Shown: in pieces, positions 1-64,000 of the stretch
How the letters are laid out: each line of letters opens with the position of its first letter
How positions within the stretch are numbered: the stretch's first letter is position 1
Origin: Patellaria atrata CBS 101060
Lineage: Eukaryota
Reading direction: 5' to 3'
Length of the DNA: 64,000 bases
NCBI GenBank assembly: GCA_010093705.1
Contig: MU006089.1
Location: forward strand, 1,909,561 to 1,973,560
Made by a program: the position numbers and the translations under genes
The notes under the pieces: model-generated
The model's input: the letters and a program-made list of their open reading frames with translations, nothing else
What the model was told of the DNA's origin: nothing
Databases searched by the model: none

Positions 1-1
1 G

Positions 2-1420
2 CGCATACCATCGGAGTCAGCGTATCCTGAAGACCAAGGTTTCTCAACCGCCGTAGCACGCTTTAAGACTCTGGCCAGTGCACACGAAGCGCGAGATAGG
101 TTGAACGGAAAGACAAATGCTGCAAACAATGCGAAAATGATTGTTGATGTTTGGCAACACGGCATCTCGCCTACGTTAGGTACACGACGCAACACCATCG
201 ATGGAACTTCTACTGGGAATCGGCCAGGGTCCACGGCTGCTGTATCCGGAGTATCCACAAACGGATTAAGCAATCGTCAATCTTCCCGTTACAATGGAAC
301 TTTTCAATCTATGGAGAAACTTTCCCCACCTAATGTGACCCCCAGCCTTGGCAACGGAGATTTTCCCGTGAGAGAACCAAATGTTCATCTTTCGAATCTC
401 TTCTCGCCCAAATCTCCATTGAACAATTCCTTCAATGACGCAATCCGCGTATCTGGAAAGTCAATGATCAATGATGATGCTGGTGACGATGAGACAGGTG
501 AGCTTCTTAAGGATCCTGTTGCCTATGCGAAGAATGGACAATCCGCCCATGTAGCAATGCCACGTCGGACTACCAACCCACAGATACCTGTATCTCGCTT
601 TGCTAGTCTCTCACTCAACACGGCCAATGGTGCGAACGGTATGGCATCTCCGCCTATGCCGAATTACGTCTCACCACGGTCAGTTAGTTCCATGCAGTCA
701 CCCAATTCAGCAATGTCGCCAAACACGATGCCTTCTAGCATGGCATCCCTTGGGCCGAATGCTAGCTATCAACTTGCAACTCAGCATTTTCAAAGACATA
801 ATTATCCCCCGGTCAATCCTGCAGACCAGAATCCCCCTTGCAACACCCTTTACGTAGGAAACCTTCCCCTTGACACCTCAGAAGATGAACTCAAACAGAT
901 GTTTTCCAAACAAAGGGGATATAAGCGACTGTGCTTCAGGACCAAGCAAAATGGCCCTATGTGTTTCGTGGAATTTGAAGATGTTTCTTTTGCTACAAAA
1001 GCATTGCATGAGCTTTATGGGCAACCTTTACATAATAGTGTTAAAGGTGGTATCCGTCTAAGCTTCTCTAAAAATCCCCTTGGTGTTCGTACGGGACAGA
1101 ATAGCTCCATGGGTCCTCCAACACCTCTGACGTCCCAAGCCGTTATGCCTGGGATGTCGAATGGTTTAGGTGCTCCCCCGGGTTTTTCTACTGCGACAGG
1201 ACCACCTCCAGGTCTTTCTGCGCCACCTGGTTTGTCTAGTCCTGTGTCTCTCAATGGCGGTTCTAGTTTTGGTATGTACTCTAGCGCTGGATTTGGCATG
1301 GCCGGTAATGGTATGGGTAATTTAAGATCACAAAATCTTGGAAGCGTCGCCTCGAGCGCTGCTGGTGGTGGCTTTTCCGGAATGGGCGGCTCTTACTCGG
1401 ATTACATGATGGGAAGATAA
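2..1420 (+). CDS. whi3: Whi3/Scw1-family RRM RNA-binding protein (5' end outside window)
   Basis: Frame open from base 2 (RIPSESAYPEDQGFSTAVARF...) to TAA 1420. C-terminal RRM NPPCNTLYVGNLP...RLCFRTKQNGPMCFVEFEDV...IRLSFSKNPLGVR is typical of Whi3/Scw1. Confidence 0.85.
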   Translation, partial: RIPSESAYPEDQGFSTAVARFKTLASAHEARDRLNGKTNAANNAKMIVDVWQHGISPTLGTRRNTIDGTSTGNRPGSTAAVSGVSTNGLSNRQSSRYNGTFQSMEKLSPPNVTPSLGNGDFPVREPNVHLSNLFSPKSPLNNSFNDAIRVSGKSMINDDAGDDETGELLKDPVAYAKNGQSAHVAMPRRTTNPQIPVSRFASLSLNTANGANGMASPPMPNYVSPRSVSSMQSPNSAMSPNTMPSSMASLGPNASYQLATQHFQRHNYPPVNPADQNPPCNTLYVGNLPLDTSEDELKQMFSKQRGYKRLCFRTKQNGPMCFVEFEDVSFATKALHELYGQPLHNSVKGGIRLSFSKNPLGVRTGQNSSMGPPTPLTSQAVMPGMSNGLGAPPGFSTATGPPPGLSAPPGLSSPVSLNGGSSFGMYSSAGFGMAGNGMGNLRSQNLGSVASSAAGGGFSGMGGSYSDYMMGR

Positions 1421-2748
1421 ACGCATTATGCGCTGCGGTCACCCGCGCCATTACGTATCATGAGTTTCTGGAGTCTTGGGCGCAAACGCATTTTTGCTTT
1501 AACGCATTGTTTTGCGTTTCTTGAATCATCTTCTTTGTAGGACGTTCAAATCTTCTGGATGTCGTACTGCTCTAGTCTCTGTCGTTTCAGTTCATGGCGC
1601 GGTGTTTCGAGTCTTCAATTTCTTTTCTTCTTTTTTGTGGATTGCTTCTGTTCTTCTTTTCCGAGGGGCATGGATCACGGCGCTGAATGCTTTTCCTGGC
1701 TGGTCGTCACAGCCAAGCTGGCGGATGACTATATTTCAATAAGCATACGAGCGATGATTCCCCTTGCGCGTTTATATTGTCGATGGTAGTGTAAGGTGCT
1801 GGGGGCGCATTTATGATCGGCTAGGAGCTCTCTTTTTTGCAGAACGTTTTGAAAACTTCATTGCAGCATCTCGCGATCGGCAGTTGAGAGCAACCCAACT
1901 TCCCTGGGTAGGAAAAGCACATACTTCATGGGTTGCGTCCGGTAATTGGGTTGGGAGGATATTGTCGACTTTTCAACTTTGTCATATTGCGTCCATATCC
2001 CTCATTGTGGGGATACACCCTGTTGGCTATCTTGCGAGGAGGGTCTCTGTAACGGCAATACTCTTTTATGTACTTTTTGAATCTGGTTAACCTCGGATCT
2101 ATTGGTCTAAAACAACTTCATTAGGCGTTGTTTCGTCCATGACCCCTGCATTGCTGGTCATTCATGGTTGAAGATATCATGGGTTCGTGACGCCTCGCGT
2201 CTTCTTCTGCTAGACTGTAGCGTTTATTTGTTACGGTTACGATTCTAGAATTACTGGTCCTCTTTAGACCTCGACGTCCTGTCGTTACTGCTCAAAATAA
2301 TGGGTCTTTCATTAGGCGTTTAAAGCAATAATTTTCCAGATACTGGTTATTCTAAAAGTTTCGTTAGTGTTGAGCGTGATGTCGTAATATCGCCATCGAA
2401 ACATACTAATCAGCTAGCTGAATTGATTGAGGAAACACTAATTGATTATCGTTATGTATGTACACATCTCGAAAGACGCCCTAATTCTCGATACTGAGGA
2501 GTTTTTTTGATGCTGGTGATTGACGGTCACGTGCCAGTGCTATTACTAGTTCTAGCGGAGCTCTAGCGTCGATATCCCGGAAGATGATTTTTGAACTCTT
2601 CAACGAGCTACAGTAACTCTTTAACTCCATCAAGATTGAAATGTAATTTAATACCTACTTCAAAGTTCGATAAACGCATCCATCAAGGCTATACTACTAA
2701 TAGAGCTCCTCCCTCATCTATCTTGTTTCACTCACAAATTTGCCCATA

Positions 2749-4123
2749 ATGGCTCCCAGAATACGCGCACCGAAGTTATCCACTTCCACCCCCTACCCAT
2801 CGTCCAGTCGTCAGGATGCTTACCTCTTTTCTCGATCGAGTCGCCCTTTCTCTCAAACTTCCTGTCAATGCGCACGTAATGATATTCGTGTTACAAGATT
2901 ACGGAAGCAAATGGATTCGTGGATCGAGGGGCCTGGTAGAGCTTTCAAAAGACCTCTTCCCGGTTCTACAAACTACCTCAGCGCCTACGACAGATTCGGG
3001 AGACTCATTCGATTACCGGATGGAAAACCTAAGAATAAGAATTCGAGTCAGTCAGGAGACGTAGACCAAGTGAAAGCTCGACAATCCGAGGGGGGGAATC
3101 CGGCACTCGTGCCTGACGGTCTTGACCAAGCGGCACAGGAGAATGATCGGCAAGATACCACTAAGAAAGACAGTAACGCGTTACCCCCTGAGAGTTTAGA
3201 TGATCTTCGACCATTTCCGTTGAACAACTCTTTCAGGAGTCAGCCTGTTTTGAGTGAAGAACTTCGAGAGGTCATTTATGATCAGGTGGTCAATAGAGAT
3301 AGGTCCGTCAGAGAAGTTAGCGTAGAGTACAACGTCAGTATGGAAAGAGTTGGAGCAGTTGTGCGACTTAAGACTATTGAAAAGGATTGGATAGAGAAGG
3401 TACGTAGTCATTACTTCTTTCCATTTATTATTTCTAGGTACATGATGATCAACTTCCAAATTTCGATTAGTCTTTAAGACAACACAATGGTTACAAAAAT
3501 TGCTTTGCGAGCCTCTCTGACCTCTCCTTCCGCTCTTTTTTGAAACTTAACTGTTGCAGTTGTTACTAGGGGCTGACTTGTTCAAGGGCAAACCACTCGC
3601 AAAGCCATATGCTCGAGCAATCCTAAAGATGGTTCCCACAACTCCATACCTAGGGAGCCGGACAACTCACGAAAGCATCAATGACCTGCCAGTCCATTCA
3701 GCAACCCGCCAACAAATATTCTATCCAACATCTGAATCGCGTGCTTTTACACGTGTCGACGCTGCACATGTTTTTCGTAGTGGTCTACTTCCAGCCGACA
3801 AACGTATACCACATCCACAGCTTGTGGAGCGTGAAAAGCTGGAGATTGCGCAGGTACCAAAATCCGAAGTAGATGAGATAATGAATGAGTGGGTAGCAGC
3901 AGAGGCTGCACGGAAACAAGCCATCGAGGAGCGAGAGAAAGCGGAGGAGAAGAGGTTAGTCAAAACGGTGAGGGCTCCCAGATGGGATTTCAAATTCAGA
4001 GACATCAATGTCGACGAATCCGGCAAAGACGGAAGAGGCCAGAAGGGTGTGGGTTGGAGATATGGCTTTCCACACCAGGATAGAAAGAGAGGCCAGGTCA
4101 GGATCCCCACGAGTGTTGAATAA
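2749..4123 (+). CDS. MRPS35: Mitochondrial ribosomal small subunit protein mS45 (MRPS35/Bot1 family); exons 2749-3399, 3587-4123
   Basis: Basic presequence-like N-terminus; PFPLNNSFRSQPVLSEELRE...RVGAVVRLK motif; C-terminal GWRYGFPHQDRKRGQVRIP. Intron GTACGT(3400)...GCTGAC...AAG(3586) joins the two ORFs in frame. Confidence 0.85.
3442..3520 (+). ncRNA. Intronic box C/D snoRNA with two candidate LSU rRNA guides
   Basis: Box C ATGATGA 3442-3448 and box D CTGA 3517-3520; candidate D' AAGA 3476-3479 and C' ATGGTTA 3487-3493. TTCGATTAGTCTTT (3462-3475) is antisense to conserved 25S AAAGACUAAUCGAA; TGCGAGCCTC (3506-3515) is antisense to 25S GAGGCUCGCA. Confidence 0.85.
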
Positions 4124-4399
4124 AACTAACACAGACAATCCGTTCTGTTTGGCAAGGTATTCGATATCATGCTGTTCTTATACTGTACAATACTCTATTC
4201 CGCACCGTCCAGGAGCCTTTGTAATTTACTAAGCAAGCTGTAAGCTAGTTCAGGGTTGGCCTGCGCTTTTGTTATTCATTACAGGCGTGTTACAGCACAT
4301 GCTGCTTTACCTTTTTCGACTTAGACCGAACCAAGCGTGCCCGCTGCTTCAGCATCTGTTCGGATATTTGTGATATGACGGACTGAACAACATTCAAGC

Positions 4400-5022
4400 T
4401 CAGCGGTATTGAACCTTCTGGCCACCCCTCTTCTCTAACTTTTGTTGTCTCTTACTCCCAACAGTGGGCGTCCCATCACCGTCAGCGCCGCCAGTCAACC
4501 CGGCCATACCCTGCTTTGCTCCTATGAAAGTTGTATATGCTAGCCACAAGGAATATAGTGGAATAATAGTCTATTCGCAATCTTAGTGACCTTCGTTGGA
4601 GTTTATAACAGCCTGATAGAACCTACCCATAGCCACCACGCATAATCACCAACAATAGCAGCCAACCCGATACACCCATAAGACCAATAAAACACATCCC
4701 ACATCCACTCTGTCAACCCTCTCGCCTCAAGGTCCTCACCGCTCCGTTTCAGTTCTTTGTTCCCCTTTGCGCTAAGCTCTGTGTTCCCAGTTGACATGTT
4801 CAAGTAGACAGGACGGCCCATTCGCTCGAACCAGAACTGGATGAAGAGTGCGGGGAAGGAGAGGAGGACATAAAGGAAGAGTGAACGCCTTGTGAAGGAG
4901 CGGTAGAAGAAGAGCATCCGGAGCAAGATGAAGAGCCCGTGGATGCTACCTGCTATGACGAGCGTGCGGTTTAGGGTTGTGGTGTTCCGCACAGCGAGCG
5001 TTTTGGCGGCTTTTTGTGCCAT
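4400..5022 (-). CDS. SND2: SRP-independent targeting protein SND2/TMEM208 (DUF788); exons 5022-4627, 4570-4400
   Basis: MAQKAAK start, TM segments, GEDLEARGLTEWMWD motif; spliced C-terminus SKRQQKLEKRGGQKVQYR*. Intron GTAGGT...TAG. Confidence 0.85.
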
Positions 5023-5691
5023 TGTGAGGAGTTTCGTGGTGCCTCTGCGTCTATGTGTTTTCTTCCGGCGTTTAAATCTCTTTTGAAGGGAAAAGGTGGA
5101 GTTGACTGGGAAATGTTCCTTTTACTTAAACGGGTGGTTCGCATAAGTATTCATATGTTATTATGTTCAAAACGCCAAGAGGTTGTTTATAGACCGTCCG
5201 AACTAACGACGGCCGATTGGTCGAGATGGCGAAAGATGGCCGGCGTGACAGGCTTCAAGCAAGAACAACAACAAGCCCTGGAAGTACCAAAGAGTTAAAA
5301 GACATATCAACCTTGCAAAGACGATACAACATCATACGCGATATCACTATTGACTGATTTGGTGATTATTGCACAGCTCATATCTCCCTCTATGACTCTT
5401 TGGTTGTCGTGAGAGATCATGCGGAGTCGCTGAGTCCTCCTTCACGCCCTCGACCTTATGTTTACCCCAGCCGCCAATTAACTTTGTCGACTACAGAAGC
5501 CATTCACCACGTTTTTGAACTGCGCAAAAGGAACGAATTAGACACGAGCTGGTATTCGTCTTCATGCTCTCATCCTATTCCTCATTTTCCGTCTCGAATA
5601 CGCCTTATTCTCTTCTTCTACTTCTCTCTCCGGGCTAACGTCCTTTCGACATCAACAACCAACATCACGTTTCGATCGAAATTCGCCTACC

Positions 5692-8294
5692 ATGGCGGCA
5701 CCTACAAATACATCATATATCTCCTCCCAGCTTCGCCACCTCATCTACTACAACCTCGACAATGACCTGATAGGAAACGCCCTTTTTCTCTCCGGCCGCC
5801 TCCATGCCGTCGAACCCCGCTCCCCAGACGCCATTCACCTTCTCGCTCTCAGTCACCTCCGGCTGGGCCGTCTAAAAGCAGCGTACGATTACACTCGCGA
5901 TAAAGCCGTACGTGGCATACACCTAGGTTGCGCGTACGTTTTTGCACAAGCTTGTCTAGGCTTGGAACGTTATGGTGACGGCATCGCGGCGCTAGAGAGA
6001 AGTCGAGGATTATGGGGCGCAAGAAACCACTGGAACAAGCATTCAGAAACACAGAGGAAACACATTCCAGATGCTGCAGTGGTAAATTGCCTTCTGGGAA
6101 AACTATGGAGAGCCCATGGGGATGTTAAAAAGGCGGTGGAGTATTATGTCGCCTGCCTGAAACTTAACCCTTTCATGTGGGATGCTTTTTTAGAGCTGTG
6201 TGACACTGGTATTGCTACCGACACTGAAGATTTTCCACATGCTAATCTAACTAAAATAGGTGCTGTGCTAAAAACCGAGAACATTTTTAAAATGACCCCC
6301 GAAATGCAAGCCTACCTAGGTTCCACGGAAAATTCGAAAAATGGTTACGAAGGATTGCTGCCAGAAGAACACCTACCAAGTGAGGTCAACAATATAATGA
6401 CTCCTAGTAATGATCTCTTTAATCCCTCTTCACGGCCTAATATAGAAGTCAGGCCAGACGTGGGAGGTTCTTTTTCGTTTTCGAGATTGACTGGCGGTGT
6501 ACCAAGCAGTAATACTCACAGCTTGGAAGCGGAGACCCCGACGTCCAACCTGATAAATCAGGATGATGATGTCATGATGGGTGATGCGGCACCCGCTCCT
6601 TCCCAAAGGTATGGTGATAGTGAACCACCGCAAGCGCCGATACGGAAAACCCGGACTCTCCAGACTTTTGTTTCAGAGCACGGTTTAGAGGCGCCGAAAA
6701 TGCGTCCAATTTCAACAAGAGGTAGATTAAAAGCATCGTCCGAAAGCAATGACGCGGAACCGGCAAGAACACAACCATTGGCGCACAATCATAAGCGTAC
6801 TATATCTGGACACGTTGCGCAACCAAGCACTTCTGCTAATAATGATCCCACAGCTGCTCCACAGCGAAGGAGCGTTCGGTTATTTAATCAAATCAGGCCG
6901 TCTGCCAGCAAAACGTCGATACCTACTATTAGCAGGGACCCGGAACCCAAAGAGAGACGGGAAATAAAAAAAGTTAGAGCGACAGGTACCAAAGGTCGTT
7001 CAGCTGCATCAACAGTTGGCCGCGTCGTAAGCGGTAACCGGAACCCAAGAGAGGGTGCAGAAAGAGATATAAAGGAGGCCAGGCCTCCCAGTGTGGTTCC
7101 GCCAGCTATGGTCCTACCAACTGTGCAAAAGTCTCAACCTCATATCCCCGAAGTCAGCCTAGAAAAGGAAGCCCTACACTGGCTTCTGGACCTATTCGTG
7201 AAACTTGGCAGTGGCTATTTCTTTCTTGGTCGTTACCAGTGTCAACAGGCGATCAATGCTTATATGTCAATACCAGCATCACAACGAGAAACCCCTTGGG
7301 TCCTAGCACAGCTTGGAAAAGCACACTACGAGCGATCCGCATATACTGAAGCAGGAGAAGTTTTTACGCGAGTCAGGAAAATTGAGCCATCACGTATGGA
7401 GGATATGGAGATTTATTCGACTGTCCTGTGGCATCTGAAAAACGATATGGAGCTAGCTTATCTTTCTCACGAACTTATCGACGCGGATAGACTTTCACCA
7501 CAGGCCTGGTGCACTATCGGAAACTCATTTTCCCTACAGCGAGAGCATGATCAAGCAGTGAAGTGTTTTAAACGTGCTACTCAGCTTGATCCCAAGTTCG
7601 CATATGCATTCACGCTACAGGGCCACGAGCACATCGCTAATGAGGAGTACGACAAGGCTCTCTTTGCATACAGATGCGCCATTTCAGCAGACAATCGACA
7701 CTATAATGGGTGGTATGGTCTTGGACGCTGCTATGAAAGACTCGGCAAATACGATATCGCAGAAAAACACTACAAGTCGGCCTCCCAGATTAACCCGACC
7801 AATGCCGTTCTCGTTGTCTGCATTGGTGTCGTATGTGTCCATCACCCTTCTTGCATGTGAACACCCTCTAATGCTGGTAATAGGTCTTCGAAAAGATGAA
7901 CAAAGCCCGTCAAGCACTCGTCAACTACTCTCATGCCTGCGAACTCGACCCCCTTTCTGCCCTCGCTCGCTTCAAGAAAGCGCGTGTACTCATGGCGCTT
8001 CGGCATTCTACCGAAGCGCTCATCGAACTCAAGGTCTTAAAGGACATCGCACCAGACGAAGCAAACGTTCACTTCATGCTTGGGAGACTGTACAAGTTAA
8101 TGAATGAAAAAGCGTTGGCGATTAGGCATTTTACTGTTGCCATCAATTTGGATCCGAAGGTATGTCTTCACTATCTTGGTCTTGATTGGACCGAGGAAAT
8201 TGATGGTGATTGGCAGGCCGCGCAGTATATCAAGGAGGCGATGGAGAGTATGGATGATGAGGATGATGGGTATGATGATGGGACTGGGTCATGA
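5692..8294 (+). CDS. CDC27: APC/C TPR subunit Cdc27/Nuc2/BimA; introns 6209-6259, 7831-7883, 8160-8216
   Basis: N-terminal APC3 region (QLRHLIYYNLDN, LNPFMWDAF); C-terminal TPRs (MEIYSTVLWHLK, SPQAWCTIGNSFSLQREHDQA, FAYAFTLQGHEH, RHYNGWYGLG). GT-AG introns restore the frame. Confidence 0.93.
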
Positions 8295-8885
8295 TTTTGA
8301 AAGGGATACTGTCATCCTCTTACCTCTTTCTCACTTTTCCTTTGATACCTTTTACTCGCTCTTACTTGCCTACTTTTAATTCTTGGATGTTGTATACCAG
8401 TCTCACGATTCTCTTTGGAATGAATGTCTCTGGTTACGATGCGTTCGGCAAAGTGTTGATTCTCTATTTCTCTTTACCCCTTAATTTTTTCTCTTCAATT
8501 CACCTATGATCCCGATTGGATTTTTCGGTGATCTTTCACGTTTCTTTGGGGATTTATGATAGCGAGCGAGCATTGTGGGGGCAAAAACGGGTCTGCATTA
8601 GCATTCGTTGGCGTCAAATTGGATACTTGGGATTAATTCTTTTCACGCTTTGAGTAGGATTGCACGGGTTCAGCTGAGTTTCTAAGTTTTGGTCTTTCTG
8701 AATGAGGACTGTGTTGAATTCGATCAGAAGGTACGAACTAGCCAGATAAGGAGGAATGCGAATGTTGTAGAGTACATGCTTAGGAACAATCGATGAGAAG
8801 TGAGAAATGGAAAGTTCTGAATTGGGGTTGTGCCAATACCCAACGCCTTTCGAGATGAGTGTTCGTTCAGATCCTGCTGTTCGAC

Positions 8886-9167
8886 TTATTCAACCTCTTC
8901 GAAACTCCGCTTCCTGGTCGATCGCACCTCCCCTTTATTGACATCATGATGATGATCATCATCGTCTTCATCATCGTCTTCATCATCGTCTTCATCATCG
9001 TCTTCATCATCGTCTTCATCATCGTCTTCATCATCATCTTTATCATCTTCATCATCTTCATTTTCATCATTGTCGTCAATGACGATAGGAAACTCATCCG
9101 GCTCTCCAACCACCGTCTCATTATCATCGCTAACGCTGATGGGACGTTCTTTCGCGCCTTCCACCAC
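8886..9167 (-). CDS. Possible 3' part of a small acidic low-complexity protein (start unresolved)
   Basis: Protein-like ERPISVSDD...PIVIDD-(D/E)n-RKRSFEEVE*. The frame is open upstream to a TAA near 9375 with no ATG, so the gene model is uncertain. Confidence 0.35.
   Translation of the reverse strand: MVEGAKERPISVSDDNETVVGEPDEFPIVIDDNDENEDDEDDKDDDEDDDEDDDEDDDEDDDEDDDEDDDDHHHDVNKGEVRSTRKRSFEEVE
8957..9070. repeat. 12-bp tandem repeat (CATCATCGTCTT) x6 plus degenerate copies
   Basis: Perfect units start at 8957, 8969, 8981, 8993, 9005 and 9017; reads as (EDDD)n on the minus strand. Confidence 0.95.
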
Positions 9168-10638
9168 GGCGACACCATCCTTAGCAGCAGCGCCCGGCCA
9201 GCGGAAAGTCGATTTCGGCAGCTTGGTACGGGGGCGGTACGGCTTGGGCGGGGTGGCCGGGGCCTTGGGGATGGGGACGTAGAAGTGGGTTATTAATGGT
9301 TACATTGTTGGTGTGGGGTGATGTTGGTGTGGTTGGTGAGGTGAACCGGAGAGAGTGTTAGTGTGGTTGACGATTTAAGGAGGTGATTGTGTGGTGTTGG
9401 TTGAGGATTTAAAGAATGAATGATGTTTGGAAGTCTGCGTGATATATGGTGAAGGAAATTGGGGAGACGGGGAGACATATATATGGGGGATAGGTGACAA
9501 TAGGGGTGGATGGACAATAGAGACGTTTTTGGACAATAGAGGGAATTTGCGATTGATGGGAGACATGTAGGAGAGAACTTGGAATGGATTACAATGGGGA
9601 TTTTGACCATAGGAAAAGTCACAGTAGGGGGGAAAGTCATGAACTTATTGTCACGTGTCAATGAAAGGGATAGGAGTATGATTTCGAATTAAAGTACTAT
9701 TACTGCTTCCATATCTAATATGGCGACTAAGGCCGATCTGATCTTGTTAGATTTGATATACAGTTCTTCTAAGCTGAGGTGTCACTGCTATTGGAGTCAT
9801 GCTTTCCTCTATAATTACATTGAAATTCCCAAAATAGTTTTTTCAGACGGGTACGGGAGACTGTGGTCAGCGACAATTGGTATAAAAATTGTCGCTCAAC
9901 GGATGATAATAAATGCTACGAATTGATGAAAATGGAAGATTGAGCCGCCCATTGAATATCTATTTAATTAGATGCTTAAGCAGGACTTAGATTTGCCCAT
10001 GAATGACCCAAGATTCAGTACGTGTCTCGATAAAAATAGTGCAAGAGCGTAATACCTAGGAAAACCCAACAAAGAAAGAAAGGAGGGAGGAGATACTAAG
10101 AAAGTAATACCGAAATAGGTACTATGAAGAATAGAAACATCAGGACCATGAAAATTTATTGAAGACCTTGTAGTTTTAGGGGCTTTTACCTCCGCTGTGT
10201 CCATGGATTTGAGGTTCGAAAAACCATGCCAGACGGGAAGTTCCACGGAGTTAATTAATTACATCAGTACAAGAAGATTTTTCTAGAATAGAGGTTTGAC
10301 TTAGAATATGCCTTAGAGAGCAAAAGATCCTATATATCTTGGTTAATAAATGTAAAATCGTGTCTATGGAGCACCTTAGTGACCCAGGGGACGTTGCTTT
10401 AAGATTCTTGAAGAGCGTACGGTTGCACCAGGGCTCATGTAAGTACACACGAACCACGTCTTGGCTTCCAGCCACTCTATCAATCTTGACCGCGATTTCT
10501 TTCCAGCTTGTTAGAAACACAACCTCCAGAACAAACCCCGAAAGGAGTTCCATCTATCTCTTTTTACCTCCTCCGGACCTGCTAGAGCATATAGTAATCA
10601 CATAGATCTAATTACCCTTGAAACCCAATATCGTCAAG

Positions 10639-12144
10639 ATGTCTCGAGCTCTTGATCGCAGTCTTGATGAAATTGCGTCTACGAACGTAAGTAGAGCTGG
10701 CCGGCAATTGCACTTGCTATCCATCAGTACCAAATAGATATCTAATGGAGCTTCTTGATGTAGGCTCGCGGTTATCGTGGAGGCCGAGATCGACGTCAAA
10801 ACAACTGGCCGCGCGACGGCGTTAGAAAGGTGAATCTCGAAATTGTTAATGTTACTAGATTTTGTCTAACCTCAGTCACAGGTGTCTACTCCTCCTCATT
10901 ATCCTCCTCATCCCGGTTATATCCCTCCGACGCCTCAACGATAATCCTGCCTATGCTGCTGTGTGGCTTCAATCCACCGCTTCTCACCACCGTAGTGGCG
11001 CCGGAGGTCGATACGACGCGTTCATGTGATTAGTATATTTGCGATGTCGCTAACTTGGTTCCCTTCCTCATGATAATAGTCTAGCCAGAGAGATGAACCG
11101 AAGAACCTCGACCAGTACGTGACGCGCTGATATTGGGGTGATTCAGCAGCTAATTTTAACAGAGATTGGGTTCACGACCGTTTTGACGACGACGATTGTA
11201 TGCACGCAAAACAGTTGAATTGACTGGATTTAACAAATTGACAGCTCGACGACCCACGCGCGGACCCCACTCCCAAAGAGATAGGATAGAACGATACGCT
11301 CCAGAAAGTGACCAGTATGTAGCAGCATGAGTTCTTCCAAGTCGTCAACTTTCTAACGATGTGATAGAGCTTCGGGAGTAAAACTACGAGTCGAAAACTT
11401 ACACTATGAACTATCAGAGGATGACTTGAAGGTATAAGAAGCATTCCTGTATTCAATGAGCATACGCTTATGGAGTCAATATAGGAGCTTTTCGAACGCA
11501 TTGGTCGCGTGCAATCAGTTCAGTTGCTCTACGATCGTCATGACCGTAGCAAAGGTGTCGGCTTTGTCACTTATTATCGCGTATCTGATGCGCGTGCTGC
11601 TATCGATGAGTTCAATGGCGCAAATGCCAAAGGCCAACCTATCCGGCTATCTCTAGTTCCTCAACCAGCAGCCAGGCAACTTGCACGCAATCCTTTTGAC
11701 TATGTCGATGTTCCCGCCCGTAGTCTTTTCGATCGGATTGAGAATACCGGAACGCGCAGGCGTGGCAGGAGCTCTAGTCCTGACACATTCGTCAGACATA
11801 GCGATGTCAGCAAGCCTCCTCCGAGTAATATTGATCGTTACATCCCTGGCCAGCGTAGGAGATCTCCCCCAAGGCGTGGTAGCGGACGTGAAAGTGGACG
11901 AAGGCCTGGAGCTCGTAGAGAGCAGAGTGGTCGACGTGAGGATACTGGTAGACCCATAGTACAAGGAAGACCCAGGAAGACTCAACAAGAGTTGGATGCT
12001 GAGATGGAAGACTATTGGGGGAAAGGCACCAACGCTGATGAGTCCGCGAATGGTCACAACGGGAATTCTTTCATCCAGACAGCGGCAGCTGCTCCAGCGA
12101 ACACTAGCGCTCCAGTTGACGATGACATTGATATGATTGAGTAG
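10639..12144 (+). CDS. Yra1/ALYREF(THOC4)-like RRM mRNA-export adaptor; exons 10639-10686, 10764-10829, 11080-11114, 11163-11197, 11245-11314, 11368-11431, 11485-12144
   Basis: N-terminal LDRSLDEI motif, WVHDRF motif, RRM (KLRVENLHYELSEDDLKELF...DRSKGVGFVTY...ANAKGQPIRL) and C-terminal RPRKTQQELDAEMEDYW motif. All six introns are GT...AG and phase-consistent. Confidence 0.85.
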
Positions 12145-12834
12145 ATCAAACAAAAGCGCAATTATGGCGAGAAAACGACTTGCTATATTTATAAATGCTT
12201 CAAAAGTCATGTCATATGGAAATATCGGTACGGTACAGTCTACTTAGCCCAAAAAATGGTGTATACACCAAACTCTCTTGAGTGCAGCAGCTTATTGTGA
12301 ATCGCGATTCCCTGACCAGGTCTTTGAATACCTCAGATAAGAATCAAGGCTCCTGTGACATACTCCGCATCATGAATCCGCCCTCTCGCGTTTCATGGTA
12401 CCATTATTCGATGCTGAATGATCACTATCGGACAAATCATCCTTACTTAACTGCTTGTTCGGTTGCTAATACACAATTCATAATAGATTATATGGAAATC
12501 GTATGCCCTATTCCTAACTATATAGTTATCCAATTTCGATTTTCGTACCTTCGTCTTTGCACAAACCATCACCGGTGATGCCCTCAAAAAAACGCTAGTC
12601 AGCTGCTGTGGAGAAAGTTACACAGCAGATTATGAAATGTAAGGGAATAGCATCAATTTCGTAATCATCGTCATGCCGGACTTCAACATAACTTTCTGCT
12701 CATATACGTATAATCATGTTTTAGGAATGAAGTGAACATCAGTTCAAACTGGATCGTAATCGATATAGAAGATGAAATGAACGAAGAGGAGCTCCTAATA
12801 GTTCATTTCAGCCGGACTCGTTTCATGCCGCTTC

Positions 12835-14713
12835 CTACGCCTCCTCAAACTGAATATCATCAATCCTGGAGAATCCAGCGCTGTCGGAAGCATTTTCGAG
12901 CATCCAGGAATTGATCAGTCTATGAAGGTGGTCCTTTTTTACCTGCCCCATGTCCTTCACTTTGACATTATGCTGGATAGGGTAATTGATCCCGAGATTA
13001 AGACGGGATGTTGGGAGTAGAGTGCATCCGCTGTCCTTTATTTCGATTTGTATAGGTTCTTTTCTCAATCCATTCTCGCCGGGAAGTGGTTGTGGCGGTT
13101 CACTGCTCGAGTAGACGATTGCATGCTGACTTGCCGAAGCAGGACATTTGAGCGTCGCCCGCTGTCCATACGTTGAGATCGGGCTATCTCATACTTTAGT
13201 AACGGTATCCAGTATCTCTAAAGGTGTCACAGACCATGCGCAGCAATGACCTCTTCCTTTCTTCTGCTGCACTACCACAAACCGACGGATCTGCGTGTAG
13301 ACCTTTCCATTAAATATTGTAGTGGTTATGTTCGACCGAGTTGAGGCTGGGTCTGCTGATGTCTCTCCGGCCGGTTCACTAAAAAGAACTGAGAAAACCT
13401 GGGGAAGCATTAGTACGATTACTTAATCTTTCCCCGTCGTCGCATCTCTCGCCTACTGTACGATCGATCTTAACCTTGTCTCTGACCTCTTTGTATAGGA
13501 AGCCGAAACGGACGAATAATACGCAATTATACGTAGGAGTTAACCGTGCATGCAACGTAAGTTCGGTTGAGACCGCGGCATTGACAGCCCGTCCGTTCNN
13601 NNNNNNNNNNNNNNNNNNNNNNNNNNNNNNNNNNNNNNNNNNNNNNNNNNNNNNNNNNNNNNNNNNNNNNNNNNNNNNNNNNNNNNNNNNNNNNNNNNTT
13701 ATTTGAAAAGCGTACAAAGATCCAAGAATGCGAATCACAATGAGGAAATGGTGATAAAACTGAAAGTGAAACGTACCCGCCCAGGAAAGAAGAACTCAGC
13801 GGGCCTAACTTTATAACCTGTGTGAGATTTAAATTAGCGCCCGTAAGTTCAACACTGGTGCAACTTACTCTCATCAAGTTCTCTAGTATCTCTGGTCGGT
13901 CTGATCGAATCCATGGTTTTGGATTGGTTCGGTCCGCTTCCGTACTGCGTAGCTCCATAACCCCCTAGTCAACGTCAGCACCTGGTTTGCCTTGGTTCCC
14001 TGCCATACCTGTTGCTGGACCTGGTTGCCAGGAACTTGATGATGAGACAACTACGCTACTCTCACTATGTTGGCCTATTGATCTGATCAGAGCGGTCACT
14101 CTTCGTTGGTATCGGTTGAAATACTTAATGGGGTAGGCGAATACAAATTATATATTCCATAAGGCTCACGGGGATGAGTAGGTTCGTAACTCGGCTGAGA
14201 GGGGACCGTTTGGTAAGGGTTCTGACCGTAACCCCCACCGGAGTAAGGTGCGTATTGTACCGGGCTCTTCTGAGAAACCGTTGTGTATGCCGTGGGGGCA
14301 TTTTGGTTAACCGGATTTCCCCATGGCTGGGTACCATACCCATAGTCTGTACCTGGCGATGAAGTATTTTGTGCTTCGTACAAGGTTCAGTATAATACAC
14401 TTGGAAGTATTGCAGGTTGGTTTGACCTACAGTATGGTGTCCCCACTGTCCGTGGTATCTCTGGTGACTGGCTTTGCTCATGAGTCTGATAGTGTTGTGT
14501 TTGACTCGACTGTCCCAGACTACCAGATTGTTCGGCTGGCTCGGCGACCCATACAGAGACCCACTGGCTCGTAGCTGTGTATAGTAAGCAATTCCATTAT
14601 CATAATCTACGCTGTGGGGAGGTTCCACGATTACCATGATCATATATTCTACGGAAATATCTCTTGTGTTCCTCACTCCACGTCAATTCAGTCTGTTGGG
14701 GCGACATCATCAT
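12835..14713 (-). CDS. DUF6590-type domain protein, copy A (multi-exon; one ~378-nt intron 13776-13399 spans an N gap)
   Basis: Hand splicing gives MMMSPQQTELTWSEEHKRYFRR...Q/Y/P-rich linker...RELDESYKVRPAEFFFPGR/VFSVLFSEP...IRRFVVVQQ...CCACPISTYG...HAIVYS...SRLNLGINYPIQHNVKVKDMGQV. Confidence 0.75.
13599..13698. other. Assembly gap (100 N)
   Basis: Run of n. Confidence 1.
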
Positions 14714-17700
14714 CCAATTCGGTCATGGCGTTTTACTCGACATGAAGGTAAGAGAGCGCCTATATAACTTTCCATGGCTACGATCCCGTAGTCCGGTTCA
14801 TTCGAGAGCCGCAACTTTCCAGAAACATTAGCTGAACTGGGTCGATGAAGAGGGTAAATCGATTGAGCTTAGTCTGGTGGTCTAGTGCATAGGAATTCTT
14901 TGTCCCAATCGCTATATGGCTTTACGTATCAATCTCGACGGCTTGGCCTGCAGTAACCTACTGAAGCAATCCTGCATGAATAGTACGTTCCAATTTCCAT
15001 CAGTTCTGTATACGCCCCCTTTATCAGATGACCATCACTTCCGTAAGAAATCCCCTTATCACATAGTCGGGTTGGCAGCGTCCGGAGGTACTGGCATAAA
15101 AGTTAAGTATAACTATTTCATCTCGGATTGTCCACAGTTCGACTTCCCTCTTCTCTTGATAATACTCGTACAGGACCGCTATTTTACATTTTTTTTTCCA
15201 TTTAAAACTCATCTTTACAATGATACTATTGCAAATTTGACGGTTAGTGTCACCATCGTCACTAGACATAAGGCTTATCTAGGGCCTATCAATCCCTTGT
15301 TGGTCTCCTAATCATAAACAGTAGCCTGACCTATGTAGCAACCCTTAGTGTGCACCCCAAATTTCATCCTAACTCCAATGACATGACATCGCGTCGAGGT
15401 TTGAGCCTCATCAATGACCAAAAAGAATGAGCTCTTAGGGCAATTTAAATTCAATTCTTATGCAGGTGCGGGAGAAATCCTACAGGTCTTCAGACTACTG
15501 CAATAGATTCCCAGCCTGCCAGTCATAGAATAACACGGAAGTGTGCATAGTATTTCTCAGAGGGTGGAGGTGTTTCACTGCATGAGCAAGTCTCACGTCT
15601 CAGGGGCTCAAGTGGAATATTCAGTCAGAGACGATTCATCAATGGACGACACTGCATGACCAGGAACGTTTACCTCGTCTTGTCTTTGCCTCTATGCCTT
15701 CTTGTATCTTTCATCAGGTTTTGAGGCACCAGGTGACTCTTCTACCCTGCACGAGGTTGCACAACCTATTTAGTTCTCTTCTTTCCGTTAACTCGCGGCT
15801 GGGGAGAGAGGGTTGACACGTGTTGGAACTTCCACTTGCAGTGAAGTGAAAGGATACTCCCGCTCAAAAACTCGGGTCTTGTCGGACTCGACATGCTGTG
15901 CCACCCGGGCTAACGAATCAGATTTCATGAATCAAAGTGTTCATAGTACTTCCCATGCTCCCCTCCATCTCATCGAATTTCCGACCTCACTGTAAAAGTG
16001 TAGTGACTCAGGGTTGTAAAGGAGTCTACCGTGGGAATGGGATGTATTTCGGCGACGAAAGCACTTTAAGGTAACTAATGACCAGAAATCTTGCATATTC
16101 TTTTAAATTCTCGGATGCAAAGCCGCCAGTGAAATATCCATAGCGGAAACCGATCCAATGCTTCCATATCCTCGCTGCCTGTAAATCATATTTTTCCTGG
16201 TAAGTTCCTCTCGAAATAACTTGTTTCACGCATATCTCTCATTCTCCAATATGAAAGCTCCTAAGTTTTGCCTTCAGAATAACGGAAACTCTGATTATCA
16301 CCCTTACTTAGATGGGTTTCACGTCTTATGATCCGCTAGGTCTCCGTAAATACAGACCTATAATCAGCTCAGAAGATATGTTCCCCAAGCTATAATTAAA
16401 CCGGCTGAAATATCAACTTTCTTTCAATTCATACCTTTCAGAGTCGATGTTCTTTCGCTATGGTTTTGTCCATTTTCATTGGTCAGCTTCGTTACACCAC
16501 GATATTTATTCTCTTTGTCTATTGGCTAATCCACTTACGCACATTATAGTAAGAAATCTCTCACAACATCATTATTTGCTTTTGTATATAATGCTCACAT
16601 GGTGGAGAAAAAGTGTTCTGTTACGTAGAGGTATCCATCTCTTTTATTGTCTTTGATTGTGCTGTACCGCACGTCCGACTCAGAGTGGCCCTTTACATTC
16701 CCTTTCTAGATCTCTTTTAGAGATGACATCGCTTCCACACGACCGTATGAGGGTTCAAAACTTGAGTTGTGTTCCGAACTATATGTTCTGTTTGACGTTG
16801 ACATAGAGTTTATAAGTTATGGGCTAGAAGTACCCTTGTCCTACGCTAGTTCTAAGGTACATGTTAGTGTACCAGAATATTTCGGTCTCAACTTTATTTC
16901 GACTCTCCCCTTAATTACACGACGTCCTTAAGATGTATTAGTCTATGTATAGTTCATATACAAAGCTGCAATCAGACTTTTGGGAGCGTAAATATCTCAA
17001 CAGTATACTTGTGCTAACGAAAACGACGCGTACACCGAAACCCTCTAAAGTACAGAAACAAAAGCTCATTGTGGGATCGTGACTTCTACCCAGGTTTTTC
17101 GATTGCCTGCGTTCCGTATAAAACCACATCTATGACTATTCCAACTAATCTCACATCTTTGGTCTACTTATTAAGCAAATTCCGGTATGACGTCTTCTTG
17201 AAATATGAAACGCCGCAACGAACTAACAGTCGTTGTTCATTGGCATCAATCGTTTGCCGCAAACCGTTGAATGGGTCAAGCTCTTCAGGTAAATAGATAC
17301 GAATAACTCTTAAGCTCAAAAATTAACGTTAGCAACTCTACCCGTAGTCCTCTTACATCCGCATGGTTTCCCATCGAACTAGTTGAAAAATACCCAATGT
17401 CTGCTGCTAAGCAGATGTGGTTCGGAGGGATGTGGCCTATTCAAACACTTTATTGCAAAAAGGAGGCTTTGAAGACCTTTAAGCCGTTAATCAGATCAAG
17501 AAAACTCTAACAATATTAACGCACTAATGGGATAATGCCTGAAATCTTAAGCAACGGTTCAGCCCATGGCTTACAAGAGATTAGTTTTGTTTAAGCTGGA
17601 TACGAACCGCAACAACGGGCGGAGCTAAGCCGCACTTGTGAGCGTATGAAGTCTTAACTACTATATACGACGCACTCAGGTGAGATATTGGTTTCTAGAA

Positions 17701-18971
17701 TCCCCAAGCTCGAAAGACTTAGATCTATCTACCGAGCTAGAAGTCTCTGAAGGCATCGAAGACTCAGTCCCGTATCTGGATTTCTCGTTACTATCGATCT
17801 TTTGTCTCATGCGGTTTATATAGAGGATATGGAAGTTTTCCTTTCTTTAGCTAAAAAAGTATATTAATGGTCAAACTGGAAAAAATTCACCCCGTCCAGG
17901 TTCCTAAAACATTATTCCAGGTACTCCTTGCTCCATGAGCAACCAATACTATCGGCATTCTTTGTAGAAAGGGGCGGACCAACCTTCATGTATTTCAATG
18001 TATCTCTGCTCTAACGTTCTATATCACCGATCCTCGAAATCCCGTCAGGCTGACGTATGTTTACAGAACTACAACGCCAGGTTAATAATGAAGCATTACC
18101 ATATCTTACGTCGTTCATACAGCTTACATAGTAAACCTGTAATATTCTTGACCATAACTAGGTGCGCCAAGACTAATCAGATAGTTCTAACGTCTACCCG
18201 GTTAAACTATCCACCATGGAGGTTTCACAACACGGGGCCTTATGACAACCTCGAACTGGACTTATCTAGCCACGCTTCAGTCTAATTGCCTCGAGCCAGC
18301 GCATACTGTTGACGGCGGTGACGCGGCCCAACCTATCACCACTGGATTGCACCCCCATATGCGCATAACTTCCGCATAAGAACCCTGTATTATTCAAACA
18401 CGACAGGTGTCAGCTAAATGTTGCTTCCCCAGCCGTCAATCAGATGGAATGAAAAGAGCCTCATCGATATTGATTGTAGTGATTAAGTCTTTTTTTTTTT
18501 AATCCATTGTATTGCATTATCTACAATACTGCGCATGTAGCCTCTTGGGCTATGGCGCTACTCTTCTCTCTATATAAATCCCTATTCTAGGGCAATAATA
18601 TGTCTAGTGAGAGTGTCTGAGGATTGAAGCTCCCCAGTTGTTCAAACTTTGCAGTCTAATCCAAGCATTAGAAAAACTGGACCAACTCCACTACATCCTT
18701 TGCTCTTCAATTCCCTGCATTATATATCAATCTAGTTTTTCCCGTATTGTAACAGGCTAGAGCCTAGTGGTATGGGATGCCCTGCATCCGAAGATCAGCC
18801 AGTAATATTTCCCTCAAACCTACCCTCAGACTTTTCTCTTCTTCTTCATCTTGATTGTAGATAGCATCTGGACTAGATAGTTGGAATATAATTACTAGAG
18901 GCCGCTCACAGTCAGCTCCATCTTCACTATCATCAACCTCAACACTATCATATCCTAATGATATTATTCTA

Positions 18972-20103
18972 ATGATGACGATACCAACGTTATAATCCCC
19001 ACCTCCACCTCCAGCGCCAGCAGCAGCAGCACCGCCGCCGCCACCGCCACACCCTTCTTATCCCTTTCCGTATCAGACTATCGTCCCACCGTTAGGACCA
19101 GGATTTAGTCTTCAGAAAGAGCCTGTTCCTGCCCCCAGTGTGGTTACTTCCGAACTGATGGCCGACTATCTATCCTCTGAATCTAGAGAGGGCCGACTGG
19201 AGGATGAAATGATTACTCTGAGATCTCAAAAAATCAAGATACTCGAAGAGAAAGGGGATATTCGCACATGGGTCTCCAACACAAACGGACGAGGAATATA
19301 CAGACAAAACTGGAGAATTGCATGCCGTGAGGCAAAGGTTGGAAAGCTTAGCCGAAGAAATGTGTAAAATAAGTGGAAACAAACCCATTCCTACTATAAG
19401 CGGCGAAAGACGAGGTAGGTCAACTGGCTCTCTGGCACTTTCTTCTACCGAGTCCCCAAGAATGCAAACTGCCGTCACTGAAAGCGGTGTCACGGGCTAG
19501 ACCCAATAGGTATAAGTGCCTTGGATGATCCAGCGGCTTAGCCATGCTATACTTTAATAGAACAGCTCACGCTGTTCTGGCACTTCTTTTACTTTCTTTC
19601 CTTAAGTTTAAGCTTCATGGATGATCCAGTAGCTTAGTCATGTTGTACTTTAATAGAACAGCTCACGCTGTTCTGACACTCGCTTTTGCTCTCTTTCCTC
19701 AAGTTTAAGCTAATGTCAAGGCTCAACCTCAGATGGAAGCTGAAATTGAGCCTTGACAAGCGGAGCCAACGTATCAGATGATCGTTTTGTTAAGATCAGA
19801 TCTCGAATAAGCGAATGGATATTAGACCGCCTACTTAATTCCCCTTTGGAAAGGGCAATACATAAGGCAGAACTTAGTGATCTAATGCTCGATGATCTGG
19901 CATGGTTGTATTTGGTGAAGAGATATTGGAACGATTCCGACGCACGGGATCCGGATCTGAAATACTACGGAGGCTCGGCGCTAGATTCCGCTTCCGAATC
20001 TCAAGAACACGCTATAAAGTCCGAGACCAAGAAGGTGAAGGCACTAGAGCCCTATCGAAATCATTTGAGGCTGAAAATCCAACGTGTACAGTCATTTCCC
20101 TAG
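18972..20103 (+). pseudogene. Disrupted paralog of the 20803-22427 coiled-coil gene
   Basis: TAA at 18993 before a Pro-rich stretch, apparent frameshift near 19252-19258, and many in-frame stops 19498-19749. Retains EEYTDKTGELHAVRQRLESL and RSRISEWILDRLLNSPLE...W..LVKRYW motifs. Confidence 0.6.
19522..19711. repeat. Direct tandem duplication, period 96 bp
   Basis: TGGATGATCCAG...TACTTTAATAGAACAGCTCACGCTGTTCTG...AAGTTTAAGCT at 19522 and 19618; differences are mostly C/T and G/A transitions. Confidence 0.92.
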
Positions 20104-20802
20104 ATTCATGTATTGCGTCAGATCCTGAATTAGGACGAGTGTACCCTTTTCTGAATTGCTAACTTACTTTTACTTTGATATAATTAAAAGCCTATTAATG
20201 TATTTATTACTGAGTCATTTTGTCTGAATATGCATAGATGTCACGCGCTCTGTGATGCTACATACTCTACTATAGCTACCCTTCCTCTCTAGTCAGATAT
20301 TACCTTGGCATTCAGTCTCATAGTCGATGAGCTTATGGGGTACCTTTGTCCCCTCTCAATAAAGCATTGTATACAGAAAGCTGATTCTCTACAGCACTTG
20401 GAAGCTCAATCCTCGAAATGATATGTATAACCGAACAGTTCAGAGAGGATTTATTGAACAAACGCTAGTTAGCACACTGATGATGCGAATCATTACTGTT
20501 ATCAATGGAATGGACATATTGTACCATTAACGCCGCATATTCTCAAACAATCGCTCTAGAAACACACTTCTCTTGTAAAAATTCTGCAGCATCTCGGAAC
20601 AATGAGGATATGCTCCTAATGAGGGTCACTTTAGGTGATTATATAGAGGTGATAGTGTCTATCCGGAAAGCCTCTCCGAGGATTTTGACACTTTGGAGTT
20701 GATTTCTGTTGTCGGCGTAGAATATGAAGAGTTTGCAACAACCAAGAGGCAAAGTGTAGATATCATCTTCTTGTGTCAAAGAGGCGGAGTTTGCCCTTGG
20801 CT

Positions 20803-22427
20803 CTAGCCCCGTGGGTGTGCTTGCCGGATTGCCGTGCTATAAAGGAATGGTTCAGAATATCTTCTTCTAGGTTTATCTCCAGCCCACCTTTGGGGAGGAT
20901 GACATGATCGCGACGAAAGGCTAGAGTCTGCGTTCACTGGCATAACGGAGAGGCCGCTTGGTGGAATATGTATCTCCTCACCCCGCTCCCAAAAATTAGC
21001 TGAAGCTTCTTCCGTTGGCTGTATGTGCAGTAAGATATCTTCGTTCGCTTGGAAGATATCCGTAAGCCAATCCTGAATACGATCTGTGATGTCGTTGCTA
21101 TGAGTCGCGCGATGTCCGACTATAGTCTTACTTCGCGGAAATCGGTGAAAGTTATGCGACGAAGAGCGGACGTTATCGCTAGTAGAACTACCATGCAACC
21201 CAGGGCCCTGTGTGTTCTTTGGTATTCCTTCTGGAGGATCATCGCCACCTATTGACCCGTCGGGATAAAGACTATTGTCTAAACACTTTTGTTTCAGTTG
21301 AGATGCTTTCTCTACCGCTTCAGTAAGCTCCTTGACCAACTTTTCGCGGTTCATATTGTAAGTATTTAGGATCACCTGATCATCGGTCTTTACCTTTTTG
21401 CCCGGCCGTATTGTTCTTGCTATTCGGGCCATTTTGTGTTGGAAGTCAACCTCGAGTGCACGTAATCTTTCTCTGGAAACCTGAACATCACCAACACTAT
21501 CATAGTATTCTTCAAGCAGCGGGTCATCTTCATCAGAACTCTCTGTACTTATAGAAACGCTCGCTTGTTCGTTCATCGATGCCTGGGTGCTACTATATTC
21601 TGTTCCCCCGCTAGGAAGAATATGCTGCAAGTCATGATTGAGACCTTCTTCTCGCTCTTGGACTTTCATTTCCAAGTCTGTCAAACGTTTGTCTCGTTCG
21701 ATCAACAACTCCTCAAAGCCCTTTAGCTCGTTAACAGAATATAAAAGCTTCTCGTGTAATTGCTTAAACTTAGCGAATGTCTCCCCTGTAAAAGCGTTTT
21801 GAGCAATTTGCTCACCGAACTGTTCTACAAGTTCGTTTTGGTCAACGAGCGCATGACGGCGAAGTTCCATATTTCGTCTACGGAGATTGATAACTTGGAT
21901 TCTATGTGTACCGACAGAGTATCGAAGCTTCATAGTTCGCTTGAGCCTTTGCACGAGTTCTTTGCTGATATGAAACTCATCGTCTGTTTGTTCGCTAAGG
22001 GATGTCGAATCGTTGTTTCCCGTTGCGCGTTGAATAGAGACTGATTTCATTTCTTTCACCGAGCTGTCGCTTTGAAATGATATCTTTCTCGATCTGGGCA
22101 CATCCTGAGGTGCTAAATTAATGGGCATTTCAGGTTTATTTTTGACCTCGGAACTATGATTCGTGCTAGTTTCCCGTGATACGGAAACTGGACGGAAACG
22201 ACCTGATCCAGTTAGAAACTTAGAAGGTCTTCACACGCTCATGTTCTCTGTCCTACTGATATCTGCAGGTTCATCGTCCGGTATAGCTGGTATATCTGGT
22301 TTAGAGATTACAGTTGAACGGACATTTCTATAGCATAGGTAAGCGAATGGACCCTGAACTAATAGAGCAAATTATATCCTTACGTGGACCCGAACGCCTC
22401 GGTGTATACCGCAGACTTTTCAGCCAT
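20803..22427 (-). CDS. Hypothetical coiled-coil protein (main exon contains ORF 22128-20803; upstream exons from ATG 22427 tentative)
   Basis: 441-aa ORF with heptad-like E/K/L/Q segments and LEEYYDSVGDVQVSRERL and DRIQDWLTDIF motifs. Candidate upstream introns GTAAGG...TAG and GTGTGA...CTAAC...CAG keep the frame. Confidence 0.7.
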
Positions 22428-23269
22428 ACTGGCCGCAATTTGGAGAAAAGGCAAGCTGTTTACACCTTCAAGTTTGTGTTCTAAAATCGTTGTGGGAAGT
22501 TATTTGAGGTCTAGAGGAACATGTTGTTGGATGTTCCTCTTGTTCGCTTGGGGGCGGAACGCACCGTAGCCTTCATACCAGCTGCACGCCTCACGATTCT
22601 AGTCTGAGTTCTGGCTGTATCTAACTAACGTGGTTGATAGTTGGTTCAAAATAGAAGGCGACATCTCCTATTCTCCCATGATCTTTAAGCTCGTGTTAAT
22701 GTTTCAAAATCGTCAGCTACTACTGTCTCGCCTCATAATTGGAAACATTTACACCTAGTATCTCAGCACCCTCTACTTACGTATATCCAAAGCCTGCAGA
22801 CTCAGTCAGTAAGGTAGTACTGGAACTGATTATGGAGGAACCCAGCAAGCCAGCTGAAATACTCGGTATGTAGCTTCAGAACCCCTCAAATGTATTATGC
22901 AAGCCACTTCGGATTCGTCTTGGTCTGCTCAAAAGCTTGCTGTGAAGCTTTGCTCGACGAAGCTGATTCGCAGTGCATAATGCAGTGTGGGAGCTGTATA
23001 ATGTCGAGCTAGAGCTTATCAGATATAGAAAATACTTTACGCATATTGCCAATAATGTTCTGGCATCTCAGAGCCGCAATAGCCCCTCCTAATACAAGGA
23101 GGAGCGAGGAGTCAAAGGCGCAAATCAGCAACATTTGGACATGCATGCTTTGATGGCGATACAATATCGCGCTGCACCAGCACTCTTCTAAGAGTGTGTT
23201 TCTCAAACCAAATAGCACAAGATCTGCTAATCAGTATCAACCAGGAATGTGTACATTGAGCCCGACGCG

Positions 23270-24916
23270 ATGAGCTCGCAACAGCAACAGAACCCGTGGG
23301 AGTGGGATTCCTATACGAACGAGTGGAGGCTTCGCGAGCCGCAAGAGCCCCAGCAGCAGAATCTCACCTGGCAGTTTGATCCCATTAGACGACGATATTT
23401 TTACTGGCTCGCACATGAAAGATGTTGGGTATACGACAACGGAGAAAGGAGATACCAAGATGAAAGTACGCAAACACTAAGTGGAAATTCGCACGTTCCA
23501 AGGTTAGTGTCGTGATCGTAGCTTGATAGCTTGCGGATTAGGTGATAACTCCAGTCTGTGCAGTCCGACCTTGCCACGTTTTATACCGTCAGACGATCAG
23601 AGACCAAGTACTGGTAGGAGTACAACGTTCCCTTCCGCTAACGTCGAGTACACGACTAGACTCCTAAATGGGCTGGAATTTCATGCTGGAGGTATGTTCG
23701 TGACCGCAGCACACCTAACTCAAGAAAGACATCATGACATTGTCCCCGAAAGGTAACTGACATGAACACGGGTACAGGCCAGCATGGGTTTCGAGAACAG
23801 AACAACCACCCGGTACCGCATTCCACCTTGCAAAATGGAGGGCCTGCCCCTAATTTGCTACCCTCAAACATGCACTCGTTGCAGAGAGGACAACCTAGCA
23901 CGGGTGCTCCTTACACACAATCCCAAGTTGCACCTCCGGAAGTTAGCGTGCAACGACAAGCCCAGATTGGTTATGAGAGATATGAGCAGGATGGTGTCGG
24001 CGGCGTTTATCCAATTCCACGTAACTATCACCAGTTACATGATCCGAAGCAGGTCACGGACCCGGTACTTCTTCAACAGGGGGGGAAAGCATATAAGATA
24101 ATCAAGGAGACAGAAGGAGAACAGGAGACTCTTGATCCTAGTATGATTCATGGAAAATGAAGTCCAGAGCGGGAGCCTAACTGACATTAGGATATCGAAA
24201 GCAAAAGCCAGGCAATGAATTTTTTAGGGTTGGAAAGGTGGATTCTATATCCGATCCTTACTGCGACTATACTAACAGCACACTAGGTGTTTAAGATTCT
24301 GTGGCCCGAACTACCCGGTGATGTTGACGACCGCATTACTATAGCCACAGAGCCCCGATTTGGCGAAAAGTTTATCACTAAGATACGGTGGTTCGTGGTA
24401 GTCAGGGAGGGCAACACGTATTGCTCCTGTCTCCCGATCCAGACCTATTCCGGAAAGGGAGTTGCTAAGAAAAGTGTGATCAAGGAGCATCATGCTATCA
24501 TATACACGGGTAAAAGTTTGCCCAACGATATTCCAAAGCCAAAAGAACTACCAGGGCGAGAGGAGGGCCCAATGAGAGAACCTATAAGAGTTAAGCAGAA
24601 TGTGAAGTATGAAAAAATGGATCCAATGTCCCGAGTAAACTTCGCAAAGATTTATACGGTAGAGCATAATGTTAAGGTGTACGATTTTGGTAATGTACAT
24701 CCGAGATTCATTAGTCTCTTAAGGCATCAGTTTGTAGCTGTCTGGTCCCTCTCTATGATGGAGGAGCTAAAGCCAAAAGAAACAGAAGAGGGTACCGGCG
24801 AGGATGATCAAGAGGAAGCTGAAGATGAACAGGACGAGGAAGAAGCTGATCCTGAAAGCGTTGGGGATGACGATGGACATGGGAGCCATAGACACGTTAC
24901 GAACGCCGATGAATGA
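23270..24916 (+). CDS. DUF6590-type domain protein, copy B; introns ~23503-23563, 23692-23777, 24141-24190, 24238-24286
   Basis: W/Y-rich N-terminus (WQFDPIRRRYFYW), Q/P linker, then ETLDPRY...FFRVGKVFKILWPE...IRWFVVVREG...CSCLPIQTYSGKG...HAIIYTG...SRVNFAKIYTVEHNVKVYDFGNV; acidic tail. Confidence 0.85.
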
Positions 24917-25715
24917 TTGTTTCCGACAAGTTTTAATCGGCTGATCTCGGAGGTAATCATTTTACGGTGCAGATACGGTCGGGATTCGAGCCTCAGAATG
25001 TGCTAAGAGGATGCCTTATGTTGAGACGGGAGGCAGGTTCTCCCCTCGTCGTCCGACGCGATTTCATTTTTCCCTCTTTGGTTAACTTCCGGGCCAAGGA
25101 CGCATTTAATGCTTTTATTGCCTCATGTTATACGCACTTTGTCTTGTCTTTGATGGGGACTATACGAGATCAGCACATATATATGCCGCTGGTCTAAAAC
25201 CGGAGCATTGCTCCAAACCGTCAATCCACTCCTTAATAGTTCGGAATTTGCTTCCTGCAACTTTAGGCTTTAGCGTTTCTTTTCTTACATGGTTATCATC
25301 GACACTGCTGTTTACTGTTCTTCTATTATATCACGATTAATGGACCTCCTGTGCAGGAATGGATGTGATCGTCGCTGCTTTTGCACGGCGTGTATATAGA
25401 AGTAGTTAGAGTAGATTCGGTCAAATTACTAGATGGATATCCTTTCTAGTATTCGAACATCGTGTGAGACAAATCCTTGCGCCTCCGAAGAAAACATGTC
25501 CTTAAGAAGTTCTCTAGGTCGAAATGAGGTGATGTGGTTTGTAGAGACCTTGTAGGAATTGAAGTCGATGTTACAAAGTAGGTCCGACCCTTCACAAGAT
25601 GGCCCGGGGATAGAGAATACGCACGGACCCAGCTTGCATGACCCGCTAGTTCTGAATTTTCTGCAGAATGCTTGATGTCCTACCGTCCAACATCACGCTC
25701 CAGCAATCATAAAAG

Positions 25716-27639
25716 ATGAAGAGAAAATTGAACGAGCATGACGTTCCAGACGCAACTGTTCAGGCAACCCCCGCCCGAACTCCCTCCAACTCTACGTTCG
25801 CTGCATTGCAGCTAGATCCCAGGCTTCTCCAAGGCATCGAGAAGCAAAAGTTCTCCAGTTTGACCCCAATCCAAGCCAATGCTATACCTTTAATTCTAGA
25901 GGGAAACGATGTTCTAGGACGGTCACAAACCGGCAGCGGGTGCGGAGTAATCCCTCGTGAATAGACCTTCCGTTCGAATTACTTACACCCCGAATAGGAA
26001 AACCGCAGCATACCTACTACCGATCCTACAGTTGATCCTGAAGCATAAGAAAGATCATAACCCCACCAAATCCACCTCGGCGCTCATACTCGTTCCGACC
26101 CGAGAACTGGCCAGTCAAGTTACCGGCGTAGCGCGAAGTCTGGCAGTATTCTGTGCGAATGACATTCGGATTGAGAATATCACACGTGAAGATGATAAAG
26201 TACAGAGAGCAAGGTTGGCAGAGTCGCCTGATATTGTTATTGCGACACCAGGAAGAACATGTGTTCATTTAAACAATTCCGCATTATCACTGAAAAATCT
26301 TACCCACTTAGTCATTGACGAAGCGGATCTAGTCCTATCTTACGGCTACGATGATGATCTGGAGAATATCTCAAAATCGGTACCCAGGGGCGTACAAACA
26401 ATACTAATGAGCGCAACGCTAAAAACAGACCTCGACGTGTTGAAAAATCTATTTTGCCGTGATCCAGTCATGTTAGACATAGACGAGGGAAAAGAGTCGA
26501 ATAAGGTTAGCCAGTACGTTGTGAAATGTGGGGAAGACGAGAAGTTTCTCCTCATCTACGCGATGTTCAAATTGAAATTGATCAAAGATAAAACCATCGT
26601 GTTCGTCGGAGATATAGACCGCTGCTACAGACTCAAACTCTTTCTGGAGCAATTCGGTGTCAAGAGCTGCGTTCTGAACTCCGAACTCCCGGTCAACTCC
26701 AGGCTTCACGTGGTAGAAGAGTTCAATAAGAATGTGTATGACATCATCATCGCAACAGACGAGCATGAAGTGCTCGGAGACGAAGAAAATATCACGGAAA
26801 CCGCACCTGAAGCCCTTGGAAAGGAAAATGGTCATGTCAACACGAATGGACATCCAGACGACCCAGCAGATGCAGCAGACGCAAAAAAAAAACCCAAACC
26901 AGTCAAAAAGAAACGCCGCACGTCCTCCCGCGCCAAAGACTTTGGTGTCGCCCGCGGCATCGACTTCAAAAACGTCGCCTGCGTCCTAAACTTCGACCTC
27001 CCCACCTCCTCGAAATCCTACACCCACCGCATCGGCCGGACCGCGCGCGCCGGTAAAACCGGCATGGCGCTCTCCTTCATCATCCCGACGGAGCTTTACC
27101 GCAAGCACAAGCCAACCTCCTTCCCGACGTGCGAGTACGACGAAGCGGTTCTCGCGAAGATCACCAAGGCGCAGGAGAAGCGCGGACAGAAGGTGGAAGA
27201 GTACGCCTTTGACATGAAGCGCCTGGACGGGTTCCGGTACCGGCTCGGTGACGCGCTGAAAGCCGTCACGCGGATCGCGATCCGCGAGGCGCGGACCAGG
27301 GAGCTGAGACAAGAGCTGCTCAAGAGCGAGAAGCTGAAACGCCACTTCGAGGAGAACCCGGAGGATATGCGGCACCTACGGCACGATGGCGAGTTGAGGG
27401 CTGCGAAGCTGCGTCCGCATTTGAGACATGTGCCGGATTATCTGTTGCCGGGGGGTGTGCAGGCTGTGGAGAGGGATGTTGGGTTCGTGGGGCTGAGAAA
27501 GGAGGAGACGAATAGGGAGAAGAAGCGAAGGGTTTTGGCGAGGAGGAAGGGGAAGACTAGGGTGCAGAAGACGAGGAAGGCGGATCCGTTGAAGACGTTT
27601 AATGCCAGGGGGAGGGGGAGGAAGGGGGCTGCGCTGTAG
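25716..27639 (+). CDS. DBP9: ATP-dependent DEAD-box RNA helicase DBP9/DDX56; intron 25940-25997
   Basis: MKRKL start; spliced QTGSGKT motif [33 protein letters not shown]9-typical [10 protein letters not shown] and HFEENPED...LRHD. Confidence 0.95.
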
Positions 27640-28673
27640 GACTGATGGGACAGATGGAAATCATGGGCAAATTACAGTTATGACGAACGTACTAGTGAGG
27701 TATATCTTCACAAATGAAATCGATATACCACCGAATCCCCAATCCCTTCTTCATCGATTCCGCTCACGTCATTACTGACAGCGCTTAAATAAATAAATAA
27801 AAAAGCCACCGGTCAACATATCTCACAAAATCTCTACTCAACCCCAACTACCCACGCAACCCCCGTCCCGGAAATCCCAACGCGGGTACCACAGTTACAA
27901 AGGTTACAGTCACACCAACGCCCCCACCTTCCCGACCCCACGGGCCCGGAATCAGACCACCTCACCCTGTGGCGGGTGTAGAGACTTAGGTCGTGGAACC
28001 TTGTGTTTAGGTTTGGTGTAACGGTAGGTTGATCCGTGTCTGTGCTAGTTGGGTGAGTTTTGTGGTGAGAAGATGGGATGGTACTGTACTATGTTTGGGC
28101 TCGGTTAGGGTGCGTAGGGTATATTTGAATTTTAAGTGCGTAATGGGTTGGCCGGTTTGGGTTGGGTACGTGGATTAGAGGGAGGGTAGAGGAATGGGAA
28201 CACAAAGGATTGTGTCACGGAGGGGGAAAAGGGAGCGTGTGCGATATCAACTTGTGAGATGTGTGAAGGTTCACGAAAGGATTTATAATAGTAGTAGATA
28301 GTTTGGTATTACTGATATATTCTTAAATAGATATGTCACGTAGAAGATAGGATTCGAATAATAGGGGATGGGGCTTTGTTTGGAACAAGTTTGAAAGGGG
28401 AGAATTTGTATTTTACCTGGGAAATACTTATATTGCAATGTTAGAAGTCCGCCAGTATATAAGGGGAACCCTGAGAAATTACCTTTGACAGCGGGCAGTT
28501 ATCTACCTCAACGGAGGATTATTCCACAGGGCATTAGGAACCGTTAGAGCTAACCCAGGTCCACCAAACCCACCACGTATGAAACTATCGATCCTCGGCA
28601 TATCCTCCAACTTAAGCCCCAGCGCAAGTCGTTTCCTAGCCTCAGGGAGATTCCTCTGTCACCTCCTCCACCG

Positions 28674-29393
28674 CTACTCCCCTAGGCCGAGCGGATCATT
28701 GAAGAAGCCATTCTCAACAGCCTCTTCTTCCTCGTCCTTGAAGTTATCCAGTTCGTGCACCGCATAGCTAATTACCTGGTCGATAGGTCTGCCATAGAAC
28801 GTCATGAACGCGTGCAGCTTGCAATTAGCATCTTCGACAATGGAAAGCGCGACTGGATGATCCCCACGTCGTGAGAGACCGGTATGAAGCGTCTTTCTCG
28901 CATTCACCGCCAGCTCTCGGTTCCCATGCAGTAACTCCAGCCATTCTTGCTTATGCGTCGCTTCTTCGTGGGTAAGCGTCTTCTCCAGCAATTTGTACTC
29001 GTCTTCATCCATGACTTGATCCAGATTCGGCCTCCAGACATTAAGATGGTACTTCTTACCCGTGTCGTAGACCCGGTCGTCCCACGTCTGCAACCTCAGT
29101 TCGAGGTTTTCCAGGAACAGGAGGACTGTATAGGACTTGTCCGCGTTCTCGTTGAACATGGACTCTTCACAGCGGGGGCAGAACTTTACTCCGCGGATAG
29201 GAGAACGTGCGAGATCGACCAATATACGTGCTCGTTCGCGCCAGGACTTTGCGTCTTCGCATTCAGTAGCCCATTCTGCGGGAGCTACGAAGTTTGGGCC
29301 TCCGTTGATGACTTGAAAGTACTTATCGCAAGGTATAGGAGGTCTGCTCAGGAGGTGAGCGCAGTGGTGCTCGCGTAGTTCGAGTTTACACAT
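28674..29393 (-). CDS. Hypothetical protein with N-terminal Cys/His motif (MC...HHCAH...C...C...CPRC)
   Basis: 239-aa ATG-started intronless ORF; the Cys/His spacing suggests metal binding. Confidence 0.65.
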   Translation of the reverse strand: MCKLELREHHCAHLLSRPPIPCDKYFQVINGGPNFVAPAEWATECEDAKSWRERARILVDLARSPIRGVKFCPRCEESMFNENADKSYTVLLFLENLELRLQTWDDRVYDTGKKYHLNVWRPNLDQVMDEDEYKLLEKTLTHEEATHKQEWLELLHGNRELAVNARKTLHTGLSRRGDHPVALSIVEDANCKLHAFMTFYGRPIDQVISYAVHELDNFKDEEEEAVENGFFNDPLGLGE

Positions 29394-30391
29394 ATTCGTG
29401 GATGTATGTGTTAGGTGTTCGGTGGTAACGATGTGTCTATTGGGACTCGGTGATAATATGGGCCCATGTTGGTATCGTTGATTTCAAGAGCTACTTTCTT
29501 TTTAAAGACCTTAGAGCTTTGGCTTGACCATCGACCTTAAATAGTATCAGAGGGGTATGAACAATGCCAATTTTTGAAAGGGATTGATCTTGTATAATAC
29601 GGGCGATATCCTTTTAACACAACGAAAATAACAGAGCTTCGTGACTGAAATCTGATTCGAGATTGCGAGAAGTAATGAGGCTCAAATCCAGCAAGCATAG
29701 TGACAACATAAACATCTATTTAAGATGCAATTCGATATGGTTAAGGGGTGAGTAGTCTAAAACTATAGCTGTCTGTACTAAATTCACTTATCTACACAAT
29801 GTTCAGTCAGCGAATCACAATGTACATTCACAGGCATGTGCATACTCAAAGGGACAGAAGCGACTGCGAGATCAGCGGTCATAATCATAGTGAACAAATG
29901 GTTAATGCCTGCACAGTGCCTTCAATCGTACGATGATCTAGAAGTAATCCAAACGTTTACCAATACCTCGTAGCAATAACTTGATTTTCTGAATATATAC
30001 TGGGATGGTTTTGCAATCCTTTGGTCAGAGATATATTAGGACGGCATGGAGAGACAAAAATCTTCTTGGTGTGTCTACCTTGCGTGCTACTTGAAAGTTC
30101 AAGATGAAAAAGGGGTTCGACGCTGCTGAAAGAAATAAAAACAAGGAGGGCGTGACTTCGGAAATGTGCAGACTTTTGAAAGACCTAAAAAATGTCGTGA
30201 CTCTGAGATAAGTTCATATTGTACAGGAAAATGACTGTGTTTTGACTCGCGAATGTACCATATGTTTCCTTCAGCCCACCTACAGGATAAGATTTACAAG
30301 AAAAGTTCAAGGAAATGTGTACAAGACAACCACGAGCTGTTCATTGCTGTCATAATAATCGCATGATGTACAAGATGATCACTTGCGTGGT

Positions 30392-31275
30392 CTAGATTGG
30401 AGGAGAGGGTCCATAATTCCGTTGGCGTCGTAAACGTTGTAACGACTCATCGCCGTTCTCTAATGAACATATGAGCCTTTGTTTGGGTTTCTCATGATGA
30501 TAAGGTGTGACTCACCAGATGCGGAAGAACGATGCGGACTATTCTCAACGTTGATGACCTTTGTATCAACATACGGAAGGTTAAGGGCGCCATTAGCTTG
30601 ACCAAATTGACCAATCTTTCTGAGACTGATCCTTAAACGGAACAGTCCACTTTGATAAATTTGAAGATTAGGGAAGCTTGCATAGCCGACAGTTCGACTA
30701 TCCGATTGGTCATAATCTTCATCGTCATCGTCGGCGGTAGCTTGTAGGGATCGTACAATCGAGTGCGGAGGTTTCAAGATCCCATTGCCAGTTAGTTGGT
30801 CCCGCCCGTTCGCATCAGTAGCAAGAAGCGATGCGAAAGCAAGTATGTTCCCAGCGTCTTGCTCGGCGTCATCCTCATCTGCAAGAAGATGAGTGACCCG
30901 GACTCTGACAGTGATGGAATTTGCCAAGGGTCGCCCCATTTGCGCAGTTTCTGGGGGCTCCCGAATGACGTCAACAATGTATCTTGAAGTGTCTTCATGG
31001 CTAAACCCATTCTCTCTAGAACGTCTCGAGACTTGGCGAGGCCTATCCCGAACATGATCCGTCGAGATGGCTCGAGCACCTACTCTTCGGGCAACGGAGG
31101 TCATGACTGCAGGTGGATCTGAGTTGTCAGAAGTCCGATAATTCGCAAGGCGAGCTGATCTTCTTAGGGGTGAGGTAGCTCTCCGGATAGGTCGTCTGCG
31201 CGCTTCTGAATTGGGAAGTCTCGGAACACTATTGTTTTGGTTGGAATCTCTTAACCGTCTTCTCCCCCTTGGCAT
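30392..31275 (-). CDS. Divergent velvet-domain-like protein; intron 30515-30460
   Basis: YIVDVIREPPETA...ITVRV...FASL...GYASFPNLQIYQSGLFRLRISL resembles the velvet F.F.DL.I...G.YRL.F.L motif; Arg-rich N-terminus; spliced tail LQRLRRQ. Confidence 0.65.
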
Positions 31276-34200
31276 CTGGAGTTTCTTTAGTGATGGATAT
31301 AAAGAGAAAAGGAGTATGAGCAAAACGTCATTGAATGAGTGACAGGAATCGAATTGGAAGCAAAAGAAAACCTAACTCCCGTCAAAATCAACACATGCAG
31401 GGCGGTGCCGGTAAGAACGAGCGGGGAAGGTGATGACGGGAGCGGATAACTAGGTCGTTCCTGACTTCTTATTGATAACCATTCCGGATGATGAAGGTAG
31501 TAAAGGAGTAGACTGCGAAATTAGACTGCATGCTGTCGACGATAGCGGTCGGAACTAACTTGTCGCTTGAATCTGAGCGGTGCCCTTAAATCTTGGGTCA
31601 ACTTGTGCTTTTTATTCTGGTTCAGAGGAAATCCATGGTCCTGTGTTCTCCAAGTGTGCGATGTACATTTAGCCTTGCAGCATGCCAGCATCATCTCCAC
31701 CCTTGCGACAGAGATGTCATGATAAGGCGTTTCATTTGACCATAAACGGCTGGCGTGGCTATAGGAGGAGTCTCTCTCATCTGGGTAACAGATGACAGTG
31801 GAAGAGCGTTTTGTATGCAACCATAAGGCCTCAGGTATAAATTCCTCAAGGAAGTCTTAACCGTCATGTTTGATGACCTTTCGCAACATCTGACGGCGTT
31901 CTGAGTCTCCGTTGGAAATTGCATGAAGTTGGATGGCCAGGGAGGTTGAAGTTTAAAGGTTTGAGGTTTGGGATTTCGAGGATCGACCAATTAAGCAGGC
32001 ACATCCACGGCGCTCATTACCCCACGAACCCCCAATCGTCTGTGCGGTTGCCGAGAAGCCATGTGGTCAACTGGGGTTAAAAAAAGGTTCTCCCGTGATG
32101 AACCCGCCGATGGAGACGTGCAGTAAAGGTTACCGGTAAGCGGTTAGATGATGCATCAGAATGCATGCAATCCACGGCATCATTGCAAAAATGGTTCGTG
32201 CGTCAAGCAGATCAACAGGAACAAAAACAGGAACAGAGACAGGGCAATCTCAAGGAAATATTTCAACCTACACAAATCTAACATACACACCACCTTATCT
32301 GTAAATTCCCGTGATGATATAACCCACGCTCACTCAACGTCTTCAGCCGATCTTCGTTCTGGGCGAGCCAATGTCTCGTTTGGCTAATGGTTACTATAAA
32401 CAATGGAAACCTATATCCAATCCACTACATTAGCGTCCGAACTGATGAAAGAAGAAAAAAAAATCAATTGGTAGACGCATCCGTCATGTTTCACTTGTTC
32501 ACACACCGTAGATCTGGTTTTCGGAAAAGAAAAAGAAGAAGAAGAAGAAGCAAGATTTCAGGAAGACTGACCTTATGTAATGTGATCACGTTTTGAAGTA
32601 TACCTTAGTGAACTTAGGTTGTGTAATGGATGTCTTTCAGGAGGGACAATGCCACACACCTTCCTCGGAAATCCAATATCGACAAGTCTTGGGAGGACAA
32701 TTCCGGTGCTTAGGTACTGTACAGTAGCCAGGTAGTCTCGTAGTCACCGTTGAAGTTTGAGATCCATAGCTTCATGCAGAGGTCACCAGCTCTTATATAC
32801 CAGCAATGTAATCTATGTGTCCATGATAGAGAAGCATTCGCTCTTCTCAAAATGGCTGTGGCCGCAGATGCCAGCTTGAGGCTACTAAAATAGTATTGGT
32901 TTGTCCCGTCACAAAGAATATCATATCCAGCTATGGCGTCTACTGTTCGCTTCCGGTCAGCTTGATTCACCATGAAGTTTTCGTCTTTCTCATTTCTCCT
33001 TACGCTTGTCGCTCCAAGTGGATGTACTGAGACTCATACATGGAAGCCATAAGCTTGTCGGCTTGCACCACCATGCTATTCTATCCAAGGATTCGATTTA
33101 ACGCGTCTGCAAGATCCCATCTGAATCCTCCGTATGGACCTCCTACGAGCCCTTGCTCATGCCGGTCGTCGTGCCGATTTGGTCGATCGGTAGTTCTAAG
33201 CCACCGCCGAGCCCTTACCGATCCACCGAAATCGACCACTATCTGTCTTTTTTTTTTTCCTATATTTCTTGCCGTGACACTGCCGTATCTAGCTAGAGGG
33301 TTATTAGACGCCTTTTCTCCGTCGCCTCCCTCTTCTCATCCGCCATACATGATCGTTTAACCGTAATAGATGAGGCGTCATTACGACCATCGATCGGATT
33401 TGTCAACCGTGTCATCATCCTGGTTTCCCCACCACGACTGCAGCGACCCGTTTGGACTACCGGATCCGTCATGTCATAGATCTAGTCCTGGGAATCTTAC
33501 ATACCACCGAACTTCTCCGGATACGGGATTCTGTCAAGAACATCGCATGCCAGCGTTCTCAATCGACCCCCACTCATCCCTTGATGACATCAAGCGCCAC
33601 TGCTCTGTATATGACAGCTATATCACGAACGGTCTTAAGGTTCTTCCAGTGACATGACTGGATAAAAAGTTGGGAGGAAGGAGACTGGGTCATGTTTGGA
33701 CTCAACGGTCGCGCTGTCAGCTCGAGCTGTCAAAATCGTGTCATGTTTGGAGTCCCTGGAGAGAGCCTCTCAACACCCGCCCAATTGGTACCTTAGAAAG
33801 GATCAAGATCTGGAGTAACACGAGGCGCCGGATCGGTTTCACATGCGGCGCTGAGAACTACGCATAGATCCCTGTTGTGCGGATGGCTGCATAGAGACCT
33901 TTAAGACATATCGTCGAGGAACGCTGATGTCGTTCCAACTCGTCGTGGGTACAGGTAATCTTATACTTAGATCAGTTGCGCACAAATCCAAAACTGAGGG
34001 CCTGTCAATAAAACACCATCGTACAGCGCGATATGAGGCTACGTCGTGTTCAAGATAAGCTATCTCCTCCATGGATAGGTACAGTACGACTTCTCTACGT
34101 CCCAGTCTGAGACATGCTTCCGAAGAAGACCTCTTCCACGGGTAGTGCCGGATTTCCGCGATTATATCTAATGCATTCAAACTTTTCTCGTGGGAACGGT

Positions 34201-36142
34201 AAAGATTATTGATAAGATGTTACCCACGCGTTGATAAGTGGGTGTGCTATCATATATTCCGTGCATGACATTGATGCTGGTACATCCAAAAAAAGCTCTT
34301 TTTAGAAATCCTTCTGCTTTGACTCCGGCGTCCCCGATGAAGCATGATCCAATGACCACCTTGAGACATCATTTTATATCCTGAAGTTTATTTTTCACTC
34401 GTGTGGTATGCCGACTGCTTCATCGGCTATGGATCCTATTCGAGGAGTCAAGAGATGAAGTACGTAGCTTTCGACGAGGGTATTGTTGAAAAGAAATGTT
34501 TTGCATGACTATATTATAGACAGCACCTTGCGGAACTAGTTCTGCTACTGAGCGAAACTTTACCCTGTCATGAGGCCGCAAAAAAGAAATCTGGCCCGGT
34601 TCGGACCATGTATCGGCAACAGGAGCGATCCTGTTAGTGAGTTCTATGGCCGAAATTGGAACCGTACCGAGAGGAGATCCTTTACTATTCGTGAATCCGG
34701 AGCTGTCTTGCGCACTACTGGCCCTTTCGGTTTCATAATACTTGGTCAGAGGAGCTTTGGATTCGTATCTCGCTGCGACTTGTTCTGTGTAAGTACTGTA
34801 CTAGTTTCATAGACGGATGGCGAATATTTGTTGGTGTTGAATGCGTTATCAGATCCGATTCTACTTTCGTTGACCGTACCGCAGGACATACGTTCGGCAT
34901 ACCAACGTCGTCAAGTGACCGCTCTTGTTTGATACCGACAGCAGGAAGGTATGCCCCCCGTTTCAGCCCGAGTTAATTTATTCTTGCAAATACTGGGGTT
35001 TCAAGAGTACTATTAGTACTTTCATGAAGTTCTCTCTAACTTTACAGTACAGGAAGGAACAGATGTACATTGACTTTCTAGTCGTATTAATAACCCCTTC
35101 ATGATAAGTTGAGAACTCTACCCTTAGGTTCCTACGATGCCGTAGCTCGACGTACAGTGAAGTGGAGAACGTATGGAGCGCTCCTAACCTTACGTGAGAC
35201 TTGACCGTATTGATAGTGAAATATCTTTTAGTACTTCCGGCTCAAAGGACTACCAATAGTAGTCCAACAAAGCATACAGAGACTGAGGGATGCAAACCAA
35301 ACCAGAGGAGGGGATAAATAGAAAGGGAACTCAGAAACAGATAATCGAGAAACAAAGAGCTCCGGAAGAGTCACGACATCTTCTCTATACTATTTAATAG
35401 AATCGCAAGCAAACAAAAAATTCTTTACAACTGGAAACCCGCATATAACCCGGGTCTCGTACAATTTAGCAAACGTCCCAAGAAAGTTATTATCAAAACC
35501 AATTGCTGTTACATGAAGGGGAAAGTTTGAGAGATCGGAGCAACTAGGTAGGGACGTTAACAACGATTTTTTGAGTGATTCATCCCCTAGTTCTACCGTG
35601 CTAACGTATAAAGTAGTTTGCTCAATTGTAATAAAGAATCAAAGAGGGTAGAATTTGGTGAAAAAAGTTTCCATGAGCTCTTACTAATCCTTAGGGAGGT
35701 CGTGGTATGATGTGGTAATTCGGTGGTGCCACAAGCATACTGCATACACCTTATAGTTTTAATAGATTACTATTGCGAAGCATCGGTTATGGGAAAGTAT
35801 CCGTCGAATAGGTACTGCTGTTTCTCCTGTTCGTCCTCATGAATTGTACTTTGCAGTGAGTGTTCTCGATGGGGGGGCAAGGATGAGGCGAAATCCATGC
35901 AGCCGGAACGTCTTGGCGCCATTTAGATACCTGCCATATCCATCCAGATTTAACGAAACGAGACTTTCTACCCATTTGGTTTTCTCAGGAGCTCAGGTAC
36001 TTTGAACCTTTTGTTTGAATGCTGAATCTTCACGAAGGTGTTGTTCAATCCTGAGTCATCTCCAATCAGCCATGGCATAGTTCTAACGTGAAGGAGTATC
36101 TGTCATTACGGCGCCCAGCAAAGGATCAGCTTACGAGGCACC

Positions 36143-37996
36143 ATGAACCTCAACAGCCGTTTCGTTCACTTCGTCATCGCCGCCAGCATCATCAGCATCG
36201 TGAGCGTAGCCGCATGGCTGTTCTCTGAACCTCGCGGATCAGCCCGACTAGCCTTGTCGAATTTTAGGAATGGAAACCAGAGACAAGCGCATCATCCTAT
36301 CGACGACCTCCTTAAACAGGGGGAGAAGGAATACCGAGCCATCATAAAGGATGTATCCAAGGACGTCAAGTCAGCAGCTCGTGCTTACCGGCGTAGAAGA
36401 GGGCGACATCCACCTCCAAACTTTGATGCATGGTTCCAATATGCCCAGGAGCGAAACGCAGTCATCTCGGAGAGTTTGTTTGACCAAATATACCATGACT
36501 TGAATCCCTTCTGGGGAATAGAAGCTGCACAAATCCGTAACCAAGCATACGCTTCAAACTTCACGATTAGCGTACGCAATCATAATGCCACTTTTATCAC
36601 CGATCACGAACGAGCATGGATGAACCTTTGGCACAACTTAGTCCAGACGATCGCTGAATATCTTCCTGATGTAGACATACCGATCAATGTCATGGATGAA
36701 AGCCGTATAATTGTCTCATGGGAAACAATCAATGAATACATGATAGAAGAAGCAAGGACACGGGGCAAGTTACCTGAGGTTCAAGAAGTTGTTTCTGAAT
36801 ACCAGAAACTTCAACCTCTCCCACCACCAACGGAGCAAGAAACAGAGCAAGAAACAAAGCAAGAGCAAAGAAGAGCTGAGCGTTTCGACCCTGAATGGAT
36901 CAAGAAAGGACCATACTGGAACCTCGCTCGGGTAGGTTGCCCTCCAGAAACTGCGGCTCGTTATGCCGAATCTGTTACGGAATTCTCGGGCCCTCCACCG
37001 CTGCCCTTGGGCTACCCCGAGAATTCTCATCTTGGATATGTCAAGAATTGGACGCAAGCGAAGGACCCTTGTCTACAACCTCATTTGCGAGAACTGCACG
37101 GTACCTTCGTTGAACCGATCTCTTTATCAACCACCAAGAAGCTTATCCCGATGTTCGGAGGTTCTAAGCTACCGATAAACAATGAGATCTTGATACCACC
37201 AGCTATGTACTGGAGCAAGGATGAGTTCTTTGAAGTTGGAGAGCATGATGGAGGCCCTTGGCAGGATAAGGAGAATTTGTTGGCTTGGAGAGGTTCGGCC
37301 TCAGGTGGACGAAATAGAAAAGAGAATTGGACTCGATTCCAGCGTCATCGTTTCCTCTCAATGGTCAATGGAACTTTAGTGCACCTTGCGGAAACGTCCA
37401 GTCAGGATCCACCGAATTTCGTGCTGCCTTCGTATGATCATTACAACCTCAAAGCACCACGGAATGGATACCTTGGTAAATGGCTCGATGAGTTCTCCGA
37501 CTGCAGCTTTACCAATCTCCTCTGCTTTCCAGGTCAGAACGACAAGCACTGCACTTACACCGATCCATACTACGAGGTGAAAGAGGTCAAACCGCTGAGC
37601 GAGCAGTTTTCTGCCAAATATCTTCCTGACTTGGATGGTAACTCTTTCAGTGGAAGATATCGAAGTTTCCTAAGATCAACTTCTGTTCCAATCAAGGCCA
37701 CGGTTTATAACGAGTGGCACGATTCTCGTCTGATCCCATGGAAACATTTCGTACCAATGGACAACACGTTTATCGACATTTATGGTATCATGGATTATTT
37801 TTACGGATATAATGGTGTTGGAGCTCGTGACGAAGCTGCAAAGAACATTGCTCTTGCTGGTAAAGAGTGGGCCGATAAAGTACTGAGAAGAGAGGATATG
37901 CAAATATACATGTTTCGGTTATTACTGGAGTATGGAAGGCTCTGTGATGATCAGAGACTGAAATTAGGTTATGTGGAGGACTTGAAGAAACGGTGA
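36143..37996 (+). CDS. Glycosyltransferase family 90 (CAP10/Cxt1-like beta-1,2-xylosyltransferase-like)
   Basis: N-terminal TM anchor; YRRRRGRHPPPNFDAWF, WRGSASGG, KYLPDLDGNSFSGRY, EWHDSRLIPWKHFVP, LRREDMQIYMFRLLLEYGR. Confidence 0.92.
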   Translation: MNLNSRFVHFVIAASIISIVSVAAWLFSEPRGSARLALSNFRNGNQRQAHHPIDDLLKQGEKEYRAIIKDVSKDVKSAARAYRRRRGRHPPPNFDAWFQYAQERNAVISESLFDQIYHDLNPFWGIEAAQIRNQAYASNFTISVRNHNATFITDHERAWMNLWHNLVQTIAEYLPDVDIPINVMDESRIIVSWETINEYMIEEARTRGKLPEVQEVVSEYQKLQPLPPPTEQETEQETKQEQRRAERFDPEWIKKGPYWNLARVGCPPETAARYAESVTEFSGPPPLPLGYPENSHLGYVKNWTQAKDPCLQPHLRELHGTFVEPISLSTTKKLIPMFGGSKLPINNEILIPPAMYWSKDEFFEVGEHDGGPWQDKENLLAWRGSASGGRNRKENWTRFQRHRFLSMVNGTLVHLAETSSQDPPNFVLPSYDHYNLKAPRNGYLGKWLDEFSDCSFTNLLCFPGQNDKHCTYTDPYYEVKEVKPLSEQFSAKYLPDLDGNSFSGRYRSFLRSTSVPIKATVYNEWHDSRLIPWKHFVPMDNTFIDIYGIMDYFYGYNGVGARDEAAKNIALAGKEWADKVLRREDMQIYMFRLLLEYGRLCDDQRLKLGYVEDLKKR

Positions 37997-38351
37997 TGAA
38001 TCACTTCCACTGTACAGTACAGTATAGTACATGGGATCGCTTCGATAATTGGATACCCCGGCGTTTTGGGGGGCATGGAGTATATATGTATAACTAGGAA
38101 TCTTTCTATCACCATAATAGGCCTTCAATAATTCATGTTTTTAGAGCGGCCTCCACTGGTGTTTATTGAGGTGTACCCAGGTACTAATAATTTACATGTT
38201 CTGCCAAGACATATCCATAGGGCAGGACTTTTGGTCGAGCTTCCCCGCGATACATCAATTAATTCGACGCGATATCCAGACCTTTCCTATTCTCAACAGC
38301 GGGACATCTTCTTGACGTAGAGGGAGGGAGAAAAGTCTCTCACACGATCGT

Positions 38352-40639
38352 ATGCTCTCTCGTTTGAAATCGCTTACCAATTTTACAAATCCACTCAAAA
38401 CTTTCGTCTCGACTCATCGCTATTTGACTCATCGTACGAAATATACGAATATATTAAAAGCAACCAAAAGATCGCTATCTTACGCAACACCAAAAAATTA
38501 TACATATCTCTCCATCATGGCTTCCCTAAAGGAATCACATGTTCCCACATTGGACGAGCTCGCACTCACACTAAAGGATATTGGTCTATCGGAGGTACCT
38601 CAAGCGCCGAATACCTATCCCAACTTCAACCCAGTTGATATTTACCGCTCTCACCTTACCGATCTTCTCGCTCCTATAACTGGCGTTGAACCTAAGATAA
38701 TATATCCCGTATTACAATGGACGCAAACGCTAGATATGGGCGATATCGTCTTACCCGTACCAGCGCTCAGGCTCAAGGGGAAGAAACCAGACACCTTAGC
38801 GCAAGAATTTGGGACGAAGGTCAGTTCTACTCTATGGTAACCTCAAAGGAAGACTAATTGGTACATAGTTCCCCGAGTCACCTTTGGTAGAAAAGCCTCT
38901 TGTCAAGGGAACCTACCTCCAATTCTTCTTCAAACCTCAACCGCTCGCAAGGTTAATTCTACCTTCCATCCTGAAAGCTGGCCCATCTTTTGGGTTCAAC
39001 CCTAAGTTAGGTCTTAGAGACCCCTCGGATTCATCACAAGGCAAAAAGAGGATTATCGTGGAGTTTTCCTCGCCGAATATCGCGAAGCCATTCCATGCGG
39101 GCCATTTGCGCAGTACAATCATTGGAGGATTCCTGGCCAACCTGTACGAGGCCGCTGGCTGGGATGTGATCCGTATGAACTATCTTGGCGACTGGGGTAA
39201 GCAATATGGCGTCCTCGCTTTAGGATTTGAAAGATTCGGAAGCGAGGAGGAATTGCTTAGGAATCCTATTGGACATCTATACGATGTCTATGTCAAGATC
39301 AGTGCTATAGCGCATGAGGAAAACGAGAAGATCAAAGCGAAGAAAGAGGAAATCAAGGCTTTGCAAGCAAATAACGAAATTATCACAGAACAGGAGGTAG
39401 AACTACAGCGGATGGTTGATGAGTCTACTGACGAGGCCGCGCGGGGTTATTTCAAACGCATGGTTGACGGTGATAAAGATGCTGTTGATATCTGGAAGCG
39501 ATTCCGAGACTTGAGCATCGAAAGATACAAGCAGACATACGCACGGTTAAACATCCAGTATGATGTCTATTCCGGAGAATCACAAGTCAGCGATGAGAGC
39601 ATGGAGGCCGCTGCAACAACAATGGCCGAGAAAGGTGTCTCGGAAGATTCTGAAGGCGCTGTGATAGTGGACTTAACCAAGATCAATAAAAAGCTTGGAA
39701 AAGCGGTCGTCAAAAAGAAAGACGGTACGAGCTTGTATCTAACTAGGGATATTGGAGCCGCGTTCGAAAGATATGACAAGTATAAATTCGACAAGATGAT
39801 CTACGTGGTGGCTTCTCAGCAGGATCTTCATCTCGCACAGCTATTTGCTATCGAGGGCGCCATGGGACGCAAGGACGTAGCAGAAAAATGCCAGCACATC
39901 AACTTCGGCATGGTTTTGGGAATGAGTACCAGAAAGGGTACTGCTAAGTTCTTGGATGATATTCTCCGTGATGTTGGCGATAAGATGCACGAGGTTATGA
40001 GAAGCAATGAGGAGAAGTACAAGCAGGTCGAAGACCCTGACCGAACTGCTGATACTCTAGGTATATCGGCCGTCATGGTACAGGATATGAAGGGGAAGAG
40101 GTACAGTGCCCGGATATCCTTATGATCACGTAATTTGGCTAATCATCGTAGAATCAACAACTATGAATTTGATATGGACAGAATGTGTTCATTCGAAGGA
40201 GACACCGGTCCCTATCTCCAATACGCGCACGCTCGTCTTTGCTCCATTACCCGCAAAGCTAATTTATCTCAAGAAGAAATCGAGTCGGCGGATTCCTCAC
40301 TGCTGACGGAGAAACACGCCGTCGATCTTATCCGGTCGTTATCTCAATGGCCTGACGTGTTCATCAATACCGTAAAGACACAAGAACCAACCACGGTACT
40401 CACATATCTCTTCAAGATGACACATTCAGTCAGTTCGAGTTATGATCATCTGCAAGTCGTGGGCAGTGAACCTGAGCTAAAGAAGGCGCGGTTGGCGCTG
40501 TATACATGTGCTCGACAGGTGTTGAATAACGGCATGAGACTATTAGGTTTAAATCCGGTTGAGAGGTATGTCATTTCTAGTCTTCTCATAGTGTCCCCCG
40601 TTCTTATGTATGAGAAACTAATATCAATACAGGATGTGA
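38352..40639 (+). CDS. RRS1: Arginyl-tRNA synthetase (second in-frame ATG 38517); introns 38820-38868, 40100-40151, 40566-40632
   Basis: VEFSSPNIAKPFHAGHLRSTIIG (HIGH-type), NYLGDWGKQ, GMSTRKG, FEGDTGPYLQYAHARL; terminal ERM* formed by a micro last exon. Confidence 0.96.
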
Positions 40640-43600
40640 ATGTCCTCACGGTATTATTGCATTGTTGGCGAAGGGAAAAGCATTTCTGGACGATATTTAA
40701 AAAAAAGTATCGTATTAAAGATCTATCAAAGATTCGAACATCTATGTATAATATACCCGTTGCACATTGACGCGTTTCGTCTATCAAGCACACATCACTA
40801 CCTTATACACGTTGTAATTGCCTCTCATGATAGACACCTGAACCTCTTACAATATTCATACTTATTAAAACAACTACCTTTAATGCTGATGCAAGTTCTA
40901 GTACGAGTTGCAGACGGCAGTGATACCCCGATAGTCCAGTCTTTGAATATCACTATTGTACGGTGACACACCGCTTAAGGCATATCTTACCACAGTCACT
41001 ACCATATACCATCGTTTGCCGTCTTCGGCATCGGCTGCAGAAATCAGGGGCGGGATCTTCGGCTGACGCACGAATATTCGGCCGGCCCTAAACTTTCAGA
41101 GTTTGAGTTGCCGTCGGAGACTAAAAACCTGATACTGCTCCAAAGCTTGTTTGAACCATGGAACAACGAAAAATAACAAATTAGCGACCGGAAGGGCCAG
41201 AGGAAATATACCAATTGTAAGTTTCGCCGTATTCGGACTCGGGTAAGGTTTCTTTTTTTTTTTTTCTTTTCGCGCATGGTCTCAGAGTTCCCATATCGGA
41301 GCTTAGTCTAAGCTTTTTTTTCTATCAAACGCCACATCACATCACAGCACAGGACACGCGTGCCCCACTGTTAAGAGGTTTTTCTTTTGAAGGACAAAGT
41401 AGCCGTTTGGGAGGAATAGAGAGGATTCCGTGCGGCTCAAACTCTCTATTCCTGCGCGGGACGGCTCGTTGGTACCCAATTGCACCACCTACCAATCTTT
41501 TCTGATCCAGTCACGCCAGTCTGCGGCATCAACATTGTCACCAGCGCCCTACGGCGGGGCGATATTTATCGTGGAAGAAAAGTGGGCACCATGCTGCCCT
41601 ATTGCTGTCCAGGAAGTGCGGCGGCTAGTATTTTTGCGGCAGTGGCGAGCCCTACGACACTGGGCTTTTGGTACCCAACCGAATATCGGCAAAAATAGTC
41701 TCTTCTCATGTGTTTTTCCATGTGTTTTTGCGATTGAGTTTTTGACTCATATTCTCTTTGTCGCCCAACCTAACTTTAGACGGTGGTTCCTGCGTAAGCG
41801 TGGATGCCACGTCAGAGGCTCAAGAGGTTGGCGGGCGTCAGAGGCTTTTTTTTTTTCTTCCCGTACTTATGCTTTCGTCACAGGTTGGAAGAGGAGAAAG
41901 AAGATAAGGCTGTTTTAAGAGCGGGAACAGTTTGTGTATTCCCAAAAAGATGGGTTTTTCGGAGCGGAAATTGCTATCTACATCTCAGATAGACTATTTT
42001 CGGAGCAGGAATTGGTTTTCGTCTCTTCGTTGACCGGAACCGATGCGGTTAGTCAGCGGGTGGATCTTCAGACCCGTATACCCTGCGTCCTTGGATATTG
42101 CGTAGTCTAAAAGGAAAAGATTTTTCCTCATTATTCTGATAACATACTCAACGGGGGCGACGACCGGGATCACGGGACGGGGAGCCCGTATGCCAAGCTT
42201 ATAATAGCTACAAATATACGAGAAAAAGAGGTTTCGATAAGGGCACAACTGAAAGGGCTCTCAAAAAGATCCTTTTGAAGTAAGCTTACGGTAGAAGAGG
42301 ATAGCACAAAACTCACAACCGAGAGGTGTCATATCTTCCGAGGATGGTTCTTCTAGGCGGTACCGTAGCGGGGTACGGGTACCACTATTATGATGCACAG
42401 CCGTTCTCAAAGAGCCTCAAAATATGAGGGATTTGTGCAAGCTTTGTCCCTTCTTAGAGTAGGATGATGGACGCGTAGTGGGGTGAAAAGGAAAAGTCGG
42501 TGAGGGGAAGATCAGCGGGGTCGTGAGATGTATCGATAAGTTCCCTCCCGTTGCGATGGTGGACGAGAATCATGGTGGGCTTGATTTGCTGATGGAAGAT
42601 CCGGGTGATTTCGGTTCGTGAGATGCGTTATATTCTTCTTCACCGTGGTCACGTGTTTGTCCTCTTCCCTCAAATATCAGGTTCGATTTGTCTGCTAATG
42701 CGAGAATAGGAGAGTCTATGCTTCGTGGGTTTCTATTTATCGCCTCTAGCTCATATGTCCAAGTAAGTTTGATGGTCCTTCCTGGTTCGTATACAAGAAT
42801 CTTCATTCTTTTTGTACTGTACTATCGGACCAGGTGTAGCATGGCCTACTCTTGTATTACTGTGCTGCTGCCGTGCTGCGTCGTACGTGCTACGAATAAT
42901 CACCAAATGCCGGCGCGGGCATCATTGGAGAAGTTTTCTCTGTTCCCAGAGTTCCCAGGCAATCGAGCGGCACAGCTCTATGAACATAGTCAGTCTAGAT
43001 GTGCGAACATATGAAGAAGGGTAAACTCTGACTTAGGATATGGGTATACCTGGTCTGTCGAAGCTCTTAGGGCTTCTATTCACAATCTCGAAAAGTCCAC
43101 CCTCAGGGTACAAACTGGTACCTTAGGCGTCACTGGGTGTAAGGACTTTTACCTTGCAGAGCATCAGAAGCACTCGAAATTGCTGACTGCGGGGCAGGGA
43201 ACCAGCCACTACCGTAGACATCTCTCGGCGTCCGAGAGTTTTTTTTCGAAACCTCGATAATACTCTTTGTCGAAGATATCTACTTGTAAGGCCTCATTTA
43301 CGACCTCAATATGGAAATAGTTTTTGGAACATTCTGGAGACGTCTGTGATGTGAGAAGGAACGTTTCAGATATTTTAAGACCTTTACAATTAGAGATGTT
43401 GCGCTCACTTCGGGTTCCGAAACGAACTGAATTGCAACAGGACTTCCTATTGGGCTGGATCTCGAGGATGACTTACGATTGAGTGCCCAATGAATTTCGT
43501 CCTGACCAAGCAGAGGCAAGATGTAGCCTTGATCTGAGACGAGTGACGTGCGCCTCATGATGTGTTGTGCATATACTGGCCTACCATTTTGGGACATAGA

Positions 43601-45204
43601 GTACCAAACCTTTGGAATACATACTCGTATCTCGAGCTTTAGCTCTAGCTAAACAGTATGACTCTTTCAATCCCATTGAATTATGGGTCCGTCGGACTTT
43701 TGGAAAATAAGAACAGAATTAGGTTGGGTTGCTGTGTCGTTTCACAGAATTGTCGAGTCCACCAAAGAAACTCGCAAGCTGAAATTCGCATGAGCTTACA
43801 GCAAAGACCAAAGACAGTTGTGGTCTGACGCGCATTAGACGGCAAGCAGCTAGGTTTGCTTTTTACTATTGTCTCTTCTGTATGGTTACCAGCGTGTGAA
43901 AGAGCAATAAAGCTAGACTTTCCCCTCATGGCTGGTCGTGGGGAAGCTGCTGCGAGAGACACTGCAGCACGTACGGTATCCCCACCCTATTGGAATGGCA
44001 GCAGCAAGTGCAGATATCCTTTCGGTCAGTCTTGCGTTTACGATCACGAAGCCTCTGGCCAGTAACAGAGGGCTCGATGGGGAGATGTACCGGTCATCAA
44101 CCCACTGCCAGCCTTGCATCACCCACCAAGTTCAGTCTTCCTGAGCGGTCGCTTGATTAAGTTCCGGCTGGGGAACCAGGCAGACAGCTTTTCGACTGGA
44201 GTGGACGGGTAGACATGGAAGGCAATCCTCCAAATCTCTTGTCCACATTGTGGAGAAGAAAGGCTATAGTGGAATGATGGCTATAATGAACATTGTGTAA
44301 CGGCTCGGTTCTGTTCGTGCGGTCTACTGCTTTCCTCAATTCAGAAGCCTTGATTCCTTACGGTATTTCTGTGACAAACAACAGCGGTACCCCTTGACGG
44401 AAATACGTTACTGGCGTGTTATCTTTGGGGAGACGGGTACTTCATACGTTGTCTGCTATTAGAAGCTCAAGAGCGCCTTGTATCTCAGACAACGTCAGCA
44501 CCGCTACCTGGTATTTCCCTGCTCGAGAATAGCATCGAGGACAGCTTTCCATCTCGTTGTCAGTGGGTAGCCTGAAGCCGAAAAAAGGGAGATTGACTCG
44601 AAAGGCTGTGCTTAGGCCCACAAGACAAGATACAAGGCGCGGAAGATGATTCTAAGGGGGAGGAAAGGAGTAGTGAGTGGTAAGAGGTTAAAGAGACAGG
44701 CAGAGAGAAGGACAGGGCCATATGGGTTGGGCTCCTGCTAATTGGTGCTAATTGACAATAGTAATAGTGGTATGTATTTAAATAAATTTCATGCAATGGC
44801 CCGAGAGCGAAAACTCCCCGCTCAGTGTGTGCTCAGACTTGCTCACGCCCTCGGACTCAGCAAAAAAAATCAAAAACGGCGCCATCATCCCCTTCCTCAC
44901 TCCCTTTCTTCCCTTCCACCATCCCATATTATTTTTCACCATAACCATGCAACTAATGCGGCTTCCTCCTTTCCGCTGATTACACTACCTTATACTCTTA
45001 TCTACTGATCTTTTGCATTGCGAGCATTATTCTCATTGCCTGATTGCACTCCCTTTTGACTCAAATGTTCTTCGCTTTACAACCTCCTTTGCTTCCCATC
45101 TAAACTTTTCCGCCTAAGGTATCGACACCTGGCTTCCTGCTTACTACAGGTGTCACTTACATCACCACCCTTTCCCTCTTTTAGACTCTCAGTAACAAAA
45201 GACC

Positions 45205-47925
45205 ATGGCTTCCATAGCTTCCATGGCATCTATCAATCCAACCTCCTACGCGGCGACGGTCGAGGACTACCATTCCGACGACAGTGATACACCGTCGCCG
45301 GAGACACCCGCGCAAGCCAATGTCGCCGCAAAACGATCTCATCCCTCTGACTTGAACAAGGAAAAGCCAATCGAGGTAGCAACTCCCGATGCTGCGAGCG
45401 ATTCAGGGTATTCGAGCCATACACATGCGACCGTGGGCAGCGCTGACTCGGCACAAAGCCTCAAGTCTGGTGGGCCACCTTTAAAAGTCGATGAAGTTTC
45501 CCCTACGGGTGCGATAAAAAGACGTCCTACCGTCTCTCAACGAAGGGAGTCCAAGCCGACTGAAAGTCCTTCAAAACATAACTCGAGATCCGCCTCGAAG
45601 AGCCGGACTACAAGACCCACCAGGGCACCATCCCGATCCGAACCACATAGCGCCGATCGTCCATCCCATCCAAGTGCAAGAGGTCGACGTCCCCCGGAGT
45701 CATCGCTGGACTCCAACTTCGACACGAATTATCCACCCTTCACCCAGGACCAGACTTCACCCCAATTCCCTCCATCTCCTAGGACAACTCGCGGGTATAA
45801 TGCCCACTCAAATCCCACGTCGGTTGTGACCGAACCCGCCGTTACATCTCAGCGTCGTTCCTCGTCCGTGTCTGCCAGACCCAGGCCAATCAGTTATCAT
45901 TCCCAACCTGCTATATCAAGTTCTGACTATTGGACACAGAATCCGCAGTACCAATATGCAGCACAGTATTATTACGGTGTTCCTCCAACAGACATGCCCC
46001 AAGCCCGCCCTCCACCTCCACTATCTGGCGTTTGGGCCGCCAATCCCATGCTTGGACAGTATCCTAACCCTTTGATGAATGCAACTACCCCAACAACAAG
46101 CCTTTACCCGCAGGGCTACCCACAACCCACCACAGGACAATCTTATGACCAAACTGCTAGACCTCCTCTGGCCCAGCGTGCAACGGAAACCCAATATTCC
46201 GCGCGAGGGTCAGCCAGACCAACATCGATGTACGGCGGCGGGCCTGTTATTACATATCCTGATCAATCATTTACAAATAATACCACTCAAGCTCTCTCAG
46301 CGCGAACAGCGAGTGTTCAGCCTCCTGCGAGAATCGCTGGCGTTGCATACAACGATGCTAGTTCCAGTTCTAGCGAAGAGGAAGATGAAGAAGACGAAGA
46401 TGAGTCGGAGGAAGACGACGAAGAAGAGGAGTATCAGGCAAGACAGCGTCGGGAGCGTGACCGTACTATCATGCCCCCTCCTGCACTTCCATCTCGTCGA
46501 GTCAGTGTTCGACAAACAAATACTCGAGCCCAATCTCCACCCCGTCGGGTCGCAGAGCGTGAACGTGTTGCAGAACGTGAACGACCTACGGAGCGCGAGC
46601 GAAATGCAGAGCGTGAGCGTGACTCTCGCACCACCGCTCGGCACACCACTCAAGGACGTGCTTCCTCTCAACGTCGTCCCTCGCTAGCATCTTCAGGTCG
46701 TACCAAAGCCACTTCGTACTCCAATTCATCAGGAAATGCTAAGGTTACCACCGTTGAGTCTAGTTCACGACGCCGAATGTCTTACATGGGTCACGAGCCA
46801 AATTATGAGATTCAAGACAAAAGACGGTCCCGAAACCTTGATGAAGAGTATGTCACGTATGAGTACCCTCGTACAGAACAACCATCTCGACGTAGAGGAA
46901 ATACTGATACCGAGATCCGTCGCCGAGAACGGGAACCTGATATTCAGATAAGACAGAAAGAAAGGGATCGTGAAGCCGAACTCGAACAAAAAAGAAGAGA
47001 TACTGAACTACAAGCCGAGCTCGAGCGGAGGAGAAGAAAAGAACGCGAAGTCGTAACCGAATCGAAAAGAAGAGAAAGAGAACGCCCCACCGAAGCCGAA
47101 CCAAAAAGACGAGAAAGAGAACGTGAGCCCGAGGTTGATCAAAAAAGGCGAGAAAAGGTTCGCGAGATCGCACCAGAACCGCGAGAGCACCGAGAACTCA
47201 GACGAAAGGAACGTATTATCGAACGTGATGCACCTAAGGACCGGGCTCGAGATGCCGATGCCGGTATGGACAAGAAAAGACAAGATGCTGAGTCGTATCA
47301 GCAAGCCGTTCGTGGAGATGTTGAGCCTACCGTTACCCTTGACAACATTCGTGCCGCTAAACGCACGTCTCAAATTGGTGGTGTGGAAAACAGCAGAGTC
47401 GGCAGTCAATCTGGCTCGTCCCAAACTGGTAGTCGAGCCCCAGTCACTCGCGGTGCCCTTGCTGCTCTCCCTGCCCCTAGCGTTACAGGCACCATGCGGG
47501 ATGAGAACCTCAAGTTGATTTACAGCGCCGCCACTGGAGACATCAGTGTCGAGTATAATGGCGAGCTTGATCAAAGATCTTTCAGTTTCCGTAAAAACGA
47601 CGCGGGCGCCCCTGAGCTAGTAATTGGCAATGCAAATACAAATCGCGAAACTAGATACGAAGCTAGCAGGGCAAGCGGCAGCGTCTGGGGAACGGAGGCG
47701 AGCAGTGTTAGAGGCCTCGAGAGTCAAATTGGCTTGGATCGTCCTATGGAGGGTGGAGTTGGCTTGGGTCGACGGCCTACTCCGAGGGAGGAGGAAAGTG
47801 GAGTTGGCTTGGGTCGACGACCTCCTTTGAGGAACGACCCGAATAAAAGATATTCGAGAGTCATGTTCGAAGACTCTAGTAATGTCGGCAGACGGGGGCA
47901 TAATGATGACTATGACTGGTCATAA
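45205..47925 (+). CDS. Hypothetical 906-aa largely disordered protein with S/P-rich, acidic and R/E-rich regions
   Basis: Long single ORF with a good start context (GACCATGG); SDSGYSSHT motif; no recognisable catalytic domain. Confidence 0.85.
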   Translation: MASIASMASINPTSYAATVEDYHSDDSDTPSPETPAQANVAAKRSHPSDLNKEKPIEVATPDAASDSGYSSHTHATVGSADSAQSLKSGGPPLKVDEVSPTGAIKRRPTVSQRRESKPTESPSKHNSRSASKSRTTRPTRAPSRSEPHSADRPSHPSARGRRPPESSLDSNFDTNYPPFTQDQTSPQFPPSPRTTRGYNAHSNPTSVVTEPAVTSQRRSSSVSARPRPISYHSQPAISSSDYWTQNPQYQYAAQYYYGVPPTDMPQARPPPPLSGVWAANPMLGQYPNPLMNATTPTTSLYPQGYPQPTTGQSYDQTARPPLAQRATETQYSARGSARPTSMYGGGPVITYPDQSFTNNTTQALSARTASVQPPARIAGVAYNDASSSSSEEEDEEDEDESEEDDEEEEYQARQRRERDRTIMPPPALPSRRVSVRQTNTRAQSPPRRVAERERVAERERPTERERNAERERDSRTTARHTTQGRASSQRRPSLASSGRTKATSYSNSSGNAKVTTVESSSRRRMSYMGHEPNYEIQDKRRSRNLDEEYVTYEYPRTEQPSRRRGNTDTEIRRREREPDIQIRQKERDREAELEQKRRDTELQAELERRRRKEREVVTESKRRERERPTEAEPKRREREREPEVDQKRREKVREIAPEPREHRELRRKERIIERDAPKDRARDADAGMDKKRQDAESYQQAVRGDVEPTVTLDNIRAAKRTSQIGGVENSRVGSQSGSSQTGSRAPVTRGALAALPAPSVTGTMRDENLKLIYSAATGDISVEYNGELDQRSFSFRKNDAGAPELVIGNANTNRETRYEASRASGSVWGTEASSVRGLESQIGLDRPMEGGVGLGRRPTPREEESGVGLGRRPPLRNDPNKRYSRVMFEDSSNVGRRGHNDDYDWS

Positions 47926-49237
47926 CTCATCTTTGAACCCTCTTCACCTCAACTGCATCCATGTTGGTCAAAAGGAGGATTACACTGTTTATGATGTTGT
48001 TTGTTTCTCTTTGCCCCGTTCTTCACAATTTTCTACTTATTGTTTTCCACGTTATTCCAATTCCTCTGGCTTTTCTCTTTGGTTGGAGTGGACGCCTCAC
48101 CTTTCAGTTCATCCAAAAGTTCCGAAAACTTGTCGTCTGCTTTTCGATCAGAAAAGTTTCCAGCACAAAAGCTCATTGCATTAGATACCCCCCATCCCAG
48201 TTTCCTTGTGCTTTGAGCTTGATAGCAGTTCATGTTGTTTGGTTCTGCCCCCTGCCTTTTTTTTTTCTTTATTGATCTCTTTGCATTTATTTTATGTTTG
48301 CTTTCAACAGCTCAACACGGCGGAGGGAAGGATGGTCATGATGATGATGATGATATGGAACGACTTTGTATGATGATGTCTTTGGTTCGATATCCCCAAT
48401 TTCAGTTATTTGATCACAATTAGCATGCACGTCTCTTTTACACATTCCGCCATTTGCTTTTCACTTTCTTCCCACCTAATAGGGCGGTCCTTTTACATTA
48501 TTCTCGCTGGTGGATTTGTTTGGAGATTTTGATATTCGGTTATTTACCACCCCTGGATGTCATTCTGGAATCAGGCAGACGAGGAAATCATATTGTCACC
48601 CCCCCCCCCCCCCCAACCCAAAATCATGTATTGGTTTTGGTTATCGCGAAAACATATAGGTATCAACGGAATTTTTAACTGCTGGGAAAATTCTTTTCAG
48701 GTCATCTACAATGTTGGTGTTTCGAGACTGGGATATGCCTCACCGGCTGGGCCTGGGTGTATCTCCGCGTCGAGAAATTGTGGCGACGAGCTATTTATGA
48801 ATGCAGAAGGTCTTTCCTTGTCAACCTACTTCGTGCCATCCGCTATATTGTGACTGAAAATTCATGCGTGACTGGGCCATCTGTATGATATCCTCTCATA
48901 CTCAGCGATATCATAGCTAAATCAAGAAATTCTAAACATAGAAACATGTATATAAGGGCGTCTCGAAGCGTAAACCAAACCAGCATATAGAGTCAGGTCA
49001 TACCTCATTCCATTCCTCGATTGCTTATCATAGGACTACTACATACAAACTTTGACCGGTTCCATATCCTCCCTGCAAAATACTCAACCCCGTCCTCATG
49101 CAATTCCGCCAATCCTACAAATACCCAGTAAAACGCCTTCTCCCGCCGGGAGCATCATAACCCGCTAGCACAGACGCACATATCTACCAAAGAGCTCTGA
49201 TAAAAACTCCCTCTCCCCACTTTCCACGATCAACAAT

Positions 49238-50860
49238 CTACTCACTATCACTCAAACTATCTCTCCTCACGCGTCCACCCCTCCTATATCCCTCCATGAC
49301 ATCCCTCCCCTTCCTCTCCTCCCTCCTCTCACCGCTCCCCACCTGACTCACGCTATCATAAACCTGCACCTCACCCTTACTCAACCCGGGGATATAATGG
49401 CTGTACACCTTCGTGCCCAAATCGCTTCTAACCGCCGAGCCCGCCGCCGAACCCAGGGCCGAATAGCTCGCCTCGCTCGCTGGCCTGGAGCTGCGGTGAT
49501 GCTTGCGGGGACTCGATTGGCGGGAATGGGACGGCGAGTCGCGGGCACTGCGAGCAGCGGCGCGGGAAGCGCGACGCTCCTGGCGTTCGCGTTCGCGGCG
49601 CTCGCGGTCCTCGGAAGCAGCGGCTGTGTAGGTGGTGGATGTGCGGACGGGTTTGGAGGGGGAGCCGGTGGATGTCCTTGGTGCTGGGGCGGTGGCGGCG
49701 GGGCGGTAGGAAGAGTAGTACGAGTCGCTTGCGCCATTCGTGGGGGAGGTATAGTCTGAGTACGGCACGGTGTTGGCTGTGGTGTAGGGGCTCGTATATA
49801 CGGTTGCGGTATCCGGGACCGAGTCATCACCCGTGGTGAAAGAGTACGCGGCACTGGGTGCGGAACGCTTTGGTGTGTTTTCGCGGGAGTGTATCGGGGC
49901 TGGTTCGTAGGGCATGGAGGAGACGATACTTGGTGCGGAGGTATCTTTCGAAGATTTGCCTCTACCCTTTGCCTTTGTCCTTTCTTGGGCGGCTATGGCT
50001 TTAGCGGCTGCTTTGGCTTCCGCTTTGGAGCGTTTGGCGGCTTCGGCGGCGGCTTTGCGTTCGAGTTTCTCCTGTTGACGACGTTCTTCGCGTTCTTGCT
50101 TCTCCCGTTTACGGTCTCGGCCACTGGATGTGAGGGGCTGTTGGGAGAGGTCGGTGTTGACTTCGGAGGGTTCAGTGTTCGTATAGTCGAAGTGACTACC
50201 GTCAGCTTCACGGTTCATTCCACCGACTTTGGCTGGTCTCTCGTGTCGGTATTCTCGCAATTCAGGGTCTCGTTCACGTTCGCGTCGTCGGTCCCGTCTC
50301 GTACCGCCACCACGGATTCCATGACCGGCTTCGACATCTCGCATTTCGTCCTTATCGGTATAGCCAGAAGTATCGGTGTATCCTTCCGTCGGTTGATACG
50401 ATCCGCCATGTACGACACTTCCTCCACCTAACTTTGTACTCTTCGTGGCATTGCTCAATGTCTTTCCATCTGGACCTTTTCGTCTCAACACGGTAGATTT
50501 GTAATCGTCCCAGTCACCCTCCTTAAATTTGAATCCTCCGTTCTTTGCCCAAAAGAAGAACCATAGGGAGGTTAAGACCATTCCAGCGCCGATGATAGCG
50601 AACAGAGCAAAGAAGACTTGGTTGTTAAAGGAGGTTGGAGACTTCGCTCCACCTCCGGGCGGTTGCTTGTATGCTCTTGCTTGAAGTGTATGGAGGTCAT
50701 GAACTGACATTGGAGAGAGTCCATCATCACGCTTGTCGAGGGATGTATGCTCATCGGATTTGAGAGAAGAGGTAAGGAGGTCCGATACGTGGGAAGAGAT
50801 GGCGCGGAGATCCAACTTTCGGGGTAGAAGTGAAAGAATGTAGTCTGGAAGCGGTGCCAT
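49238..50860 (-). CDS. Conserved fungal single-pass membrane protein with long disordered tail
   Basis: 540-aa ORF; TM FFALFAIIGAGMVLTSLWFFFW followed by KNGGFKF.EGDWDDYKSTVLRRKGPDG. Confidence 0.8.
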   Translation of the reverse strand: MAPLPDYILSLLPRKLDLRAISSHVSDLLTSSLKSDEHTSLDKRDDGLSPMSVHDLHTLQARAYKQPPGGGAKSPTSFNNQVFFALFAIIGAGMVLTSLWFFFWAKNGGFKFKEGDWDDYKSTVLRRKGPDGKTLSNATKSTKLGGGSVVHGGSYQPTEGYTDTSGYTDKDEMRDVEAGHGIRGGGTRRDRRRERERDPELREYRHERPAKVGGMNREADGSHFDYTNTEPSEVNTDLSQQPLTSSGRDRKREKQEREERRQQEKLERKAAAEAAKRSKAEAKAAAKAIAAQERTKAKGRGKSSKDTSAPSIVSSMPYEPAPIHSRENTPKRSAPSAAYSFTTGDDSVPDTATVYTSPYTTANTVPYSDYTSPTNGASDSYYSSYRPAATAPAPRTSTGSPSKPVRTSTTYTAAASEDRERRERERQERRASRAAARSARDSPSHSRQSSPRKHHRSSRPASEASYSALGSAAGSAVRSDLGTKVYSHYIPGLSKGEVQVYDSVSQVGSGERREERKGRDVMEGYRRGGRVRRDSLSDSE

Positions 50861-51410
50861 CTTGTATTTTGCGGAATGGAGAAGAGGTATAAACGGTATT
50901 TATGGCTTGATGCCTGAGCCGTAGCCCAAATCTCTCGAGTAAGGTCCTTCAGAGTAAGTTGATTGTAGCTTGAGTTCGCAGAAGGCGTGGTTCGTAATGG
51001 ACGATGCAATGCAGCGAGAATTAGAACCCTAAGAGCAAAATGGTTAGAAAGTGACGATTGAGTGAAAGTAAAATGGTATTCTCAATTCTTAGGGTACTAG
51101 AGACGTGAGGTAGTTGATGTTGCTCAGAGAGGCTGGTTGCTGGGCTGAGGCGGGAGAGGAGGCTGGAGGATGACGCTTCTTTGTTTACAACCGCATTGAC
51201 CATCCCCTCCACCTAGCAACCGCCGAAATCTCACACAACTTTCACTTTTGACGACGCACTTTCAATTATTTATCGTCAAAAGATTGTACAGCAATTTCAT
51301 CACCCGTCAATATAATTCAGAAAGGATCAATCCAAAGTAGATAGATTACGGGAACCTAAGTAAACTTTTCTTTTGGGCTCTTCCATCATAACATCTCTCA
51401 ACAACATCTA

Positions 51411-52595
51411 CTAAAATCGTCCCTCATATATTTTCTTCGCTTTACCTTCAACCACGTCCTTCATCAAGGTCTCAAACCTGATTCCTTGATAATCTGGATA
51501 CAGCTCACTTGTTAGAAGGTAGCCTAACTTCTTCGCATTTTCCGGGGTGTTGTCCCCTTGGAGACCCCATGAATTCTGATACTGAGCTCCGACAAGACGA
51601 ATAATCTTGGGAATATCATGGGGATTCTCTGCTACATCTTTCTCAGCACTTTCTATCGTCTCAGCAATTGATTCTGCAGAAGTCTGTTGACGGAATCAGT
51701 CCGGGCGCAAAAATCTAGGCAGAACTGGACGGATCTCACATATTTTGGCTCGATCTTTTCACCACTTATCCTTTCCGAAATTTTCATCTGCTCATTCGGA
51801 GTCAAAACTTCCGTGTAAGCTAGGACTTGTTGATTCAATGTCCGTGGATCTCCGATTATCCTTGCAACGTAGTGACCGATATCCTCCTTATTCGTCAATG
51901 CACTAGGGACGTTTCCATCACCTAGGAGCGTGTTAGACGGTGCAAATGCCAACAGCATATAGTCCGTTCGACCAGATAGAAGCTTTGGTATTGTAAGTTG
52001 TTGCCACCAGCCAACGTCGATTTTGGTGTAAGGGAGTCCGATCTTCTTAATATGGTCAAGGATAGCCCATTTCTGATAGATATCAGCCGTCATCATGAAA
52101 GGACAAAATAAGGATTAAAAGTAAATTCAAGTGGACCGTTATATGGGAAGCCTTGATACTCACCTTATCCCCTAGGATATTCCTTCCTCTAGGAAGAACT
52201 GGTCCCCACCAACATGGTACAAAACGCTTGACTCCGGCCAACTTGCAAGCATCTGCAAGAACAAAATCGAGATCAAGCGTGAATGGAAACATTGAAGATA
52301 TCACAACATCATTCCCTGAGAGAGCCTTAACGAGGTCATCTTGCGAACCGGTGACGTCTCCTGGGATAGTTTTGACACCGCTTTCTTTCAAACTAGTAGC
52401 AGCAGGTTTATCCATGGATCCCGGCCGAACAAGTGCTGAGATATCCTGTAATAGGGTTCCTTTAGCTTGATCATGATCGCTCGCTCGGTGTTTACAACTC
52501 ACATATTTGGGATCTTTTGACGCCAGCAACCCTTGAACAATGGCGGATCCTGTCTCGCCTGTGGCTCCAACGAGGAGAACCTTAATGTTGGCCAT
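51411..52595 (-). CDS. NmrA-like / isoflavone-reductase-family NAD(P)-binding protein (4 exons)
   Basis: VLLVGATGETGSAI Rossmann motif, AGVKRFVPC, LPYTKIDVGWW, DIGHYVARIIGDPRTLN; last exon SWGLQGDNTPENAKKLGYL...GRF*. Confidence 0.88.
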
Positions 52596-53480
52596 TTCGA
52601 TCAATTGCGTAGTAAGAATGTTCTCAATTCAAGATTTGCTACTGCAGAAGTAGAAAAGAAAGCTCAATGGCTAATTGTTCATCTTATATAGTTATTATTC
52701 TTCCACAATCCCACTATTTTGGATGGTCACATCCAGGAACATTCTAGACAGGAACAACACAACGAACTAGGGGCGCCATGAATAGAAGAATGCATATGGA
52801 TAACATTACTACCACTTTCATCTTAGTAGGGTGGGGTTCTCTAACTTCTAACCTCATAAGTCATATCTTACTTCAGCAGATCCATCCGCCAATTTTCGTC
52901 CGAGATATCAGAAAGTACTAATAAGGTAAACGGTAGGGCGGCTATCCGTTTCCGAACCTCCTCACATTGCGTATACGCTCATTCACAACTGAGTTAACGG
53001 ATATAAACGATAAACTTCTTTGAATTCGTCAGCTTTGTGAGTATTCTACTCTCGCCGAGGTCAATATGCACTATGTTTTGTACTCGGAGTTTCGGTTCGT
53101 TGTGTGGTTAGGAGCGTTCACCAAACCTTCGCTTTGTCCTGCATCCGATTCCGTGCTATACCAAGTAGCGCTCTTATAGAATGTAACTAGGGAGATCTCC
53201 CTACAGTCATTTTTTTATAGCTCTTCTCCTGTTAATAATCTCATTCATGATCTATGTTCTGTGTCAATTGCTTCTTACCGTTCAGCACCATGAAGCGAAG
53301 AGTTCTCGAGCATTACACATGGATTATCGTATGCACCATCCCTGTCAGGGAGGTATTTCCCCATATTGAACGTCTGCGAACGAGAAGTCAATTTTGAATT
53401 GGCGTGAAACGCGCCCTAGGGATAAAAAGATAGAAGGAAAAGAAACATATCTCTGTTGATACTAAGTCTCGTCTAGTATA

Positions 53481-53595
53481 CGCAGTATCCTGCTTAAGCA
53501 ATATCCTATTTAAGCAATATCCCACTTAAAGCAATATCCTACCTCAGGTAAATAATATCTCATCTAAATAATATCCTACTTAAGTAATATCCTCC
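53481..53595. repeat. Degenerate ~16-17 bp AT-rich minisatellite (TAAGCAATATCCTAYT-like), about 7 copies
   Basis: Repeated AATATCC/AATATCT cores: taagcaatatcctatt, taagcaatatcccact, aaagcaatatcctacc, aaataatatcctact, taagtaatatcctc. Confidence 0.8.
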
Positions 53596-54090
53596 AATTT
53601 CGTCAGACCTCTTATTAGATATTTGTTTCATATCAAATTAGTTTACTCTCTGGGTCGATGGGTAAGGGACGGAGACCAACTGAGAAGAGATTCACGATCA
53701 AGACATCTTATCGTCAAAATCCCGATTAGAAAATCCACCATTTTCCGTTGGATGTCTTGGAATAAAAATCCAGTTCCAGACTAGTCTGAAACACAATCGA
53801 CTGAATTGAAAACAGAGCCGATAATCTCGGTATGCTGGAGCTAATAGCTCGATTAGGCAATATCTCTTCATCTCTTCGAATGTCTACGAAGCCTAACTAG
53901 TTTTGAATCAGTTGTAACTTATCCCTGAGGATGAGCCCTTTGATGGGGGAAAGGGGAAAGGGAGGGAAAGAGGGGGAATGAGAATTCTTTCCTAATATAG
54001 ATAATGGACTGGAAATGTCATAACCAGGGAAATATGCATGCTTTAAAACCATAGCCAAAGTCATTTTAACATGTTCATACCGCTCCAACC

Positions 54091-55048
54091 TCAAGAATTC
54101 TCCTTTCGCACCTCACCCAGAAGCATCATCCGCTTCAACCACCTTTCAAAACTCCCCTCGCCGACACTCTTGCTAAACGCAATCCACGCCGCATACGCCA
54201 TACTCCCCGGATGGGGACAATGCTCCACGATCGCCTTGACCCTCAGCACCTCCAACCCCCTTACCCCCGGAGCCTCACCCCCTCCAACCAACTCCTCCAC
54301 CCACTCCATCGGCAACCCAAAAAACCCATACCCATTCGCGCTCCTTACAGTCCCCTTCTCCCCGAACCGCCTCACCCCCTCCCACCACCTCTCATAATCC
54401 CCCACAGTAAACCCCTCCACGCCATCCCACCCGTCCGGGCCCGGCATCCCCGCCACAACGGCGATGTCCAACTCCCTCAGCCCAGGTAGTCCAGCGATCC
54501 CCCTCACGGCGGCCCTCCACTCCGCCCGATCGAACTCCCGCTCGTACGCCAACGCGCCCTTCACGACCCCGACCGCGCGCACCGCTGCCCGCGACAGGGG
54601 CGTGAGGTCCGATAAAAACGGCACGACGGCCTCGACGTGCGGGCCGAAACTGAAGCGCCACCGCCCGTAGAGCAGCGGTGCCGCTTCGGCGTGGCATTGG
54701 CGGCACGACTGCAGGATCGAGGGCCAGAGACCCGGGTTCGAGGTTAGGGCGTAGGTTGTGCGGGCGGCGCGGGCGTGCTGGGCGTCGGCGCGGGTTGTGT
54801 AGGTGCGGCGAAGGCGGCGGGGGGAGGCGTGCGGGTTGGAGGGGTGGTAGAGCGGGTCGACGGTGCGGAGTTCGAGGGTCGGGAGGGTGGTTTCGGAGGA
54901 AGGGGTCGAAGGGGNNNNNNNNNNNNNNNNNNNNNNNNNNNNNNNNNNNNNNNNNNNNNNNNNNNNNNNNNNNNNNNNNNNNNNNNNNNNNNNNNNNNNN
55001 NNNNNNNNNNNNNNGGCGGAGGAAGGGGCCTTGGTGTTTTGTTGACAT
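54091..55048 (-). CDS. Hypothetical protein with F-box-like N-terminus (PFLR...; ILQSCRQCHAEAAPLLYG), interrupted by an N gap
   Basis: MSTKHQGPFLR before the gap; after it an open frame ...WPSILQSCRQCHAEAAPLLYGRWRFSFGPHVEAVVPFLSDL... to stop 54091. Confidence 0.7.
54915..55014. other. Assembly gap (100 N)
   Basis: Run of n. Confidence 1.
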
Positions 55049-56007
55049 TTTTCGTAAAGCGGGCTTTAGACGTTTTTGGTTTATGTTAGATGAAGCTGAG
55101 GAGAGGAGGATCTGGGTTTGGTTTGTGTGGGTGTTTGCTTTTGAGGTGGAGGAAGGATGAGAGGGAGGATGTGCTCTCTTGTAGTTCTGGCGAGTATTAA
55201 GGTTGAGAAGCAAGAATATAATATCGGAATTGAAATGTTTTCGAGAGTTTGTATTTTCTAAGGGAAAATGCCGCTTTGGGTTATTGTGTGGTGGTTCATC
55301 AGGGTACTTGAACAGTACCTGAAGCCATCACGGTGCTACCCCATAGGTAAGGCTATCATCACCTCACTCCTCTCGTCTAGACCTTCTCCACCTTGTCCTA
55401 CTCAGCTATAACCTTCTTTTCTACTTCAATGCACCCTACTCCTCCAGCTCCAGTAATGAGATTCTTGAGACTGGACTGAATGGGGAATGCTCTTCTCGTT
55501 TTGACGTGGGAAGGTATATGATGACGGGATCGACACTAAAAAAATGTCACTGCAACGGTTATTCCTTAGTGGAAAGAAACATCAGGCACAAGATCCAGCG
55601 GAGATCCGGAAATTTACAAGAATTTGTAGTATACGTTGAGTTGAATTGTCAAGACGGGACTGCGTTGACAAAAAGAGATATTCAGTAAGGGAAGAGTTTG
55701 CTCACGAAATTTATACTAAGAAAATATAGTATAACGTGGAGTAAGATAGCTCTTATGATGAAGAACAAAAACCCAACTCAGTAATAAAGTAATAAAATCT
55801 TCAACCGATCAGATTTACTCATGTGCCATTAAGTTTACAGAAAACGTACAGTAACCTAGGAACTCCCACCATAAAGGGAGGGATATAACGCCGCTAGACT
55901 ACAAATGCATTCATTTTACCTCGACCGCCCAATATTGCAACGTTCGTTATGTTTGACTCACACTAACCATAACCACTTATGCTTCATCACCATGAGTAAA
56001 TAATAGC

Positions 56008-59000
56008 TTATGCTATCTCACCTTGCGATAACCTTTCTTCCATTATCTTCACCAATATCGGGGGAACACCTTCATCTGTTGCCCGGATTGTCAGTCGATA
56101 CATCTGTCAAATGATTAGCATACGGCCTCATAGCAAAAAGTGTGGAGTGAGTACACACCTTTGTCTCGAAATTGGGTTCCAGGCGCAATAAACACCCAAA
56201 TTTGCCCTCAGTGGTATGCAAAACAGTAGCACCAACGATATTCTTCGAATTCGGATCAACTCCATCCAGGATACCCCACTTGAAGCCCTCAACTATCTTC
56301 CTCGTTCCTGCCACGCTCATGGGTCTGCCCATATTCACCAAGCCGAAAACACGCTGGGACTCCCGCGGAGCTCCACCGATCTGTTTCCACCTCTTGAAGA
56401 AATCGTCAGACGACAACTGCGCAGCATCCATATACTTATGCAACACCACCGGAAGTTGAAGCGTCAATGCTTGCAACGCACCGGCTAGATACGTTATACG
56501 TATCGTCGGTGCTTCCCAGAATATCGATCTCATCTCGAACATAATCATCTGCTGTGTCTGCTGGTCCGGCGGGATACTCGATTCGGGTAAGCTCTTGATA
56601 TCCGACTTGAGCTGCGTCACGGAGGGATTATCCAGAGTTGTGGTAAAAGCGTTCATTTGAGATGAACCTTTGTTGGTGAAATAGAGGATGAGACACCCTA
56701 GTTCGCTGCGGTATTCAGATCGTAAACCGATTTGGATTTGTACATCTTCGTAGAGGACACCTTCTGCTCGAAGGAGTAGTCGGTTATAACCAGCCTCCCA
56801 ATCCGGACTGAGATGGGCAGCGCTGGCCAAGTTGGGGGGCTTGAGGACCTTGTTGGTATCGATATTCATATCTAGACCTGCGAGGTCTGCGGAACCGCCT
56901 TGGGCTGTGCCATTTGTTCCATTTGTACCGTTTGTACCGTTAGAGTTCTTGGTGCCATTGTTGTTTTGTGCATTAGCTGGTGTGACGTTGGTGGTAAACG
57001 TCCTCTTGAGACCCGTATTCTGGACGAGATTGAACTCCTTGGGATCCGAGTTTGCGTCTCTTCCACCCACGACCCAGGTGCGCTTATCGCTTGTGCCTGC
57101 ATGTTTCTGATGCAGTCTAGAGAGAAGCGCAGACGCTCGTTCCGGGAAGGGAGGCATTTCGTCACATACCGTTCGGAGTAAATCGTCAGTGGGTAATGTT
57201 GCAAGTGCCAAGTACTCGCATGCTCTCTGTTGTAGCTCCGAGTCCAATGTGTGACTATAGAATTTGAAAACTTCAAGCAATTGGGGCTTGATTTCGGGAA
57301 ATAGATTGACGAATTTGACGAATGACGATAGGAGGATTGCTTTTGTGCTATGTGTGCAGCCTTGCAATTTCCCTCGTAAAGCGAGCAATTGCTCGATTGG
57401 GCTGCATCCTTTGTTATCTGCGATGAGATGGCCAAATTCACCGAGTAAGTATCCCCCAATTTTGACCAAAGTCTCGTGACAATGGTCTGACTTTACATAC
57501 TGTAAGATATTGGTCGCTGCATATACTTGCAATTCGTCGTTGTTCGTTACGATTTGAATGACTCGCTGCCAGACCTCATCACTGACGTGATCGCCAGCCA
57601 TCGCAATCAGCCGAAGTGATATATCAACATACCACTGTACATCTGTGGCGTACTTTTCGGTGAGAATTGCAATTTTGAGTACCATCTCTTCTCTGATAGC
57701 ATAATCGGCCGTCTGTAGATACTTGAGAAGTTCTGAAACGATAGGTTGTGAGTTGGTTGGATCGCACATACTATACAGCAAGTCGAGACCTTGTCGACGC
57801 ACGCTAATATCACGGTCTCTAAGTGAGCCGATGATAATGCTCTGGTGCCGCTTGATAGGATCGAGCGTCTCTGCTCGCGCGGCAAGATGGGTCATCGCTT
57901 CTAGACCAAGGTAACGAACATTTGTTTCTCGCGATTGTATGAATTTACCGAGCCTGGACGAAATCTGTACCATAAGATCGTGTTCTGTATCTAGATGAAT
58001 TGTAAGATTGATCGCCTCGAAAAGAACCGCATTTTGAGCATTATTCTGCTGAACATTCTTCGGCATCTCCATTGCAGAGTCTAGGACTTTTTGGATAGTT
58101 TCTCTAATGAGATTTCGTATATGGGTATCCTCTGTTCTTGTTAGAAGGTAGACGTAGAGTGAAGTTGGAATTAAGACTTACCTGTTGGCGGATAATATTG
58201 TAAGAGTCTCAAGAGCTTCACCTGAATCCACGGACAAGGTACCTTGTAATACAGGTAATCAGGAGGGCATTCGCCTGGAATAGTCACAATGTGATTTAAG
58301 CGTCTAGCAGCTTTGATATAGCTTCCTTTGTACTGATCAGGGTTGTCCTGCACCAGTGCCATAACTAGCGAAGTCACTGAAAGTGCTACACCCAAGTCTG
58401 GGTCGTCCATCAAGGATATTATTCGCTCAGCCCACTCCTGCTGAATAATGCCGGGAAACTTTCGATATAACCGGAGTAATGTTAGAGCCGCCTTCTTCTT
58501 CACGAATGCTTTAGATGTACTTCATCCATATCAGCATAAGTAAAGGGTGAATGAGTGACAGACGTACGGTGAAATAAGTAATCGGTGAACATCCTGACTT
58601 AATGCCTCACCCATTTCTTTCCCTCCGACATTAGCAATTGCATGCAACGCGAGACAGTTATTCAGCTCATTGTGATCTAGAAGATCCTTTCTTATACTAT
58701 TCACGACAAGATGTAAGAGTTCGTGTTCTTCGTGTAGGAACAGTGTGACAGCAAGGTATCCTATTTGCTTCTCTGAGTACTTGCTCGCTGAAATAAGATT
58801 GACAGCCTCGAGGTGGCCGAAATCGACATTCCATCCCAGGATGTATATGTACAAGAGCTGAGAGTATACTCGTAAGCAAAGATGGCCACTTGAAGCACTT
58901 CAGATACGTACCTTGCAGACATATTTCTTTTTCGAGTAGCCATTGAGATTGCCGTCTGAAATAGGAGGTCAGTCAATGAAGCGCATCAAAAGCGGACCAT

Positions 59001-59302
59001 GGTATCACACCTTTGAATTTTTGCCTATTGAGACGAAACTCAGCATCACTTCAAGGATTCAGTAAACATGGCTGCTCACCGTATGTTGGCTAGTTCCTTG
59101 TTTATTCGCTTTTCCTCCAACTCCCTAGCTCTTGCGTTGCGCAAATCTGCAATGAACGATACCAATCCTTATCACAAACATTAGCCTCCATATTCATAAA
59201 TTTTGTCCCCAATGATCTCGTCCTACCACGCATCGTATTCACATTGCCCGAATTGTTCCGGCTGAAGAAGCCACCGCCGCCGCTCCCCGCCGATGAAGCC
59301 AT
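56008..59302 (-). CDS. APL3: AP-2 adaptor complex alpha subunit (multi-exon)
   Basis: MRG/LVSFIADLRNARARE, YIYILGWNVDFGHLEAVNL, YSEKQIGYLA, VKKKAALTLLRL, NVRYLGLEAM, ELQQRACEYL and an appendage domain; last exon MYRLTIRATDEGV...QGEIA*. Confidence 0.95.
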
Positions 59303-59967
59303 TGTGGAACGGACCTAGTATAATTTGAGGAGCTGGTGGTGAAAACAGTTGTCGTCTTGGAAAGGGGGAGGGTCGAAAAGATGGAACTGCGACTTCGTAA
59401 AAGTTCTTGTTAATGGTAGTGTTGAGGGGTTATGGAGTCGAGCAACTCCTCATCGCGGCATCAGTAGTCTTTCAGGACATGGCAAACGATTTGCTCTGTA
59501 CATGAAGTACAATGCTAACGAGAGGATGACCTAAGCGAAAGGTCGTAAATTGAGTTGGAAAAGGTAAATGACGAAACAATCGAAATATTGCAAAGCGGTC
59601 GAGTCTCCAATGCGGTACAGCTTTTGAAGCTCTCTTCCGTCGTTTCATTAGGGGAACGGCGGGCGGTAACCGGGATCAATTCAGGGCGCGTGCATGTTCG
59701 CTTTCGTTACAGAAGTGGTGGCCTCGGGGAGGGACCCTATGGCGGAACTTTTAAAACGTCAAACTGGCAGGAGCGGGCGGAAGCTTGGGCGAATGAACCC
59801 GCACTCCCAACGCGCAAAGTTTTGGCCCTTCAATCGCGGAACCTTCAGTCCCCACTGACAGCTTGTTCACCGCGCGGGGGATATGGCTTTCAACAACTTC
59901 TAAACGGTCTCTTTGTCTAAAGTACGCAATGTCTTCATCTCCGGTCCACATTTAAGTTTATTTACCG

Positions 59968-61764
59968 ATGCATCGCCTGACCATGCCAGTACCCATAACC
60001 CAAGCGCTTACAGGCCAGCATAGCAACCCAAATACTCCTTCAACCGCCAGAGTACGCGTACATATAACTCCCTTTAATCCCTCACTACAGAAGTACTTCT
60101 TACCACCAAACGTACTTCCTCTAGCCTCAAATATATCCTTTCATACCGTGCAGACTTTTCCCGAAAAGGGTTACGGCTACGTCGAACTTCCAGTCACAGA
60201 GGTCCAGAAGATGAAAAAGAAATTGAATGGTTCTATACTTAAGGGTTCAAAAGTAAGGATAGAGGAAGCAAAGCCAGAGAAGCGTAAAGCTGGCGACGAT
60301 GGAGTAGACGGGGAAGAGACGGCTGGTGCTAGCAAAAAAGCTAGGAAAGCAAAACCAGCAAAGGATGCGCTACCCGGTTATGAACTACCTGAGGGTAGAC
60401 AGGTAAAGAGAGGATGGACAGACCCAAAAGCGCACTCTAGCAGAGAGAAAGAAAGCAAGTCTAAGAAGTCCAGTAGTACTCCATCTCGATACACGAGAGG
60501 TCCAGAATTACTCTTTCGTACGGACCTTCCCCCGAATAAATTGGCGGACGTCGTAGATGCGACGAAAAGCTCGAAATCAAAAGACAAATCCAAAAATCTT
60601 AACTCTAAGAAAGAAAGTCAATTAATCGTCCACGAATTTTCAAAAACTACGAAGCATGCGAGCTTTCTCAAGGAAAACCAGAGAATAAACGATAGCAAGA
60701 CAACGTTCGAGCATGTAGAGGGTAAGGGATGGATGGATAAAGATGGGAACATCGTGGAAGCTGAAGACGACCAACGACGGAGGTCTAAGAGAAAACTACG
60801 TGTGGAGAATCAAACCCAGGAAGAACAGAAGCCTATCAAAGTTATAGAGGGCAAAGTAAAACCAATTTTTAAGACAAATGGTACAGTAAACAAGGAAAGT
60901 GACCGTTCACGTTTAACTGCGGAGGTGAAGTCAGATGAGACAGAGGACGTATTAGACGCAAGTTCAGATGATAGCTCCTCAGTGGTGTCCTCAAGCGATT
61001 CTTCGGACAACAGCTCATCTGCGGGTTCTCCTGATGAAGTCTCCTCGGCTTCGGAGGACGAAAGTTCATCAGATGCAGAGGACGAGAGTTCTTCAGCATC
61101 AGAGGACGAAGACTCCTCGGCTTCGGAAATCGAAAGCGCCACTTTAAAATCGGCCCTAGCGCTACGGCAAGATGGCCCAAATAAACCCGCACTGGTAGTA
61201 ACGATAGAAACGTCTCTGGATGACCAACAAGATGCGGGAGATGGTACTATTCAGAAAGAGGTTCATCCCTTAGAAGCGCTATTTAAGCGACCAAAATTAC
61301 CTGGTGCTGGACGACCAGCTCCTATCAACACCGCCTTCAATTTCTTCGAGCATGAAGCTACAGATCCAGACATTACGGAAAATGCACCGCATACACCCTT
61401 TACAAGACAAGATCTCCATATCAGAGGCCTCCGAAGTGCTGCTCCAACTCCAGACACAGCTGCTATAGGAGGAAAATTTGCTATACCGTGGCGTTATGGC
61501 GGTGATGATGACCAGATTGACGAGGAAGATGAAGAAGACGACTCGTTCCAACCTGACGCCAATGCCACACCACTAGGAAAGAGACAACAGAAGCAGGAAG
61601 TGGACAATGATGATGTAGAGAATGGAGAGGAACAGTCAGAATTTGCCAAGTACTTCTGGGAGAAGAGAGGTGATTTGAACCGAAAGTGGAAGAAACGAAA
61701 ACGAGAGACGGAGAAGGCGAAACGCCAGAGGGAGAATAGGAGAATTGGGAAACGCATTGTCTAA
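59968..61764 (+). CDS. Hypothetical protein with N-terminal RRM-like domain, Ser/acidic tracts and basic C-terminus (probably nucleolar)
   Basis: RVHITPFNP...KGYGYVEL...KLNGSILKGSKVRIEEAKP; SSSASEDE repeats; FWEKRGDLNRKWKKRKR tail. Confidence 0.8.
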   Translation: MHRLTMPVPITQALTGQHSNPNTPSTARVRVHITPFNPSLQKYFLPPNVLPLASNISFHTVQTFPEKGYGYVELPVTEVQKMKKKLNGSILKGSKVRIEEAKPEKRKAGDDGVDGEETAGASKKARKAKPAKDALPGYELPEGRQVKRGWTDPKAHSSREKESKSKKSSSTPSRYTRGPELLFRTDLPPNKLADVVDATKSSKSKDKSKNLNSKKESQLIVHEFSKTTKHASFLKENQRINDSKTTFEHVEGKGWMDKDGNIVEAEDDQRRRSKRKLRVENQTQEEQKPIKVIEGKVKPIFKTNGTVNKESDRSRLTAEVKSDETEDVLDASSDDSSSVVSSSDSSDNSSSAGSPDEVSSASEDESSSDAEDESSSASEDEDSSASEIESATLKSALALRQDGPNKPALVVTIETSLDDQQDAGDGTIQKEVHPLEALFKRPKLPGAGRPAPINTAFNFFEHEATDPDITENAPHTPFTRQDLHIRGLRSAAPTPDTAAIGGKFAIPWRYGGDDDQIDEEDEEDDSFQPDANATPLGKRQQKQEVDNDDVENGEEQSEFAKYFWEKRGDLNRKWKKRKRETEKAKRQRENRRIGKRIV

Positions 61765-62865
61765 GCATCGTGAGATATGAAGGCGCTATCTCACAGTTGC
61801 TGCATGCATATGTAAGAGAATGTGAGCGCTTAGTTTTCAACTTCATTTCCCTTATTCGAGTCTAGCAAACGTGCTCAGGTGGTACTGTACTCTCGCCTGC
61901 TTTTCGAAAACATGCAACTACCTCAAGTTATGCTACGTTCGTACGTTCGTACGTTCGATATTATTCCTCCGAAAGTGTTGACTGTAGTATTGTGGCGTCC
62001 GATGGGCTATCTTCGAACTTCGGGCTGATCAGCGGCTCGGACCGGGGATGGCCTGCATGCCCTTTGATGGACAAAGCGTTGAAGTCGAGAACAGCGGAGA
62101 GTTGTTCATGCGAGATATTGGAGATCCGGTAATGATTGGTTAACCCCACACTCTTGCTAAGGTGCTAAGGTCGGTATTTGACAAGGCTGCACTTCTTCCT
62201 GCCTCATATTGCATAGCTTGCCCCGATATCAACACCACTATAATATATGAACATGGCGACATGCCCAATAATCTCTACTACAACCCCCCTCCTCAAGCAA
62301 AGCTTGGTCCAGCTAGTCTTCTCTTGTTTCCCTCATGATCTGTCATACAGGATACAACCTGCACTTCTCCGTTCCCTGCGTCCCTTGGTCGTCGACTCCA
62401 GTACTCTGGGTTCGGTCGAGACTTTTATTGCGCAGATGTTCGCTCTTCACTTTCCTATCCTGTCCTATATCCTCCTCAACGGTCAACTAGGGAAGTTACT
62501 ACTGAGTAGTATAGTGTACCGCTTACGGTAGTTCTTTATACGTCAAGGATCATCAAGGCCGCTACTAGAGCGGAGGTGGAAGGTGAGCTGCCCAGGCACA
62601 TGCCTGAACTGGGTCGATCGCACTTTCTCTCAATGACAGTGGTTGGCCAAATCTCAAAGAGAATGTCTTGACCGTTGTAGGAAGGTTCCCCCGTTGACGA
62701 CAACCATGACCGGGACGTATCATTCGTATCATTCTCCCTGTCACTTCCATTCGCGTACAGGGTAAGGTGTAGAGCTCTCTTTCCCTATCCAGATAAATAG
62801 ACCTTCATGCCTCATCTCATAACCCTCTTGACCTCTTCAGCAGTACCATCAAGCTCGCCGTCACC

Positions 62866-64000
62866 ATGAAGGTCCAATTTTTATCAACTCTCTTTGTATC
62901 TCTAGCAGCCGCTGCGGCGGTTCAGAAGAGAACCAACTATGGAGGCTACAAGGTCTTCCGTGTCGCGTACGGCTCGGATTCCTCAAGTGTAGATAACATT
63001 GTTTCATCTTTGTCTCTTCAAACCTGGAAAGCCGCCGCGAAGAACACGGGCCATGTCGACGTCGTGGTCCCCCCTGAGCAACTCGAGGCGTTCGAAGAGG
63101 CTACAGCCGATCTTGAAACCAGCGTGATGCACAAGAACTTGGGAGCTTCCATTGCCCAAGAAGAAGACTTTGGCGTCTATATCGGTATGTATATAGATCA
63201 GATCCAAGGAGTCGAAAAGAAGTTAACCACGTAACTCATATAGCCGGTTCCGCAAACTCAACTTGGTTCAACTCCTACCACTCCTACGCCGACCATCTCA
63301 CATTTCTAAACGACCTCAAGGCTCTCCGGCCTTCAAACTCCGAAATCATCACCGCCGGGACGTCCGTGCAAGGCCGTCCCATCACCGGCATCCACTTCTG
63401 GGGTAGCGGCGGCAAGGGCTCCAAGCCCGCCATCGTCTTCCACTCCACCGTTCACGCGCGCGAATGGATCACAACCATGGTCAACGAATACTTCGCCTAC
63501 ACCCTCCTGAGCGGCTACACCACCGACGCGACGATCAAATCCTACGTCGACAAATACGACTTCTACATCTTCCCCGTCGTGAACCCGGATGGCTTTGTCT
63601 ACACACAAACCAACGACCGCCTCTGGCGCAAGAACCGCCAAACCGTCTCCAGCAGCTCCTGCCTCGGCCGCGACATCAACCGCAACTGGCCCTACAAGTG
63701 GGACGTCCCCGGCGGCTCCTCGACCAGCCCCTGCGCCGAGACCTACCGCGGCCAAGCCGGCGGCGACGCCCCCGAGACAAAGGGCCTCAGCGCGCACGTC
63801 AACGCCCTCGCGAACTCGGCCCAGGGTCTCAAGCTTTTCATCGACTGGCATAGCTACTCGCAGCTCTTCATGACGCCGTACGGGTACTCGTGCAGCGCGC
63901 GCCACCCCAACGACGCCGAGCTCCAGTCTCTGGCCCGCGGTGTGGCGAACGCGTTCGCGGGCCCGTATGGCACGCGCTTCCAGTATGGGCCTATCTGCTC
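62866..64000 (+). CDS. Secreted M14A zinc metallocarboxypeptidase (prepro-enzyme; 3' end outside window); intron 63185-63243
   Basis: Signal peptide, propeptide YKVFRV, then HAREWI, NPDG, WRKNR, DINRNW and DWHSYSQ zinc/substrate motifs. Confidence 0.93.

Follow-up and report, generated by a model that had tools for sequence, protein, structure and literature searches.

A co-inherited divergent gene pair of filamentous ascomycetes links DUF6590, a domain of predicted MazF/CcdB-type fold, to an unnamed partner family

The window analysed here, a stretch of 64,000 nucleotides from Patellaria atrata CBS 101060, carries two mirror-image gene pairs between a gene with RRM and FoP domains (Yra1/ALY-like; 11485-12144) and a DEAD-box helicase gene (25713-27639). 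Writing D for a DUF6590 gene and P for its partner, the order is D-A(-)/P-A(+)/P-B(-)/D-B(+), as an earlier note on this DNA had claimed, and Pfam shows both DUF6590 copies to be real. Copy A occupies 12838..14713 on the minus strand and copy B 23270..24916 on the plus strand, the exon junctions of each being predicted by reading the sequence. Both exceed the PF20233 gathering score of 27 bits: copy B with 150.3 bits (24287-24916(+), E 5e-44), copy A in two exons with 95.2 bits (12835-13188(-), E 5e-27) and 44.6 bits (13189-13422(-), E 2e-11). Aligned to each other over 106 aa, the domains of A and B show 32% identity (E 4e-15).

DUF6590-A is made up of an N-terminal WW-like motif, a linker rich in Y, Q, P and G, and, at the C-terminus, the DUF6590 domain, which an intron divides; the N-terminus of the gene was placed by tblastx to L008 and L005 (two of the fungal loci of the census described below) at 14683-14627. 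DUF6590-B has a WW-like N-terminus and a linker, followed by a domain of predicted MazF fold that the last exon (24287-24916) encodes and by an acidic tail. Reading the sequence of both copies bore out the claim that they have two intron positions in common, one after LDE/LDP, interrupting the next codon behind its first base, and one after FFFPGR/FFRVGK; copy A has one extra intron, within the domain, that is not found in copy B. A different intron of copy A holds a run of 100 Ns (13602..13701) that marks an assembly gap: contigs from two sequencing runs on DNA of the same source, which also supply the word depths and contig checks given below, end at 13598 and restart at 13699. In the family alignment the conserved polar residues of the domain include H69, R116 and E126, which never vary, and the almost invariant T53, S115, K121 and N128. 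Copy A is an A-type paralogue, clustering in the domain tree with the left-hand D(-) genes of L005, L006 and L008 (SH-aLRT 99); this clade has the motif YPIQHNVKV where other clades have YTVEHNVKV, and is without a Glu and a Thr that nearly all other DUF6590 sequences keep. Copy B is a B-type paralogue.

The two head-to-head pairs differ in spacing. Pair B is tight, with 842 bp separating the start codons, read from the sequence at 22427 and 23270, and this common region (22428..23269) is presumed to be a bidirectional promoter; the pair is compact and looks intact in Patellaria atrata. In pair A, by contrast, about 4.3 kb (14713 to 18996) separate the two genes. Between DUF6590-A and the remnant of its partner lie some 3.8 kb of single-copy DNA at baseline word depth (14714..18519) with no recognisable gene: no ORF is longer than 141 aa, a Pfam scan of 20 ORFs (17 of them in 14125-19057) gave no match above the cut-off, and tblastx of 14700-18990 against 78 DUF6590 loci gave none. 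A RIP signature is absent from this region, the RIP indices being unremarkable.

The partner-B gene (20806..22427, minus strand) is 100% identical to a recorded hypothetical protein of 504 aa, and contains an open frame of 475 codons (20803-22230(-)). Its product has a disordered N-terminus, two long helical hairpins, a DRIxxWL helix and a C-terminal RRYSEP motif, with helices at 108-173, 178-233, 266-302, 312-347 and 410-430 in the AF2 model. A word-based protein search matched the protein solely to itself; its relatives emerged from a full HMMER search (phmmer), 116 proteins passing E<=1e-3 and 10 of these also E<=1e-10. Pfam assigns no family to partner-B, and the group it belongs to is unnamed. 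It is nonetheless a genuine family: the alignment reveals the conserved motifs PLLxxYYDxxGDxxxxRERL, LxxxCxxxGL, DRIxxWL and RRxSxP, among them those (the YYD..RERL and DRIxxWL motifs) that had been picked out earlier from the two partners of this one locus. Divergence is much faster in the partner than in the domain: P-B is 22% identical to its closest relative and D-B 53%. Foldseek with the partner-B model returned generic coiled-coil and hairpin matches (best E 0.02) and no likeness to an antitoxin. The neighbours of partner-B in the ESM Atlas are unnamed ascomycete clusters and one with an automatic 'bZIP' label (score 0.90); a reading as a transcription factor was rejected as unsupported, there being no bZIP Pfam match in 94 members of the family.

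Partner-A proved to be a decayed copy belonging to the P(+) subfamily and lying in three plus-strand frames (18996-19367, 19222-19500 and 19750-20103; overall 18996..20103). Evidence for its membership comes above all from the last frame, where 19750-20100(+), covering the DRIxxWL helix region, matches the HMM of four syntenic P(+) paralogues at E 1.5e-11 and, by tblastn, the P(+) gene of L005 at E 1.4e-8. The frame at 19222-19497 gives a weak match to the same HMM (E 0.07) in a collinear position, and a BLASTP match to partner-B (8e-4). Broad HMMs of the partner family miss partner-A (E>1); the P(+) paralogue HMM alone detects it. The gene is nevertheless frameshifted and lacks most of the coiled coil: the frame at 19222-19500 is shifted by one, and the overlapping frames are out of register with no GT..AG pair to join them. 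It is also interrupted by high-copy repeats. One lies upstream of the remnant (18520..18858; word depth ~24,900 against a baseline of ~317, contigs breaking at 18518 and 18859); another, found as direct repeat D2 and consisting of two tandem units of 96 nt, lies between the two conserved motifs of the gene (19507..19806; word depth ~25,500, contigs breaking at 19517 and 19806/19817). Tandem Repeats Finder reported nothing in 12-26 kb, the 96-nt pair being revealed by the direct-repeat search. Between the two repeats DNA contigs match the assembly across 18859-19517. The earlier account of partner-A is borne out in part, and the profile homology of the two partners, which the earlier note had made a test, is found through the P(+) subfamily HMM. 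Because its partner is decayed, pair A does not make up a functional module in Patellaria atrata.

A critical issue is whether the pairing holds beyond this locus. The census comprised 78 fungal metagenome loci (507 kb) fetched by DUF6590; of the DUF6590 genes in them, the 40 whose upstream DNA ran to 2.7 kb or more were counted. A member of the partner family is the divergent neighbour of 31 of the 40, and of 21 of the 28 clusters that remain after removal of redundancy at 90% DNA identity; the enrichment of the partner beside DUF6590 in other genomes, for which the earlier note had asked, is strong. The head-to-head gap between the two HMM matches spans 1.2-4.1 kb and is mostly compact (1.2-2.3 kb). 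From the side of the partner the association is complete within these DUF6590-fetched loci, in which all 33 partner-family genes adjoin a DUF6590 gene, 31 head-to-head and two at a locus edge. Nine of the 40 DUF6590 genes (7/28 clusters) are without a partner, some standing as tandem DUF6590-DUF6590 arrangements (L029, L042). The mirror-image double pair of Patellaria atrata recurs in four other loci (L005, L006, L008 and L064), L074/L075 have three tandem units, and the number of pairs per locus ranges from one to three. A birth-and-death mode of evolution, rather than a fixed housekeeping set, is suggested by this variation in number together with the decay of partner-A.

Comparison of the two phylogenies leads in the same direction. 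The B clade consists of the same 10 loci in the DUF6590 tree and in the partner tree (SH-aLRT 99 in both), and the A, right-hand and other clades are likewise common to the two, including paralogues within one locus; the partner phylogeny is, in short, congruent with that of the domain. Pair B adjoins the DEAD-box gene in L011, L012 and L017 just as it does in the window. Ten comparisons, covering both genes, gave dN/dS values of 0.11-0.61 indicative of purifying selection; between L005 and L008 the A-type partner stands at 0.61 and the B-type partner at 0.19. With divergent-neighbour enrichment, a profile link between the partners and congruent trees, the claim of a co-inherited two-gene module was upheld, and we regard the module as real with high confidence. 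In filamentous ascomycetes the two genes are passed on, duplicated and lost together. The retention of synteny and the purifying selection both speak against a selfish element that is short-lived.

What the domain might do is best approached through its predicted fold. The fold characteristic of the MazF/PemK/Kid/CcdB toxins is an SH3-like barrel with a C-terminal helix. The AF2 model of the DUF6590-B domain (pLDDT 91.3) was matched by Foldseek to MazF or related toxins in all but one of the matches listed (best E 0.056, probability 0.97-0.98). In VIA-align against 48,161 chains the best 11 matches are all MazF, Kid or CcdB (Z 6.6-8.9, rmsd 2.3-3.5 A, 87-101 residues aligned in chains of 94-118), and since best Z values of 7-8 are common even for models with no clear match, the case rests on the consistency of family among these top matches and not on Z alone. 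Below them come type III toxins (Z 3.7-5.7), unrelated folds (Z <=4.3) and small-barrel binding domains of the Tudor, PWWP, BAH and LSm kinds (Z 3.4-4.3). In the ESM Atlas an independent model, that of the relative P0231, lies closest, outside DUF6590, to PemK/MazF clusters. At the level of sequence the two families stand apart. PF02452 (PemK_toxin) gave no match at E<=10 in 53 DUF6590 members, nor at E<=1 in pieces of the window; a PDB profile search gave low-complexity matches and no toxin at E<=10; an NCBIfam search gave no significant link to MazF; and hhalign was not significant against E. coli MazF (P 0.051) or against 80 MazF relatives (P 0.073), its sole local match, at E 0.05, aligning CSCLPIQTYS with CLCVPCTTQS of MazF. 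Given that there is no significant link at the sequence level, equivalence of a catalytic site with that of MazF is unproven. Our models nevertheless make it probable that the DUF6590 domain adopts a MazF/CcdB-type fold. To PF20233, a fungal family whose Pfam name gives no fold, partner or function, this analysis adds the predicted fold and the partner family.

Two further observations bear on function. Complex prediction for pair B scored 0.50 (runs of 0.52, 0.48 and 0.50) against 0.00 for the best control, with a partner pLDDT of at least 51 and at least 18% of contacts agreeing between runs; this was graded as weak support, and in that range a pass is wrong more often than not unless the guess had good odds beforehand. 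We consider it slightly on the probable side that the two proteins bind. The other observation concerns domain fusions. In P0263, a single partial gene model, DUF6590 (232-378) directly precedes NB-ARC (412-620) and TPR, and so holds the effector position of an NLR; DUF6590 is joined to a kinase in P0244, and fusions to SH3 also occur.

These features can be drawn together in a model. The first gene encodes a short WW-like motif, then a long linker, disordered and rich in Y, Q, P and G, and finally, at the C-terminus, a domain of 150 residues with predicted MazF/Kid/CcdB fold; the second, transcribed divergently from a common region of about 0.85 kb, encodes a fast-evolving protein of two long helical hairpins and short conserved motifs. 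In the mechanism that we find likeliest, the MazF-fold domain would act as an effector, by binding or cleaving RNA or by halting growth in some other way; the partner would bind it and either restrain or direct it, in the manner of an antidote or a regulator. Stress or the detection of non-self would free the effector, leading to a stop in growth or to cell death, a picture that fits the presence of DUF6590 in the place of the effector in an NB-ARC-TPR receptor. Pair A, in which a DUF6590 altered by its clade's loss of the Glu and Thr is left with a decayed partner, would reflect an order of loss that the logic of toxin and antidote allows. We tentatively regard a conserved two-gene module, with an effector of MazF fold and a controlling partner, as the best explanation of the data. 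That the partner is specifically an antidote is a possibility we put forward with some reserve on the strength of the models; the earlier suggestion of effector plus inhibitor has gained plausibility from the predicted fold, the NLR effector position and the weak pass for binding, and it names a candidate function only.

An ordinary cellular complex fits the orthology across distant taxa, the synteny with the DEAD-box gene and the purifying selection equally well. The DUF6590 barrel would then be a module that binds RNA or peptides and the partner its scaffold, their amounts being matched through a bidirectional promoter as in histone gene pairs. We judge this non-toxic alternative rather unlikely, though it has much in its favour: orthologous pairs keep the same place by the helicase gene in the window and in the three loci named above, the trees make the A and B paralogous pairs older than the split of several taxa, no positive selection is seen at the level of the gene, a sequence link to MazF is absent, binding barrels (SH3, Tudor, Sm) are among the more distant structural neighbours, and the SH3 fusions suggest protein-protein scaffolding. 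It accounts less readily for the best 11 structural matches, all of them toxins and well above the binding barrels, for the NLR effector position in P0263, for a partner that diverges far faster than the domain, and for the range of one to three pairs per locus with one decayed partner in Patellaria atrata. Two lists of DUF6590 proteins also contain no named relative from a model fungus, a weak point since the search was word-based. Adjacency might also be devoid of functional meaning, accidental ancestral neighbours having been copied together by local segmental duplication. Such a duplication copies any content, and linkage alone would be expected to yield congruent trees of linked genes; yet divergent neighbours are kept in 21 of 28 non-redundant DUF6590 genes over deep clades, every partner gene in the DUF6590-fetched loci adjoins a DUF6590 gene, the spacing of most pairs is compact, and the binding prediction weakly passed its controls. 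This explanation appears very improbable.

The suggestion that had accompanied the toxin-antidote idea from the start, namely that the locus serves allorecognition (heterokaryon incompatibility), fared worse than that idea. It is taken here together with a meiotic-drive or spore-killer element, the linked alleles being co-adapted in either case so that a mismatch kills. Fungal non-self systems often consist of two linked genes, and the tight linkage, divergent transcription and fast-evolving partner seen here, the occurrence of several diverged pairs at one locus, and the single NLR fusion are all features such a system could have. Allorecognition loci are defined by polymorphism within species – allelic or of presence and absence – that is often trans-specific. 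Against such a role, these pairs are orthologous and syntenic with the DEAD-box gene across taxa whose domains are just 30-55% identical, and are under purifying selection; moreover, Pfam finds neither HET nor HeLo, nor parts of an NLR or any further domain known from incompatibility, in the four window genes or in 37 partner-family proteins. Allorecognition is not supported by these data, and drive ranks low given the age of the orthology and the retention of synteny; we consider this family of explanations distinctly unlikely. We return, then, to a MazF-fold effector with a controlling partner. In its most far-reaching form, which we regard as doubtful, this would be a widespread and vertically inherited eukaryotic counterpart of MazF-type toxin-antitoxin systems: an endoribonuclease-like effector with a co-evolving helical antidote, working alone or wired to an NLR, that filamentous fungi would use to bring about regulated growth arrest or cell death in defence against viruses or non-self, with paralogous pairs insulated from one another by the divergence of their partners.

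Toxin-antitoxin modules of MazF/CcdB fold are characteristic of bacteria, of archaea and of the plasmids of both. A search of the literature on MazF, PemK or CcdB with fungal terms found no endogenous fungal family with this fold and no DUF6590-partner pair, and the term 'DUF6590' is absent from all 8.4 million papers and preprints searched, so that no mention of it as an NLR effector domain was found. If the effector reading is true, DUF6590 would represent a new class of effector for fungal immunity and programmed cell death and a further instance in which a eukaryote employs a conflict domain known from bacteria, and its naturally diverged cognate pairs would lend themselves to study of the evolution of specificity between effector and antidote. 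Even without a toxin, PF20233 and the unnamed partner family gain a functional link, a predicted fold and a testable hypothesis, and a neighbourhood predicted from one window holds across many fungi.

The likeness to mazEF, parD/kis-kid and ccdAB lies in the predicted fold, in an adjoining, co-inherited and faster-evolving gene, and in a weakly predicted binding; the conservation of adjacent genes across genomes by which type II toxin-antitoxin systems are known is found here too, in the proportions and congruent trees described above. The differences are equally clear. The pair is eukaryotic, has introns and is vertically inherited at a syntenic site; its genes diverge from a common, presumed promoter region where those of the bacterial systems form an operon; the partner, at 440-750 aa of helical hairpins, bears no resemblance to MazE, Kis or CcdA; and the DUF6590 domain shows no significant likeness to PF02452 by sequence or profile and, unlike MazF, Kid and CcdB, makes up the C-terminus of a protein of 400-700 aa in which a WW-like motif and a disordered linker come first. 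Fungal NLRs (NB-ARC or NACHT with TPR, WD or ANK) offer a second parallel: many of their N-terminal effector domains also exist as stand-alone proteins, and DUF6590 sits immediately before NB-ARC and TPR in the one partial gene model P0263, although the window genes of Patellaria atrata have no NLR part. The third comparison is with wtf, the Spok drivers, sec-9/plp-1 and het-c/pin-c, eukaryotic toxin-antidote or linked two-gene non-self systems that are lineage-specific or highly polymorphic. We know of no element of these types that uses a MazF fold. The DUF6590 pairs are like them in tight linkage, in products thought to interact, in several diverged copies per genome and in a fast-evolving component, and unlike them in being old, orthologous, syntenic and subject to purifying selection.

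The DUF6590 genes of the window belong to a conserved, co-inherited, divergent gene pair in which each is accompanied by a partner gene. Evidence for this came from a scan in which the DUF6590 alignment and the pattern EHNVKVxx[FI]G were run against JGI metagenome contigs, yielding 78 loci (507 kb; handles beginning with L), all chosen by DUF6590 and drawn from the best 80 of 126 confirmed matches; their six-frame ORFs were searched with an HMM built from 116 partner proteins. The enrichment of partners beside DUF6590 genes that the earlier note had proposed to look for in other fungi is there: in these loci from the best 80 of 126 matches, 31 of the 40 DUF6590 genes with 2.7 kb or more of DNA ahead of the domain have a head-to-head partner, as do 25 of 33 after clustering at 97% DNA identity and 21 of 28 at 90%, with 1.2-4.1 kb between the two HMM matches. 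Within these DUF6590-selected loci 31 of 33 partner genes stand head to head with a DUF6590 gene, the other two (L074/L075, 13547-14221) lying at the locus edge. Nine DUF6590 genes are partnerless, in L021, L029 (two), L042 (two), L053, L062, L063 and L071; in L029 and L042 they form DUF6590-DUF6590 tandems.

The order found in the window – DUF6590-A(-), partner-A(+), partner-B(-), DUF6590-B(+) – recurs in L005, L006, L008 and L064. Copy number varies: L005, L006 and L008 carry a third DUF6590(-)/partner(+) pair (12.9-17.2 kb) that the window lacks, while L074/L075 hold three tandem partner(-)/DUF6590(+) units in a single orientation. In the DUF6590 tree copy A clusters with the left-hand (-) genes of L005, L006 and L008 (SH-aLRT 99), and copy B falls in a 10-member clade with the middle (+) genes of the same loci plus L001, L007, L009, L013, L016 and L034 (SH-aLRT 99). 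The identical 10 loci form one clade in the partner tree (SH-aLRT 99), where left-hand and right-hand partner(+) genes occupy separate well-supported clades and smaller groups also match (L046 with the left-hand unit of L064; two L074 units; L027/L030/L048/L055/L066). The trees are congruent because the genes are linked; what they record is a pair that, once duplicated, stayed together as one unit for long periods. In the window and in L011, L012 and L017 alike, DUF6590(+) has a DEAD-box gene immediately downstream, and pair B therefore sits at an old syntenic site.

Purifying selection acts on both genes. The dN/dS ratio was below 1 in every comparison of close relatives, for partner and domain alike: between L005 and L008 it was 0.61 (left), 0.19 (middle) and 0.53 (right) for the partner and 0.40-0.41 for the domain; between L006 and L009, 0.21 and 0.11; and between L027 and L030, 0.13 for both. 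The partner changes much faster overall than the DUF6590 domain, nearest relatives being 22% identical for partner-B of the window versus 53% for DUF6590-B.

Pfam confirmed the reading of both outer genes of the window as DUF6590 (PF20233) copies, with matches at 12835-13188 and 13189-13422 (-) in DUF6590-A and at 24287-24916 (+) in DUF6590-B; identity between the two domains is 32% (E 4e-15). The two intron positions held to be common to the copies are also present on reading both gene sequences, one after LDE/LDP, the next codon being split behind its first base, the other after FFFPGR/FFRVGK. Copy A has an extra intron within the domain, at a point (HMM positions 57/58) where the domain is divided in most relatives too. 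DUF6590-A starts at 14713 (-), its N-terminal motif having been placed by tblastx to L008 and L005; DUF6590-B starts at 23270 (+) and partner-B, which has a 504-aa model on record, at 22427 (-), so that the two start codons in pair B are 842 bp apart. On its two sides the module has an RRM/FoP gene and a DEAD-box helicase gene. The 100-N run at 13602-13701, in a DUF6590-A intron, is an assembly gap and not concealed coding sequence, because DNA contigs of two runs end at 13598 and restart at 13699. Outside the module, a 12-nt periodic repeat at 8925-9089, in ten in-register copies, would be translated on the minus strand as an Asp/Glu-rich run.

Judged by its relatives, the partner is a genuine protein family. 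A hypothetical protein recorded for Patellaria atrata CBS 101060 is 100% identical to the frame at 20803-22230 (-), which makes the window fungal. A word-based protein search with partner-B matched partner-B itself only, and HMMER against 1.84 billion representatives gave 116 proteins at E<=1e-3, of which 10 reached E<=1e-10. All named members, from Cryomyces, Lepidopterella and Trichoglossum, are 'hypothetical protein', and no Pfam family matched the partner family consistently. In the family alignment a basic N-terminal stretch and an extended coiled region are accompanied by four motifs: PLLxxYYDxxGDxxxxRERL, LxxxCxxxGL, DRIxxWL and, C-terminally, RRxSxP. Two of them are precisely those picked out by the earlier note. 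AlphaFold2 predicts helices in partner-B at residues 108-173, 178-233, 266-302, 312-347 and 410-430 and disorder elsewhere (mean pLDDT 67.6); a fold search returned generic hairpins only.

The motif kinship proposed between partner-A and partner-B holds for the last partner-A frame (19750-20100), which matches the left-hand partner(+) gene of L005 (tblastn E 1.4e-8, 45% over 67 aa) and an HMM of four partner(+) genes (E 1.5e-11) across the DRIxxWL helix and the SPLE...DDxxWW segment after it; hhalign of this frame against the broad family alignment reproduced the proposed pairing of RSRISEWILDRL with TDRIQDWLTDIF (P 0.021). The kinship is weak in the frame at 19222-19497, where a collinear match to the YYD/RERL-type motif (partner(+) HMM E 0.07; BLASTP to partner-B 8e-4) remains in a decayed copy. 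Most of the coiled region is absent, and on reading the sequence we found no GT..AG pair joining the out-of-register overlapping frames 18996-19367 and 19222-19500. Partner-A is probably a pseudogene or heavily truncated. In DNA contigs of two runs, word depth rises to ~80x baseline at roughly 18520-18858 and 19507-19806, with contigs broken at the borders, and the contigs match the assembly over 18859-19517. These elements, which may be MITE-like repeats, have no further copies elsewhere in the window; that at 19507-19806 consists of two 96-nt tandem units, 85% alike, between partner-A's two conserved motifs. The ~3.8 kb of single-copy DNA between copy A and the partner-A remnant (14714-18519) contains no ORF above 141 aa, Pfam match, RIP signature or similarity to related loci, where the corresponding spacer measures just ~0.8 kb.

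A clue to function is offered by the DUF6590 domain, for which structure prediction gives a toxin-type (MazF/Kid/CcdB) fold. The AlphaFold2 model from 53 sequences (pLDDT 91.3, pTM 0.83) drew no row at E<=0.001 from Foldseek against the PDB; among the matches listed, all rows but one were MazF or related toxins (best E 0.056, probability <=0.98, TM by target 0.47-0.61). In VIA-align, across 48,161 representative chains, rows 1-11 were without exception MazF, Kid or CcdB toxins, at Z 6.6-8.9 and an rmsd of 2.3-3.5 A with 87-101 residues aligned in chains of 94-118; the type III toxins CptN, ToxN and AbiQ came next (Z 3.7-5.7), and unrelated folds scored at most 4.3. By the tool's own caution, top Z values of 7-8 turn up often; what counts here is that the leading rows all belong to one family and are covered almost in full, and that scores fall off beneath them. 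A separate ESM Atlas model of P0231, a DUF6590-bearing relative outside the window, has PemK/MazF clusters as its closest non-DUF6590 structural neighbours. At the sequence level no link to MazF appeared significant: PF02452 did not match the domain or its relatives, a PDB profile search with the domain found no toxin, no NCBIfam model matched the domain or P0231, and in hhalign P was 0.051 for E. coli MazF and 0.073 for 80 MazF relatives. The single local hhalign match aligns CSCLPIQTYS of DUF6590 on CLCVPCTTQS of MazF, a stretch with a catalytic Thr; as a pointer to the active site it is a lead only.

Within the domain H69, R116 and E126 are invariant and T53, S115, K121 and N128 near-invariant. 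Nearly all sequences read YTVEHNVKV; every member of the A-type clade (window 12880-13182 (-); L005 153-449; L008 96-389; L006 1336-1710) reads YPIQHNVKV, with Gln and Pro, and therefore lacks the conserved Glu and Thr. From these substitutions, A-type DUF6590 may be a catalytically dead paralogue.

Full-length DUF6590 relatives (alignment A4) begin with a WW-like motif, WxWDxxRxxYYY..VYxxG (14713-14627 (-) and 23270-23500 (+) in the window), for which Pfam gives no match; after it comes an extended low-complexity linker and, in many, an acidic tail. Since several partner proteins have proline-rich stretches, a second contact through this motif is conceivable. DUF6590-B closes with a strongly acidic tail (24760-24916 (+)), as do many relatives, some of which then have a basic run at the very end. 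The acidic tail of bacterial MazE sits in the RNA groove of the toxin, and by analogy self-inhibition in cis is conceivable. Among fusions, P0263, a partial model from Scytalidium, reads DUF6590(232-378)-NB-ARC(412-620)-TPR, which on its domain order puts DUF6590 at the effector position of fungal NLRs in this one partial model; P0244 joins DUF6590 to a protein kinase, P0266 is a CDC37_M-DUF6590 fusion, and several proteins, P0234 among them, combine DUF6590 with SH3 domains.

Complex prediction for the DUF6590-B domain with partner-B residues 100-504 scored 0.50 (runs 0.52, 0.48, 0.50) and three controls all 0.00; with partner pLDDT at least 51 and contact agreement across runs at least 18%, the result is graded 'weak support'. 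In calibration 51 of 78 solved complexes reached the pass mark, against 2 of 108 mismatched pairs, and passes scoring 0.60 or less included just 5 of the 78 solved complexes but all 4 passing mismatches of 180. Taking the conserved pairing as a strong prior, we lean slightly towards the view that the two proteins bind each other.

What, then, might the pair do? The main rival to a toxin-antidote module is an ordinary complex that binds RNA or peptides and is co-expressed via a bidirectional promoter, and old orthology, synteny and purifying selection all speak for it. Allorecognition, as the earlier note had suggested, or meiotic drive would be less likely readings, which nothing in our data supports. 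Under a toxin-antidote arrangement, the reading we put first, the DUF6590 barrel would be a growth-arresting effector, RNA-cutting in its simplest form, the helical partner would be its binding regulator or antidote, and the module would serve arrest on a stress or non-self trigger. Pair A combines a domain clade without the conserved Glu and Thr with a partner that has decayed in the window, and the A-type partner is under relaxed constraint in other loci; this state agrees with such logic, because an antidote can go after its effector turns harmless, and is a matter of consistency, not proof.

Searches of open-access papers and bioRxiv returned no paper for 'DUF6590' and no relevant paper linking MazF, PemK or CcdB to fungi; the matching passages of one candidate paper report eukaryotic Doc/Fic- and ParE-like hits, not MazF. 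The likeness to bacterial MazF modules lies in the MazF-fold, as predicted here, and in the dedicated partner; what differs is that the fungal pair is eukaryotic, divergent and vertically inherited, with a partner of unrelated type.
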